Of a stretch of 54,922 bases of DNA, positions 1 to 54,922 are shown piece after piece. Source of the stretch: a virus (lineage: Duplodnaviria > Caudoviricetes). The notes under the pieces were generated by a model. It saw only the letters and a program-made list of their open reading frames with translations. It made no database searches and was not told the origin of the DNA. The position numbers were made by a program, and so were the translations under genes. The stretch lies in IMG/VR virus record IMGVR_UViG_3300028844_003773, positions 1-54,922 of that record; one strand, 5' to 3'. How positions within the stretch are numbered: position 1 is the stretch's first letter; every line of letters begins with the position of its first letter.

Positions 1-74
1 GATCACGTTTTTCTATCAGCAATCCAATGGCACAAACCACATGCGGTTGCGGTAGTTCATTCTCACCATACTAA
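1..74 (+). CDS. erpA: C-terminal end of A-type Fe-S carrier (ErpA/IscA, HesB family), truncated by window edge
   Basis: Frame from nt 3 reads SRFSISNPMAQTTCGCGSSFSPY*, the NPxAxxxCGCGxSF signature. Not in the ORF track. Confidence 0.85.
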   Translation, partial: SRFSISNPMAQTTCGCGSSFSPY

Positions 75-87
75 TTCTCTTTATTGA

Positions 88-93
88 TAAATA
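88..93 (+). promoter_or_regulatory. T4-like late promoter core TAAATA
   Basis: GATAAATAC upstream of SD AAGGA and a fibre gene. The same hexamer recurs upstream of many genes in the window. Confidence 0.65.
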
Positions 94-118
94 CAAGATA
101 TAAGGAACTTACACAAGT

Positions 119-1039
119 ATGGCTATAACAGGAAAACAATCAATTAATGTAGGTCTACCAAACGAATCTGTTGGTAGTGATTCACTATACACTGCATTTA
201 CTAAAACCAATGTAAACTTTGATACATTATTTGCTAATGCAAGTAATTTCAGCACATTTAATCCAGGTGATGCGATTGGTGTGACATCAAATGCAACAAC
301 AGGAACGGTAACTATTACTAATACAGGTGTTGCAAGGTTAATTGCAGGAACAGGTGTAACACTAAGTGGTACTACTGGCAATATAACAATCTCTGCTAAT
401 GGTGGCGGTAATGGAAGTGGCGGTACAGTAACAAGTGTAGGCGTATCTACTTCAAGTAGACTTACTGTTTCAGGAAGTCCGATAGTATCTTCTGGCACAA
501 TTGCTTTAGATTTAGCAACATCAGGTGTAGTAGCAGGATCATATGCACAAGCAAATGTCACAGTAGACGCATACGGTAGAATCACATCTATTGCAAACGG
601 TACTGCAGGTGGTACAGTTACTAGTGTTGGATTAAATCCAAGTACAGGTATATCAGTATCAGGTGGTCCAATTACTACAACAGGTAACATTACAGTTACT
701 AACACTGGTGTTACAAGATTAAATGCCGGAACAGGTATAGCAGTTAGTAGTTCAAACGGAAACGTTACAGTAAGTTCAACCAATCTATCAGACGGCACAG
801 TACAAAGTGTAGGTCTTACTAGTGATACTTTAACAGTAACAGGCGGACCAATTACATCTATTGGTTTAATCGATGTAGAATTTAACAAAGTACCTGTTTA
901 TACTGCCGCAACCGTGCCCGGTACAGGCGTAGTTGGACAATTAATTGCAATTAGTGATAGTACACCTGGTGGTAAGATGGCATATTATGATACAACAAAC
1001 ACACGTTGGTCATATGTCAGTGATGACAGTGCTGTTTAA
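119..1039 (+). CDS. Baseplate/tail fibre protein with T4 gp9/gp10-like N-terminus
   Basis: N-terminus KQSINVG...DSLYTAFTKTNVNFDTLF; G/T/V/S-rich repeats (GTVTSVG, TNTGV). Confidence 0.7.
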   Translation: MAITGKQSINVGLPNESVGSDSLYTAFTKTNVNFDTLFANASNFSTFNPGDAIGVTSNATTGTVTITNTGVARLIAGTGVTLSGTTGNITISANGGGNGSGGTVTSVGVSTSSRLTVSGSPIVSSGTIALDLATSGVVAGSYAQANVTVDAYGRITSIANGTAGGTVTSVGLNPSTGISVSGGPITTTGNITVTNTGVTRLNAGTGIAVSSSNGNVTVSSTNLSDGTVQSVGLTSDTLTVTGGPITSIGLIDVEFNKVPVYTAATVPGTGVVGQLIAISDSTPGGKMAYYDTTNTRWSYVSDDSAV

Positions 1040-1051
1040 CTCGGTAAAAGA

Positions 1052-1057
1052 TAAATA
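1052..1057 (+). promoter_or_regulatory. Late promoter core TAAATA
   Basis: GATAAATAC followed by SD-like AGGGG and ATG at 1081. Confidence 0.65.
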
Positions 1058-1080
1058 CTACTATTAGGGGATAATAGAAC

Positions 1081-3471
1081 ATGGCAACAAACATTAAAAT
1101 TACAGCACTATCAGATATAACAAGTGCAAACATGACCTACAACGATTTATTAGCCGTTGTAGACATGAACGGGACACCAGAAACCAAGAAATCAACTGTA
1201 CAATTAGCAGGTAATTTGATTCTCGCAGGTGCTGGTGGAAGTAACTTTGTACCGGCCGCAGTTGCAACTCTTGCAGGAGATGTAACAAACGCCGCTCAAC
1301 CAAACATTACTTCAGTAGGAAATCTGACAAGTGCAAACGTCACAGGAAATTTAGATGCAGGCAACGTAAACGCAACTACAGCAGTTGTAGCCGCATACTT
1401 CTCAGGTGATGGAGCAAACTTAACAAATTTACCTGCTGGTACAGCAACTAAAATTACAGACGGAACATCTAATGTTGATATCCCCACAACAGATGGAAAC
1501 GTAACTGTAGGCGTTGGTGGTACAGCAGACGTATTGATCGTAACTAGCACAGGTGCTAATGTAACTGGAACATTAAATGCAACAGGCATTATCACAGGTG
1601 ATGCAGGCGGAATATCAAACGTTGTTTATGCTAATGTAACTGGTACACCAACACTAGGTAATATCTCCCCTCTTAACTTAGACGGCAATGTATCTAATGT
1701 TCTCAGAGGAGACGGAACATTTGCCGCAGATGCAGAATCTACATATAGTGACAGCAATGTTGTTACTCTATTAAATGCATTCGGCTCTAACACAATTACA
1801 ACAACCGGTCTCGTTACTGCTGACGGTGGCGGAATATCAAACGTCCCATATGCAAACGTAACTGGTACACCTACATTAGGCAACATTTCAACTATCGACA
1901 TCGATGGATCTGGATCAAACGTATTATACGGTAACGGAGTTTTTGCTCCTGCGACAAGTCCAGCATTAACTGGAGACGGTTATCAATTATCAAACATTAC
2001 AGGTGCAAACGTTTCTGGAGAAGTATCATTCGCGGCTACTGCTAACGCAGTTGCTGGTGCTAATGTATCTGGAGAAGTCACAAACGCCGCTACAGCAAAT
2101 GCAGTAGCAGGTGCTAATGTAAGTGGTGAAGTCGGATTCTCAGCAGTTTCTAACTCAGTAGCCGGAGCAAATGTCTCCGGTGAAGTTACTTTTGCCGCAA
2201 CAGCAAACGCAGTTGCTTATGCAAATGTTTCAGGTACACCTACTTTAGGTAATATTTCAACAATCGATATTGACGGTGATGCCGCTAATGTCTTATATGG
2301 TAATGGAGTATTTGCGGCCGCAACGAGTCCAGCATTAACTGGAGATGGTTATCAATTATCAAACATTACAGGTGCTAATGTAAGTGGCGAAGTCGGATTT
2401 GCCGCAGTTGCAAACGCAGTTGCTTTGGCAAACGTATCAGGCGCAGGTAACATTGCGTCAATCAACATTGACGGAGCAGCCGGGAACGTACTATATGGTA
2501 ACGGTGTGTTCGCCGCGGCCCCAGGTGGCAGTACATACGGTGATTCAAACGTTGTTACTTTATTAGGTGCATTTAGTGCTAACCCAATTACAACAACTGG
2601 ATTAATCACAGGTGATGGTGGCGGTCTATCTAATATCGCAGGTGCAAACGTAACTGGAACAATCAATACAGCAGTTCTTGCACAAGAAGTAATCAATTCA
2701 GCACAACCAAATATCGGATCTGTTGGTACTTTAACAGCACTAAATGTTAATGATACAATCGTATCAGTAGGCTTGACAGCAAACACAGGCGACATTACAG
2801 TAACAGCAGGCGTATTTGCAGGTGACGGTGGAAGCATTTCTAACGTAGTCGGTGCTAATGTAACAGGTGAAGTTGGATTCTCAGCAGTTGCTAATAGTGT
2901 TGCTATCGCAAACGTATCTGGTGCAGGTAATATTGCAACAGTTAACTTAGACGGTAACACAGCAAATTACTTAGACGGTACAGGTTCATGGGGACCAGTT
3001 ACAGCAACTAGTGCTACAACAGCAGGTACTGTAACAACAGCCGCACAGCCTAACATTACTAGTCTCGGTACTTTAGTAGACTTAACTGTAACAGGAAACA
3101 TTGCAGGTGCAAACATCAATGCAAACACAAACGGATTTGCAATAGGTTATAAAGAAATTCCCCCTGTAGTATTATCAGCAAATGATACAATCGCACTTGA
3201 AGATTCAGGTAAACATTTCAGATCAACAACAGCAGGAAATATTACATTATCAATTCCAACAAACGCAACTGTTGCATTCCCAACAGGAACAGCAATTAGT
3301 ATTGTTGAACAAGCCGCAGGTAACATTCTAGTTAATGCTATCTCTGGTGTAACTCTTTATCAAGCAGGTAATTCAACTGCAGGTAACAGAGTGATTTCAA
3401 CATATGGAGTTGCGACATTAATGAAAGTTGATACTGATACATGGTTTATTAGCGGCACCGGAGTAAGTTAA
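1081..3471 (+). CDS. Long tail fibre with repeats and C-terminal tip-docking domain
   Basis: AAQPNITSVG and GANVSGEVxFAATANAVA repeats. C-terminal domain ...YGVATLMKVDTDTWFISGTGVS resembles those of marine phage fibres. Confidence 0.8.
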   Translation: MATNIKITALSDITSANMTYNDLLAVVDMNGTPETKKSTVQLAGNLILAGAGGSNFVPAAVATLAGDVTNAAQPNITSVGNLTSANVTGNLDAGNVNATTAVVAAYFSGDGANLTNLPAGTATKITDGTSNVDIPTTDGNVTVGVGGTADVLIVTSTGANVTGTLNATGIITGDAGGISNVVYANVTGTPTLGNISPLNLDGNVSNVLRGDGTFAADAESTYSDSNVVTLLNAFGSNTITTTGLVTADGGGISNVPYANVTGTPTLGNISTIDIDGSGSNVLYGNGVFAPATSPALTGDGYQLSNITGANVSGEVSFAATANAVAGANVSGEVTNAATANAVAGANVSGEVGFSAVSNSVAGANVSGEVTFAATANAVAYANVSGTPTLGNISTIDIDGDAANVLYGNGVFAAATSPALTGDGYQLSNITGANVSGEVGFAAVANAVALANVSGAGNIASINIDGAAGNVLYGNGVFAAAPGGSTYGDSNVVTLLGAFSANPITTTGLITGDGGGLSNIAGANVTGTINTAVLAQEVINSAQPNIGSVGTLTALNVNDTIVSVGLTANTGDITVTAGVFAGDGGSISNVVGANVTGEVGFSAVANSVAIANVSGAGNIATVNLDGNTANYLDGTGSWGPVTATSATTAGTVTTAAQPNITSLGTLVDLTVTGNIAGANINANTNGFAIGYKEIPPVVLSANDTIALEDSGKHFRSTTAGNITLSIPTNATVAFPTGTAISIVEQAAGNILVNAISGVTLYQAGNSTAGNRVISTYGVATLMKVDTDTWFISGTGVS
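1849..2424 (+). repeat. Internal duplication of about 69 codons (1849-2055 and 2218-2424) plus 18-aa tandem repeats
   Basis: YANVxGTPTLGNISTIDIDG...NVLYGNGVFA.ATSPALTGDGYQLSNITGANVSGEV occurs twice. Confidence 0.85.
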
Positions 3472-3489
3472 ATGGCAGGCGCATTGATG
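3456..3489 (+). repeat. 34-bp direct repeat, copy 1
   Basis: CACCGGAGTAAGTTAAATGGCAGGCGCATTGATG spans the fibre stop codon and the start of the next gene. Confidence 0.95.
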
Positions 3490-4284
3490 ATGGCGCAAAT
3501 GTCTTGGCATAGTGCTGAAACCGAATTATTATCTCCCACAAATCTTGGAGCAGATGTCTGGGTTGACTTCAGTGATCCAACATCATACACTACAGTAGGA
3601 AGCACAATCACAGCCGTAACAGATAAAGCAAGTAACTTTACAATAACGGTTGACGGTACACCAACTACTGGCACCACACTAAACAGTTTGGCTACAGGAA
3701 CTTTTGACGGTAATGAAAGTCTTATTAGTACTGGAACTGGTCCTTATGCAGATAGTGGAAATCATTATGCAGTAGGCATTTTTCAATGGGCAAGTACTAC
3801 TAGTACAAGAGATAGTTTTTGGAGTGCTGATGGTAGCAGAACTTATGCAGTCAGCAGTAGTGATTCTAGTAACGGTTGGCCTGGCGAAATTGATTATGAT
3901 GGATCTAATAGTATTTCATCAGGTAAAGCAAAACAAAACTTTACAGTATCCGTTTCGCAAAACACTTGGACTATAGTTAGTACATCATTTAATAAAACAG
4001 GTGATGAAATCTTTGGTAGAATAAACGGTTCTCAAGCCTCAGCAGGTGATCCATATACTAACTCTATGAATACTACAGCAGACTTTAGATTAATGCGTAA
4101 CAGAGCCTCTGTTGAATTAGCAGGTAAAGCCGCTGAATTCTTTTGGGTAGCAGGACCTACAGGCACAGGTGGTACTGATATTTCTAACGTAGAAAAAGCA
4201 GAAGGTTACATAGCATGGAAATGGGGACTACAAGGTAACTTACCAGTAAGTCACCCATACAAAACTGCCGCACCCACGACATGA
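3472..4284 (+). CDS. Putative fibre-tip protein A, LamG/ConA-like lectin fold
   Basis: Starts MAGALM; S/T/G-rich beta pattern, W-x-D motif (VWVDFSD); C-terminal EGYIAWKWGLQGNLPVSHPYK. Confidence 0.6.
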   Translation: MAGALMMAQMSWHSAETELLSPTNLGADVWVDFSDPTSYTTVGSTITAVTDKASNFTITVDGTPTTGTTLNSLATGTFDGNESLISTGTGPYADSGNHYAVGIFQWASTTSTRDSFWSADGSRTYAVSSSDSSNGWPGEIDYDGSNSISSGKAKQNFTVSVSQNTWTIVSTSFNKTGDEIFGRINGSQASAGDPYTNSMNTTADFRLMRNRASVELAGKAAEFFWVAGPTGTGGTDISNVEKAEGYIAWKWGLQGNLPVSHPYKTAAPTT

Positions 4285-4285
4285 A

Positions 4286-4319
4286 CACCGGAGTAAGTTA
4301 AATGGCAGGCGCATTGATG
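4286..4319 (+). repeat. 34-bp direct repeat, copy 2
   Basis: Identical to 3456-3489, 830 bp downstream. Confidence 0.95.
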
Positions 4320-5276
4320 GTGTCTCAAATGAACTCTCACAGAGACCCAGAATACTTTAGCGGCCCGCTCGGTGATGTTGTCGGTGACGGCAGTGATTTC
4401 TTTAAACGTGAAGTTTCAACTAACGGTACAAGAATTATGGCGGCTGGTGCTGTAGGTGGTCAACTAGCAGTTCCTGATGTTTGGTTAGAAAAAGTTGCCC
4501 GCATGTTTCAATTATTCACAGATCCAACAGGTGCAGGTATTAACATTAACTTACAAAGACAATTTATTCAAACACTAAGCGGAGATAGAGAAACTTATCA
4601 TGTAGGTTTCCCAACTCTACAAAGAGTAGCAAGAGGAGCAGGAGATGATTACACTCCAAACTTCTTAACTGATGCGGGAATTATTAGTTGGAACCTAACA
4701 AACTTATACGACACTCACGTACAAAATGATATGGTGTGGTATTTAAATTCGTCAGGTGATGGATACGGTGACGGTGATACAGATGCACAGGAAGTTATTG
4801 AACACGTAATGCATACATTACACATGTGCGGCTTACCTGCAGAAGATATAAAATTATATCCTTACATAAGTTCTGATTGGAACACTAGTGATTTGTACAA
4901 TGCAATGGTACAAGCATATGATGCAGGCAAGTGGGATCCATCAGGATATGAACCAAGTCCCGGTGCATTCAAAACTGACCCTGATGCGTTTGAATTAGCC
5001 GCAAAAGAATACTTGTATCTACTAAACTTTTGTATGTTTGACTACTCAGATTTATGGGAGGGAGGAAGTTTATCTCCGGAATGGACAGACGATATGCGTA
5101 CACCATCAGGCATTCAAACAAATAATGCATTAGGTTATGCATTTTTTAACACATGGATTGCCCCAGTTATCAGTAAGCCATCACTTGTTACTATCAGAAG
5201 TATATTTGGAGATGGCAACACACCAGCACAAGACGATCCTAGCCTATCAGGTTCATCAGGATATGTTCCTGGCTAA
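4302..5276 (+). CDS. Putative fibre-tip protein B with zincin-like motif
   Basis: Same MAGALM start, then unrelated sequence. EVIEHVMHTLH and a downstream KEY suggest a metal-binding hydrolase domain. Confidence 0.55.
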   Translation: MAGALMVSQMNSHRDPEYFSGPLGDVVGDGSDFFKREVSTNGTRIMAAGAVGGQLAVPDVWLEKVARMFQLFTDPTGAGININLQRQFIQTLSGDRETYHVGFPTLQRVARGAGDDYTPNFLTDAGIISWNLTNLYDTHVQNDMVWYLNSSGDGYGDGDTDAQEVIEHVMHTLHMCGLPAEDIKLYPYISSDWNTSDLYNAMVQAYDAGKWDPSGYEPSPGAFKTDPDAFELAAKEYLYLLNFCMFDYSDLWEGGSLSPEWTDDMRTPSGIQTNNALGYAFFNTWIAPVISKPSLVTIRSIFGDGNTPAQDDPSLSGSSGYVPG

Positions 5277-5288
5277 ATTTTACCCAAT

Positions 5289-5315
5289 AAAAAAGGGCCC
5301 GAAAGCCCTTTTTTT
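5289..5315. terminator. Bidirectional intrinsic terminator
   Basis: AAAAAAGGGC-CCGAAA-GCCCTTTTTTT between convergent genes. Confidence 0.85.
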
Positions 5316-5328
5316 GTGGCTGTTGTTA

Positions 5329-5682
5329 TTAACTAACTACAGCATTCAACACTGATTCTAATGTATCAGCATCTTGCTTACCGCGTTCACGGATAGCATC
5401 AAGTGACATGGTCACTTTTACTTTACCAGATGTCTTAGAACGATCTGCAATCGCATCTGAGATCGTTGCTTGATCTTCAGGTGACGAGAACATGTCATGC
5501 GTAAGCATGAATTCTAGTGCATCTAGTTTAGTCATTGATTCAGGTAGAGAGATAAACTCGCAACGAGTTGCACCGCCCTTGCTGAATTGCTTGACACGCC
5601 TAACCATGTCATCTGTGAATCGGACTTTTGAATTACCGTTGTGTTCAGTAATACCAACTACCGAAAAAGTTTGAGTTGTCAT
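5329..5682 (-). CDS. Hypothetical phage protein (early region)
   Basis: 117-aa ORF with SD AGGAGA. Confidence 0.75.
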   Translation of the reverse strand: MTTQTFSVVGITEHNGNSKVRFTDDMVRRVKQFSKGGATRCEFISLPESMTKLDALEFMLTHDMFSSPEDQATISDAIADRSKTSGKVKVTMSLDAIRERGKQDADTLESVLNAVVS

Positions 5683-5775
5683 AATGTTTCTCCTAAAATA
5701 TAAACTAAGTTTAACTCATTAAAATACATGCAACTCCCATTGCATACCTTTGTGGCATTATTGCCACAAATTCTG

Positions 5776-5949
5776 TTACACCCTTGAGGCGTATTCGTTG
5801 ATCAACTGACTGCCGTACAATGATTTGAAGATATTACTAGCCTCAAATGCATTTGCCGCAGTACAGTATACTCTTTGAGGATACCCGTTGATGTTAGCCA
5901 CAGTCCACCATTCATGTAGACTGTTGCTATATTGACTTGATGCCTGCAT
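5776..5949 (-). CDS. Small hypothetical protein (57 aa)
   Basis: MQASSQYSNSLHEWWTVANINGYPQRVYC...EYASRV*; TAATG coupling and SD GGAGG. Below the ORF-track cutoff. Confidence 0.7.
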   Translation of the reverse strand: MQASSQYSNSLHEWWTVANINGYPQRVYCTAANAFEASNIFKSLYGSQLINEYASRV

Positions 5950-6224
5950 TACACTACCTCCAGCATTGACAGGGGAACATTGTATCGTCCACCTCTCATT
6001 TCAACAATTGCTTTTTTGATGTTGACTTTTACAACAACACCCTGTTCACGTTTAGTCTTTTGAACAATCCAAACATTATCTCCTACTGAGATAGAACGTT
6101 TAGCATTGCTTACGGATACAGATACGATGAAAGAACGCAACTCATTCAATTGCTGAAGATCAAAATGACCTTTGCTAATTGCTGATTTGATATCATCCAA
6201 CTTCTGATTACTTGTTATTGACAT
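5949..6224 (-). CDS. Small protein with SH3/KOW-like C-terminus
   Basis: ISVGDNVW...GVVVKVNIKKAIVE...YNVPLSML; SD AAGGAG. Confidence 0.7.
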   Translation of the reverse strand: MSITSNQKLDDIKSAISKGHFDLQQLNELRSFIVSVSVSNAKRSISVGDNVWIVQKTKREQGVVVKVNIKKAIVEMRGGRYNVPLSMLEVV

Positions 6225-6255
6225 AAACTTCTCCTTTGATTTAATTTATACAACT

Positions 6256-6284
6256 ATTATAGCAAAACGGGTACCCAATGTCAA
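6256..6284 (-). promoter_or_regulatory. Early sigma70 promoter
   Basis: TTGACA-17 bp-TATAAT with an upstream A-tract; spacer TTGGGTACCCG... Confidence 0.9.
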
Positions 6285-6292
6285 GCCTTTTT

Positions 6293-6556
6293 TTAATATT
6301 TTTGACATTTTTTTAGTGCCCATTTTTCGACTACAGGAAGACCAAATTCGTCTTCATCGACACAAACATACGCAACAGTCTTTTTGACCAAACCATATCG
6401 GTATGGAGAGCCGATAGTATCACCTACCCAAATTTTGTGGGGGAAGTCCTCACAAAACACCATATGATCATCATTTACAGACCATTCAAAGTAGTTACCA
6501 CATTCCTTTTCAGTGAAAACACCGATAGGATTGACGGTATGCGTATAATAAGCCAT
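6293..6556 (-). CDS. Hypothetical protein
   Basis: 87-aa ORF with SD AAGGA. Confidence 0.7.
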   Translation of the reverse strand: MAYYTHTVNPIGVFTEKECGNYFEWSVNDDHMVFCEDFPHKIWVGDTIGSPYRYGLVKKTVAYVCVDEDEFGLPVVEKWALKKCQKY

Positions 6557-6566
6557 GAAGTATTCC

Positions 6567-6800
6567 TTAAGCGGTTACGAGACGATCAGCAAGAGTGATC
6601 TTGCCAGTATAGCAATCAGCCAGATAGTCAAATTGCTCAATGTAATCAATGTTAGCAGGGAGATCAGAATTGCTATCTGCTAGATCCATGTAACAATCTG
6701 CATCGACAAAGTTCCAGTTGATAGAACCATCTTTGTTGATGTTTTCAGCAGTAGTAACTGCTCGGTTGAAGGCTTTTGCTAGTTGAGTGTTGATTTGCAT
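6567..6800 (-). CDS. Hypothetical protein
   Basis: 77-aa ORF with SD AAGGG, directly downstream of an early promoter. Confidence 0.7.
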   Translation of the reverse strand: MQINTQLAKAFNRAVTTAENINKDGSINWNFVDADCYMDLADSNSDLPANIDYIEQFDYLADCYTGKITLADRLVTA

Positions 6801-6834
6801 ATATTTCCCTTTCCTTTATTGTTTAATATAATAT

Positions 6835-6863
6835 ATTATACTGGATTGGGTACCCAATGTCAA
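6835..6863 (-). promoter_or_regulatory. Early sigma70 promoter
   Basis: TTGACA-17 bp-TATAAT; spacer holds the palindrome TTGGGTACCCAA. Confidence 0.9.
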
Positions 6864-6903
6864 CCTTTTTCTTCAAAAAAGTGAAATTAAATTGTCTTAT
6901 AAA

Positions 6904-7503
6904 TCAATAGATTGCATCATTTGTGTAAAAAACATGCCTTCCTACAGTAGCCACATGCGTCATTTTGCGTGACCAATGAGGTTTTACATAGTCTGCATGG
7001 TAATATCTGACGTTTTCTAGCCCATCGACACGATATCCTTTGTCCATAACTTGCCGGGCAATTTCATATGATTTGTCCCAATTGGCTCCTTTTGGGCGTG
7101 TCCAATGTCGGGACCTTTTATTTGCCCACGAAAACTGATATCTATCTAGTACTACTTTACAGACAGTATTGGGATATTGGCGACTTGCTACACGATTAAG
7201 AGTAACTTGAGCCACAGCATATTTGCCTATATCTGGCTCTATACCTGCTTCATGGAAGATATTTTTTGCTAGACAGAATACATCTATATCTTCATACACC
7301 ATTTCAGAGTTATCTACAATTACAACTTGAGGTGCCATATCTTCTTTAATTATCTTGGTCTCACGTACAGGAACTTCGATAATGATGATTTCGGGTTGGA
7401 TGTATTGCACTTGGGGTGCAGGTGTGGATACGGGTTCGATAAGTTTTGATACACTAAACACCATCAAAACTAGTACACAGGCTTTTATTAGAGTCTGTTT
7501 CAT
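6904..7503 (-). CDS. Cell wall hydrolase, SleB/Hydrolase_2 family, with N-terminal anchor
   Basis: CLAKNIFHEA, AVAQVTLNRV, QFSW, YYHADYVKPHW and VGRHVFY motifs. Confidence 0.9.
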   Translation of the reverse strand: MKQTLIKACVLVLMVFSVSKLIEPVSTPAPQVQYIQPEIIIIEVPVRETKIIKEDMAPQVVIVDNSEMVYEDIDVFCLAKNIFHEAGIEPDIGKYAVAQVTLNRVASRQYPNTVCKVVLDRYQFSWANKRSRHWTRPKGANWDKSYEIARQVMDKGYRVDGLENVRYYHADYVKPHWSRKMTHVATVGRHVFYTNDAIY

Positions 7504-7622
7504 GTTAATCTCCTTTGCAATAGAGTAATATTATTTACTTAATGCATGAGTTTCCAATATTTTACTATATAGACCTGTGCTAATCAATAGTTAATGGGTA
7601 GATTTCAATGACCTACACATTT

Positions 7623-7805
7623 TCATGTGCCCAAATCTTTTTTGATGTCTTGTTTTTGCTTTTTTCTAAAACGTTTGTTATATTGTTGTTTAATCTTTTT
7701 TGCAACACCAGAACGAGTTAGATAAACATAATATTTACGAGCAGATGTTAGTGCATCAAATTCTGCGCCGGCATTCATAGGGATCCTTTCTTTTTTCTTA
7801 GCCAT
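7623..7805 (-). CDS. Small basic hypothetical protein
   Basis: MAKKKERIPM...; SD GGAG fits the ATG at 7805 better than the ORF-track start. Confidence 0.65.
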   Translation of the reverse strand: MAKKKERIPMNAGAEFDALTSARKYYVYLTRSGVAKKIKQQYNKRFRKKQKQDIKKDLGT

Positions 7806-7962
7806 ATTTGTACTCCACAAATGTGTAGAACTTAAAACATAAAAACGAAATGTCTAAGCAATACTCATGTATACTTATAGAGACTGACGGAAGCAAGTAA
7901 ATAGTTTTTTCATGCGTCCACTGATTACTAAATTTATACACCCTTCTTTTATATGCTTTCAT
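7798..7962 (-). CDS. Small hypothetical protein (54 aa)
   Basis: MKAYKRRVYKFSNQW...EYKYG* with SD AGGAGA. Confidence 0.65.
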   Translation of the reverse strand: MKAYKRRVYKFSNQWTHEKTIYLLPSVSISIHEYCLDISFLCFKFYTFVEYKYG

Positions 7963-7979
7963 TTTCTTCTCCTAAAAGT

Positions 7980-8056
7980 TGGTGGGCCCACTAGGACTTG
8001 AACCTAGACTCTACCGATTATGAGTCGGTTGCATTAACCAGTTATGCTATAGGCCC
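7980..8056 (-). tRNA. tRNA-Ile2 (CAU, lysidine type); Met not excluded
   Basis: Cloverleaf, anticodon loop CUCAUAA, encoded CCA. C4:G69 and C5:G68 are the TilS determinants. Confidence 0.85.
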
Positions 8057-8059
8057 AAA

Positions 8060-8134
8060 TGGGGAGGGGCAGAGTGACAGGGTTTGCATGTCTCAAGCAT
8101 CCGATTGAGGCTAGTGTTGTTCTAGCCGTACCCC
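8060..8134 (-). ncRNA. tRNA-like four-way-junction RNA ending in CCA, no D/T-loop consensus
   Basis: Closing stem GGGGUA/UGCCCC; abutting hairpins GGCUAG/CUAGCC, UCAA/UUGA, GACA/UGUC; 4-nt and 3-nt spacers to the flanking tRNAs. Confidence 0.6.
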
Positions 8135-8138
8135 AATT

Positions 8139-8214
8139 TGGCCCGCCCTCCAGGATTCGAACCTGGGACCTACTGCTTAGAAGGCAGTTGTTCTATCCAC
8201 TGAACTAAGAGCGG
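8139..8214 (-). tRNA. tRNA-Arg (UCU)
   Basis: Cloverleaf, loop CUUCUAA, GGUUCGAAUCC, CCA. Confidence 0.95.
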
Positions 8215-8242
8215 TAAAACTTTTCCTTATGTTGATTGATCT

Positions 8243-8319
8243 TGGCGCGCCTGGAAGGATTCGAACCTCCGACTTCCTGGTTCGTAGCCAGGTACTCTAT
8301 CCAACTGAGTTACAGGCGC
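8243..8319 (-). tRNA. tRNA-Arg (ACG)
   Basis: Cloverleaf, loop CUACGAA, CCA. Confidence 0.95.
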
Positions 8320-8624
8320 GGGCTAGTATCGACTGATTTGATGTTCCTTATAAGAAAACTTCTCCAACCTTCTGCTTTTGTATCAAAGACAGCAAGACTA
8401 TTTTCAGGGTTTTTCATTACCCTTTCTTTCTTTTCTTCACCTTCTTTGACTACAACTTTAGGTAAGTTGTCTGGATGCAATGTACATGTCATTACACGTT
8501 CATCACCGTTGATCTTAGTAAAAGTAACTGTTACGATATCCTCAACGAGTACATCTTTAACTTGCGATCTAAAACTGTTCCATTCTTCATCAGTCCAATT
8601 TTGATCTGGGGTCATTATTGTCAT
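8310..8624 (-). CDS. WYL_2/DUF2693-like SH3/Sm-fold protein
   Basis: VTVTFTKINGDERVMTCTL and VFDTKAEGWRSF motifs. Confidence 0.8.
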   Translation of the reverse strand: MTIMTPDQNWTDEEWNSFRSQVKDVLVEDIVTVTFTKINGDERVMTCTLHPDNLPKVVVKEGEEKKERVMKNPENSLAVFDTKAEGWRSFLIRNIKSVDTSPRL

Positions 8625-8626
8625 AA

Positions 8627-8770
8627 TTATGCCTGTTGTTTGTTTTGCTTTTCGATTAAATCACACATTTGATAATATGCGATGAGTTCTTCCCAACTAA
8701 AAAAGTCTTTTCTGATATGACACCAAAATCTACCCTTGTTAGTTGTTTTCGGTTTTTTTACTGCTTCCAT
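8627..8770 (-). CDS. Small hypothetical protein (47 aa)
   Basis: MEAVKKPKTTNKGRFWCHIRKDFFSWEEL...* with SD AAGGA. Confidence 0.65.
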   Translation of the reverse strand: MEAVKKPKTTNKGRFWCHIRKDFFSWEELIAYYQMCDLIEKQNKQQA

Positions 8771-8785
8771 CTGTTCCTTAAAAAG

Positions 8786-8850
8786 TGAGTCTCAAACAGT
8801 GTAAATCTTAAGACTTACCTAGCCCTTCAACGGGCGCCTGACGAGACTCA
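8786..8850 (-). ncRNA. Candidate three-way-junction structured RNA
   Basis: Outer stem UGAGUCUC/GAGACUCA and inner CAG/CUG enclose hairpins GCCC/GGGC and GUAAGUC/GAUUUAC; followed by a U-run. Confidence 0.45.
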
Positions 8851-8922
8851 AAGTGTTCGACACAATCCTTAGCAATCATTAGCAATTTAACGTTTTGTGT
8901 CTTATGTGATACATTATACTAC

Positions 8923-9513
8923 CTAATGACTCCTAAATGAAGCATTTTGGGTAATTTGTTTCTGAGAACCATTGCCATTAATCATGCCCATCTTTCCACC
9001 TTGTGATACAATCCTATCAACCATATCTTCAAAATCGATCGGCTTCAAGTTTGTATGCTCGACAGAGACACACAAGAATCTAGGATCAATCTTGTCACCT
9101 TGCATGACTCTTCCACCATGTAAGTGACCGTGTACGTTGCACCCAAATCTACCCAATTGATCAACGTGAATCGGTATATGAGTAAACACTAACCCGTTAG
9201 TCACGTGACAGCCTCTGACATCTTTGAATACATCTACGTACTTGTTCAACTTTAACTGATCATGGTTACCCTTGACAAGTATTTTGATTCCGTTCATTTG
9301 CTTAACTTTGTTAAGCCCTCGAACATTAAAGGCAATGTCTCCTAACATGTAGACTTTATCGGTCGGCTTTACAATTTCATTGTGTGCTTGAACCATAGCA
9401 TCTTCCATATCCTCAACGGTATCGAACGGACGACATTTTGTGCCATCCGGATTTGTAAAATTGATCACGTTCTTGTGACCAAAATGCAAATCTGCTGTGA
9501 AAAATTGAGACAT
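8923..9513 (-). CDS. Calcineurin-like metallophosphoesterase
   Basis: ADLHFGH, LGDIAF, GNHD, THIP and HGHLH motifs intact. Confidence 0.9.
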   Translation of the reverse strand: MSQFFTADLHFGHKNVINFTNPDGTKCRPFDTVEDMEDAMVQAHNEIVKPTDKVYMLGDIAFNVRGLNKVKQMNGIKILVKGNHDQLKLNKYVDVFKDVRGCHVTNGLVFTHIPIHVDQLGRFGCNVHGHLHGGRVMQGDKIDPRFLCVSVEHTNLKPIDFEDMVDRIVSQGGKMGMINGNGSQKQITQNASFRSH

Positions 9514-9594
9514 TTTTTTTACCCTTTTAATTTATATATCATTTAGGGCAATGGTTCTTATGATAGCAATCGCCCTTTTTGATGATACTAGTCT

Positions 9595-9623
9595 ATTATA
9601 CGGCATTTTGACCCAAATGTCAA
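9595..9623 (-). promoter_or_regulatory. Early sigma70 promoter
   Basis: AAAAAGGC-TTGACA-TTTGGGTCAAAATGCCG-TATAAT. Confidence 0.9.
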
Positions 9624-9670
9624 GCCTTTTTAAAATTTTTTTGTCTCCTATAAACCTACTAAATATATAC

Positions 9671-10378
9671 ATGAATATATTAATACCAGCCGCAGGTCGA
9701 GGAACTCGTTTCAAGGGTCACTATGACCAACCTAAAAATCTAATCGATGTTAAGGGCGAGCCTATGTTAGTGGCTGCCGCAAGAAGTTTAGGACTAGAAC
9801 ATCCAGACAATAAGTTTATCTTCTTGCTACCTGAAGATATGATGAATGATACCCATAAAGAGTTAGGTGCTCGTTTAGTAGAAGAATTCCCGGGGTGTAC
9901 AGTCCTTATTGTTGTAGGACACACAGAAGGAGCCGCACAAACTGCAATTCAAGCAGTCCAGTTTATTGAAAACGATGAAGAACTATTGATTGCAAACTGT
10001 GATCAAATTATGAATTGGAAACCTAAACTACGTGATGAAGTGTTTGAGAAATTAAGAGAACATGATGCCGGCATTATTACAATTGAAAGTGATGATCCGA
10101 AACACAGTTATTTAGATATGGTGTCAGGTACTATCTTTGAAAAAGAAGTACAAGCAGGTAACATGGCACTAACAGGACTTCATTATTTTAAGAAAGGTAA
10201 AGATTTTGTTATAAGCACACGTTTAATGATGCAATCAGGTATTAAGTCTCAGGGAGAATACTATATAGGACCTGCATTTAACTGGTTTCAAGGAGATGCA
10301 GGCTTCTATCAAATTATGCCCGATGATATTTCATTCATAGGCACCCCCAAAGATTTAGCAGAATACTTAGAAAAGTGA
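9671..10378 (+). CDS. Sugar-phosphate nucleotidyltransferase (NTP_transferase family)
   Basis: MNILIPAAGRGTRF...PKNLI, TEGAAQT, IANCDQ, GEYYIGP, IGTPKDL. Start moved to 9671. Confidence 0.85.
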   Translation: MNILIPAAGRGTRFKGHYDQPKNLIDVKGEPMLVAAARSLGLEHPDNKFIFLLPEDMMNDTHKELGARLVEEFPGCTVLIVVGHTEGAAQTAIQAVQFIENDEELLIANCDQIMNWKPKLRDEVFEKLREHDAGIITIESDDPKHSYLDMVSGTIFEKEVQAGNMALTGLHYFKKGKDFVISTRLMMQSGIKSQGEYYIGPAFNWFQGDAGFYQIMPDDISFIGTPKDLAEYLEK

Positions 10379-10695
10379 TCGTAGGAAAATTATCAGACAC
10401 AACTAGGGGTTGGGTCATTGGTGATTTTGAACCTAGTCTTTTGAAGACTAAAGATTTTGAAGTAGGTATTCTAACACATCTCAAAGGTGAGCAATGGCCT
10501 GCTCACTATCACAAGCAAGGCACAGAATACAATATATTAATTAAAGGCAAAATGAATGTCTGCGACATTGAATTAGAAGCAGGTGATACATTTATTATTG
10601 AACCCAATGAAGTCGCCGATCCAACATTCTATGAAGATTGTACTATTGTTTGCATTAAAGTGCCGGGCGATTCTACGGATAAGTATCTAGTATGA
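10375..10695 (+). CDS. Cupin domain protein
   Basis: GWVIGDF, HYHK..TEYN, GDTFIIEPNE. Confidence 0.8.
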   Translation: MIVGKLSDTTRGWVIGDFEPSLLKTKDFEVGILTHLKGEQWPAHYHKQGTEYNILIKGKMNVCDIELEAGDTFIIEPNEVADPTFYEDCTIVCIKVPGDSTDKYLV

Positions 10696-11414
10696 TAAAA
10701 TATATATTTGATGTCGATGGTGTGCTATGTGATACTAGTCAACGCATTGATGAAGAATTTAGTGAATACTTTCAGGAGTGGGCACAAGATAAAGAATACT
10801 ATCTAGTTACAGGAAGTTATAAAGAAAAAACAATCGACCAAATTGGTTCAAAGATAGTAGATAATCAATATATAGGTTTTCATTGTTTAGGTAATGCTAT
10901 CTATCCTCCAGGGGGCAACGAAGTTCTTATCAATGACTTTGAATTTACCGAAGATGAAATAGAACACTTTTATAATTTTTGGACTCAAAGTAAGTACGAT
11001 CAGAAACCTGAGTTTAAAACTGTTTTAGAAAAGAGACAGGGAAGTTATAACTTTTCTTTAGCAACGAGAAGCGGAGACAGAGAACTTAGAAGTCATTACA
11101 CAAAACACGATGAATTGTACAAAGAAAGACAAAATTTAATTATACAATTAAATGACAATCATCCAAGATTAGAAGCATATGCAGGTGGAAGTGTGAGTGT
11201 TGATATATGTTTGCGTGGCGCAAACAAAGGACAAGTATTAGACTTAATAGACGATGATCAAGCAGACATTGTTTTCTTTTGTGATCAATATGGCGAGTAT
11301 GGCATTGATACACCACTAGTAAAAAAAATAGATTTCTTGCCTAGAGAAAGAGGAACTACTTACAAAATAGATAACGGTTATAAAGAAACTTGGGAAATAC
11401 TGAAAACATTATGA
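10692..11414 (+). CDS. Phosphomannomutase-like HAD IIB hydrolase
   Basis: FDVDG, LVTGS, EKRQGSYNFS, GGSVSVDI...NKGQ. Confidence 0.8.
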   Translation: MIKYIFDVDGVLCDTSQRIDEEFSEYFQEWAQDKEYYLVTGSYKEKTIDQIGSKIVDNQYIGFHCLGNAIYPPGGNEVLINDFEFTEDEIEHFYNFWTQSKYDQKPEFKTVLEKRQGSYNFSLATRSGDRELRSHYTKHDELYKERQNLIIQLNDNHPRLEAYAGGSVSVDICLRGANKGQVLDLIDDDQADIVFFCDQYGEYGIDTPLVKKIDFLPRERGTTYKIDNGYKETWEILKTL

Positions 11415-11866
11415 AATACATTGCACACAGAGGAAACATAAACGGGCCGTCTGCATTAGAAAATCATCCTGATCATATAAGAGAAGCATTACAAGCAGGC
11501 TTTGATGTAGAAGTTGATACTTGGGTTATAGACGGAGAAATAGTCTTTGGGCATGATGAACCTCAATATACTGTTAGTGTTACATCATTAGACAAAAGAT
11601 ATTGGATACATTGCAAGAACCTGGAAGCATTACGTTTCTTTTGTGGCATTGAGATGAATGAAGCAAATGCATTTTGGCATGAGTATGATGATTACACATT
11701 AACAAACAAAAAATATGTATGGACTAATATAGGTAGAGAATTAACTGGTCGTAGTATTATGGTTATGCCAGAAGTACAAGACGAAACATTAAAGAATACA
11801 TTAAATGTAAGATGTGCAGGTATATGTAGTGATTGGGTACAGAAAATTAAAGTGATAAGAGCATGA
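11411..11866 (+). CDS. Glycerophosphodiester phosphodiesterase-like protein
   Basis: MKYIAHRGN, EN, DVEVD, GHD, WIHCKN, GICSD; ATGA-coupled start. Confidence 0.75.
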   Translation: MKYIAHRGNINGPSALENHPDHIREALQAGFDVEVDTWVIDGEIVFGHDEPQYTVSVTSLDKRYWIHCKNLEALRFFCGIEMNEANAFWHEYDDYTLTNKKYVWTNIGRELTGRSIMVMPEVQDETLKNTLNVRCAGICSDWVQKIKVIRA

Positions 11867-12702
11867 AACTAATAGGTGCCGGAGATAGTTGGTGTTGGGG
11901 AGCAGAACTTGTAGACCCTGCTATAGATCCAGAACCAATTATGAATTTGCCCGGGGGCGGATTTGAAAGACAAAGTATACCAGAGAATATAGAATACAGA
12001 TTAAAGAATAGATACATCAATCGATTTGCAGACATGATGAATGCAAATGAACTAGTAGACTTAAGTGATCCGTCGTTGTCAAACGATGCAATCGTCAGAG
12101 TCTTAATGGAGTATTTGTCTTCAGAAGGATACTTTACAGGTAGAGATACTTCAGATTTATTTGTATCTATTGGTTGGACTAGTCCAGAACGCAGAGAGTT
12201 TCATACTAGAAAACCTTGGCGTCATAGTGATACAGGATTTGATGATCATAAGATTGCATTTGGACCTTGGAGCATGGATCAAGACCACGAAGGTGATGAA
12301 GATTTAAATAAATTTTTTCGTTTATACTTTGATAAGTTTTGGTCAGAGACTGAGTTTATTCATAGACACATTAATCAAGTTTGGCAGATGTCAAAGATAC
12401 TAAAGAACTATAACATTAAGTTTGTTATGCATCAAGCATTTTATCATCACCACGAGAAGATGATTTATCAATGGGACGATAAAGAATACGAAAAGAATTT
12501 TAATAAGATTACGCCGGGCGATAAAACACTATGGGAAGACATAGATAGTGATACATTTATCAGAGATACAACTGCATGGCAACATATGTTAACTAAAGGA
12601 ACCGCTGAAGAAGTTTTTATTATTTTTCATCCTAGTGCTGAAGGACATAAGCACTGGGCTGAATATTTATATCAACATTGTAAAGAGAAAAAACTATGGT
12701 AA
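11863..12702 (+). CDS. SGNH-like hydrolase/acyltransferase
   Basis: GDSW..G, SNDAI, IGWTSPERRE, HPSAEGH. Confidence 0.7.
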   Translation: MKLIGAGDSWCWGAELVDPAIDPEPIMNLPGGGFERQSIPENIEYRLKNRYINRFADMMNANELVDLSDPSLSNDAIVRVLMEYLSSEGYFTGRDTSDLFVSIGWTSPERREFHTRKPWRHSDTGFDDHKIAFGPWSMDQDHEGDEDLNKFFRLYFDKFWSETEFIHRHINQVWQMSKILKNYNIKFVMHQAFYHHHEKMIYQWDDKEYEKNFNKITPGDKTLWEDIDSDTFIRDTTAWQHMLTKGTAEEVFIIFHPSAEGHKHWAEYLYQHCKEKKLW

Positions 12703-12929
12703 AGAAAAGTAAAAAGAATCCACAAGTAGGAGACTTGATATATCACATATGTAAACTCAACGGTAGATTTGAAGGTAAAGTTGTACAGATGTTAGCAATG
12801 CAATTTGTTTATGAAACACTTGATAAAAACAGACGTTTTTGTTTATTCAGAGAAGATTGGGATTATGTTGATGAATTGTCGCCCATAAAGAGAAAACCTG
12901 TACAGAAGACTAAAAAGAAAAGACGATGA
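12696..12929 (+). CDS. Small basic hypothetical protein
   Basis: Overlap-coupled at both ends. Confidence 0.6.
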   Translation: MVKKSKKNPQVGDLIYHICKLNGRFEGKVVQMLAMQFVYETLDKNRRFCLFREDWDYVDELSPIKRKPVQKTKKKRR

Positions 12930-13798
12930 AGAAAATGAAAAACATTGCTGTAGTATTAAGAGGACATGTTCGTACATGGCACTTTAATACATCCAAAGTG
13001 TTTGAGTTTTATAACGAGATTGCAGAAAACGTAGATTATTACTTTATAACTTGGGACACATCTAATACTGAGGGCATTGAAGAATCTTTTGTAGATCAAA
13101 ATTTAATTCATTTTCATATTCTTAGTTATTCAATACACAATGCATTAATAACAGATGGCGCAAAAGAAGGAAACTATTACAACGGGCATCTTGGGCCTCC
13201 GTTTATGAATATGATAATGTTGCCTCATATTAGAAGACAAGAAAAACGTTTAGGCGCACAATATGATTGTATCTTTGATACTAGACCAGATGTTTTACCT
13301 GTCAGAAATCAAATCATTTGGGGAGAAAATGCCGGAGATGATTTATCCATAACTTATCCTGACCCTGATACGATATACTTTGCAGGATTAGAAATGCAAA
13401 CAAATATAAAAACAAATGAATTAGATGTTGCAATGCAAGATTGGTTCATGTATATGGGTAGTGATGAGTTTGAAATATTTAACATGCGATATCATTCAGA
13501 TAATTGGGTGTATCAACATGATGACGGCCCCGGTACTCAAATAGAAATACGAGAATATGTCGAGTCTAATCCTGTCACTCCGATGACTGTTTGTATACAA
13601 GACTGGTGTAGTGCTTACATGTTGCGTCCTAATGTATTCAGACTTGATTGGTTAGACAGCAGAGAGACAGAAACTATATTACATCAAAGTAGGAAATGGC
13701 CTACAATGACAAAAGAAGATAAAATCGCAGACTGCGAAAGATATGGTATTTCGTTATCTGATTATGTTGATACCCCGTCAATCACTTGTAAGATTTAA
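12926..13798 (+). CDS. Putative glycosyltransferase-like protein
   Basis: IAVVLRGHVRT...YDCIFDTRPD...DWF pattern seen in viral GT-like proteins. Confidence 0.5.
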   Translation: MKKMKNIAVVLRGHVRTWHFNTSKVFEFYNEIAENVDYYFITWDTSNTEGIEESFVDQNLIHFHILSYSIHNALITDGAKEGNYYNGHLGPPFMNMIMLPHIRRQEKRLGAQYDCIFDTRPDVLPVRNQIIWGENAGDDLSITYPDPDTIYFAGLEMQTNIKTNELDVAMQDWFMYMGSDEFEIFNMRYHSDNWVYQHDDGPGTQIEIREYVESNPVTPMTVCIQDWCSAYMLRPNVFRLDWLDSRETETILHQSRKWPTMTKEDKIADCERYGISLSDYVDTPSITCKI

Positions 13799-14216
13799 GC
13801 AGTTTTTGTAGCACCTTAGGCTGTCTGTGTCTAACGTCTGCTTCCCAAGGCAACATCTGATAGTCTTTATAATGTATATTCTTTAAATCAATTTCATAAG
13901 GCAAAGTGTCCCAAATAAAAATACCATCTTCTGTTATCATCAACTTACCTTCATACATTTGATTTACATGTATTAGTTCATGTACTAACGGTATCATCAA
14001 ATCGTTTACTCTCAACTGAGAGTTAAGTCTTATTAACTTGTTACTTTTATTATCTAATGTAGAATCTCCATATACATTACTAGGCATTGCTACAAACTCT
14101 ATAGTTAAAGAGTCAGGCAATGACATTAATGCTGACATGCCTTCGCAAATTGAACGTGCTATTTTACATTTGATTGCATAAGCATCTTTTTGAGGAACTA
14201 TAAATTTTAATTGCAT
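13782..14216 (-). CDS. HExxH zinc metallopeptidase
   Basis: LVHELIHVNQ...LPWEADV; start MQLKF placed 5 nt after TAAATA. Confidence 0.75.
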   Translation of the reverse strand: MQLKFIVPQKDAYAIKCKIARSICEGMSALMSLPDSLTIEFVAMPSNVYGDSTLDNKSNKLIRLNSQLRVNDLMIPLVHELIHVNQMYEGKLMITEDGIFIWDTLPYEIDLKNIHYKDYQMLPWEADVRHRQPKVLQKLLKSYK

Positions 14217-14221
14217 ACATC

Positions 14222-14238
14222 TATTTACTGAATAAATA
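14222..14238. promoter_or_regulatory. Back-to-back divergent late promoters
   Basis: TATTTA (14222-27) and TAAATA (14233-38) lie within a 28-bp intergenic gap. Confidence 0.7.
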
Positions 14239-14244
14239 TGATAT

Positions 14245-14877
14245 ATGGCTACGTTAACAGATTTTATAATTAACTGGGGAGATGTCGTTGAACTAGACTT
14301 TCCCAAGATGGACTTAAACAATATCAGAAAAATTTGTGATAGTCATCCAGGATGGAAAGAGTATCAAGGTCATAAGAAGCCCAATAATAGATTTGGACTT
14401 AGTGTTACAAGTTTAGATGGAAGATTTGACGGACCCGACTTAAACAGTTTAAGAGAGTGGGAACGTATACACGGTGAAGCCTACAACGAAGCAGACTTTA
14501 CTACACGAACAAATGTCTGTGCATTGATACCAGAACTAGATGAGTATTTAAATTTTTGGGAACCTAATTTAGGAAGAACACATTTTCTTAGATTAGATAA
14601 AGGTGGATTTTTTCCACCGCACAGAGATAATGGAGCAATTGTTGCTGTGCCTACATTTAGAATTATGATACCTATATACAATTTTGGTATCAACGATATG
14701 AAGTGGGTACAAGAAGAAAAATTATTAAGATTTGATTTGGGAGCAACGTACTTTATTAACACAAGCAGATTACATAGTCTGTTTAGTTTTGTTGATAACT
14801 GTTTAATGTTGGTTATTAACGTAAATGCAGATGAGCATATTTTAAAGAAAATGGTGAAAAAAATTGTCGCAGTATAA
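14245..14877 (+). CDS. 2OG-Fe(II) oxygenase, aspartyl/asparaginyl beta-hydroxylase-like
   Basis: GRTHFLRL..GGFFPPHRD, RIMIP, YFINT.RLHS. Confidence 0.75.
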   Translation: MATLTDFIINWGDVVELDFPKMDLNNIRKICDSHPGWKEYQGHKKPNNRFGLSVTSLDGRFDGPDLNSLREWERIHGEAYNEADFTTRTNVCALIPELDEYLNFWEPNLGRTHFLRLDKGGFFPPHRDNGAIVAVPTFRIMIPIYNFGINDMKWVQEEKLLRFDLGATYFINTSRLHSLFSFVDNCLMLVINVNADEHILKKMVKKIVAV

Positions 14878-15865
14878 ATCAGTACCTTTTTATAATAATT
14901 GGTTAGACATGTCTGGTATGACTACCGGCAACGGTCAGAATCATAAAATGAATGTATCTACAAAACTCATACGTGATTTAGAAAATATCAATGATGAAAA
15001 ATTAAAAAAGTGGAGAATAGATGCCGCAAAAAGATGCCATGAGACATTAGGTCCTTTCCCGGCATTATGTTTTAGTGGAGGCATTGATAGTCAAGCAATG
15101 CTACACTGTTTTGCAGAGGCAGACCTAGAAGCACATGTTATTATATTTAAGTACAATGATGATTTAAACAAACATGATGTTGATCATGCTAAAGCATATT
15201 GTCATACGTTTGACATACCATACAGAGAAATAGAGTTTGATATTGTTTCATTTTTAACTAGAGACAACGTAGCAATGACTGAACAGTATGGTGGATTCAG
15301 CCCGCAGTTCAATGCACATTATAGATTTGTAGAAGTATTAACTCATATGGGATATACTGGTGTATGTTTTGGAGGCAATGCTCCTGATAAAAATAGACAG
15401 GGTTATGGTAGAAATTTAGAAAAAAATCAAATGCACTGGGTTACTTGCAAAGATAAATTTCAAATAGCAGTGCAAGGAAGTTTCTTATCATTTAGTCCTG
15501 AGTTGGCACTAGCATTAGCAGTATCTACACCTGCCTTAGGCGCAGAACTTCCTGATCAGTCTACAGACTGGGAAGAATATAAAAAACTACGGGATCTTAA
15601 ATATAAGCAAAAAATAGTCGGCTACAAACGTATAGGTTTTGATATTATGCAACAACCAACTAAGTATACGGGCTTTGAAAAAGTCAAAGAATTATTTGAA
15701 GAAAAAACAGGAGACGGATGGGAATTTGAAAAACAATTTAGATATCCATTAAGTAGACTTCCTGGAACTAAAGTAGACAACAACAACTACGAAATAGATG
15801 TGCCGAAAGATCAAAAAGTATTTTTAGATTCAATCTACTTCAAGCACTTTCCCACGCGGCCCTGA
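14864..15865 (+). CDS. PP-loop adenylating enzyme (asparagine synthetase C-domain-like)
   Basis: LCFSGGIDSQ and KYTGFEK motifs; no glutaminase domain. Confidence 0.65.
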   Translation: MSQYKSVPFYNNWLDMSGMTTGNGQNHKMNVSTKLIRDLENINDEKLKKWRIDAAKRCHETLGPFPALCFSGGIDSQAMLHCFAEADLEAHVIIFKYNDDLNKHDVDHAKAYCHTFDIPYREIEFDIVSFLTRDNVAMTEQYGGFSPQFNAHYRFVEVLTHMGYTGVCFGGNAPDKNRQGYGRNLEKNQMHWVTCKDKFQIAVQGSFLSFSPELALALAVSTPALGAELPDQSTDWEEYKKLRDLKYKQKIVGYKRIGFDIMQQPTKYTGFEKVKELFEEKTGDGWEFEKQFRYPLSRLPGTKVDNNNYEIDVPKDQKVFLDSIYFKHFPTRP

Positions 15866-16648
15866 TCCTCGTCCTGGATTACTTACTAAATCTGCGCCTA
15901 CATAATTTATTTTTTCTTTTGAATGAGTAGTAGCCCATATACGTTTATGTAAGTGTATGTTGTAGCCTGTATACGATATACCTTCTAATCTAGTATCTTT
16001 ATAAGGGCTCAAATGAGTTACTAATATACCGTAGTATTTGTTTGCTATCTGCTTAGTTTCCCAATCTCTAATCATATCAAGTTGTTCTGTGTATTTTTGT
16101 TGAATAAATTCTTTAGTTGCCCACTTATCAATGTCACCAAAGATTTTTAGATCGGTGCCTGGCAAAATATCTGACTCTAATTTATATACTGGAATCTGTC
16201 CTTCACATATATTACAATAAAACCACGAGTCTTCCCAATCAGTATCACATTTAATAACATTAGGAAAGCCAAATGCACACCAAACAGATATAGTTTGTCC
16301 TGTTTGTAGTAATATTTCTAAACCTTGAGGTGCTCTAGGATCTTTCCAGTGTAAGTTTTTAGGCCACGCCTTTTGTTTTGTCCGTATAGACATGCCATTT
16401 TCATGTTCATGTTCCCATTTACCGGACATTAATCGATATCTTTCTGTATAACCTTCATTATACACAAAATGTATGTTAGGATACAGATGTGCAAGTTCAA
16501 ATGCATATAACATACTGCGTTTGCCGTTCTCTGCTATATTACCATTAAGAATGACTAAATCACATTCAGGCAATTTTAAATCAGCAGGATCAGTAGGTTC
16601 ATTAAAACCGTAATATAAATCATGGATTAGATGCACTTTAAAAGACAT
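15830..16648 (-). CDS. Degenerate metallophosphoesterase-fold protein
   Basis: Fold motifs present but ligands altered: IHDLY, ILNGNI, GYTE, VTHLSP, SNPGRG. Start MSFKV. Confidence 0.6.
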   Translation of the reverse strand: MSFKVHLIHDLYYGFNEPTDPADLKLPECDLVILNGNIAENGKRSMLYAFELAHLYPNIHFVYNEGYTERYRLMSGKWEHEHENGMSIRTKQKAWPKNLHWKDPRAPQGLEILLQTGQTISVWCAFGFPNVIKCDTDWEDSWFYCNICEGQIPVYKLESDILPGTDLKIFGDIDKWATKEFIQQKYTEQLDMIRDWETKQIANKYYGILVTHLSPYKDTRLEGISYTGYNIHLHKRIWATTHSKEKINYVGADLVSNPGRGSGPRGKVLEVD

Positions 16649-16763
16649 ACAATTATTTAATCGATAAATAGTGTTGTGAAATATATCTGCGTTTATCCTT
16701 GCGTATTCACAATTAATGATAAATACAATATAGTTATGCACACAAATTTTGGAGCCCAAACAC

Positions 16764-18563
16764 ATGAGTAAATTAAAAGTTACATTTGACAGTGATGTAA
16801 ATGCAAAGGCATTTGCACATAAGTGGAAACTGTCTGCCCCTGAAGGGGATTCACTTGATATAGAGTGGCATTTAGCAGAAGATGCAATTAAAGATCAAAC
16901 ATGTTCACTAGAACAAAAAGATGAAGACGAACATGAATTTATTGTTAAAGGTCAGAAAAACACAATTGAATCATGTGAAGATACAACTGTTGAAGAAGAT
17001 TTAGGCAACGGTTTCTTTAGAGTTAAATCATCTAAAGGTTTAGCATTAGGAGAAGCAGTCGAAGGAATTGATCATTCAGATTCTCCTGTAGAGTTCTTGT
17101 CAACAAGTAGTATATCTGAAATGAATACTACAGATACTGATCTGAATCCTACTGATGCTGAAGGACAATGGCCAAGACTCAGAGTTGCATCAACATATCG
17201 TCCTCTCGTTACTTCATATCAAATGATGGATACAAATTTTGTAAGCAAACCTGAACTTTATATTATGGATACAGGTATTGATTCTACTCATGCTGAATTT
17301 CAAGGCGAAGATTTAGAGATTGACACATTTTGGTGTTTAGACGGTATATGGGAAGATGGAGATCAAAAAGGTCACGGAACTGGTGTAGCATCAATGGCAG
17401 TCGGTACCAACTTAGGTATTTCAGATAACGTAAAACTTAGAATTATCAAAATTGCAGGAAACAAAATAAATGAAGATGGCAATTTGATTGATCCGGGCGT
17501 AAGCAAACAAGCATCTGTTTTAGAATTAGGTAGAGCATTAGATGCATTGGAAGCAGAAGTAGTAGCAAATCCAAATAAAACACGTATCTTAAATGTGTCT
17601 TGGGGTGTTGCTCGTTCAGCATACTTAGATGCTAAATTTGAATCACTAATGTCAGCAGGTGTGACAGTTATTGCGGCAGCCGGTAACAGCGGCATTGATG
17701 TTGAGTTAGTTACCCCAGCAGGTATTAATGGGTGTTTAACAATTGGTGCAACTGATAAGTATGATATTCCTGCAGGTTTTAACAATATTTCACCTAGTGA
17801 CGAAGGTCTTACAACAGGTGCTGGTTTATCATTAGATTTATTTGCTCCGGGTGAGTCAGTAATGATAGCACATACAATAGGCGCTGGTGCACCATATGGT
17901 ATCACATCTGGTACATCACTTTCGGCTCCAATAGTTGCAGGTATTGCAGGTGTAATCGGTTCAATGAATGATGATATGGTTTCAGCACAAGCCATGAAAG
18001 AAATGATTTTAGGAACAGCAACTGAAAACGCATTGTTATTTGAAGATTCAACATTTACAGAAGAACAAAACAAATTAGCACATGTATTTACTGCTGACCC
18101 ATTAGCAACCTATAAAGATGCAGATATGGTATCATATTTAGGTGTTGCAAATGCAAACGATGGTGATGCTATTGTTATTGATTTAAACTCAACATTAGAT
18201 TTATCAAAATGGAAAAAATTATATCCAAATGACGAGTTTACATATTCTATAGAATTCTTAGATGAAAGTATAAAAGCAAAATACAATGAATATATTGATG
18301 TAGACTCTGTTTCTGGTAGTGTTAGAATTGAAACTGCAAAAGGTGTGTTATTGCCCGCTGACACTGCATTAGAAATGGTAGAATTTAAGGCTCTTGCAAC
18401 TTCAGTAAAGGCTAAAGTAGAATCTAATACAATTTTTTACTTTCATTCAAACTCATGGTCAGATCAGTCTGCTTATGATACATTAGAAGCGGACGTTACA
18501 CTAGCATTAACAGATGTTAACAGCATCAGTTTCTTTATTGCTTGGGGCGGATCAATTAAATAA
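16764..18563 (+). CDS. S8 subtilase serine protease with propeptide and C-terminal extension
   Basis: MDTG, GHGT, AAGN and SGTSLSAP catalytic motifs; SD GGAG; no signal peptide. Confidence 0.9.
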   Translation: MSKLKVTFDSDVNAKAFAHKWKLSAPEGDSLDIEWHLAEDAIKDQTCSLEQKDEDEHEFIVKGQKNTIESCEDTTVEEDLGNGFFRVKSSKGLALGEAVEGIDHSDSPVEFLSTSSISEMNTTDTDLNPTDAEGQWPRLRVASTYRPLVTSYQMMDTNFVSKPELYIMDTGIDSTHAEFQGEDLEIDTFWCLDGIWEDGDQKGHGTGVASMAVGTNLGISDNVKLRIIKIAGNKINEDGNLIDPGVSKQASVLELGRALDALEAEVVANPNKTRILNVSWGVARSAYLDAKFESLMSAGVTVIAAAGNSGIDVELVTPAGINGCLTIGATDKYDIPAGFNNISPSDEGLTTGAGLSLDLFAPGESVMIAHTIGAGAPYGITSGTSLSAPIVAGIAGVIGSMNDDMVSAQAMKEMILGTATENALLFEDSTFTEEQNKLAHVFTADPLATYKDADMVSYLGVANANDGDAIVIDLNSTLDLSKWKKLYPNDEFTYSIEFLDESIKAKYNEYIDVDSVSGSVRIETAKGVLLPADTALEMVEFKALATSVKAKVESNTIFYFHSNSWSDQSAYDTLEADVTLALTDVNSISFFIAWGGSIK

Positions 18564-18573
18564 AGGAAATATT

Positions 18574-18774
18574 ATGGATAAAATTAAAGCAATTTTCAGT
18601 TTTGTTAAGGGTTGGATCAGTGCAAGATTAAAAGAAAGAACATCTTGGGACGGAGCCGCTTTAATTACAGCAGGCGTGTGTTTCTTAATGTTTAAAGGTA
18701 TTGCAACACTAGTTGCTTATGCCGCTATCGCATACGGTGCATGGACATTATGGAAAGAAGAATACAAAAGTTAA
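18574..18774 (+). CDS. Small membrane protein, holin-like topology
   Basis: Amphipathic N-terminus, RLKERTSW, two hydrophobic segments, charged tail; SD AAGGA. Confidence 0.55.
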   Translation: MDKIKAIFSFVKGWISARLKERTSWDGAALITAGVCFLMFKGIATLVAYAAIAYGAWTLWKEEYKS

Positions 18775-18941
18775 TTAGTCTATTTGCAATTTGCTTTTTA
18801 GTAAGTTGTACTACTGTTGAAGAAACAGGACCTACAGAGATGACAGGAGAACCTGTTAACATTGTTCTTAAAGGTCAAAAAGAAATGTGTGAACGTGAAC
18901 CTGAATCTATTCTTTGCAAAGAGGAAGAAGTAGATGAGTAA
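18750..18941 (+). CDS. Small lipoprotein resembling the N-terminal part of a BTLCP
   Basis: Signal peptide with lipobox LVSC; GQKEMCEREPESILC. Confidence 0.6.
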   Translation: MERRIQKLISLFAICFLVSCTTVEETGPTEMTGEPVNIVLKGQKEMCEREPESILCKEEEVDE

Positions 18942-19332
18942 GGATATTGCAAAAAAAGTTCATGCATTAGTTGAAAGTAAATTCACATATCTACACGATG
19001 ATAAGCAATATATGCAAGCCGAACACTGGACTAGTCATGCTGATAAAGTATTAGCAGGTGAAGACTTTAGTGACGATTGTGATGGTTTTGCTAACACATG
19101 TGCAGAGTTATTAATTAAAGAAGGCATTGACAAATCAGATGTGTCTGTGATATACTGTGTTACCGAAGAAGGAGAAGATCATTTAGTATGCGGTGTTGCT
19201 GTAGACGGCAAGACTTACATATTAGAAAACAGATATGATAATCCATATGATTGGAAAGACAAACCAAGATATGATTTTAAATATTTTATGAAGTTTGATG
19301 ATCCAGGACAGTGGTTCAAAGTTAATAATTAA
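18934..19332 (+). CDS. Transglutaminase-like cysteine peptidase (BTLCP/C93, LapG-like) catalytic domain
   Basis: D..Y...EHW, DDCDGFA, GEDHLV, YILENR. Confidence 0.8.
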   Translation: MSKDIAKKVHALVESKFTYLHDDKQYMQAEHWTSHADKVLAGEDFSDDCDGFANTCAELLIKEGIDKSDVSVIYCVTEEGEDHLVCGVAVDGKTYILENRYDNPYDWKDKPRYDFKYFMKFDDPGQWFKVNN

Positions 19333-19359
19333 ACAAACCTAAACGTCATAAATATCTTT

Positions 19360-20133
19360 ATGAACGTTACAGAATATAAAGAAGACAAGCCCAATAAGCA
19401 TTGGTCAGACGTGACTCAACCATTGCACATATATAAATATTCTAATATATATGACAAAACTTTTTATAAATTATTAAAAGATACTGTCCAATCTCATTTA
19501 GATAGGCCCAGTAGAGATACATACCTAACCCACAGAACTTCATTTACTCATAATGATAAACGACATCATATTGTATCACATAGACAAAACGCAAGAGAGC
19601 AAGAAGTAATATATGATTTAACTGCTGAAAAAGAATGGTGGAATCAAACATCTGATACATTAATCGATTGGGGCTGGGATAAATTAAAAAATTCAATTCA
19701 TCCTGTATTTTTTCAACATTTGAATAACTTTAAAAACAAAGAACCTATCGATAAAAATTGGGTGCCGCATAGATTACATCTTAATTATTTATCCTATCAA
19801 AGTTATCTTCATGCTCATGTTGACATGGCTGATCAATTTTTTAATACACCTTCATCTAAAACTGCTAGAGCAAGATCACTGACATTTTATCTACATGATC
19901 ATGTAAAAGATTGCGGAGGAGAGTTATATTCATTAAGTGGTTACATCTATGAGCCCAAACAAAATGAGGCACTTTTTATTAATGGAAACTGTGCAATACA
20001 CGGTGTTAATTCTAACATGAGCAAAGATAAAAAACCTCGACTAGCATTTACAGTCAGATGGGCACATAAAGATGATTTATATTTACCTGGATCTCCTGAA
20101 AAATCGATGTGGAGTATAGACTTTCCAGTATGA
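19360..20133 (+). CDS. 2OG-Fe(II) oxygenase
   Basis: HAHVD, LTFYL, GGEL, IHGV, RLAFTVR. Confidence 0.8.
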   Translation: MNVTEYKEDKPNKHWSDVTQPLHIYKYSNIYDKTFYKLLKDTVQSHLDRPSRDTYLTHRTSFTHNDKRHHIVSHRQNAREQEVIYDLTAEKEWWNQTSDTLIDWGWDKLKNSIHPVFFQHLNNFKNKEPIDKNWVPHRLHLNYLSYQSYLHAHVDMADQFFNTPSSKTARARSLTFYLHDHVKDCGGELYSLSGYIYEPKQNEALFINGNCAIHGVNSNMSKDKKPRLAFTVRWAHKDDLYLPGSPEKSMWSIDFPV

Positions 20134-20705
20134 TTACTATTAAAAAAATTACATGGGAACAAACCAAAGACATGTGGAAAATGCATATGCCAAACATGTC
20201 AATAGAACCTACAAGTGCAATGACTTGCCCAAAAAGTTTTGAATATCAACTACAAGATGATGAGTATCACATGGAACAAATTGATACATATGATTTACAA
20301 AATCAACGATTCACTCCTACGTTTTGGGGAGCCTTTGATAACGAAAGACTAGTAGGTGTAAACTCTGGACACATGACTTTATATGAGTTATATCGATCAC
20401 GTGGTTTATATGTTGAAAAAGAATACAGAGGACATGGTATAGGACAAAAGTTATTACTTAAAACTATTTCACAGGGTTATTTTGAAAAAGCAATCGGTGT
20501 TTGGAGTTACCCTAATAGAAAGGCTTGGATGTCATATCATAATGCAGGCTATATATTATCTAGTGAGGAATTTAATTTTGAATGGGTAACAAATGATGAG
20601 GGTCAGATGAATAGTAAAGCAATAAGAGTATTTGATAGACAAAAGGTAAACAAAGTTGTTGCTGGTGTTTTGTCAGAAAGTCTTAATAAGATAGAAACCG
20701 AGTAG
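20130..20705 (+). CDS. GNAT family acetyltransferase
   Basis: RSRGLYVEKEYRGHGIGQKLL, Y..AGY; ATGA-coupled start. Confidence 0.85.
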   Translation: MITIKKITWEQTKDMWKMHMPNMSIEPTSAMTCPKSFEYQLQDDEYHMEQIDTYDLQNQRFTPTFWGAFDNERLVGVNSGHMTLYELYRSRGLYVEKEYRGHGIGQKLLLKTISQGYFEKAIGVWSYPNRKAWMSYHNAGYILSSEEFNFEWVTNDEGQMNSKAIRVFDRQKVNKVVAGVLSESLNKIETE

Positions 20706-20837
20706 ACAAATCGCAACTGATCCTAAAAACAATGATGCAAGGAGGAATGCAAAAGTCAAAATATTTGAAGCAGTCAACTCTATTGGTCCACTCGGTTTAC
20801 CCAAGCCCATAAAGGCTTTAATAGCATTTTTTAACAT
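20673..20837 (-). CDS. Mini membrane protein F (54 aa)
   Basis: MLKNAIKAFMGLGK...TM helix; TAATG-coupled to the upstream ORF. Confidence 0.6.
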   Translation of the reverse strand: MLKNAIKAFMGLGKPSGPIELTASNILTFAFLLASLFLGSVAICLLGFYLIKTF

Positions 20838-21019
20838 TAGAATAAAAAAGAATTTAAGTACATTACTATTCCCATCATACCTAAACACATTATCTGAATA
20901 ACAGCAGGTACCACTACAAATAGTTTCATTACATCAAAGTCTCCTTTCATAAAGAAGTCTTCTTCAAACCAATCTTTCTGTTCTTGTGGTGTTGCGTTTT
21001 TTATCGTGCCGTGTGCCAT
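20837..21019 (-). CDS. Mini membrane protein E (60 aa)
   Basis: C-terminal hydrophobic helix LFVVVPAVIQIMCLGMMGIVMYL. Confidence 0.65.
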   Translation of the reverse strand: MAHGTIKNATPQEQKDWFEEDFFMKGDFDVMKLFVVVPAVIQIMCLGMMGIVMYLNSFLF

Positions 21020-21063
21020 GGTGCTATCCAGTATTTGTAAATGATTGCTTTTAACTTTTTCAT
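21001..21063 (-). CDS. Micro-peptide D (20 aa)
   Basis: MKKLKAIIYKYWIAPWHTAR*; TAATG-coupled. Confidence 0.45.
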   Translation of the reverse strand: MKKLKAIIYKYWIAPWHTAR

Positions 21064-21194
21064 TACATATATGCTAGTTGTGACATACATAAAAACATCG
21101 ATCCCCAAAGCATAGCATAACATAATGCTTCTAACTTTTGATCAACTTTTTTAAAAATGCCTGATTTGTCTATTACTAATCTAATAGTATTCAT
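21063..21194 (-). CDS. Mini membrane protein C (43 aa)
   Basis: MNTIRLVIDK...LCYAMLWGSMFLCMSQLAYM*; SD AGGAG; ATGA overlap. Confidence 0.6.
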   Translation of the reverse strand: MNTIRLVIDKSGIFKKVDQKLEALCYAMLWGSMFLCMSQLAYM

Positions 21195-21325
21195 AATACT
21201 CCTGTATGTCTATAGTGTGAATCTTTAATCTGTCTTAATGCTGAATGTATGCCGGCTCCACTATCCATTATGTGAAGTGACACCATTAACATTGCGTAAA
21301 AACTAAACCTTATTGCGGTTATCAT
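21191..21325 (-). CDS. Mini protein B (44 aa)
   Basis: MITAIRFSFYAMLMVSLHIM...TGVL*; SD AGGA. Confidence 0.55.
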   Translation of the reverse strand: MITAIRFSFYAMLMVSLHIMDSGAGIHSALRQIKDSHYRHTGVL

Positions 21326-21341
21326 AATCTTTCCTGTGTGT

Positions 21342-21446
21342 CTATATAGAAGGACTAACTGCCATAATAGACAAAAGAAAAATTGAAACGAGGGTTACTA
21401 GTTCTAACCGATCTTTAAATTTATAATGTCTATGCATGTGTGTCAT
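21342..21446 (-). CDS. Mini membrane protein A (34 aa)
   Basis: MTHMHRHYKFKDRLELVTLVSIFLLSIMAVSPSI*; AAGGGA upstream, better spaced from the second Met. Confidence 0.55.
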   Translation of the reverse strand: MTHMHRHYKFKDRLELVTLVSIFLLSIMAVSPSI

Positions 21447-21543
21447 TCCCTTTATTCATGTGTCTTATAAAACTTTATAACGTGTGGTTATAAATGTTTC
21501 GACTCTATTTATGCCTGGAATCACAAAAGTATATTTTATCCAC

Positions 21544-21570
21544 AAAAAAAGGCGCCTTTAAAAGACGCCT
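21544..21570 (-). terminator. Intrinsic terminator after porin
   Basis: AGGCGTC-TTTTAAA-GGCGCC-TTTTTTT on the minus strand. Confidence 0.75.
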
Positions 21571-21590
21571 AATATTTAGTTTAGATTAGA

Positions 21591-22268
21591 CTAAAATTCG
21601 TATGTATATCCTACAAAAATATTGTCTTCATCTAAGAATCCTGAGTTGTCATCAGCAGTAAAATCTGACCATCCAACTTGAATTGAGCCATTAAAAAGAT
21701 CAAAAGTCTTTGAAACTCCCCAATGCGTTCCTTCACCTTCTGCATCGCCATATGTCAAGTCTACTACTTTTAATATACCAGTTGAGTATTCAGTATAATC
21801 ACCTGCTTCATCTTGTCCCATATAATGAGATATAGTAAAACCGGCTACAGTAGCAGAAAGTAATATTTCTTCATAGTCATATGAGGTGTCCCCTCTGTAA
21901 TGAAAATCAATATAGGCTACGTTAAAGCCAATATGTTCCCATTGCTTTTGAAAACCAATCACTGTGTCTATTTCATGTGAAGCAGGACCGTCAACATTAG
22001 TAGAATCACTATTGGCGTAGTCTAGTTCAGATGCCCAAACACTTCCGTACAATCCTCCCCACTCAGCATAAACTTCTGCTGATAGTGTGAGTTCTCCTGC
22101 GGTCTGTAGTTGGCCCCTAGAAATATAGTCTGATGATAAGCCAACTGATCCGCTCAATATTGGTGCGGCGCTGACACTTGATGCAATACAAACTAATGAT
22201 AGTGCTATCACTAATTTAATTACATTGTCGAAATGAGCCGATATAAGACTCTTAATGCTTTCTAACAT
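21591..22268 (-). CDS. TorF-family (Gcw_chp) putative outer-membrane porin
   Basis: Signal peptide, SDYISRGQLQT, GLYGSVWAS, EID, and terminal aromatic beta-signal VGYTYEF. Confidence 0.8.
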   Translation of the reverse strand: MLESIKSLISAHFDNVIKLVIALSLVCIASSVSAAPILSGSVGLSSDYISRGQLQTAGELTLSAEVYAEWGGLYGSVWASELDYANSDSTNVDGPASHEIDTVIGFQKQWEHIGFNVAYIDFHYRGDTSYDYEEILLSATVAGFTISHYMGQDEAGDYTEYSTGILKVVDLTYGDAEGEGTHWGVSKTFDLFNGSIQVGWSDFTADDNSGFLDEDNIFVGYTYEF

Positions 22269-22324
22269 ATTCTTTCTCCTTGCATGAATTGCAATTATTA
22301 TTATTTAATAAGGTGGGTTAAATC

Positions 22325-22483
22325 TTATTTGCGTTGTGAATTTTTATATTTTGAAATAGATCCGCCGCCGCCTTTGCCTCCACCGGCTTTACCGCCAGAA
22401 GATTTTTTGTCGTTGCGTTTCTTCATTACAAAGTAAACTACACCTGCTATAATAACTATTGCTAGTATTGTTTGAAAATCCAT
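22325..22483 (-). CDS. Small single-TM protein with Gly/Lys-rich tail
   Basis: MDFQTILAIVIIAGVVYFVMKK...; SD GGAGG. Confidence 0.7.
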   Translation of the reverse strand: MDFQTILAIVIIAGVVYFVMKKRNDKKSSGGKAGGGKGGGGSISKYKNSQRK

Positions 22484-22703
22484 ATTGTTTCCTCCATTAG
22501 ATTTTTTTCTACGAAATAGCATAAATGCAGTTCCGTGTTGTTATTTAGCAACAAATAGAGTGCTTAAATATTTATATATTAACATTTGCCCAAAAAAACC
22601 GTTATTTAACAATAATTAAAGAATACTTCTTTATAAACACCCTAAAATTCACTAAATACTAGTGAGGAAATGCAATAATGCAAATATTTGAGGAGGACTC
22701 AAT

Positions 22704-22925
22704 ATGAATAATGTAATAGCAATAGTCAATGATTTTGTCAAAGGACTAACAAGCATCTTTATGGGCCTAATAGGTCTTGGTGTTTTAGCAGGCATTCTAT
22801 TCGGTGACCTAATGGGTATCGATGTTGTCAGCGGATTACTAAGTTTAGTCAACACTCTAGGTGAATCTGGAATAGTTGGACTACTAGTAGCAATCATACT
22901 AATTCATTTATTTACGAAAGAGTAA
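22704..22925 (+). CDS. Small hydrophobic membrane protein
   Basis: 73 aa with two TM segments; SD GAGGAGG; TAAATA upstream; own terminator. Confidence 0.75.
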   Translation: MNNVIAIVNDFVKGLTSIFMGLIGLGVLAGILFGDLMGIDVVSGLLSLVNTLGESGIVGLLVAIILIHLFTKE

Positions 22926-22937
22926 ATTTAGAATATT

Positions 22938-22963
22938 AAAAAGCAGACTTCGGTCTGCTTTTT
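22938..22963. terminator. Bidirectional intrinsic terminator
   Basis: AAAAAGCAGAC-TTCG-GTCTGCTTTTT. Confidence 0.9.
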
Positions 22964-22968
22964 ATTGG

Positions 22969-23682
22969 CTATTGATCCACGAATGCCTTTTCAATAACGA
23001 ATTGACCAGGTTCTCTATTTGATCCTTCAGTCATGCCTAATGCTTTACACCATTCAACGACATCATAGTTAAATTGTAAATTACCGCATGCCATGACACG
23101 ATCATCTGATTGTATAAATCTTGCATCTATACGTTCATCTCCTGCACCTGTTACGAGTGCTGTGTACTCTAATTTGTTTTTTAATAGTTCATGTAGATCG
23201 GGTTCATCTTCAAATGCAGATAGTAGTTCATACCAATATGCAAGATCGTCTCTGTTTCTTACACTATGAACTAAATGAATTTTATCATAGGCTTCTACTA
23301 AATTAATATCTCTTATAGTTGACATAAAAGGAGCAAGACCTGTTCCTGTTGCTAATAATACTAATCTCTTACCACCTTCAGTAAGAAAAGTGTCACGTAA
23401 TGTTCCAGTACATTTAGGAAGCAACAATACTTCTGCACCTTCTTCTACTTTACTAAGTTGATTAGTTAACGGACCTACATCTTTGATACTTAGAAATTCT
23501 AAGTAATCAGCCCAATCAGGACTAACAATACTGTAAGCACGTAATACATTTTTACCGTCTACTTCTTGTCCTATCATTGCAAACTCACCAGAGTTAAATC
23601 TGAACGACTCACTTCTAGTTGTTCTAAAACTAAATGTGCGATCAGACCAATGATTGACTTGTATTACTTTTTCTTTTAACAT
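22969..23682 (-). CDS. fpr: Ferredoxin-NADP+ reductase
   Basis: HWSDRTFSF, RAYSIVS, GPLT, LATGTGLAPF, MACG, EKAFV. True start is MLKEKV; the ORF-track extension is tRNA sequence. Confidence 0.9.
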   Translation of the reverse strand: MLKEKVIQVNHWSDRTFSFRTTRSESFRFNSGEFAMIGQEVDGKNVLRAYSIVSPDWADYLEFLSIKDVGPLTNQLSKVEEGAEVLLLPKCTGTLRDTFLTEGGKRLVLLATGTGLAPFMSTIRDINLVEAYDKIHLVHSVRNRDDLAYWYELLSAFEDEPDLHELLKNKLEYTALVTGAGDERIDARFIQSDDRVMACGNLQFNYDVVEWCKALGMTEGSNREPGQFVIEKAFVDQ

Positions 23683-23687
23683 GTGAT

Positions 23688-23774
23688 TGGTACCCGAGGC
23701 CGGACTTGAACCGGCATGACCGTAAGGTCGAGGGATTTTAAGTCCCTTGTGTCTACCAATTCCACCACTCGGGC
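23688..23774 (-). tRNA. tRNA-Leu (UAA)
   Basis: Cloverleaf with long variable arm, loop CUUAAAA, CCA. Confidence 0.95.
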
Positions 23775-23790
23775 AAAACTTTTTGAACAC

Positions 23791-23866
23791 TGGTGGAGCC
23801 GGGCGGGGTCGAACCGCCGACCTTCTGGTTGCAAACCAGACGTTCTCCCAACTGAACTACGGCCCC
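23791..23866 (-). tRNA. tRNA-Ala (UGC)
   Basis: Loop UUUGCAA, G3:U70 pair, CCA. Confidence 0.95.
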
Positions 23867-23869
23867 ATT

Positions 23870-24082
23870 TCATTTATTTGGATCTCCCCATGGAGTAGAT
23901 TCTTCGATAGCATCTTGGGCACACTGTATATATTCTCTGTCTTCTTCTGTTAAAACAGACCAAAACTTACTAACATTAAGAGTGTGTTCATAGACTTCTT
24001 CTGCATGATCTAAGTGATAATTGCTCTCCATCCAGGCTTGCAATTGATCCATTCTATCATTAATCTTCTCTTTAAGGTTCAA
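23870..24082 (-). CDS. Hypothetical protein between tRNAs
   Basis: 70 aa, TTG start, SD GAGGG. Confidence 0.65.
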   Translation of the reverse strand: MNLKEKINDRMDQLQAWMESNYHLDHAEEVYEHTLNVSKFWSVLTEEDREYIQCAQDAIEESTPWGDPNK

Positions 24083-24099
24083 ACTTTCCCTCTAAAATA

Positions 24100-24175
24100 T
24101 GGAGCTCCAGGACGGATTCGAACCGCCGACCTACTGATTACAAATCAGTTACTCTACCAACTGAGTTACTGGAGC
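24100..24175 (-). tRNA. tRNA-Thr (UGU)
   Basis: Loop UUUGUAA, GGUUCGAAUCC, CCA. Confidence 0.95.
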
Positions 24176-24198
24176 ATTTGTTCATATATTTAGTAGTC

Positions 24199-24227
24199 AT
24201 TATATCAGCATCATTATTTTTTGTCAA
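24199..24227 (-). promoter_or_regulatory. sigma70 promoter for the tRNA/fpr cluster, with late TAAATA just downstream
   Basis: TTGACA-17 bp-TATAAT. Confidence 0.85.
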
Positions 24228-24254
24228 CGGTTTTTTTACCCATTAAATACTATT

Positions 24255-24806
24255 ATGGACCTATTATCTTTCTCCCATGGTCAAACACAATCTAAACTTT
24301 GGTTGTGTGAAACTATTGAACCGTATATACCAAAAGATGCCGTAGTAGCAGTGCCTGGGTGCTGGTATAATTTATTAGGTTTTATGCTTTTAACTCGTAA
24401 TAAAAACAAGTATCAACACATCTTAGGCATAGATATCGACTCAGAGGCGATTAGAGGCGCTGATATGCTGTGTCAGGGCTTCATGTTAGGCGTTAATTCG
24501 CAAGTCAGAAACACATGTGCAAACGCAGACACCTATAATTTGCAAGGTCATAATGTAGTAATTAACTGTAGTGTAGAGCATATGAAAGATGATTGGTATA
24601 ATAATGTTGACCCAAATGCATTAGTATGTATTCAATCAAGTGACGTTACAGAACACGGAGACCCGTGGCTAATATCGAATCCTTGTCCGTCTATAGAAGT
24701 ATTAAAAGAGAGATTTCAAATGTCAGAACTCCTATACTCAGAAACAAAATATTTCGACTACGGGAGTTCTAGTTATAATAGATTTATGTTAATTGGTAAA
24801 AAATAA
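24255..24806 (+). CDS. Class I SAM-dependent methyltransferase-like protein
   Basis: SKLWL, VPGCWY, IDID, VINCSVEH, RFMLIG. Confidence 0.7.
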   Translation: MDLLSFSHGQTQSKLWLCETIEPYIPKDAVVAVPGCWYNLLGFMLLTRNKNKYQHILGIDIDSEAIRGADMLCQGFMLGVNSQVRNTCANADTYNLQGHNVVINCSVEHMKDDWYNNVDPNALVCIQSSDVTEHGDPWLISNPCPSIEVLKERFQMSELLYSETKYFDYGSSSYNRFMLIGKK

Positions 24807-25613
24807 TTACTTTTTAACTTTAAAGATGTTAAGTTCAATAAAGAAGAACGCAACCAACCATAAGAAAGAGTCCCAAAAGTCTAAGAAGTCTCCCAAGAAT
24901 CCCCAATATGTAGCACATGCAAATAGTACAGAATATAATACCACTTTTGCTTGTTTACTGTAAGGAACAACTTTATCTACTTTACCTAATCTCAAGTCTG
25001 CTTCAAGTAAAATTACTACTAGCATCCAAGTAACTGAGTTAGTTACATCTACTAATGCTAACCATTGGATAGCAGAAAAGTCACTAGCACTTCCAATAAC
25101 GGATGTGTCTCCAAGCCTAAACAAGTCTTGTCCGTTTAACGCATTACAGTTTTCAGAAACAATCATTGGGTAGATGTCTAAATCTTCAACTAATGCAAAG
25201 TTTTGACCAATTAGTGAACAAGCATCAGCAATTTCATATGGTGAAATGCCATATACTAGTAATACTTTTGAGATATAGCCATAACATGCATATGCAATAA
25301 AACTATAACTGAATACCCGTAACAGATTAAAACCGATATTAACCGATGGTTTTGCTAGTGTGTGTTGTCTCAATACAGCAGTTTCTAGTTCAAACAGCAA
25401 CAATAAAACGACCCATGCCGCTGTATCTATTGTTGCCGCATATCCTTCAATAATGTTGAAAAGACTGACTCCTTGAGTCATAGTTTGTACTACTGCCGCG
25501 GCTTCTTCCTGATAAAACAAAAAGATATTATATGTTAGAAATGCATAAACAGAATATTTAAATGCTTTAAACAGAGCCTCTGTTGGATTTAAGAGTATAT
25601 TAGATGTGTTCAT
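24807..25613 (-). CDS. Multi-pass membrane protein, host-like
   Basis: About six hydrophobic segments; IDTAAWVVLLLLFELET and DFWDSFLWLVAFFFIELN. Confidence 0.7.
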   Translation of the reverse strand: MNTSNILLNPTEALFKAFKYSVYAFLTYNIFLFYQEEAAAVVQTMTQGVSLFNIIEGYAATIDTAAWVVLLLLFELETAVLRQHTLAKPSVNIGFNLLRVFSYSFIAYACYGYISKVLLVYGISPYEIADACSLIGQNFALVEDLDIYPMIVSENCNALNGQDLFRLGDTSVIGSASDFSAIQWLALVDVTNSVTWMLVVILLEADLRLGKVDKVVPYSKQAKVVLYSVLFACATYWGFLGDFLDFWDSFLWLVAFFFIELNIFKVKK

Positions 25614-26128
25614 AGTAGTTCATCTCCTTCGCTCCAAGCACAGCCTGTAAGTCCACCTGCTTGTAATGCTTTCAATGTTCTTAATGCTTCATCTGCATTT
25701 CTGCCTGTATCTAGTGCATTGATCGATACGTGTTGAATAGTTCTTTCTTTATCAAAGATAAATGTTGCTCTATAACAAACACCTGCTTCTTCATGTACAA
25801 TACCTAATTCACGTGATAATGCTAGTCCACAGTCTGCGGCTAGAGTATGTTTGATATCACCTATCAATGCATTCTCTTTCTTCCATGCAAGTTTGCAGAA
25901 TTCATTGTCGCCACTGATACCTACAACGTTAGCATGTTCTGCTAAAACGTCCATACCAGCAATTTCCGTTGGGCAAACAAATGTAAAGTCTTTAGGATAG
26001 AAATAAACTACAGACCAATCTTTTTTATGTGGGGTGTAACTTTCATGTATGTCTACTTGGACAAACTCGTTGTTTTCATCAATACCCGGCAATGAGAATG
26101 CGGGAAATTTATCGCCTACTGTTTTCAA
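25610..26128 (-). CDS. ahpC: Peroxiredoxin AhpC/TSA
   Basis: FYPKDFTFVCPTE, RATFI, GRN, C-terminal GCAW; TTG start with SD AGGAGA. Confidence 0.92.
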   Translation of the reverse strand: MKTVGDKFPAFSLPGIDENNEFVQVDIHESYTPHKKDWSVVYFYPKDFTFVCPTEIAGMDVLAEHANVVGISGDNEFCKLAWKKENALIGDIKHTLAADCGLALSRELGIVHEEAGVCYRATFIFDKERTIQHVSINALDTGRNADEALRTLKALQAGGLTGCAWSEGDELL

Positions 26129-26217
26129 TATGTTCTCCTAAATAAGTTATTGTGTAGTATTTACTTGATTTATAAAGAGTAAAAATATTTTTTGAAGGAA
26201 AAGGCATATATACTTAT

Positions 26218-26250
26218 ATGTCACAATTTTGTAACATTACTGTCACATAG
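26218..26250 (+). promoter_or_regulatory. Pho-box-like triple 11-bp direct repeat
   Basis: ATGTCACAATT TTGTAACATTA CTGTCACATAG. Confidence 0.55.
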
Positions 26251-26257
26251 GAGAAAC

Positions 26258-26341
26258 ATGGCACGAAAATACTTTAAAGCCTTTCATAAATTAATGAAAT
26301 CCGGAAGATTAAACAAAGTAATAAAATTAGTTACTCACTAG
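26258..26341 (+). CDS. Basic micro-protein (27 aa)
   Basis: MARKYFKAFHKLMKSGRLNKVIKLVTH* with SD AGGAGA. Confidence 0.6.
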   Translation: MARKYFKAFHKLMKSGRLNKVIKLVTH

Positions 26342-26450
26342 GTTTTACTTCAATTTTAACTTTCTTTTTCTGATTAGAAAACTGAATTCTACGATTCCTT
26401 TGTTGGTTGGATCTCAATCGATTCGCATGTCTACGTCTACTCGCACTCAT
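26331..26450 (-). CDS. Arg/Lys-rich micro-protein (39 aa)
   Basis: MSASRRRHANRLRSNQQRNRRIQFSNQKKKVKIEVKPSE* with SD AAGGGG. Confidence 0.55.
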   Translation of the reverse strand: MSASRRRHANRLRSNQQRNRRIQFSNQKKKVKIEVKPSE

Positions 26451-26470
26451 TAGATATGTCCCCTTATTAA

Positions 26471-27448
26471 CTATCTAAGTTTTATAAATTTTTGATCTAG
26501 TTTTTCATAAAAATAATCAGCAACAAACCCATTAGTTTGTTTACTCATATGCCTAAAGTCTCTATTGCGGTAAGCATATCCACCGCATCTTTCATTAAGT
26601 TGTTTCATAAAGAAATGTCTATCTACATCACTTAGCATATTATTCATGTGATTATGTCCTGCTAATTGTGTATAGATAGCATCTAATGAAGGCCAGTTCG
26701 CATTAGAATATGTTTGATAATCTTGTTGAGCCATTAACATAAAGACTTCATAAGGTATGTCTTTCCATGTTAATGGAATCTGTCTCATATAATCAAATGC
26801 ATCTGGAAAATGCGATAGTAAAATTTTTCGCATATCAGGGTTCCAGCACCACGGGGGAATAAATGCAATTTCTGATCCAATTGGCCATTCATATTCTTTT
26901 AAGATATGTATTTTTTGCTCAGTAGAGTTAGCATCTGCAAGTTGATCTGCTGAGGCTCCACCATGCAAGTTGAATAGACAAAAAGTATGTTGTACATCAA
27001 AGTACTTTCTCATTTTGTCTACGATAAGATGATAAGAGTCGGGACCTAATCCATCAACTCCACCATTAAGAATTGGAATATTAACTCGTTCTTGTAACTG
27101 ACTGGGCCAACTATGTTCCAACGGTCCACCAACATTCATAGTGAAACTATCACCAATAGCAAGTATAATTTTTGCTTTTTTGCCGTCTATGTTTAATGCT
27201 TCATAATCATAGTCAGCACGAAATCCCCATGAATTAAAAGTGTATTGAAAATCTTTTTCTGGGTGTAGTTGCATATATGCATTATAAAATGGCATCTTGC
27301 TAAACATTTCATCTGATGCACACTTATCTACTGTTTTATTTCGATATTTTAATAACTGTCGCCATAGTTTCTTTGGTAATCCGAATCCTTTGGGTGACAT
27401 ATCCATTTCTGTTTTAAAATCCTTGTAGACGTTGTTTTGCTTTTTCAT
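26471..27448 (-). CDS. SGNH-like hydrolase domain protein
   Basis: YTFNSWGFR, AIGDSFT..VG, SWP, NGGVDG, RDFRH. Confidence 0.7.
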   Translation of the reverse strand: MKKQNNVYKDFKTEMDMSPKGFGLPKKLWRQLLKYRNKTVDKCASDEMFSKMPFYNAYMQLHPEKDFQYTFNSWGFRADYDYEALNIDGKKAKIILAIGDSFTMNVGGPLEHSWPSQLQERVNIPILNGGVDGLGPDSYHLIVDKMRKYFDVQHTFCLFNLHGGASADQLADANSTEQKIHILKEYEWPIGSEIAFIPPWCWNPDMRKILLSHFPDAFDYMRQIPLTWKDIPYEVFMLMAQQDYQTYSNANWPSLDAIYTQLAGHNHMNNMLSDVDRHFFMKQLNERCGGYAYRNRDFRHMSKQTNGFVADYFYEKLDQKFIKLR

Positions 27449-27620
27449 TTATTAACATTTTGTCTTCGTTAGTATAGATTGACCAATTACCAATTTCATC
27501 TATTGTTCTACCGCAACCTTGACATACTTGATGAGTTTCAAAATCTAAGTTACATATACCTTTGCAAGGTGATCTAACTGTTTTTGTCTCTGTAATCTTT
27601 GACTGCGGCTTTGATTGCAT
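27414..27620 (-). CDS. DUF1289 putative Fe-S protein
   Basis: SPCKGIC...CQGCGRTIDEIGNW. Start uncertain. Confidence 0.85.
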   Translation of the reverse strand: MQSKPQSKITETKTVRSPCKGICNLDFETHQVCQGCGRTIDEIGNWSIYTNEDKMLINEKAKQRLQGF

Positions 27621-27954
27621 CTTCTGCTAAAACTGAACAGTGGATCTTGACCGGGGGGAGTGCGAGTTCTTCCGCGAGTTCAGTGTTTCTAATTGCTTCT
27701 GCTTGTTCGAGGGTTTGTCCTTTGACCCATTCTGTGAGGAGACTACTTGATGCAATTGCAGACCCGCACCCATACGTTTTAAACTTAGCATCTTCAATAA
27801 CTCCTTCGTCATTTACTTTAATTTGTAACCTCATCACGTCTCCGCATGCCGGTGCACCTACCATTCCCGTACCTACACCTTCTTCATTAGGATCCCATTT
27901 GCCAACATTACGAGGATTTTCATAATGATCAATTACTTTATCACTATAAGCCAT
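27574..27954 (-). CDS. iscU: Fe-S cluster scaffold IscU
   Basis: MAYSDKVIDHYENPRNVG, APACGD, GCGSAIASSS, LPPVKIHCS. Confidence 0.97.
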   Translation of the reverse strand: MAYSDKVIDHYENPRNVGKWDPNEEGVGTGMVGAPACGDVMRLQIKVNDEGVIEDAKFKTYGCGSAIASSSLLTEWVKGQTLEQAEAIRNTELAEELALPPVKIHCSVLAEDAIKAAVKDYRDKNS

Positions 27955-27997
27955 GAGTACCAACTCTCGTTGATACTACATTGATAGTCTGATTCAT
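27944..27997 (-). CDS. 17-aa leader ORF overlapping the iscU start
   Basis: MNQTINVVSTRVGTHGL* with strong SD AAGGAG. Confidence 0.45.
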   Translation of the reverse strand: MNQTINVVSTRVGTHGL

Positions 27998-28019
27998 AAT
28001 TAGACTCCTTTGTCTAACT

Positions 28020-29153
28020 CTATTTATTCTTAACTGATTTCTTCTTTGGCTTTTCTTCTGGGAACAAGTCGAGTTTTTCCCAAGGTAAATATTCTTTTCC
28101 GAAGTGACCATAATTAGTAGTCGCTCCGTATATAGGAGAGAATAAATTAAATCTATCGATAATACCTTTAGGTGATAAATCTACGTTATCTGTAATCCAT
28201 TTAGTTAAATCTCTGCTATCTCTATCACTTTCTACATATACACTTGTTGGCTGATCAACTCCTATCGCATAACTTAATTGAATTGTTGCCCAATCTGCTT
28301 GCCCGGATGCTACAATATTTTTTGCAAGATAACGAGCCATATACGCCGCTGATCTATCTACTTTGGATGGATCTTTACCACTAAATGCTCCGCCACCATG
28401 AGGTGCACTTCCACCATATGTATCAACAATAATCTTACGACCAGTTAAGCCTGAATCTCCATCTGGGCCACCAACAACAAATCTACCTGTTGGGTTAATT
28501 AAGTATTGTGTCTTTTCATCTAAGAGTTCTTGGGGTAAAGTCTTTTGTATTACTTCTTGTATCTGTACCCTCACAGTCTCTATATCGATCTGATCGACAT
28601 GCTGAGTAGAACAAACTACTTTATCTATACGTTTTACTGTGCTATCGTCATTGTATTCTACGGTAACTTGTGATTTAGAATCAGGACCTAACCAAGGAAT
28701 AATTCCTTGCTTTCTTACTGCTGTAAGCATTTCTACAATTCTATGTGAGTAATAAAGAGGGGCAGGCATATATGTTTCTGTGTCTTTAGTTGCATAACCA
28801 AACATAATACCTTGATCACCTGCACCAAAACTATCTGTGCCTAATGCAATATCAGGCGATTGACCATGTAATAGATTTTGAATGTCTAGGTTATTCCAAT
28901 GAAAACCTTCTTGTTCATAACCGATATTCTTAACGACTCTACGTACAAGGTATTCAACATCTAAACTATCAATTGCCCCTTTGTATTCTCCTGCAACTAC
29001 TACTTTATTTGTAGTTACTAGAGTTTCACATGCACAACGTAAAGTAGGATCTCTATGTTGCATAAATGAATCAAGTATAGCATCACTAATTGCATCTGCA
29101 ACTTTATCTGGGTGTCCTTCTGAGACACTTTCACTCGTAAAATAATAACTCAT
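28020..29153 (-). CDS. metK: S-adenosylmethionine synthetase
   Basis: FTSESVSEGHPDK, GAGDQG, GGGAFSGKD. Confidence 0.97.
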   Translation of the reverse strand: MSYYFTSESVSEGHPDKVADAISDAILDSFMQHRDPTLRCACETLVTTNKVVVAGEYKGAIDSLDVEYLVRRVVKNIGYEQEGFHWNNLDIQNLLHGQSPDIALGTDSFGAGDQGIMFGYATKDTETYMPAPLYYSHRIVEMLTAVRKQGIIPWLGPDSKSQVTVEYNDDSTVKRIDKVVCSTQHVDQIDIETVRVQIQEVIQKTLPQELLDEKTQYLINPTGRFVVGGPDGDSGLTGRKIIVDTYGGSAPHGGGAFSGKDPSKVDRSAAYMARYLAKNIVASGQADWATIQLSYAIGVDQPTSVYVESDRDSRDLTKWITDNVDLSPKGIIDRFNLFSPIYGATTNYGHFGKEYLPWEKLDLFPEEKPKKKSVKNK

Positions 29154-29169
29154 ATATGTCCTTTAGTAT

Positions 29170-29198
29170 ATTGTATACTAATATTTAATACGAGTCAA
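29170..29198 (-). promoter_or_regulatory. sigma70 promoter with embedded late TAAATA (dual promoter)
   Basis: TTGACT-17 bp-TACAAT; the spacer contains TAAATA. Confidence 0.7.
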
Positions 29199-29217
29199 GG
29201 GGTAGGTAGAAAAAGTT

Positions 29218-32200
29218 TTATCCTAGTAGGTCCCAACAGTCGCAGTTACAATGAATAACTTGATCGATTGCTGATTCAGCAGATTGTTTCGGAACAAACG
29301 GGTTATCAGGGCCGGAAGGTTCACCGCCACCAGAATCTGTACCTGCGCCTCCGCCTCCGCCATCAAATTGAGTACCAGTAGGATCATCTTCTGTGCCGTC
29401 ACCAGGTGTTCTAATTATTGTATCAGGAGGACCGACAGATATAATTGAACCTATTACTGGGTATTCGGCGTCTGTAAACAAAGGTGTAAAATCTCCGGGT
29501 GCTTCGCCTGTTGTAGGAACTAAGAAGAATCCATCATCTACTACCCCGGGTGATGTTACTGTAGGTGATCCCGGAGGTCCTATTTGTGGCCAGCCTGGAT
29601 TAACCCATTCAGTGTCATTGATAACAATGCCCTCTTGTGCTCCTGGCACTGTTCCGTTTGTGACTAATGTTTGTATTGTTGAAGGACTAGTAACGTCTGG
29701 AATATTATTGTTGATTGGTATACCACAATTTGAAAGAGCCTTCTCATTTTTTTCTTGTCTTAATTGTGCCATTATGTTTTGTCCAACATTACAATCTCTG
29801 TCTACAATTAACTCTAATGTTGTTCTTGCTTGAAGACCTTTCAGAAAATCAGAATAATCTGGCATACTGTCTACAAATGAAACCAAGTCTTGGTTACTAT
29901 AAGTAAAAGGATCTCTAGGAATTTCTACTCTACCTATAGAATTATATCTAGTACGTTGTTCAACTTTCATCTGTTTTCCCATAATATTCCAAATCATATT
30001 TACTTGACTTATAGAATTCAGAGACTGCTTAGAGATTTCCAAAATTTCATTGTTAGCCGCATTAATATAATATTGAGGAACAGAAGAAAAACTATAACTA
30101 GATCCATAAGGCGAATTTGTTCCGCCGTCTGCTTTTCTCCAAGGATAAGTTCCTGTTGGGGGATATTCAGGCTCTGCAATTACATCTGTATTAGCAACTG
30201 GTGCGCCGTATCCCGGATTTGCATCTTGGTAATTAGGATAAACACCATCTGGGTCTTCAAAACCCGGTGGAGGATCATTCGGTGCCGGTATGGGTGCGTA
30301 TGGCACCGGAGATTGCCAATCCGCAGTTGGGATATTTGTAGCAAAATATACTGCTCCGCCGCCACTAACTTCGGCGCCTTGAACTCTTCCAAACGTTCCA
30401 CCACCGTTGCTACCTGTTTGTGCATCGTCTCTGCCTATACTTGATACTTCGATACTTGAACCATCACTATTAAATGTTGTGTAGTTAATAGTGGCGACCG
30501 GATCAGGGGCACCGCCTCTACCATATCCGCCACCGTCATTAGTTAATAAAGTATATTCTCCTTGACTTGGTTTAATTCTATACCCCGCGGCCCACAATGA
30601 AGGTTGCCATTGATTATTTGTGTATGAGGGAGGATCAGTTTCTGGTGCAAGAATAAACAGATAAGGATTATAATCTGGTAGTGCGGGATCTGGTTGATAA
30701 TCCGGATTAGAAACATTTGCTACTGCATCTGTAGTTCTTGTACAAGTGTATTCTAATTGTAAAGACATTGCCATTGCTTCCCAGGATACTGCTAAAAACA
30801 ATTGTTGATAAATGGCTGCTAGATCAGAAATCTCAGCATCGTCTGTAACATTCTGTATTTCTTTGTCGCCGGCTAGAAAATCATATAACTCACGCCAGTT
30901 GTATGGATTACCTGACATATTGCCAAAAAAGTCATCCATTCTATAGTTGCCATGTACATTAGATCCTAGTCCCATTTGTGCTTGAATTTCACTTACTAAA
31001 TCTTGGTCTACTGGTTTTTGTAATGAACTTCCAGATGCCTCTGTTCCATTTGCATCAGTAGTATCTTCTGATAGTAATTCTAAAAATTGAATACAGTTGC
31101 CCAATTTACCTGGAGTAATTTGTTCAATATTACTAATTTGTAAAAAAGCATATCTTACTGCGCCGGCTGCTACTCCGATAGCCTCAGGCAAAATTTCATT
31201 TGGAAACCCTAAATATGAATCATACCCCTCCGGAAGGTTTCTTAGACTAATTCCAGAAATATTGGCTTCGTTATTTGTCGGTTGAGGTTGACCTGCAGTA
31301 AATAATGTACCGACAACACTTCTTACTTGGTCAGATGTAAGTGCCGAGTTTACACCGTCACCATAATCATATAGGGTATCGTCAGGGTAAATTAAATAAT
31401 ATGTTTTAGAGCCAGTAGGCAATCCGACTTGTGTATTGTATAACGGCACTGTAAGGGTTTTTCTAGTATTATAAAATAAATACCATGGGTTTAATAAATC
31501 TGCTAATGTGCGTATTGTAATAGCATCATTGAAGTCAGGGTTTAATTGGTCTGCTAAAAAGAAACGATTTGTTGTTAATGATGATACACATACTCGTAAG
31601 TTTTTACCGGCTATCGATAAAAATGCTGTATATATTTTACGTTCTTGCGATGCTGTACCGTGGTCATTTTTAGTAGATAAAATTTTAATTTCTTTTTCAG
31701 AAAGTCCAGCAGAGCCCAAAGCCAAATTTAAATCTGTTGACAATCCACCTGCATCATATAATTGTTGTAGTAAAGTTGAGGGGAAACCAAAACGATCTAA
31801 CCGTTTAAAGTCAAATATTTTCTGCAATCTTTGCAAATCTCTTGCAAGACCTTGGGTATATAAAGTTACTCCAGTAACATCTCCAGTAATTAAATCATTC
31901 ATGTTACTGAATGAACCTTCTAAGAAAGTTTGTGCATTCTGTGCAGTAGAAATTGTTTTATTATTGTACTGAATAAAACTATAGGCTTCGTTAAATGATC
32001 CTAAGAAATCTTCATATCTAGGAGATGGATTAGAATCTAATACCGCCCCTTCAAGTCCTTCTTTAGCATGCCAATTAAATTCGTTGTGTGCTTGTAAAGC
32101 ATGACATCTAATCCAACCCCATTGAGTAATACTTTTGTTAGGGTTTGACGAATTGTAGGGTATCCAAGTTGCTTGTTGACCATAGTCTGTATTACCAGTT

Positions 32201-32625
32201 ACAGAGTATCCTGCATTTGCAGGACCCGGTAATGCACCTGTGACTCCTGCTGATTCTCCGTAATCTACTGCTTTACATGTTGTTGGGTTTGTTGGATGAT
32301 ATGCCCATGATTCTGATGCATCTTCTGCTATGTATGTGGGAGGTTTTGAATTTCCTAACGCATAACAACTACCATAACCATTAATTGAAATAAGATTATC
32401 GTAAGTACCAGTAGGCACAACACCCCTTGTATAACCGTCATTAATAGACCATACAAGCATTCTAAGCACGGTATTGTCAACTAGTGTACCGAATGTATAC
32501 TGAGAGTTTGATCTGCTGATTCCCATAAAAAACTGAGCATTAGGATTTATGCGAATACATCTATTTTGTAAGATTCCGCCTAATACGTTTTGACCTAAGG
32601 GACTTTGTTTACCTGTATCTGCCAT
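29218..32625 (-). CDS. Large putative virion/baseplate protein of unknown function
   Basis: 1135 aa directly downstream of PAAR; Pro/Gly-rich inserts; C-terminal HCNCDC. Confidence 0.55.
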   Translation of the reverse strand: MADTGKQSPLGQNVLGGILQNRCIRINPNAQFFMGISRSNSQYTFGTLVDNTVLRMLVWSINDGYTRGVVPTGTYDNLISINGYGSCYALGNSKPPTYIAEDASESWAYHPTNPTTCKAVDYGESAGVTGALPGPANAGYSVTGNTDYGQQATWIPYNSSNPNKSITQWGWIRCHALQAHNEFNWHAKEGLEGAVLDSNPSPRYEDFLGSFNEAYSFIQYNNKTISTAQNAQTFLEGSFSNMNDLITGDVTGVTLYTQGLARDLQRLQKIFDFKRLDRFGFPSTLLQQLYDAGGLSTDLNLALGSAGLSEKEIKILSTKNDHGTASQERKIYTAFLSIAGKNLRVCVSSLTTNRFFLADQLNPDFNDAITIRTLADLLNPWYLFYNTRKTLTVPLYNTQVGLPTGSKTYYLIYPDDTLYDYGDGVNSALTSDQVRSVVGTLFTAGQPQPTNNEANISGISLRNLPEGYDSYLGFPNEILPEAIGVAAGAVRYAFLQISNIEQITPGKLGNCIQFLELLSEDTTDANGTEASGSSLQKPVDQDLVSEIQAQMGLGSNVHGNYRMDDFFGNMSGNPYNWRELYDFLAGDKEIQNVTDDAEISDLAAIYQQLFLAVSWEAMAMSLQLEYTCTRTTDAVANVSNPDYQPDPALPDYNPYLFILAPETDPPSYTNNQWQPSLWAAGYRIKPSQGEYTLLTNDGGGYGRGGAPDPVATINYTTFNSDGSSIEVSSIGRDDAQTGSNGGGTFGRVQGAEVSGGGAVYFATNIPTADWQSPVPYAPIPAPNDPPPGFEDPDGVYPNYQDANPGYGAPVANTDVIAEPEYPPTGTYPWRKADGGTNSPYGSSYSFSSVPQYYINAANNEILEISKQSLNSISQVNMIWNIMGKQMKVEQRTRYNSIGRVEIPRDPFTYSNQDLVSFVDSMPDYSDFLKGLQARTTLELIVDRDCNVGQNIMAQLRQEKNEKALSNCGIPINNNIPDVTSPSTIQTLVTNGTVPGAQEGIVINDTEWVNPGWPQIGPPGSPTVTSPGVVDDGFFLVPTTGEAPGDFTPLFTDAEYPVIGSIISVGPPDTIIRTPGDGTEDDPTGTQFDGGGGGAGTDSGGGEPSGPDNPFVPKQSAESAIDQVIHCNCDCWDLLG

Positions 32626-32633
32626 ATATTATC

Positions 32634-32912
32634 CTAGGGCACGAATACCGTATCTGCGCCTTCAACAATTTTATGTTTACAATCGTTGCCGGAACCTACT
32701 CTAAGTACTGGTTTCCCTTCACAAAAAACTGTAGGGCTACCTTCAGTTGTCTTTGCAGATTTATGAGGTTTTTTATTTGGTTTTGGATTATGAGGAGAAA
32801 TTTCACTAACATGCAGACCTACAGGTTTTCCTTCTGCAAAGACAGTTTCTGAGCCTTTGAGAATTTTTCCACCTGTAGTGTTTTTATCTCCCTTTCGGCT
32901 TAATTTAGCCAT
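32634..32912 (-). CDS. PAAR-like spike tip protein (gp5.4-like)
   Basis: RKGD, GSETVFAEGKP, GSPTVFCEGKPVLRVG, His/Cys metal ligands. Confidence 0.88.
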   Translation of the reverse strand: MAKLSRKGDKNTTGGKILKGSETVFAEGKPVGLHVSEISPHNPKPNKKPHKSAKTTEGSPTVFCEGKPVLRVGSGNDCKHKIVEGADTVFVP

Positions 32913-32918
32913 GTACTT

Positions 32919-33236
32919 TTATCCTACTAATATTTTTTTCTCGGGTACAGTTACCCCAGTAGTAGCCTCTCTATATTTGTCTTTAACTTCATCTGCTGTA
33001 ACTGCAACAAGAGAAACACTATTAGTATTTAGTCTTGGGTTTTCTGCCATTGAAGCAGAAAAGACACTAGGCACTAATGCCATGCCAGTTTGACTAGGTG
33101 CAAGAGATACAGGATCTTCTAGTTCTAAAAAACCATCTTCATTTCCTACTACTTTGGATACGATTTCTTCTCCACTAAAAATTTTAAGTGTGTACACCTT
33201 TCCTAGTTCAATCATTGATATTGCTTTATTTTCCAT
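32919..33236 (-). CDS. Hypothetical protein, possible Sm-like fold
   Basis: TLKIFSGEEIVSK...DPVSL...YREATTG. Confidence 0.65.
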   Translation of the reverse strand: MENKAISMIELGKVYTLKIFSGEEIVSKVVGNEDGFLELEDPVSLAPSQTGMALVPSVFSASMAENPRLNTNSVSLVAVTADEVKDKYREATTGVTVPEKKILVG

Positions 33237-33460
33237 TATGACTCCAGTTTTTGTTTAAGTTCAGTAAATCCACCAACGTAATCTTCATTCAAAAAGATTT
33301 GAGGTGCTGTACGTGCATTGGGAACTACTGCTAATAAATCTTCTAAAGTATATCCATGTCCTATTTTTTTAATTTCTGTATCAATACCTTCTGCTTCTAA
33401 TAGTTTAATTGCTTGATCACAATAGGTACAATTATCTTTACTCCATACAATGGCTTTCAT
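33236..33460 (-). CDS. Glutaredoxin (RNR electron donor)
   Basis: CTYC, RTAPQIF, YVGGF. Confidence 0.93.
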   Translation of the reverse strand: MKAIVWSKDNCTYCDQAIKLLEAEGIDTEIKKIGHGYTLEDLLAVVPNARTAPQIFLNEDYVGGFTELKQKLES

Positions 33461-33520
33461 TCTTTCTCCTAGTTAATGTTATACGTATATTTAATACGAT
33501 TTGATGTGGTCAAATAAATT

Positions 33521-34624
33521 TTATGCTAACTCAGGTAACTCGTCATAGTCAAGTGATTCTGACATAACACCTATTACGTAGTTAGTTGATTCATTTTCTT
33601 GTAGTGCAGTTTGCTTCTTGCTAGTATCACTATGCTTGTTAAACCAAGGAATAGGACTTGCTTTTGGGGCAGGTTCATTATATTTTATATTAATTGCTTT
33701 TAATGATTCTAATGCTGTGTAGTCTACAAACTCTTTTAAAATGTTTGCATTAAGACCGATTACAGGACCTTTCTTAAACAAGTAATCTGCCCATTCTTTT
33801 TCTTCTCTAATGACATCCATATACATATCGTATACTTCTTTCTCACATTCTTTTGCCGCTTTTGCGAATCTTGGATCTTCTTTGACAACTTGTTTAATGA
33901 TCCAACCTGTCCAACCTTTATGAAGTAGTTCATCTTGTAAGATTAATGAAATGATGTTGCCATTACCCATGAAGATTCTATTTTCTACCATTGCTAATGA
34001 TGTAGCAAATGATACCATAAATCGTAATGCTTCTAAGGCATAACTTGCATGTAGAGCCATCCAAATTGCTTTGATATGTTTTTCTTCATCGATCTTTTTG
34101 CCCATTTCTTTTTGACAGTTGATTTCATGTAAGCCATCATAGTAATCACAAACTGAAGATGCCATGTCAGCAATTTCTTTTGTGTCATGGATAGTATCAA
34201 AGATATTTTTAGGTACATTATAGATGTTTCTAATGATATGACTGTAAGAACGTGAGTGTATATTAGTTTCAAAGAAAGACCAGTTATACATTAATGCTTC
34301 TAGTTCAGGCAGACTTACAACAGGAGTAAAAACTTGTACAGGGCCTCTGCCTTGTAGACTATCTAATGCTGTTTGTCTTAATAAGTTAGCAGTGAAGATG
34401 TGTTTAACTGCATCACTAGCATCTTTAAAGTCTCCGGCGTCTTTAGTCAGACTAATTTCTTCTGGTACCCAAAAGAAGCCTCTTGCAGTTTCTTCAAAGT
34501 TTGCTATTTGATCATACTTGACTTCTTCAAAACGTTGTATAGTAACCGGGCCTGCTGGATCCAAAAACATTTTGTTGTCTAAGTATGTTGTTTGTTTTGT
34601 TAAATCGTATTGTTCTTTGCTCAT
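33521..34624 (-). CDS. nrdB: Class Ia ribonucleotide reductase beta subunit
   Basis: FFWVPEE, LDSLQ, ETNIHSRSY, LEALRF, DELLH; radical Tyr present. Confidence 0.95.
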   Translation of the reverse strand: MSKEQYDLTKQTTYLDNKMFLDPAGPVTIQRFEEVKYDQIANFEETARGFFWVPEEISLTKDAGDFKDASDAVKHIFTANLLRQTALDSLQGRGPVQVFTPVVSLPELEALMYNWSFFETNIHSRSYSHIIRNIYNVPKNIFDTIHDTKEIADMASSVCDYYDGLHEINCQKEMGKKIDEEKHIKAIWMALHASYALEALRFMVSFATSLAMVENRIFMGNGNIISLILQDELLHKGWTGWIIKQVVKEDPRFAKAAKECEKEVYDMYMDVIREEKEWADYLFKKGPVIGLNANILKEFVDYTALESLKAINIKYNEPAPKASPIPWFNKHSDTSKKQTALQENESTNYVIGVMSESLDYDELPELA

Positions 34625-34633
34625 AATTAACCC

Positions 34634-36967
34634 TTATAATTTACATGCTTCACAGTCATCATCTTCAAACTCTGGCTCTGCTATGTATTGTTTTGCTATT
34701 TCTTGTAGTTGTTCGTCGGATCTTTTGACTCCCGCTTTATTTATTAAAGAATAATAAAAAGTCTTAAGTCCCCATTGATGTGCCTGCATTAAGTTTTTTG
34801 CAATTAATGTAGTAGGCACCTTTTGATCTTTAAAGTGTGCTGGATTGTAGAATGTATTTGTTGAAATACTTTGATCTACATATGCCGCTAACACTGATGC
34901 AGTTTTAAGATATGCATCACAATCTGTTTGCTCCCACATCAATTGATAAGAGTTTCTTACACGTTTAATATGATAGTCTGGTACTACTTGTGTCAATGAT
35001 CCTGCTTTACTTTCTTTAACAGAGATTAAACTCATTGGCATTTCAATACCGTTTGTTGAATTGATTACTACACTAGATGATTCTACAGGCGCAATCGCCA
35101 TTAGAGTCGCATTTCTAACACCATACTCTTTCATATCTTTTCGTAATGATTCCCAATCACATTCTGGCTTAAAGTTTGCTAATTTGTTTACACCTTTTGC
35201 TCTACGTTCCCAAGGGAATGTCCCTTTACCATACCATGTTTTATCACTATCTAAACACTTGCCTCTTTCTTTTGCCATTTCTACTGTTGCTTCTGTTAAG
35301 AAGAATGCTTGATGCTCCATCCATGCTTTAACATCTTGTAATGCATCTTTGTCACCATAGACGTAATCTCGTTTTGCATGCCAGTATGCTAAGTTAGTAA
35401 CACCAATACCCAACGGTTGTATTTCATCGTTACTTAACTTACTCTGAATCGACAAGAAATCTTGGTAATCTAAGATGTTACATAGACTTCTCTGAAGTAT
35501 ACGACATGCTCTACGCATGTCCTCAGGGTGTCTGAATGCTCCCCAGTTGATCGATCCCAGTGTACACAATGCAATACGTCCCTTATCGTCATCTAAACGT
35601 TTAAAAGGCTTTGTAGGCAATAATATCTCACAACACAAGTTGCTTTGATAGATCGGATGATCTGTGGTGTCGAACGGTCCTTGATTAGATACATTGTCTA
35701 CATAGACTAAGTACACCCTTCCTGTATCAGTTCTTTCTTTTAATATACCGGACTTAAATACTTCTTCTGCTGACATTACTTTTTTACGCAGGCTACGGGA
35801 CCTTTCATATTTGATATAAAGTTCCTCAAATTTAGCAGTATCTGAATAAAATGCTTCATAAAGATCAGGTACTTCATTTGGATCAAAGAATGTGATGTTT
35901 CCTTTGTCTTTGAATCGTTTCCAAAAGAATGCATTTAGACATACGCCATAGTCCATATGTCTAACTCTGGTTTCATCTGTTCCTTGATTGTTTTTAAGAA
36001 CGATTAAGTCATCAAATTGATGATGCCATATAGGATAAAATACTGTAGCACTCGCATTACGAATACCACCTTGAGAGCATGAACGTAAGTCTCCGAACCA
36101 CTTCTTAAGAAAGGGTATCATGCCCGTATGCATGATCTCTCCGCCTCTTATAGGTGCCCCTAGGGGTCTTAAACGACCTATTTCAAGACCTATACCTGCA
36201 CGTTTACTAGCATACTTAGCCATCATTTCACCTGATGCAAAGATACTATCTAAATCATCATCACTCTTAATAAGAACACATGAACTAAATTGTTTAGTAG
36301 GTGTTCCGAGCCCTGCAAGTACTGGAGTTGCAAGAGTGAATAGTCCATCACTAGCACAATTGTAATACTCTTTAATAAATCTCATTCTAGCAGATTCTGG
36401 TTCTTCTGTATGAAATACTGTTGCGGCGGCTACCATATATCTTACTTGAGGCGTCTCATAGATTTGACCAGTTGATCTGTTTCTTACAAGGTACTTACCA
36501 ATCATTTGTTCGACAGCGGCATAAGATGCATTTTCATCTTTCTCATGGTTGATCATCTTATCCATCTTGTTCCAGTCTTCTTCAGAATACCATTCAAGTA
36601 AATCTGTAGTATACAATCCTGCTTCCACGTTTTTCTTTACAATTTCATACAGAGACGGCGGTTGATATTGACCATATACATCTTTACGCAACATAGATAA
36701 ACGTTGTTTTCCTGCTACAAATTGATAATTAGTGTGTCCTGTTTCTGGTGCTTGTTCTTCATCGATAAGATCAACAATAGCACGTAAAGTAAGTTCATCA
36801 ATTTCTCTTGTTGTAATACCATCAAAAAAATGAGGTTGTGACGTAATCTCAATCATTGATTGCGATACATCTGAAACTCCTTCACATACTTTTGCTATTT
36901 GGGCTTGCCACTTTTCTAACTCTAACTCTACTATTTTTCCCGATCTTTTAGTGACTTTAATATTCAT
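34634..36967 (-). CDS. nrdA: Class Ia ribonucleotide reductase alpha subunit
   Basis: ATP cone, QFSSC, SNLCCEI, ALCTL, KTFYY, C-terminal CEAC; no intein or intron. Confidence 0.97.
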   Translation of the reverse strand: MNIKVTKRSGKIVELELEKWQAQIAKVCEGVSDVSQSMIEITSQPHFFDGITTREIDELTLRAIVDLIDEEQAPETGHTNYQFVAGKQRLSMLRKDVYGQYQPPSLYEIVKKNVEAGLYTTDLLEWYSEEDWNKMDKMINHEKDENASYAAVEQMIGKYLVRNRSTGQIYETPQVRYMVAAATVFHTEEPESARMRFIKEYYNCASDGLFTLATPVLAGLGTPTKQFSSCVLIKSDDDLDSIFASGEMMAKYASKRAGIGLEIGRLRPLGAPIRGGEIMHTGMIPFLKKWFGDLRSCSQGGIRNASATVFYPIWHHQFDDLIVLKNNQGTDETRVRHMDYGVCLNAFFWKRFKDKGNITFFDPNEVPDLYEAFYSDTAKFEELYIKYERSRSLRKKVMSAEEVFKSGILKERTDTGRVYLVYVDNVSNQGPFDTTDHPIYQSNLCCEILLPTKPFKRLDDDKGRIALCTLGSINWGAFRHPEDMRRACRILQRSLCNILDYQDFLSIQSKLSNDEIQPLGIGVTNLAYWHAKRDYVYGDKDALQDVKAWMEHQAFFLTEATVEMAKERGKCLDSDKTWYGKGTFPWERRAKGVNKLANFKPECDWESLRKDMKEYGVRNATLMAIAPVESSSVVINSTNGIEMPMSLISVKESKAGSLTQVVPDYHIKRVRNSYQLMWEQTDCDAYLKTASVLAAYVDQSISTNTFYNPAHFKDQKVPTTLIAKNLMQAHQWGLKTFYYSLINKAGVKRSDEQLQEIAKQYIAEPEFEDDDCEACKL

Positions 36968-36974
36968 TCTTTAC

Positions 36975-37412
36975 CTAATTTATTTTGTTATATAACATTT
37001 GGATGTCAATTTTTTTGACATTTTTGAAATCTGACAGCACAGTATTTACTACCGAATCTGGCCAGTAATTCAACACATATTTTGCGTTGTCTACTAGGAC
37101 TAATACAACCTCTGTATCAGTATAATCGATTGCTGAACACAAGTCAACATCTTTTATACCCAATATTGCCAAAGTATATATGTTACCTAAAGCACGTGCA
37201 TAAAAACAATAATGATTATCTTGTAAGAGTTGCCATGGATTGGGCCAATCTTTTATATCATGTGGATGTAGATAATAGTTATTTAATGGACATTGTTGCC
37301 AAAATTTATCTATTTCAATACATTGTTTTTCTAAATCTAACTCAGTGATACGTTGTCTTAACATGTACCATTCTGCCATTCTGGTGTCAAAAGACATCGT
37401 AAAAGTATTCAT
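36975..37412 (-). CDS. Hypothetical protein upstream of nrdA
   Basis: 145 aa, WPNPWQLL..N.YC; TAAGTA-N5-ATG start. Confidence 0.7.
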   Translation of the reverse strand: MNTFTMSFDTRMAEWYMLRQRITELDLEKQCIEIDKFWQQCPLNNYYLHPHDIKDWPNPWQLLQDNHYCFYARALGNIYTLAILGIKDVDLCSAIDYTDTEVVLVLVDNAKYVLNYWPDSVVNTVLSDFKNVKKIDIQMLYNKIN

Positions 37413-37463
37413 ACATATACTTATCTGATCTTAATTTAGTGAATTAATTATCCGTATATGGAA

Positions 37464-37483
37464 AGAGAGTCTTTCGACTCTCT
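37464..37483 (-). terminator. Hairpin after the fibre operon, probable terminator
   Basis: AGAGAGTC-GAAA-GACTCTCT with a short U-tail. Confidence 0.5.
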
Positions 37484-37525
37484 CTACATGTTAAGTGTGA
37501 CTTAACGATTCTAAGGTAGTTAGAA

Positions 37526-40500
37526 TTAGTTTTTACCTACGAGTACTTCGACTACGCCGTCTAGGCCATCATTAAATGATGAGATTGCTTTACCGATAAT
37601 AGTACCTGGTTTGATGTTTTCAGGATCACCTTTACATCCATATCCTGCATTTTCAGAAGTAACAATCAAATCACCTTGTGTGATTGGCCCCATTACTTTA
37701 CATGGTACACGTCCGATCAATGCTAATTCAACTACGAATTCGCCTTCACCTGCTGTACACTCTGCGTTATAGACTTGAGCAGGATTAGTTGTGATAATAC
37801 CTGCGACAGTGTGTGATGCATGTTGACCTGTTATTGATAGTTCTGCCTCTCCACCGAATACTACTACTGTTCCAGGCTCATAGTCTACGTCTGCTGTGTA
37901 TTTCTCCGCCAAGTCAGCATATGTTGCATTAAGTGTTGATCCACTTGTTAGAGTGTAGTCACCAGTAATAGTACCTGCTGTTGAACTAGACCCTGTAGTA
38001 ATTGTAGTAGACTGTAATGTTCCAGTATTAGTAGTTCCTGATACTGTTAATGAACCCAATGTACCTACAGAAGTGATGTTTGGTTGCGCCGCAGTAGTTA
38101 CCGTACCAGCAGTTGTTGCTGATCCTGCACTTCCTGCTGAACCAGTAACATTGATTCCCCATGAACCTGATGCTCCTGAACCAGTTGTACTTGGTGCACC
38201 GACTGTATTATAAGAGATAGTTCTTGCAGTACCACCGTTATAAGTTGTTCCTGAGGCTGCTCCTGAACCACCGTTATTAAATGTAACAGAGTTATCTACA
38301 CTTCCTGCTGTAGTTGCTGAACCTGCTGATCCACTTACTGAACCAGAGATCGTACCTGATACAGTTAATCCTGATAGTGTACCTAAAGAAGTGATGTTTG
38401 GTTGTGCCGCTGTTGATACAGTTGCCGCATATCCTGTTGTGTTCTGATTCAGAGTTGAAACGTATGCCGCTCCAATTGCTGTACCTTGCCATACACCTGT
38501 ATCGATTGTTCCCAATGATGTTAGTGATGAATCTACAACACTTGAATTAAGAACTGTACCAGTCAATGAACCTGCGCCTGCAGTAATTTCAACGTTAGCC
38601 GCCGCTGTCAGTTGACCTCTTGCGTTAACTGTGAATGTTGCATTATGAGTACCGTTACCATATGATGCGGCTGATACTGCTGTGTCAGTTATTGAGAACT
38701 CTGCACCAGTTAGTGTAAGTCCAGTTCCTGCTGTGAATGTACCAGCACCTGAGAACTGTACAAAATTAACTGGATCTGTTCCAACTGTTGATACTGGGTC
38801 TGTGTTAACAAAACCAGAATCATTTAGAGTTGTTCCTGTTGATATAAATGTAAAGTCACCGCCTGCGATCTCTGTTGGAGTATCAAAATCATCTGCTCTT
38901 GTTAGAACCGTAGATGATGTTTTAACATAGATACCGTTATTTGCTTGAGTTGCTTCGTCTTTAACGAGTATTCTTTCACCAGTACCGAATGATTCACCGT
39001 CGATTGTGTCAAAGTTACCTGAAGATGTTGTTAATGTTGCACCAACACCTGCTGTTCCATTGTCATAAGTGATTGTTCCACCAGTGATAGATGTTAATGT
39101 TCCTGTAGTACCAACGTCACAAGGAGCATGTACTGCCAATCCTTGAGCAACATCGTCAACGTACTGCTTAGTAGCGGCATCTGTTGCGGCTGTTGGTGTT
39201 GCTAGTTCTATAATTCTTGCTGAGTTTACATCAACTGAACCAGTACCTGTTGTTACTAATGAGATAGGCTGATTAGTACCTATTGCTGTAATTGTAACAC
39301 CTGAAGATTTACCAATGATCTCATCAGTTACAACGTTTGCTGTTGTATCAACGTTACCTGTAGTTACTACAGAACTTAAAGTACCTACTGAAGTAATATT
39401 TGGTTGTGCCGCAGTATATACTGTACCTGCGACTGCTGAGTTTGCTACTTGTCCTGTTACGTTACCGCCCACTACGTTTGATAAACCACCTGCATCACCT
39501 GTAAACACTCCTGTGTTTGCTGTGATTGCTGAAGCAGTAATTGTTCCGTTAACACCTAAGCCACTTAATGTGCCTAATGATGTAATGTTACCTTGTGCGG
39601 CTGTTGATACCGTTCCTGCTACTGAAGCAAGAGCAACTGTGCCAGAAACGTTTGCACCTGCTACTGCATTTGCAGTCGCCGCAAAGTCAACTTCACCAGT
39701 CACGTTAGCGCCTGCTACTGCATTTGCTGATGTTGCACTTGTTGCTAGTGCTACTGCACCTGATACATTTCCGCCTGCTACTGCATTTGCAGTTGCGGCA
39801 AATGTGACTTCACCTGTTACGTTTCCACCAGCAGTTGACGTTAAGTTAGCGCCATCTCCTGATACGTATGTAAATACACCACCTGTACCGTTAACATTTC
39901 CTGCCCCAACGTTACCTGTAACAGATAGTGAACCTAATGTTCCTACTGAAGTAATGTTAGTTTGTGAAGCAGTACCTAATGTACCGTTTAAAGTTGTTGC
40001 TGTTACTGTTGTTGCTGACAAGACATTAGTGTCTTTGTCAAATGTAAATGTTGAATCTGCTCCGAAGTCTCCGTCATCATTAAAGATAACTTCTGTGTTT
40101 GAACCTGCTGGCTGTTGAAAGTCAACTGGTGCTCCGTTTGCATAATAATAGTTGTCTGTTTTAATACCTGCTGTTGCAGTAATATTACCTGTTACGTTTA
40201 AGTAACCTGTTGTTGAAATACCTTCAGCATTATCAGTAGATTCGATCATAAAGATGTTTGCTTTACCTGCTGAACTCCATCTTAATGCGCCTGCTTCATT
40301 ATCTGCAACTTCCCATGTAATTGGGTTTTCTATAGTTCCGATACTTCCTTGTACAAGATACAAAGAATAGTTAGAAACACTTGAACCAGAAGCAAGACCG
40401 TATAAACCTACGTTCATACCACTAGCATGTACTCCGGCTGTTGTACCTCGTACACCTACTGCCGCTCCAGTATCAGTCGTGTCTCCGATTAGACCTTGAC

Positions 40501-41710
40501 CATAAACACCAGTACCTTTATCTGATCCGTCTGTTGCACCGTATCCGTATACACCGATACCGTTGATACTTGCTGATGAGTTTGCCGCGGCTTCACCAAC
40601 AACACCGATGTTATCACCTAATGATGAACCTGTGTTGTCTTTGCCGAATATTGCTGTTGCGTTTCCAAAATCTGATGCAGAACCTTCTCCACCAACAAGA
40701 CTTGTTAGTGTACCTACAGATGTGATATTTGCTTGAGCCGCATCAACTACTGTATTTGCTGTTGATGCATGTGTTGCATTTGCTACAGTGCCTGAGATAT
40801 TTGCGGCAATCACATTAGATAAACCACCTGCATCACCTATGAATACGTTACCATGAACGTTACCATATGTGTTAACTGAGATTACTTCGTCTGTGTTACT
40901 AACATCAGCACCGAAAATAAACTCTGATCCTGAGTTATCCCAACCCATAAATCCTACAATTGCACCACCGTCATAATATTGTAATGCTGTACCACGATCT
41001 TTACCATCATCTGTTGTAGGAGCCGCTCCGTTTGGGCCACCTCCCATTGTGATAATTGGATCTTCAACATCGAAAGAACTTACGTTGACATATGTTAAGT
41101 CACCGTTAACTGTTAAGTTTCCACCAATGATTCCATTTCCTGAAATATCTAAGTCTGTACCGCTTAATGTATTAGTTGCGTTGAGGTTTCCAGCATCTGA
41201 GTTACCTGTTACTGCTAGTGCGGTTAGGGTGCCAACACTTGTAATATTAGTTTGCCCGGCTGTTTGTATTTCACCTGTTAATGCAGTTGCAACAACATTA
41301 GTTGCTGATAGGGTATCAGTTGCTTTATCAAATGTAAACGTTGAATCTGCACCAAAATCACCTTCATCGTTGAAAATAACTTGAGTGTTTGAACCTGCTG
41401 GCTGTTGTAAGTCCCATGCAACTCCGTTAGCATATAAAAGATTGTCTGTTAATACTCTAGTAGCACCAACATTACCTGTTACAGTAAGAACACTAGTGGC
41501 TTTGTCAAACGTTAAGTTTGCATTGCCGCCGATTGCTTGGTCATCGTTAAAGAAGACTTGTGTATTTGACCCGCCTACTGTAGGAAACGATTCTACCGAT
41601 CCTGAACTTTTTTTGACTGACAGTACATCTGAATCACTTAAGAAGATTGTACCTTTTCCCGCAGCCGGGGTGGGGACTGATGCCGCCGTGTTTTGTTTTA
41701 ATATTAACAT
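37526..41710 (-). CDS. Long tail fibre with C-terminal autoproteolytic chaperone (Peptidase_G2-like)
   Basis: Fibre repeats; DAATKQYVD; YADLAEKY...GTVVVFGG...LIGRVPCKV...IIGKA. Confidence 0.85.
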   Translation of the reverse strand: MLILKQNTAASVPTPAAGKGTIFLSDSDVLSVKKSSGSVESFPTVGGSNTQVFFNDDQAIGGNANLTFDKATSVLTVTGNVGATRVLTDNLLYANGVAWDLQQPAGSNTQVIFNDEGDFGADSTFTFDKATDTLSATNVVATALTGEIQTAGQTNITSVGTLTALAVTGNSDAGNLNATNTLSGTDLDISGNGIIGGNLTVNGDLTYVNVSSFDVEDPIITMGGGPNGAAPTTDDGKDRGTALQYYDGGAIVGFMGWDNSGSEFIFGADVSNTDEVISVNTYGNVHGNVFIGDAGGLSNVIAANISGTVANATHASTANTVVDAAQANITSVGTLTSLVGGEGSASDFGNATAIFGKDNTGSSLGDNIGVVGEAAANSSASINGIGVYGYGATDGSDKGTGVYGQGLIGDTTDTGAAVGVRGTTAGVHASGMNVGLYGLASGSSVSNYSLYLVQGSIGTIENPITWEVADNEAGALRWSSAGKANIFMIESTDNAEGISTTGYLNVTGNITATAGIKTDNYYYANGAPVDFQQPAGSNTEVIFNDDGDFGADSTFTFDKDTNVLSATTVTATTLNGTLGTASQTNITSVGTLGSLSVTGNVGAGNVNGTGGVFTYVSGDGANLTSTAGGNVTGEVTFAATANAVAGGNVSGAVALATSATSANAVAGANVTGEVDFAATANAVAGANVSGTVALASVAGTVSTAAQGNITSLGTLSGLGVNGTITASAITANTGVFTGDAGGLSNVVGGNVTGQVANSAVAGTVYTAAQPNITSVGTLSSVVTTGNVDTTANVVTDEIIGKSSGVTITAIGTNQPISLVTTGTGSVDVNSARIIELATPTAATDAATKQYVDDVAQGLAVHAPCDVGTTGTLTSITGGTITYDNGTAGVGATLTTSSGNFDTIDGESFGTGERILVKDEATQANNGIYVKTSSTVLTRADDFDTPTEIAGGDFTFISTGTTLNDSGFVNTDPVSTVGTDPVNFVQFSGAGTFTAGTGLTLTGAEFSITDTAVSAASYGNGTHNATFTVNARGQLTAAANVEITAGAGSLTGTVLNSSVVDSSLTSLGTIDTGVWQGTAIGAAYVSTLNQNTTGYAATVSTAAQPNITSLGTLSGLTVSGTISGSVSGSAGSATTAGSVDNSVTFNNGGSGAASGTTYNGGTARTISYNTVGAPSTTGSGASGSWGINVTGSAGSAGSATTAGTVTTAAQPNITSVGTLGSLTVSGTTNTGTLQSTTITTGSSSTAGTITGDYTLTSGSTLNATYADLAEKYTADVDYEPGTVVVFGGEAELSITGQHASHTVAGIITTNPAQVYNAECTAGEGEFVVELALIGRVPCKVMGPITQGDLIVTSENAGYGCKGDPENIKPGTIIGKAISSFNDGLDGVVEVLVGKN

Positions 41711-41784
41711 TTCCTATTACCCTATTATAGTTAAATTTGCCTTTTCAGCATAATTCTATTTATCGTTATTTCCCGCATTGATTT

Positions 41785-43335
41785 TTAGTCTGGTACATAT
41801 GTACCCATTAAATTAACACTAGTACTGCTGTTTTCTGGTGTTGCTCTCAACAACACATTAGATCCTGATATTACAGTAGTCAATGATACTAAATCTGCTC
41901 CTGTAGTTGATATCGAACCATAAACTGTCATTATCGGAGTTACACCGTCATGTACTAAAAGTACTTCTATTGCTTGATAACCTGTGTTATCAGAAACTTT
42001 AAGTGTATATTTTGCTGATCTATATGAAGATGCGGCAAATGTATCAATTGTAGTGTTTGCACTACCTACTGAAACTGCTGTTCTACTACTATATAAATCA
42101 TCGACAGATAAAGTTGTCGAATTTAAATTATCTGCTGACACGTTACCACGTGCTGTTAATGTCTTTCCTGTACCACATATTACAACATTAGCATTTAAAC
42201 CAATGTTGACATCTGTCATTGTTGTTGTAAATACGCCGGCTGTTGTTGTGCCGGTATCTACAGAAATTGTACCTGCACTTGCACCTGAACCAAATATTAC
42301 TGATCCTGATGTAGATATATAATTGTTGCCAGATACATTGCCGGTTGCTGTTACTAATCCACTTGTTTTATTAAGTGTAAGTGTTGATGACCCGCCGAAT
42401 GTACTTCCGCCATCATTAAACTGAATTTGTGTGTCTGATCCGCCCGGATCTTGACCGAAATTAATAGGATCGCCGTTTGCGTAATAATAATTATCTGTTT
42501 TAATTCCTAATGATTCGACATTACCTGTTGTAGTTAAGACACCTGTTGATGCCATATTAAATACATCTGCTACTCCACCAACACCCATTGTGACTGCTGA
42601 TCCTGTTGAGTCTATTGATACATTAGATGTACCATTAAAGATTGCAGTATGATCAAAGTCTGCTGAGCCTTCAAAAATAAACTGACCACCGTCGCCATTA
42701 GTCATTACCATAGCGCCGTTTGCGGCTTCTTGTATTAGTCCATCACCAATAAAAATAGATGATCCTGCTAGATATAAATCATTCCAACGTGATGTAGATG
42801 AACCTAAATCATATGTAACATTTGCACTAGGAATAATGCTTCCTGTTGGATTAATATTACCTGGTACATCTAAGTTACCAGACGTTATATTAAATGTAAA
42901 TCCTGTATTACCATAGAATGTACCTGAATTATCAAAATATATTTGTGATGATTCTGCATTTTGAGAAACACCTACTTCGATAAGAATACCTTCTACATCT
43001 AATTCGCCATCAATTTCGATAGGTTGTGAAAATAGACCCTGAAGATTAGCACCAATTTGATATGATTCAGATGAATTAATAATATAAGGCATGACTGCGG
43101 CTGTGTTTGCCGCAAGACCTGCAGAACCAAATGATAGTCCACCAGATCCATCTGTAATTAATGCTTGATTTGCGGAGCCTCCAGTAATTGTAACATTGCC
43201 GATCGCACCGAGATCAGATAGTCCAGCACTAACGTCTAAGTTAGTTGGTGTAACGTTACCTACGTTACTGACTATCTCAACTGGTGTTTCGGCTACTGAG
43301 AACCCGCCAACTGAATTGAAGGACCTAATTGCCAT
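41785..43335 (-). CDS. Tail fibre/structural protein
   Basis: GGSDTQIQFND, YDLGS..RW..LY; C-terminal DTF..SSYRSAKY...EVLLVHDG domain. Confidence 0.8.
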   Translation of the reverse strand: MAIRSFNSVGGFSVAETPVEIVSNVGNVTPTNLDVSAGLSDLGAIGNVTITGGSANQALITDGSGGLSFGSAGLAANTAAVMPYIINSSESYQIGANLQGLFSQPIEIDGELDVEGILIEVGVSQNAESSQIYFDNSGTFYGNTGFTFNITSGNLDVPGNINPTGSIIPSANVTYDLGSSTSRWNDLYLAGSSIFIGDGLIQEAANGAMVMTNGDGGQFIFEGSADFDHTAIFNGTSNVSIDSTGSAVTMGVGGVADVFNMASTGVLTTTGNVESLGIKTDNYYYANGDPINFGQDPGGSDTQIQFNDGGSTFGGSSTLTLNKTSGLVTATGNVSGNNYISTSGSVIFGSGASAGTISVDTGTTTAGVFTTTMTDVNIGLNANVVICGTGKTLTARGNVSADNLNSTTLSVDDLYSSRTAVSVGSANTTIDTFAASSYRSAKYTLKVSDNTGYQAIEVLLVHDGVTPIMTVYGSISTTGADLVSLTTVISGSNVLLRATPENSSTSVNLMGTYVPD

Positions 43336-43337
43336 TA

Positions 43338-46259
43338 TTAAATAAACCTATATTGTGTAACCCAAACCGTTGAGTTAGTTGATGCTGGTGTTACCAACAA
43401 TTCTAAATCACTGCCGTTTAAGCCTACTGCTAGTACTCCAGGTGCTCCTGTTAAGAATGTCTGACCATATGTAACGAAATCAACTGTTGATCCGTCTGTT
43501 ACAGTTAGTACTGATGCTACAGAAGTATTTCCTGATGTTGCGTCTATTCCTTTTACTAAAAACTCAATTCCGTTTATTCCTGAAACTGCGAAACTAGCAA
43601 TTGCTGTTTGTGATGTAGTTGTAGTAGTTACTGTACCTGCCGCTAATGTTGAAATTTCACTAGCACCAATGTTTACGTTTCCTGCTACATTTGCTGTACC
43701 ACTTACTTCGACACTTGTTAAAGTACCTACTGATGTAATGTTAGGCTGTGCCGCAGTATATACTGTACCTGAGACAAGTGCGTTTGCTACTTGACCTGAG
43801 ACATTTCCACCTGCTACTGCATTTGCAGTTGCCGCGAATGCTACTTCACCAGTTACGTTACCACCTGCTACATTAGATAGACCGCCACCGTCACCAGTGA
43901 ATAAGCCTGTGTTAGCAGTAAATGCTGGTGCTGTTACAGTAGAACTAATGCCTGCTGTTCCAGTTACTTCAATGCCTGCATCTGATACGATTACTATGTC
44001 ACCTGTACCGTTAACACCCATTGTGATGTTACCGTCTGAGGCTGCAATATCTACATTAGATGTGCCGTTTGAAATACTTGATAGACTTAAGCCTGTAATA
44101 TTTGCGGCTGGGATATTTGATAGTCCAAAACCGTCACCATTAAAGATGCCTGATGTTGAATCAATGTTACCAGTAACTTCTAATGATGTTAATGTTCCTA
44201 AAGATGTTACGTTTGGTTGTGCCGCTGTTGTTAATGAACCTGCGACATCTGTAAATGTACCTGTTGTACCTGCTACGTTTCCACCTGTTATGTTACCTGT
44301 TGCACTTACAACACCTGCTGTTGTTAAGTTACCACCTGCTACGTTACCAGTTGCTGTTAAACTTGTACCAGTTGCCTCTCCGATATTTGGAGTAGTTAAC
44401 TGAGCAGAAGTTTTAACAACTACGTTTCCACCTGAGATGTCTGTTGTTAAGTTATCAACGTTAACAGAGAATTCAGTACCAGTTAATGTAAGACCTGCAC
44501 CTGCTGTGAATGATCCTGCACCTGAGAACTGAACGAAATTAACGTCTGAAGTACCAACTGTTGTTACTGGATCAGTCATTACCCAACCAGTGTCATTGTA
44601 CTCAGTTCCTTGTTGTACAAATGTAAAGTCACCGCCTGCCATTTCAGTTGGAGTGTCAAAGTCTGATGCTCTTGTTAGAACAGTTGAACTTGTGTATACA
44701 TAGATACCATTATGTGCTGATGTAGTTTCGTCTTTAATTAAAATCCTGTCATCTGTGCTTAAAGTTACACCATCAATTGCTGTTAATGTTGCTCCAGAAA
44801 TTGTAAGAGTTGCACCGACACCTGCTGTGCCGTTATCATATGTTACAGTACCACCTGACATTGTTGCCACAGTATCTGTTGCTGATACAACACAAGGAGC
44901 CTGAATTGCAAGACCTTGTGCTACGTCATCTACATATTGTTTTGTTGCCGCATCTGTTGATGCAGTTGGAGTTCCCAATGATTCAATTTTGAAACCACCA
45001 ACGTGAACTTGTCCAGTTCCTGTAGGTCTAATTTCAACGTAATCATCTGCTGAACCCGCTGTTAATGTTAAGTTACCACTACCTGCACCTGTTACTTGTG
45101 CTGTTACGACTGAGCCTAATGTTGCTACACCGTTTGCGTTAACAGTACCAACAATATTTGCGCCAGAATCTGTAATGACAGCAGTTGTGTTTCCTGCGGC
45201 TACTAAATCAACGTTACCGTTGTTATTGACTGTAACATTTGATGTACCGTCGATTAATGTACCTGTAAAGAATGATGCTTGTACTAAATTACCACCGTCT
45301 ACGTTACCAGCAGTTAAGTTACCTGTTACGTCTGCTTGTCCACCTGTGCTAACATTACCTGCTGAAACATTACCTGTGAATGTACCTACTCCTGTTGCAA
45401 TGACATTACCGAGGTCTAAATTACCACTAGTCATTACTATGCCAGTGTCAGTAACGTTTGCTGTTAGTCCACCATTAACATTTAATTCGACATTACCATC
45501 TGCGGCTGGTATACGAACATTAGATGTTCCATTTTGAATACCTGTTGCATCAATACCTGTTAACTGAGAGCCATTACCATAAAAGAATGATGCTGTTACA
45601 TTACCTGAAGTAACAACTTGTCCTGTTCCGTTTGGAGTAAGGATAATATTAGCATCAGTATCTTGTCCAGTAATAGTCTGATCAGTTATGTCTAAGTTAC
45701 CAATCTGTGAATCAGGTAAGTTATTAACACCTGTTTTACCAATGTATCTGTAACCTACGATGTAAAGAACTTTACTACTTGTTAAAGCAGTCGGAATTGT
45801 TTCTCCGATAAAGTTAAGGACACCTGATTGATAGTTATAGAAGAACTCACCAGTTCCACCTGAACCAGCACCAAAGATTTGAGTACCTGTTGAAGTTGGA
45901 TCTGCAACGCCTGAATCGTCTACATAGACTGCTACTGCATAAGTAGAACCAAATTCTTGTGGTACCCAGTAAGTTAAGTCTGTTTTCCAAGTAGGGTAAA
46001 CACCACCAACTGGTACAGTAGTATTATCTGCTGTACACTCGACTGCACTTGATCCTGTATATGCTTGAACAATACTAGCAACGGCTGCCGCTGTTCCTGG
46101 TATCTGATCAGCCTGAGTCCATAAAGTATCACCACGATTAAGTAGTGGACTTGCTATAGCCTCGTTACTAGGGCTTTTGTTAGATTCTATGTCAGTTTTA
46201 GTGACACCGAATGCCTGTTTATAAAGTAGGTCGACTTTTTGTGAAATAGGTATACTCAT
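43338..46259 (-). CDS. Tail fibre/structural protein
   Basis: Globular N-domain, DAATKQYVD, NGIY..LTRASDFD, fibre repeats. Confidence 0.8.
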   Translation of the reverse strand: MSIPISQKVDLLYKQAFGVTKTDIESNKSPSNEAIASPLLNRGDTLWTQADQIPGTAAAVASIVQAYTGSSAVECTADNTTVPVGGVYPTWKTDLTYWVPQEFGSTYAVAVYVDDSGVADPTSTGTQIFGAGSGGTGEFFYNYQSGVLNFIGETIPTALTSSKVLYIVGYRYIGKTGVNNLPDSQIGNLDITDQTITGQDTDANIILTPNGTGQVVTSGNVTASFFYGNGSQLTGIDATGIQNGTSNVRIPAADGNVELNVNGGLTANVTDTGIVMTSGNLDLGNVIATGVGTFTGNVSAGNVSTGGQADVTGNLTAGNVDGGNLVQASFFTGTLIDGTSNVTVNNNGNVDLVAAGNTTAVITDSGANIVGTVNANGVATLGSVVTAQVTGAGSGNLTLTAGSADDYVEIRPTGTGQVHVGGFKIESLGTPTASTDAATKQYVDDVAQGLAIQAPCVVSATDTVATMSGGTVTYDNGTAGVGATLTISGATLTAIDGVTLSTDDRILIKDETTSAHNGIYVYTSSTVLTRASDFDTPTEMAGGDFTFVQQGTEYNDTGWVMTDPVTTVGTSDVNFVQFSGAGSFTAGAGLTLTGTEFSVNVDNLTTDISGGNVVVKTSAQLTTPNIGEATGTSLTATGNVAGGNLTTAGVVSATGNITGGNVAGTTGTFTDVAGSLTTAAQPNVTSLGTLTSLEVTGNIDSTSGIFNGDGFGLSNIPAANITGLSLSSISNGTSNVDIAASDGNITMGVNGTGDIVIVSDAGIEVTGTAGISSTVTAPAFTANTGLFTGDGGGLSNVAGGNVTGEVAFAATANAVAGGNVSGQVANALVSGTVYTAAQPNITSVGTLTSVEVSGTANVAGNVNIGASEISTLAAGTVTTTTTSQTAIASFAVSGINGIEFLVKGIDATSGNTSVASVLTVTDGSTVDFVTYGQTFLTGAPGVLAVGLNGSDLELLVTPASTNSTVWVTQYRFI
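45506..45562. repeat. 57-bp exact repeat shared between fibre genes, copy 1
   Basis: CTGGTATACGAACATTAGATGTTCCATTTTGAATACCTGTTGCATCAATACCTGTTA. Confidence 0.9.
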
Positions 46260-46261
46260 TT

Positions 46262-48439
46262 TTAGTTACTCGCAGATTCTAGTGATAAGGCTGTTATCGA
46301 TTGACCGCTAGTTAATGCGATACGAACATAAATTTCATTAGTTGATGTACTAGATGAACTTACCGTACCGAATGTAGCAGTCGTTGATTTGTTTGTTTGA
46401 GCAGATCCTGTAGGTATAACGCCGCCTAACGCACACCCGTCTGAACCGTTACCACCAGCGCCTGTATTAGCACCGGGGACACCTGCTCCCGCGTAAGATG
46501 TTGACATATCAATCCAACCATTCAATGAAGATGATGAATCAATTGTAGATCCGGGTACTGCTACCCAACATCCTGCCAACGTTCCAGAAAATTTAACATC
46601 GAATTTAGATGTCGATGTTCTTATAAATTTAAACGTAAAATACTGTGTTCCTGATCTACTTGCTGACAAGTCAGGTCCTACTGGTAAGTGACCAGTAGAA
46701 TAATCTGTTTCATCATGGCTTAATACATCTGCTACAACTGTTGAGTCATATGTCTGCAACGTTGATGTTTCACTGTCAAATACTGTTGCACTTGCAGAGA
46801 AAGTAGGTGTATCTGTTGAACCTGGGTTTTCAATACGTTGTGCTAACCCTGATCCTGAACCGATTGTTGAACCGATATAAACGTTTGCTTCTTCAATTCT
46901 ACTTGAAGAAGATGAAGTTCCTGTCTTATATAATACTGTATCTGAAGGAGTAAATGATTGTACTCCTGTTGCATAAGAGTTAAAGACTGATACTGATGGA
47001 CCCGATGCACTTGAACCGAATCCTGATATAATTGAAGCAGATGTTGTTACTGCTTGACTTCCTGATGCTACGTGTAACTGAGCCGCTAACGGAGTTGTTA
47101 CTCCAGCAGTTGAATATGTTACACTACTAGGTGAACTAAATGCACCGCCTGATGATCCTGATACAAAAGTATCACTTGTTGGATACATGTTGCCTGATAA
47201 TCTGTTTACGTTAAATGCTATAGCAAAATCATTTGTGTTGTTATAGTGAGGTACAGTTGAACTGTATGTATAACTAGGTGCACCCGGTGCAGTAAATGAT
47301 GTTGATGTAAACTGAGGGGTACCAGGAGCTGATGAATCATAGTACCAAGTTTCTTTGTTTGTTGAAGCAGTTGCTGTATCATCGATTAATACTTCGTTCC
47401 AACCATCTGATACAGTACCTGATGCATCTGCTGTAAAGACTGACCAGAAGCCTGCCGCTACATTTGAATTTACTTCACTATAATCTCTGTTATTACTGAT
47501 AATTAAGTCAGTGTAAGTTCCGTTGCCGTCTAGTGACGTTGTTAATGTTCTGCTACCTGCGGTTGAACCGTTCTTTTGAACAGAGACTGTACCATTATCA
47601 CCGGGGCCAGTATTTGTAATCGCATTAACGTTGTATGATGATGCTCTACGTGTTTTAGATACTGTTGTACCTGCTGCCACTGCCGCTGATCCACCTGCTG
47701 TATTGTCAGGCTGAGTGAAACTATCTGCCATTCTATATGAAGATGTACTTGCAATCGTAATGCTTTGTGATCCAGGGAAGTTATCTGGTGATTCAGGAAC
47801 TAATTTACCTAATACTTCGTTCAACTGTGCAATCGAATTGGAGACCGATGATGACGTTGTTAAAGTTAATGCATTAGATGTTAAGTTTCCTTGAGTAGGT
47901 GTTCCTAATGCAAAATCAATTGCACCAGATGTGCTAGGTACAGTAACAATACCTGTTACGTTTAATGTACCTGCAACGTTCACTCCTGTTGAAGTGATGT
48001 TTGCTTCTAGTCCGCCGTCAACATTTAATTCAATGTTGCCATCTGCGACTGGTATACGAACATTAGATGTTCCATTTTGAATACCTGTTGCATCAATACC
48101 TGTTAGTGCAGAACCGTCACCGTAATACTTACCTGTTGTAAGATTAAGATTTCCATCAACGTCTAAGTTAGCAGTCGCGGTATCAAATGTTAGTTTAGAT
48201 GATGCGCCAAAGTCTTGGTCATTATTAAACTGTATTTGAGTATTCGCTCCGGCTGGTTCTTGTAAGTCCCAGGGTACGCCGTTTGCGTAGTATAAGTTGT
48301 CAGTTAATACACCCAATGCCGCAATGTTTGCTGTAAACGTTGCTCCATTAGTTGTTATGTAACCGTTCGATAAAATTATGTTGGCCGGGGTCTCTCCTAC
48401 TGAGAATCCCGCTACCGAGTTAAATGCTTTGATTGCCAT
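46262..48439 (-). CDS. Tail fibre/structural protein, Ser/Thr-rich
   Basis: MAIKAFNSVAGFSVG N-motif, GANTQIQFN, large S/T-rich C-domain. Confidence 0.8.
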   Translation of the reverse strand: MAIKAFNSVAGFSVGETPANIILSNGYITTNGATFTANIAALGVLTDNLYYANGVPWDLQEPAGANTQIQFNNDQDFGASSKLTFDTATANLDVDGNLNLTTGKYYGDGSALTGIDATGIQNGTSNVRIPVADGNIELNVDGGLEANITSTGVNVAGTLNVTGIVTVPSTSGAIDFALGTPTQGNLTSNALTLTTSSSVSNSIAQLNEVLGKLVPESPDNFPGSQSITIASTSSYRMADSFTQPDNTAGGSAAVAAGTTVSKTRRASSYNVNAITNTGPGDNGTVSVQKNGSTAGSRTLTTSLDGNGTYTDLIISNNRDYSEVNSNVAAGFWSVFTADASGTVSDGWNEVLIDDTATASTNKETWYYDSSAPGTPQFTSTSFTAPGAPSYTYSSTVPHYNNTNDFAIAFNVNRLSGNMYPTSDTFVSGSSGGAFSSPSSVTYSTAGVTTPLAAQLHVASGSQAVTTSASIISGFGSSASGPSVSVFNSYATGVQSFTPSDTVLYKTGTSSSSSRIEEANVYIGSTIGSGSGLAQRIENPGSTDTPTFSASATVFDSETSTLQTYDSTVVADVLSHDETDYSTGHLPVGPDLSASRSGTQYFTFKFIRTSTSKFDVKFSGTLAGCWVAVPGSTIDSSSSLNGWIDMSTSYAGAGVPGANTGAGGNGSDGCALGGVIPTGSAQTNKSTTATFGTVSSSSTSTNEIYVRIALTSGQSITALSLESASN
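48049..48105. repeat. 57-bp exact repeat, copy 2
   Basis: Identical to 45506-45562. Confidence 0.9.
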
Positions 48440-48523
48440 GGTTTGGTCTCCGTAAACTATAATAGTATTTAGTGTTTTGTTTCAATAAAGAGTGCTAAGA
48501 TATGGTTTTTTACCCTTTTATTT

Positions 48524-50053
48524 TTAAGAAGAATATTCTTCTAATAATATGTTGTAGGTAGTCTCATTTGTAGTTGCCGGAGTAGCATATAAAACTACTT
48601 GAGCATCTCTAAATGCATCTCCAGGAACGTAAGTCACTGCAAAATCAGCAAGTAATGAACCAACTGATATTGTTGCATATTCAGTGTAGTTGACTGTTGC
48701 TCCATATACTGCTGATGTAATCTTAACTGTTTGTCTGGATGAATTTGCTGGGTCAGTAGCAACGATTGTATAATCTACTGCTGAAACAGTAGATGCTTCT
48801 GTTGCACAGATTTCTACTGCTGAAGTAGTAGTTGTTACGCCGTTCTTAACTTTAGTAGTTCTGAATGAATATGCACCTGATCCGACTGTCATGTTGTTTG
48901 CAACAAGAGTGCCTGCCATTGTCATTGTGTTTGTTGTTTTGTTGTAAACTACGTTGGCATCTCCACCAAATAGTCCACCGTCATTAAACTGCATCTGTGT
49001 GTTAGCACCGCCGGGTGATCCGCCTCCACCGCCACCTGAATTAAGAGTCCAACTTAATCCACCGGCGCCGTCAGTTGCTAATACATATCCGTTAAGTCCA
49101 CCGTCAATATGTAAGTTTGCTACTGGCAGTTCTATGTTAGGCGAAGTCTGTAAGTTTGCATTACCTTGTACTGTGAGATTTCCAAGAGAATCAATAACTA
49201 CTGGTCCAGTAAATGTAGCAGTGTCTGTGATTGCAATATTGCCTCCACCGATATTACCTACTACAGATAATCCTCCACTGATTTGAAGACCTGTTAACGT
49301 ACCTACAGAAGTTATGTTTGGTTGACTAGCAACTGTAAGATTACCCGCAAAGTTTGCAAAGTTTGCACTTGCTCCTGCTGAGATATCTGCAAACACACCG
49401 TTACCATATAGAACAGTATCAGATGCGCCTGTAAGATCAACTGCTGATATGTTTCCTATACCTGTAATGTTAGAATATGTTAGATTAGATAGATTTCCTG
49501 CTTCACCTGCAATATGAATTGCTGACATTAAATCATCGTCTACATCATATGTAAAACCTGCGTCTCCTGCAAATGATCCTGCACTATTGAACTGTACTTG
49601 CATGTTGGATCCGCCCGGAGTGCCATTGCCTCCTCCTCCGCCATTACCTGATTGTGCAGTCCAACTTAATCCACCTGCACCATCTGTTTGTAATACATAT
49701 CCGTTAACTCCACCTTCAATAGATACAGTCTGAACATCTCCTAATGCAGTGTTTCCAGTGACTGATACATTGAGTGCTGTTAATGTATCTGATACAGAGT
49801 CAAATACTAAATTTGCACTTGCTCCAAATACACCATTGTCATTAAATTGTACTTGAGTGTTTGATCCTGCTGGGTCACTTGAAAACGCCGCTCCATTTGC
49901 ATAGAAGTAATTGTTTGCATAAACACTGTTAGATGTGACGTTACCTGCAGGGTAATTATGATTTGTAACTATATTACCATTTGCGGCTACTACGTCTATT
50001 GAGGGTAATCCTACTGAATACCCAGTTAATGAATTAAATTTGTCTGCGGCCAT
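48524..50053 (-). CDS. Tail fibre/structural protein
   Basis: Three GSNTQVQFN-type modules and two GYVLxTDGAGGLSW modules. Confidence 0.8.
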   Translation of the reverse strand: MAADKFNSLTGYSVGLPSIDVVAANGNIVTNHNYPAGNVTSNSVYANNYFYANGAAFSSDPAGSNTQVQFNDNGVFGASANLVFDSVSDTLTALNVSVTGNTALGDVQTVSIEGGVNGYVLQTDGAGGLSWTAQSGNGGGGGNGTPGGSNMQVQFNSAGSFAGDAGFTYDVDDDLMSAIHIAGEAGNLSNLTYSNITGIGNISAVDLTGASDTVLYGNGVFADISAGASANFANFAGNLTVASQPNITSVGTLTGLQISGGLSVVGNIGGGNIAITDTATFTGPVVIDSLGNLTVQGNANLQTSPNIELPVANLHIDGGLNGYVLATDGAGGLSWTLNSGGGGGGSPGGANTQMQFNDGGLFGGDANVVYNKTTNTMTMAGTLVANNMTVGSGAYSFRTTKVKNGVTTTTSAVEICATEASTVSAVDYTIVATDPANSSRQTVKITSAVYGATVNYTEYATISVGSLLADFAVTYVPGDAFRDAQVVLYATPATTNETTYNILLEEYSS

Positions 50054-50149
50054 GTGTCGGTTCCATTATTATATCTTGTATTTATGCTGATATAATAAAA
50101 ATTACCTTATAAAAAAGAACCCTACAGCACTTTTTTAATAAATAAAATT

Positions 50150-50503
50150 ATGATTACAAGACAACCAGTTAGACCGAAATGCACTAGTTGCAACATTTCT
50201 TTTGCCAAACCTAATGGAGTTAGTAAACATGGCTTTCAAAAATGGCACAAATATTGTGTAGATTGTGCTAAAGCAATTTATAATAAAAAGATACCAAAGA
50301 AGAATACAATGTGTATTGAGTGTGGATTTGTACCTGAAGATATGATTCAATTAGATATTGCATATAGAGATTTTAATCCTATGAACAAAACAAAAGAAAA
50401 TATATTGACAGTTTGTGCAAACTGTAGTAGACTAAGAAAAAAGAAAATAAGAGAAAGTCAAAAACTGATGGATACCCCAGTAGATTCTACTATACGTATT
50501 TAA
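50150..50503 (+). CDS. Zinc-finger protein with degenerate HNH-like domain
   Basis: Four CxxC pairs; QLDIAYRD...N....N...CANCSR. Confidence 0.65.
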   Translation: MITRQPVRPKCTSCNISFAKPNGVSKHGFQKWHKYCVDCAKAIYNKKIPKKNTMCIECGFVPEDMIQLDIAYRDFNPMNKTKENILTVCANCSRLRKKKIRESQKLMDTPVDSTIRI

Positions 50504-51203
50504 TTTCTTCTATTTTATTATACCAATCATTGTAATAGATAGATAATTTTTCTCTATCGTACCCTCTGATTCCTAATAGATCATACATTTCTTTAACTGC
50601 ATCTAACGTTTCAGTTTCTGATTCATACTTTCGTACATCAAATTCGTAAACAACATTAGGTAATGCTCTCATTTCTGCTAAGTTTTCTTCATAATCAACT
50701 AGTCTATCATAAAAAACACATATTTTAGGGTCATTCTTTGCTCTTTTTTCAACATATCCATGAGGATGTGTAAACAAAATGATGTTTGCATTCTTCCAAA
50801 TCTTTTTAATTTCAATTACTTCTGGATTAAAATGTGATGCTATAAAAAATTTATAGTCACTTTTGGATACATCTTTAACATAATTCCAGTAAGATATACC
50901 TCTCCATGGATCAATATAATCTTTTTTATCAAAACCAAAAAATTTATTATCTGATATGTTAAGGTCAGTCCACCGGACACCTTTTTCAATTTCAGATATT
51001 TGACCTAACAAATAATTTAATTTATCGTCGGGTGAGAATTCTCCTCTTAATTGTGCTTCAGTCATTTCTTTATGACCGAACAATCCATGATCAGATAGAC
51101 TTAGACAATTAGCCATAAACTTACCACCTGAATAATTGTGGTACCAAATTATAGTTAAGTTGTCTGTTTCTAAATTACAATCTTCTGGACGACATCTAGC
51201 CAT
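50490..51203 (-). CDS. Hypothetical protein, weak sulfotransferase-like motif
   Basis: YHNYSGGKFMANCL resembles the 5'-PSB loop. Confidence 0.45.
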   Translation of the reverse strand: MARCRPEDCNLETDNLTIIWYHNYSGGKFMANCLSLSDHGLFGHKEMTEAQLRGEFSPDDKLNYLLGQISEIEKGVRWTDLNISDNKFFGFDKKDYIDPWRGISYWNYVKDVSKSDYKFFIASHFNPEVIEIKKIWKNANIILFTHPHGYVEKRAKNDPKICVFYDRLVDYEENLAEMRALPNVVYEFDVRKYESETETLDAVKEMYDLLGIRGYDREKLSIYYNDWYNKIEEIKYV

Positions 51204-52136
51204 TTAAAGTTCTTCGCCTTCTTCTCCTCTACCGTCATCATGTCCATTGAGTTGAGTCAGTTGATCTTGTAGTTCTTTATAAGATTCTGCTTCTTGTTCA
51301 CTTACTATAGGTGGTTCAACGATCGGTTCGATTGCAGGATCAACATCACCTGGGTTTTCAATTGTGCCTACTTCCCCTACGATTTCTTCTGCTGAAATAT
51401 TCAATGCGACTGTAGTCGATGCTTCTTTCTTTTCATAGTCCACGGTATCGTTAAAGTCTTCCCAACACATAGGGTCTAAATTTTCTTTAGTGTATTTGTC
51501 ATCTGAGTCGTGCCATTTTTTGTTCAAGTAACCTACCGATGCGTAGTATCCTTTACCCATGCTTTCAGCATAGTCATACTCGGTATCTAACTCTTCTCCG
51601 TCATAATATGCAGAGTCAATAAATTCTCCCATATTAGTTTCAACGATTCCATATGTGAATTTATATTTGTCGAAAGGTTCACCGTCTGTTTCTACAAACC
51701 AACAACCGAAGTTACCTTTTTCTCCACTATGAAAGTTAATTACAGGTACATAATCATCATCGTCTTTAATGTCTTCATCATCAGGCATTTCATCTTGTGA
51801 ATATGCTTCTCTACTATATAAACAACCTACTGGCTCAAAGCCAGTCTCGGATTCAGAGTAATCATACTTATTTTCTTCGTTAGTTACTTCTGTTACAAAA
51901 AAACCACTATCAGCATATGCAGAATTTATATGTTCGATGTCATCACACTCCCACATGTAATAATCTTTCTTAGGTAATATACCCTCAAAGTCCATATCAT
52001 CTGTGCTTGTAAGATGTTCTATTAATTCACCTTCTCCTTCATCGATAAACTGTTCTACAAATTCTTTATCGACTTCTCCGATTACTGTTTCTCCGCCGTA
52101 TCGTCCGGCTTCAATTCTAAAAATTCTTTTTGCCAT
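51204..52136 (-). CDS. Highly acidic hypothetical early protein
   Basis: 310 aa, D/E-rich; SD GGAG; own sigma70 promoter. Confidence 0.7.
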   Translation of the reverse strand: MAKRIFRIEAGRYGGETVIGEVDKEFVEQFIDEGEGELIEHLTSTDDMDFEGILPKKDYYMWECDDIEHINSAYADSGFFVTEVTNEENKYDYSESETGFEPVGCLYSREAYSQDEMPDDEDIKDDDDYVPVINFHSGEKGNFGCWFVETDGEPFDKYKFTYGIVETNMGEFIDSAYYDGEELDTEYDYAESMGKGYYASVGYLNKKWHDSDDKYTKENLDPMCWEDFNDTVDYEKKEASTTVALNISAEEIVGEVGTIENPGDVDPAIEPIVEPPIVSEQEAESYKELQDQLTQLNGHDDGRGEEGEEL

Positions 52137-52162
52137 GTGTTATTCTCCAAACATATCTTTAT

Positions 52163-52191
52163 ATTATACAACCAATGGTTAATAATGTCAA
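52163..52191 (-). promoter_or_regulatory. Early sigma70 promoter
   Basis: TTGACA-17 bp-TATAAT; spacer contains AACCATTGGTT; TAAATA abuts the -35. Confidence 0.85.
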
Positions 52192-52218
52192 GTATTTAAT
52201 GTGTTTTTGGGCAACCAT

Positions 52219-52249
52219 AAAAAAAGGAAGAGCCTAAAAGACTCTTCCT
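52219..52249 (-). terminator. Terminator after the major capsid gene
   Basis: AGGAAGAG...CTCTTCC-TTTTTTT. Confidence 0.85.
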
Positions 52250-52285
52250 CAAACTTATTTAATAAGTGATTATATAATAATCGGC

Positions 52286-53485
52286 TTATTGGAAAGTTAA
52301 GTTTTGAACTGCGATTTCACCAACATAGTCAGCCGCGTTACCGAATGATGATGCAGTGTTAGTTAACTCTACATATCCGTAACGTGTCATAAATGATACG
52401 ACTGGTTCGAATGTTGCTGGATCTAGTACAACTCCACTGCTCATTAATGGAATATATGGGCAATAGAAAGCCGCCGCATCAGTTTCAGATGAACCTTTGT
52501 ATCCAACTAATACTGCTTGAGTATCAGGTGCATAAGAGTCAACGAAAACACGCATAGCGCCGTTCAACGTACCAACAAACTTAGTGTTAGTAGGAGCTTC
52601 AAAAGTTCCTTCAGTTGTACGTGCAAATGCTGATGTAGTTGCAGATTGTAATACAGTTAAGGCCGCAGAACTCACAACAGCCCAGTTACCTGCGCCTCTA
52701 CGTGTTCTTTGAGCAATCAAGTTTGCAACTCTGTTGATTAATACAGCAAGTGCCGCATGTTCATCACCAACATAAGTAGCAGTACCTGATACCGCTGCCT
52801 GGTTATAAGTGAACTCAGTTGCCGCTAACGTTCTAAGAGATAGTAAAATCTCCTGATCGATTTCAGCAGTGATTTCTTGTGCTAAAGCAGCCATAATTTC
52901 TGCTTCAACATCGATGCCGTGTTGAGACTGTGCGTCCTGAGCGGCTTCAAATGTCCAACGTGCTTGTAACTTACGTGACTTGGCTTCAACTGCCTGTCTT
53001 AAGATTTGCACACTGATTTGTTTACCACCGTTACCTTCTAAAGTTGCTGTATCAGCACCAGTATATGAAGCGGCTGTCGCAGTTCCACTAGCAGTACGTG
53101 AGTATGCTTGTGCAATTTTGAATGGTGATAATGCTTCTTCACCAGCAGTTACAGATGTAGCGGCTGCTGAGTTGTCAGTCAATGACTGAGCATAACGTAC
53201 ACGTAAAGTGTGAATCTGTCCAACAGGACCAGTCATTGGCTGAACGCCGACTAGTTCGTTAGCAATAACAGTAGGCATAACCCTTCTGATTACTGGTAAG
53301 ATTACACGGTTAAGTGTAGCAATATTTCCTGCAGAGGTACTACCTGCGGTAGCATTCTCATTTAAGAGACCTTTGCGAGTGTTTTCAAGGATAACACCCA
53401 TTGTTGATCGGCGAGTGCCTTTTAAGCCTTCAAGTAGGGCGTCTTTTGTTTCGTCCCAACGGCTTTCTAAGAGTACTTGTGACAT
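52286..53485 (-). CDS. gp23: Major capsid protein, T4 gp23-like
   Basis: GVQPMTGP.GQI, AKSRKLQARWT.E.AQD, EITAEID, FYCPYIPL, TRYG. Confidence 0.95.
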   Translation of the reverse strand: MSQVLLESRWDETKDALLEGLKGTRRSTMGVILENTRKGLLNENATAGSTSAGNIATLNRVILPVIRRVMPTVIANELVGVQPMTGPVGQIHTLRVRYAQSLTDNSAAATSVTAGEEALSPFKIAQAYSRTASGTATAASYTGADTATLEGNGGKQISVQILRQAVEAKSRKLQARWTFEAAQDAQSQHGIDVEAEIMAALAQEITAEIDQEILLSLRTLAATEFTYNQAAVSGTATYVGDEHAALAVLINRVANLIAQRTRRGAGNWAVVSSAALTVLQSATTSAFARTTEGTFEAPTNTKFVGTLNGAMRVFVDSYAPDTQAVLVGYKGSSETDAAAFYCPYIPLMSSGVVLDPATFEPVVSFMTRYGYVELTNTASSFGNAADYVGEIAVQNLTFQ

Positions 53486-53521
53486 GGTTATTTTCTCCTA
53501 AATTTCTATGTCTAGTTTAAA

Positions 53522-54628
53522 TTAAAGCCCTGCCAGGCGCTTAAGATCGATTACGTTGTTATCAACGTCATCTTCCCTAACTTGTTCTTTCTTGGCAGAT
53601 TTATTACCTGTTTGTGCAGTTGACACAGATTCAGTTAAAGGTGCCTTTTCAGACCTCTTTTCACTTCCTTCGTTCAATACTGCTGGTAAATACTTATCAA
53701 ATGCGTTCTTCAGTTTTGGCGTCTGAACACTTTCTAATAAAGATCGCATTACTTGAGCCTTCTCTTTGTTCAAAGATGACACTAAATTGTCTAAAGTCTT
53801 TTCACGTTGAGTAGATTCTTTAATAATGTTAACTTCACGTTCTTTTGATTCAATAATCTTCGTTGCTTTCGCAAGTTGGACTTTTGATTCGGCTAGTTCT
53901 TGTTCTTTGTCATTTAATACAGATACAATCTTACGTGTTTCAGCCTTATCATTTAGATAAGTTGTGCTGAATTCACCTGCGAATGTTTCAAATATTTTAC
54001 GACCGAAGTTATTCTCCCTAGCAATTTGAATATCTTCTTTAAGTTGTGATAATTCACCTTTCAGATGAGATGCTACTGATGTACTCAATCTTGCGGCACT
54101 TTCAGAAATAAATTTCTCTTTCAATGCTTCTAATTGTGTACGGCCTTCAGCAACTAACTTGACTCGTTGTGCTACCACTGCTTGTCTATCCTGAGCAAAT
54201 TCTTTGATCTCTCTAGCCAATGCATGAGTGATAAACTTTTGAAGTTTATCTTGGTTTTCCAACTGAATCTTGCGGTCTGCACGTAATTCTTTAATTTCTT
54301 CTGCTAACTTAGTTACCATAAAGTTATTAAATTTATTTGCACTTTCCTTAAGTTTCATTTTCGCCTTTACGCGGTCTTCGTTAATTGCAGTCTTTTCCTC
54401 ATGAAATTCTTTGATTTCTTCAGTAAGAGACTCTGTAATCATCTTATCAAGGGCTTCAACCATCACACTTCTGTCATGCTCGTATCTTTGTGCGAACTCA
54501 TTTCTAAGTTCACCACGAACTTGATCTTTAGCCTCATTTAACTTAGTGCTCCAAGTGCTTTCTAGTTCACTTGCAACATCTTCATTAATAAGACCTGAAT
54601 CAATTAATGGTTTGATAGCATCTAACAT
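53522..54628 (-). CDS. gp22: Prohead core scaffolding protein, gp22-like
   Basis: Coiled-coil E/K-rich protein between the protease and the capsid gene. Confidence 0.8.
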   Translation of the reverse strand: MLDAIKPLIDSGLINEDVASELESTWSTKLNEAKDQVRGELRNEFAQRYEHDRSVMVEALDKMITESLTEEIKEFHEEKTAINEDRVKAKMKLKESANKFNNFMVTKLAEEIKELRADRKIQLENQDKLQKFITHALAREIKEFAQDRQAVVAQRVKLVAEGRTQLEALKEKFISESAARLSTSVASHLKGELSQLKEDIQIARENNFGRKIFETFAGEFSTTYLNDKAETRKIVSVLNDKEQELAESKVQLAKATKIIESKEREVNIIKESTQREKTLDNLVSSLNKEKAQVMRSLLESVQTPKLKNAFDKYLPAVLNEGSEKRSEKAPLTESVSTAQTGNKSAKKEQVREDDVDNNVIDLKRLAGL

Positions 54629-54646
54629 GCTGATTTCCCCTCTATT

Positions 54647-54922
54647 TTAGTCGATTTTTAAGTCTTTGATTAAACGAGTAACCTCGTCTTTCAAAAACCG
54701 TTCTACTTGTTTATTGCCTCTTGCTTCTCTTGCAACTTCTAAAACTTTATGTCCGTTGGTCATATTCATAAGACCTTCGTATATTGCTTTAGGGTATGCA
54801 TTAGGAGCACTTGGTTGGGCAACAATATCTACAGTGATTATTTCAAAATCACTGACTCGGCCATCTAAATCGTTAACGTTTCCGCTACCTCTACTAGATA
54901 CTCCGAGTTTTACCCCTGACTC
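54647..54922 (-). CDS. gp21: Prohead protease gp21-like, C-terminal part (truncated by window edge)
   Basis: ESGVKLGVSSRGSG...DIVAQPSAPNAYP. Not in the ORF track. Confidence 0.92.
   Translation of the reverse strand, partial: ESGVKLGVSSRGSGNVNDLDGRVSDFEIITVDIVAQPSAPNAYPKAIYEGLMNMTNGHKVLEVAREARGNKQVERFLKDEVTRLIKDLKID

What the first reader, a model, noticed from the sequence alone, without database searches (positions are those of the whole stretch)
8060..8134. 75-nt CCA-terminated cloverleaf RNA that is not a tRNA
Seen (minus strand): GGGGUA C GGCUAG-AACAACA-CUAGCC UCAA-UCGGAUGC-UUGA GACA-UGCAAACCC-UGUC ACUC UGCCCC UCCCCA. It is tRNA-sized, GC-rich in an AT-rich genome, ends in CCA, and is spaced 4 nt and 3 nt from real tRNAs. 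It has no D-loop GG, no UUC T-loop and no 7-nt anticodon loop at the expected place. Known: T4 tRNA clusters contain stable non-tRNA RNAs of unknown function. Inference: a processed tRNA mimic, for example a decoy for anticodon nucleases or tRNA-targeting toxins, or a ligand for the nearby Sm/WYL_2 protein.
Basis: partly seen in the sequence, partly recalled or inferred. Interest (0 to 1): 0.72.

Follow-up and report, generated by a model that had tools for sequence, protein, structure and literature searches.

The report
Conserved non-tRNA RNA in phage tRNA array
A 69-base sequence sitting between transfer-RNA genes of an uncultured marine giant phage is not a tRNA, yet it is kept as unchanged as the tRNAs beside it, so it is probably a small RNA of unknown role like the two unexplained RNAs in phage T4's tRNA cluster.

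Summary
The element is real and sits where stated: 4 nt after tRNA-Arg(UCU) and 3 nt before tRNA-Met, on the minus strand. ARAGORN and Rfam do not call it a tRNA or any other known RNA, even at E<=10.

It occurs in 20 viral or metagenome records (12 sequence variants), always right after a tRNA-Arg(UCU). It is absent from two close relatives, from GenBank phages and from GTDB genomes.

Nucleotides 1-69 are as conserved as the tRNAs: 97.7% mean pairwise identity, 5 of 69 columns variable. The adjacent WYL_2 gene is 77% identical, and half of the flanking spacer and tail positions vary.

The CCA end is not conserved (4 of 12 variants). The cloverleaf is not established: there is no compensatory change, one change breaks a stem, and 6 of 12 variants fold best as a Y.

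What is invariant is U-1, G+1, a 6-bp closing stem and an N-CC tail, which are the recognition features of RNase P.

Best reading: a selected small RNA cut out of the tRNA operon transcript, analogous but not homologous to T4 RNAC/RNAD. Its function is unknown. The decoy idea is untested and the link to WYL_2 is weakened.

The parts
8066..8134 (-). Conserved core of the element (RNA nt 1-69). It has a closing stem (nt 1-6 with 64-69, i.e. 8129-8134 with 8066-8071) and hairpin 1 (nt 8-26, 8109-8127). The middle part, nt 27-63 (8072-8108), folds either as two short hairpins (cloverleaf) or as one long irregular hairpin (Y).
   Evidence: Mean pairwise identity is 97.7% and 5 of 69 columns vary over 14 contigs. 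Pair probabilities are 0.73-0.97 for the closing stem and hairpin 1, and 0.56-0.77 for hairpins 2 and 3.
8060..8065 (-). 3' tail, U-CCC-C-A here and N-CCC-Y-W in the family. Only the three C are invariant. The CCA of this copy is not conserved.
   Evidence: Alignment A1: C71-C73 are invariant and columns 70, 74 and 75 vary. Tail identity is 78.6%, like a spacer.
8135..8138 (-). 4-nt spacer AAUU between the CCA of tRNA-Arg(UCU) and G1. Positions -1 and -2 are U in every copy, while -3 and -4 vary.
   Evidence: the spacers are AATT, GTTT or ATTT.
8139..8214 (-). tRNA-Arg(tct). It is the upstream neighbour in all 20 records.
7980..8056 (-). tRNA-Met(cat). It is the downstream neighbour here and in 8 of 20 records. 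One record has tRNA-Trp there instead, and 11 have a ribosome-binding site and gene.
8243..8319 (-). tRNA-Arg(acg), the first gene of the array.
8310..8624 (-). WYL_2 (Sm-like beta-barrel) protein gene, just upstream of the array.
   Evidence: Pfam PF10902, E 6e-11.
9595..9623 (-). Promoter-like site TTGACA-17-TATAAT (12 of 12) upstream of the minus-strand gene run that holds the array. No minus-strand terminator-like site was found between it and 7500.
   Evidence: a consensus scan only.

Best explanation
The 69-nt core is a gene for a small structured RNA that is not a tRNA. It is transcribed with the tRNAs from the same operon and released by the host's tRNA-processing enzymes. RNase P would cut 5' of G1, using the invariant U-1, the G1-C69 closing stem and the N70-C71-C72 tail. 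The cut for the next tRNA, or 3' trimming, would define the 3' end.

The released RNA of about 70-75 nt would then act in trans through sequence-specific contacts over most of its length. It is the counterpart, but not a homologue, of T4's RNAC and RNAD, which also follow tRNA-Arg.

Shown: its position, that it is not a tRNA, purifying selection, single copy, narrow distribution, and presence in RNA-library contigs. Inferred: the RNase P cut, the mature ends and action in trans. The partner is unknown. My guess is a protein or RNA of the tRNA or translation sphere.
For: (1) It lies flush in the array on the tRNA strand, after tRNA-Arg(UCU), in 20 of 20 records.

(2) The core is conserved like a tRNA. 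Mean pairwise identity is 97.7%, against 98.8% and 94.3% for the two tRNA-Arg, 77.3% for the WYL_2 gene and 79-87% for spacers and tail. Variable columns are 5 of 69 in the core, against 5 of 10 in the touching spacer and tail (Fisher p 0.002) and 86 of 104 third codon positions (p 2e-24).

(3) In L031 the preceding tRNA-Arg(UCU) is only 58 of 79 identical to the window's, while the core is 67 of 69 identical.

(4) The invariant features match the RNase P determinants named in PMC11143913 (passages read): the N-1 contact, G+1, and pairing to the discriminator plus CC. The same passages list phage M3 RNA, phage C4 RNA and pre-4.5S RNA as non-tRNA substrates. The variable positions fall just outside these features.

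(5) The U5->C change keeps pair 5-65, turning U-G into C-G.

(6) Contigs from RNA libraries of two studies carry it. One contig per run covers 8066-8177 with 0 differences at depth 34-38, against 4-10 for neighbouring gene contigs. Others cover 7604-8095, 7711-8095 and 7892-8077, joining it to tRNA-Arg and to tRNA-Met plus the next ORF.

(7) A promoter-like site lies upstream, with no minus-strand terminator-like site in between.

(8) T4 has the same layout: tRNA-Arg, then rnaD after 1 nt, then rnaC after 6 nt.
Against: - No compensatory change supports any helix: 0 of 20 pairs for the cloverleaf and 0 of 22 for the Y.
- Folding energy is unremarkable, z = -1.46.
- The family is narrow and nearly invariant, so recent horizontal spread of the tRNA-Arg + element module could add to the apparent conservation.
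- RNA-library contigs cannot show discrete ends or strand, and DNA carry-over is not excluded (warning).
- Two close relatives (L009, L010) lack the element, so it is dispensable.
- No partner or target was found. Antisense matches in three phage records are at chance level.
- The closing stem plus hairpin 3 gives 10 bp. PMC11143913 describes the 12 bp of a tRNA as RNase P's measuring device.
Confidence: 0.55

Rival explanations
1. It acts in cis as a processing or stability element, not as a free RNA. A tRNA-shaped fold at the end of the array would give RNase P a cut site. That cut frees the 3' end of tRNA-Arg(UCU) and leaves the downstream message with a base-paired 5' end that resists decay.
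For: It always follows tRNA-Arg(UCU). In 11 of 20 records it is followed within about 8 nt by a ribosome-binding site and gene. L031 shares with L109 not only the element but also the next 11 nt up to AGAGG. RNA-library contigs join it to the downstream ORF.
Against: In 9 of 20 records another tRNA follows, so the element would be cut off from the message. A shape-only signal does not explain why loops and linkers are invariant. L009 and L010 do without it.
Confidence: 0.2
2. It is a decayed tRNA gene (pseudogene) that survives as a spacer and hitch-hikes with the neighbouring tRNAs.
For: It has tRNA size, an acceptor-like stem with a C-rich tail and a place in a tRNA array. Partial tRNA duplications and chimeras do arise in this array (L008, L107). 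It shares an 11-of-12 match with the D-arm region of tRNA-Arg(tct).
Against: It has no residual score with the Rfam tRNA model even at E<=10. ARAGORN finds nothing on this strand with 12 relaxed settings. The D-arm match is reached by 66 of 1000 shuffles. The core varies far less than the spacers touching it, which neutral decay does not predict.
Confidence: 0.1
3. It works at the DNA level or is a small mobile insert. It could be a recombination or endonuclease site, or a miniature element moved between phage tRNA clusters.
For: It shows presence/absence polymorphism with a 3-nt ATT on both sides of the indel (L009 against L109). A near-identical copy lies in a distant gene context in L031.
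Against: There is one copy per record in G000, G001 and G002. There are no terminal inverted repeats beyond GGGG/CCCC, and no transposase or homing-endonuclease hit among the 10 neighbouring ORFs scanned. It always has the same orientation and the same partner tRNA. ATT microhomology fits deletion equally well.
Confidence: 0.08
4. It is an unconventional decoding tRNA, for example one with an 8-nt anticodon loop (CUCAA-YCGGAUGC-UUGAG) that reads a four-base codon.
For: A 5-bp stem with an 8-nt loop can be drawn at the place of an anticodon arm, and the loop's first position varies only U/C (read).
Against: There is no U at the position before the would-be anticodon and no D-loop GG or T-loop. 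The stems give 6+4 bp in place of 7+5, and 4 unpaired nt lie between hairpin 3 and the closing stem. The CCA is not conserved. A29->C breaks this stem in 2 of 12 variants. Neither tRNA detector scores it.
Confidence: 0.03

Closest known systems
Phage T4 RNAC (species 1, 139 nt) and RNAD (species 2, 119 nt)
   Same: Both are small non-tRNA RNAs encoded inside a phage tRNA cluster, on the tRNA strand. They lie directly after tRNA-Arg, at 1 nt and 6 nt spacings in T4 and 4 nt here. Their role is unknown (PMC3014915 passage; PMC9697503 passage). The window's major head protein matches the same PHROG family as T4-type heads, and its best cultured relatives are Vibrio phage 2.275.O (69%) and PA5oct (66%).
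   Different: There is no detectable homology. Local alignment scores fall within the shuffle range: 7 against 7.8+-1.3, and 11 against 7.7+-1.4. Model R1 with filters off does not hit either RNA. This element is half their size. T4 rnaC carries a canonical T-arm sequence, which this element lacks.
C4 antisense RNA of phages P1/P7, and other non-tRNA RNase P substrates (pre-4.5S RNA, phage M3 RNA)
   Same: These are short structured RNAs whose 5' end is made by RNase P (PMC11143913 passage). A size of about 77 nt for C4, and its action on the message it is co-transcribed with, are recalled and not read here. The element has the U-1, G+1 and N-CC determinants.
   Different: There is no Rfam match, and I did not check that a C4 family is among the 4227 searched. 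No complementary target site above chance was found in the window or in two related records. Cleavage itself is untested.
tRNA (Rfam RF00005)
   Same: It shares the size, the position in the array, an acceptor-like closing stem with a single-stranded C-rich tail, and three hairpins in one of two near-equal folds.
   Different: It fails every defining feature tested (see Membership tests).
Bacterial Y RNA (YrlA) with Ro60/TROVE
   Same: Y RNAs are tRNA-mimicking non-coding RNAs. Some jumbo phages encode a Ro/TROVE protein (PMC7824862 passage; PMC4201824, abstract only, from the listing).
   Different: There is no Rfam match. No TROVE gene was found in 4 of 4 phage fragments searched, which are only 16-37% complete. 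That Y RNAs carry a T-arm or D-arm mimic is recalled; no such mimic is seen here.

Membership tests
tRNA (RF00005) | Scores with the tRNA covariance model (gathering score 29 bits) | tested here: not met
   No hit over 8060-8134 at gathering score or at E<=10 on 501 nt and on 96 nt. The three neighbouring tRNAs score 69-72 bits.
tRNA (RF00005) | Called by a tRNA gene finder | tested here: not met
   ARAGORN default. Of 12 relaxed, mitochondrial or intron option sets, 11 found nothing. The 60% threshold gave a call only on the opposite strand. tRNAscan-SE was not available.
tRNA (RF00005) | 7-bp acceptor stacked on a 5-bp T stem; D-loop GG; T-loop UUCRA; 7-nt anticodon loop with U33 | tested here: not met
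   The stems are 6 bp and 4 bp, with 4 unpaired nt between them. The loops are AACAACA, YCGGAUGC (8 nt) and UGCAAAYCC (9 nt).
tRNA (RF00005) | 3' CCA, encoded or added | tested here: inconclusive
   CCA is encoded in 4 of 12 variants only; N-CCC is invariant. Addition after transcription is not testable here.
T4 RNAC/RNAD-type stable RNAs of phage tRNA clusters | Encoded within the tRNA cluster, same strand, next to tRNA-Arg | tested here: met
T4 RNAC/RNAD-type stable RNAs of phage tRNA clusters | Sequence or structure homology to rnaC or rnaD | tested here: not met
T4 RNAC/RNAD-type stable RNAs of phage tRNA clusters | Accumulates as a discrete stable RNA during infection | not testable with these tools
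   Only assembled contigs of RNA libraries were available. They show presence, not ends or stability.
RNase P substrates (functional class) | N-1 (U favoured), G+1 at the base of a helix, and discriminator plus CC free to pair with the P15 loop | tested here: met
   U-1, G1-C69 and N70-C71-C72 are present in all 12 variants. The determinants are as described in PMC11143913. That U is the favoured base at -1 is recalled.
RNase P substrates (functional class) | Is actually cleaved by RNase P | not testable with these tools
   Needs an in vitro or in vivo assay.
C4-type antisense RNA | Loop sequences complementary to a target in the phage's own transcripts | tested here: not met
   10-mer antisense matches were 3, 18 and 11, against about 7, 16 and 8 expected, in the window, G001 and G002. 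Loop k-mers are at or below expectation except for the low-complexity UGUUGUU. The records are only 16-37% complete, so a target elsewhere is not excluded.

The most novel reading that the evidence does not exclude
The element is a new class of phage small RNA. It is roughly tRNA-sized and tRNA-shaped, matured by RNase P, and not a decoder. It would work as a sequence-specific decoy or sponge for a host factor that handles tRNA, such as a tRNA-cleaving defence nuclease, a tRNA-modifying or CCA-handling enzyme, or a GGA-binding regulator. The same logic may explain the 50-year-old puzzle of T4 RNAC/RNAD, which occupy the same slot after tRNA-Arg.
Probability: 0.15. Interest if true: 0.8.

Novelty: new variant of a known kind. 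Interest (0 to 1): 0.45.

Why it matters
Phage tRNA clusters are now read as counter-defence and codon-supply modules. The non-tRNA RNAs embedded in them, T4 RNAC and RNAD, have had no function assigned (PMC3014915). This element is a second, unrelated example in the same slot after tRNA-Arg(UCU), in uncultured marine jumbo phages. It shows tRNA-grade purifying selection. That suggests such riders are a recurrent, selected feature of the arrays and not debris. It is only 69 nt long and could be tested for RNase P cleavage, structure probing and pull-downs. It is also a candidate new RNA family absent from Rfam. The limits are a narrow distribution, no covariation and no cultured host.

Tried and rejected
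- Known RNA families. Rfam was searched at gathering score and at E<=10, and nothing matched. I assume, from recall, that the tRNA, ribozyme, Y RNA, C4 and SRP families are among the 4227 searched. The HDV-like ribozymes found next to tRNAs in some phages (recalled) were considered. They do not fit by topology, because the partner of the 5' strand lies 6 nt from the 3' end and leaves no room for the further helices.\n\n- Distant homologues, sought for covariation. Six IMG/VR pattern scans anchored on stems, loops or the 5' or 3' halves returned only the same 5 records plus chance hits: L029, L030, L032, L091, L092 and 58 of 63 stretches. One metagenome scan gave 17 of 17 true but near-identical copies. 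Two GTDB scans gave 0. Blastn against GenBank phages gave no match at E<=1. Model R1 gave nothing new in 23 sources, in G001-G003 (L099 and L101 were not held and so not searched), in Vibrio phage 2.275.O or PA5oct (with no first-look candidates, so a weak negative), or in the T4 tRNA region.\n\n- Derivation from a neighbouring tRNA. Local alignments to the window's 6 tRNAs all fall within the shuffle range.\n\n- Antisense targets. Matches are at chance level. An 8-nt match of loop 3 to the anticodon arm of tRNA-Ala(UGC), and a recurring 10- to 11-mer inside a small ORF, are within expectation.\n\n- Short peptide reading. The only AUG opens a frame whose end differs between contexts, and one substitution is non-synonymous (read). 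Rejected.\n\n- Ro60/TROVE partner. None was found in 4 fragments.\n\n- Analogous tRNA-sized gaps in cultured relatives. The 72-nt gap in PA5oct is an AT-rich spacer.

Full report
**What is there**

On the minus strand the window carries tRNA-Arg(acg) at 8319-8243, tRNA-Arg(tct) at 8214-8139 and tRNA-Met(cat) at 8056-7980 (ARAGORN; Rfam tRNA model at 69-72 bits). The 75 nt from 8134 to 8060 fill the gap between the last two. They leave 4 nt (AAUU) on the 5' side and 3 nt (UUU) on the 3' side.

The stretch is 56% G+C, against 27-45% in the neighbouring coding sequence. The window is an IMG/VR virus record that CheckV rates 16% complete. Its major head protein is 69% identical to that of Vibrio phage 2.275.O (349 kb) and 66% identical to PA5oct (287 kb). 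A related record of 128 kb is rated 37% complete. The source is therefore an uncultured marine jumbo phage.

A 12-of-12 sigma-70 consensus site lies at 9623-9595 (-). The scan found no minus-strand terminator-like site down to 7500. The phosphoesterase gene, the small ORFs, the WYL_2 gene (Pfam PF10902, E 6e-11), the tRNAs and the element therefore look like one transcription unit. This rests on a consensus scan only.

**It is not a tRNA or any curated RNA**

- ARAGORN does not call it with default options.
- Of 12 relaxed option sets, 11 gave nothing. A 60% threshold gave a 'tRNA-SeC' on the opposite strand, which I regard as noise.
- Rfam 15 gives no match over it at gathering score or at E<=10 on 501 nt.
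- On the 96-nt stretch alone the only hit is a partial microRNA match at E 9.7.
- Its predicted loops are AACAACA, UCGGAUGC and UGCAAACCC. They hold no D-loop GG, no T-loop UUC and no 7-nt anticodon loop with U33.
- Local alignment to each of the window's six tRNAs stays within the range of shuffles. The best is an 11-of-12 match to the D-arm region of tRNA-Arg(tct), which 66 of 1000 shuffles reach.

**The fold**

The energy is ordinary, with z = -1.46 and 13 of 200 shuffles folding as well. The shape is less ordinary. Only 10 of 2000 dinucleotide shuffles give a terminal stem of at least 5 bp closing three branches, and 26 of 2000 give at least two branches.

Pair probabilities are high for the closing stem (0.73-0.91) and hairpin 1 (0.96-0.97). 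They are middling for hairpins 2 and 3 (0.56-0.77).

Across the 12 sequence variants:
- 5 fold best as this cloverleaf.
- 1 (L031) folds as a modified cloverleaf.
- 6 fold best as a Y, in which nt 30-58 form one long irregular hairpin: 30-31/57-58, 33-35/53-55, 36-38/48-50 and 40-41/45-46.

The few substitutions do not decide between the two folds:
- U5->C keeps pair 5-65, turning U-G into C-G, in both models.
- A29->C breaks a cloverleaf pair in 2 variants but is unpaired in the Y.
- U31->C turns U-G into C-G in the Y.
- C53->U makes an A-U pair in the Y in 3 variants, where the other 9 have an A-C mismatch.
- No pair shows a change on both sides: 0 of 20 for the cloverleaf and 0 of 22 for the Y.

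Only the closing stem and hairpin 1 are therefore firm. 'Cloverleaf' is one of two near-equal readings.

**Relatives**

Pattern scans of IMG/VR, anchored in turn on stems, loops and both halves, found the element in five further records. The other stretches were chance matches, as shown by reading or aligning them. A loop-anchored scan of metagenome contigs found 17 stretches, all true copies. After removing three records that occur in both collections, this gives 20 records and 12 distinct 75-nt sequences.

In all 20 records the element follows a tRNA-Arg(tct) after a 4-nt spacer (AATT, GTTT or ATTT). Positions -1 and -2 are always T. Downstream lies tRNA-Met in 8 records, tRNA-Trp in 1, and a ribosome-binding site with a gene in 11.

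Two close relatives, L009 and L010, lack the element. Their WYL_2 proteins are 86% and 88% identical to the window's. In them the tRNA-Arg(tct) runs straight into the ribosome-binding site, and the indel is flanked by ATT on both sides.

No copy was found in:
- GenBank phages, by blastn at E<=1.
- One genome of each GTDB species, with two patterns.
- Vibrio phage 2.275.O, PA5oct or the T4 tRNA region, with a covariance model built from the 12 variants.

The model found no second copy in the window or in 22 other loci. It found one copy in each of two related records and none in a third. These methods reach only close or moderately diverged copies, so 'narrow family' means narrow at that reach.

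**Selection**

I aligned the region from the WYL_2 gene to the element over 14 of the 19 non-identical records. I dropped L031 (different upstream genes), L093, L104 and L105 (too little upstream DNA) and L108 (same contig as L007).

| Segment | Mean pairwise identity | Variable columns |
|---|---|---|
| WYL_2 gene | 77.3% | 180 of 312 (86 of 104 third codon positions) |
| tRNA-Arg(acg) | 94.3% | not recorded |
| 28-nt spacer | 86.6% | 14 of 28 |
| tRNA-Arg(tct) | 98.8% | not recorded |
| 4-nt spacer | 78.6% | 2 of 4 |
| Element nt 1-69 | 97.7% | 5 of 69 |
| Tail nt 70-75 | 78.6% | 3 of 6 |

The core varies less than the ten positions touching it (Fisher p 0.002). It also varies less than all spacer and tail positions (19 of 38, p 9e-7) and less than third codon positions (p 2e-24). 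These tests treat columns as independent and ignore shared ancestry, so they are indicative only.

In L031, whose neighbouring genes are different, the tRNA-Arg(tct) is only 58 of 79 identical to the window's. The core of the element is 67 of 69 identical, and the AATT spacer is the same. Either the core is under very strong constraint, or it has moved between phages recently, or both. The variation right at its borders shows that time enough has passed for unconstrained sites to change.

**Where the constraint ends**

Constraint stops at G1 on the 5' side. On the 3' side it stops at C69, plus three further invariant C at positions 71-73. Positions 70, 74 and 75 vary. The tail reads UCCCCA, ACCCCU, UCCCCU, UCCCUA or ACCCUA. 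Only 4 of 12 variants, or 9 of 20 records, end in CCA. 'CCA-terminated' is therefore true of this copy but is not a property of the family.

**How it most likely works**

The invariant set is U-1, G+1 at the foot of a 6-bp G+C-rich stem, and a free N-C-C behind it. This is the set of contacts by which bacterial RNase P holds a substrate: the N-1 contact with A248, the G+1/C+72 pair, and pairing of the discriminator, C74 and C75 with the P15 loop. I read this in passages of PMC11143913. The same passages list non-tRNA substrates such as pre-4.5S RNA, phage M3 RNA and phage C4 antisense RNA.

I infer that RNase P cuts 5' of G1. That cut would also leave tRNA-Arg(UCU) with a 4-nt trailer. The 3' end of the element would be set by the RNase P cut for the next tRNA, or by trimming. 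It is recalled, not read here, that runs of C stall RNase T, which could explain the invariant CCC.

Against this, the closing stem plus hairpin 3 stack to 10 bp. PMC11143913 describes the 12 bp of a tRNA as a measuring device.

Loops and linkers are as invariant as stems. The released RNA therefore probably works through sequence-specific contacts and not through shape alone. I could not identify the partner.

**Expression**

Six RNA-library runs hold part of the stretch, and I laid four of them. In two runs of one study a contig covers 8066-8177 without a difference, at depth 34-38. Contigs of the flanking genes have depth 4-10. Other contigs join the element to tRNA-Met and the next ORF (7604-8095, 7711-8095). 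A run of a second study has a contig over 7892-8077.

This shows that the sequence is present in RNA libraries and is joined to its neighbours, as a precursor would be. It does not show ends, strand or stability. DNA carry-over is not excluded, contig depth is a poor measure, and the contig break at 8066 coincides with the polymorphic position 70.

**Comparison with what is known**

The closest known things are T4's RNAC and RNAD. In the T4 record, tRNA-Arg (71173-71247, minus strand) is followed after 1 nt by rnaD (119 nt) and after 6 more nt by rnaC (139 nt). Its printed sequence carries the anticodon TCT. A review passage says that their biological roles are unknown (PMC3014915). An omics paper calls them late RNAs of unknown function (PMC9697503).

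The layout is the same here, but the sequences are unrelated by alignment and by the covariance model. T4 rnaC also carries a canonical T-arm sequence, which this element lacks. I therefore file the element as working like, but not being a member of, that pair.

C4-type antisense action was tested and not supported. Antisense 10-mers number 3, 18 and 11, against about 7, 16 and 8 expected, in three phage records. Those records are only 16-37% complete. A Y-RNA/Ro60 reading has no support.

**The WYL_2 idea**

WYL_2 homologues lie just upstream of tRNA genes in 15 of 23 IMG/VR loci, most of which have no element. L009 and L010 have WYL_2 without the element. L031 has the element but no WYL_2 homologue at E<=1e-3 in its 8.5 kb.

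WYL_2 diverges to 53-59% identity in L107, L102 and L109, while the element's core stays at least 93% identical in every pair of records. The association is with tRNA arrays in general and not with this element. A general RNA-binding role for WYL_2 remains possible but untested.

**Verdict**

The element is real, selected and apparently undescribed. It is a small RNA-like element of a narrow clade of marine jumbo phages and occupies the slot after tRNA-Arg(UCU) that T4 fills with RNAD and RNAC. It is not a tRNA, not reliably a cloverleaf and not reliably CCA-ended.

RNase P-type maturation is the best-supported step of its mechanism, but it is inferred. Its function is open, and a decoy role is possible but has no specific support. 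I searched print only for the T4 RNAs and for phage tRNA-like RNAs. I did not find this element described, but those three searches cannot show that it is not in print. No supplementary files were consulted.

Noticed in passing
window 8310-8624 (-); L006-L010, L012, L015-L019, L021-L024: Genes for WYL_2 (PF10902, Sm-like barrel) proteins lie immediately upstream of tRNA genes in 15 of 23 viral loci. The tRNAs differ between loci (Arg, Thr, Asn). This suggests a link between this uncharacterised protein family and phage tRNA arrays.
   Followed up: partly
L008 about 3383-3479: A tandem duplication of the 3' half of tRNA-Arg(acg) plus its spacer lies between the two tRNA-Arg genes. The array is being reshaped by partial duplications.
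   Followed up: no
L107 about 2563-2639: The tRNA-Arg(tct) has a replaced 5' end (74 of 78 aligned columns identical to the window's). Its tRNA-Arg(acg) is strongly diverged, with many paired changes, while the element next to it is unchanged apart from C7->U.
   Followed up: partly
window 9595-9623 (-): There is a perfect sigma-70 consensus, TTGACA-17 nt-TATAAT, in front of the phosphoesterase gene and the tRNA operon.
   Followed up: no
L115 (MG592671.1 185097-185236): Vibrio phage 2.275.O has a 140-nt, strongly folding (-43 kcal/mol) non-tRNA stretch between tRNA-Pro and tRNA-Thr. It is unrelated in sequence to the element. It may be another RNA riding in a tRNA array.
   Followed up: no
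MG592671.1 171224-171339 and 211223-211355: Two matches to the tRNA model are 116 and 133 nt long (38 bits each). They may be tRNAs with inserts or introns.
   Followed up: no
L116 (T4, NC_000866 70908-71046): T4 rnaC contains a canonical T-arm sequence (GGGTTCGAATCCC) near its 3' end, so part of it is tRNA-like.
   Followed up: no
window 8080-8087 and 23837 (-): Loop 3 of the element (UGCAAACC) is complementary to 8 nt of the anticodon arm of the window's own tRNA-Ala(tgc), including the anticodon. Matches of this length occur at the frequency expected by chance.
   Followed up: partly
window 23867-24099 (-): The second tRNA cluster (Thr, Ala, Leu) has a 233-nt gap between tRNA-Thr and tRNA-Ala. 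It reads as a short ORF with its own ribosome-binding site, not as an RNA like the element.
   Followed up: no
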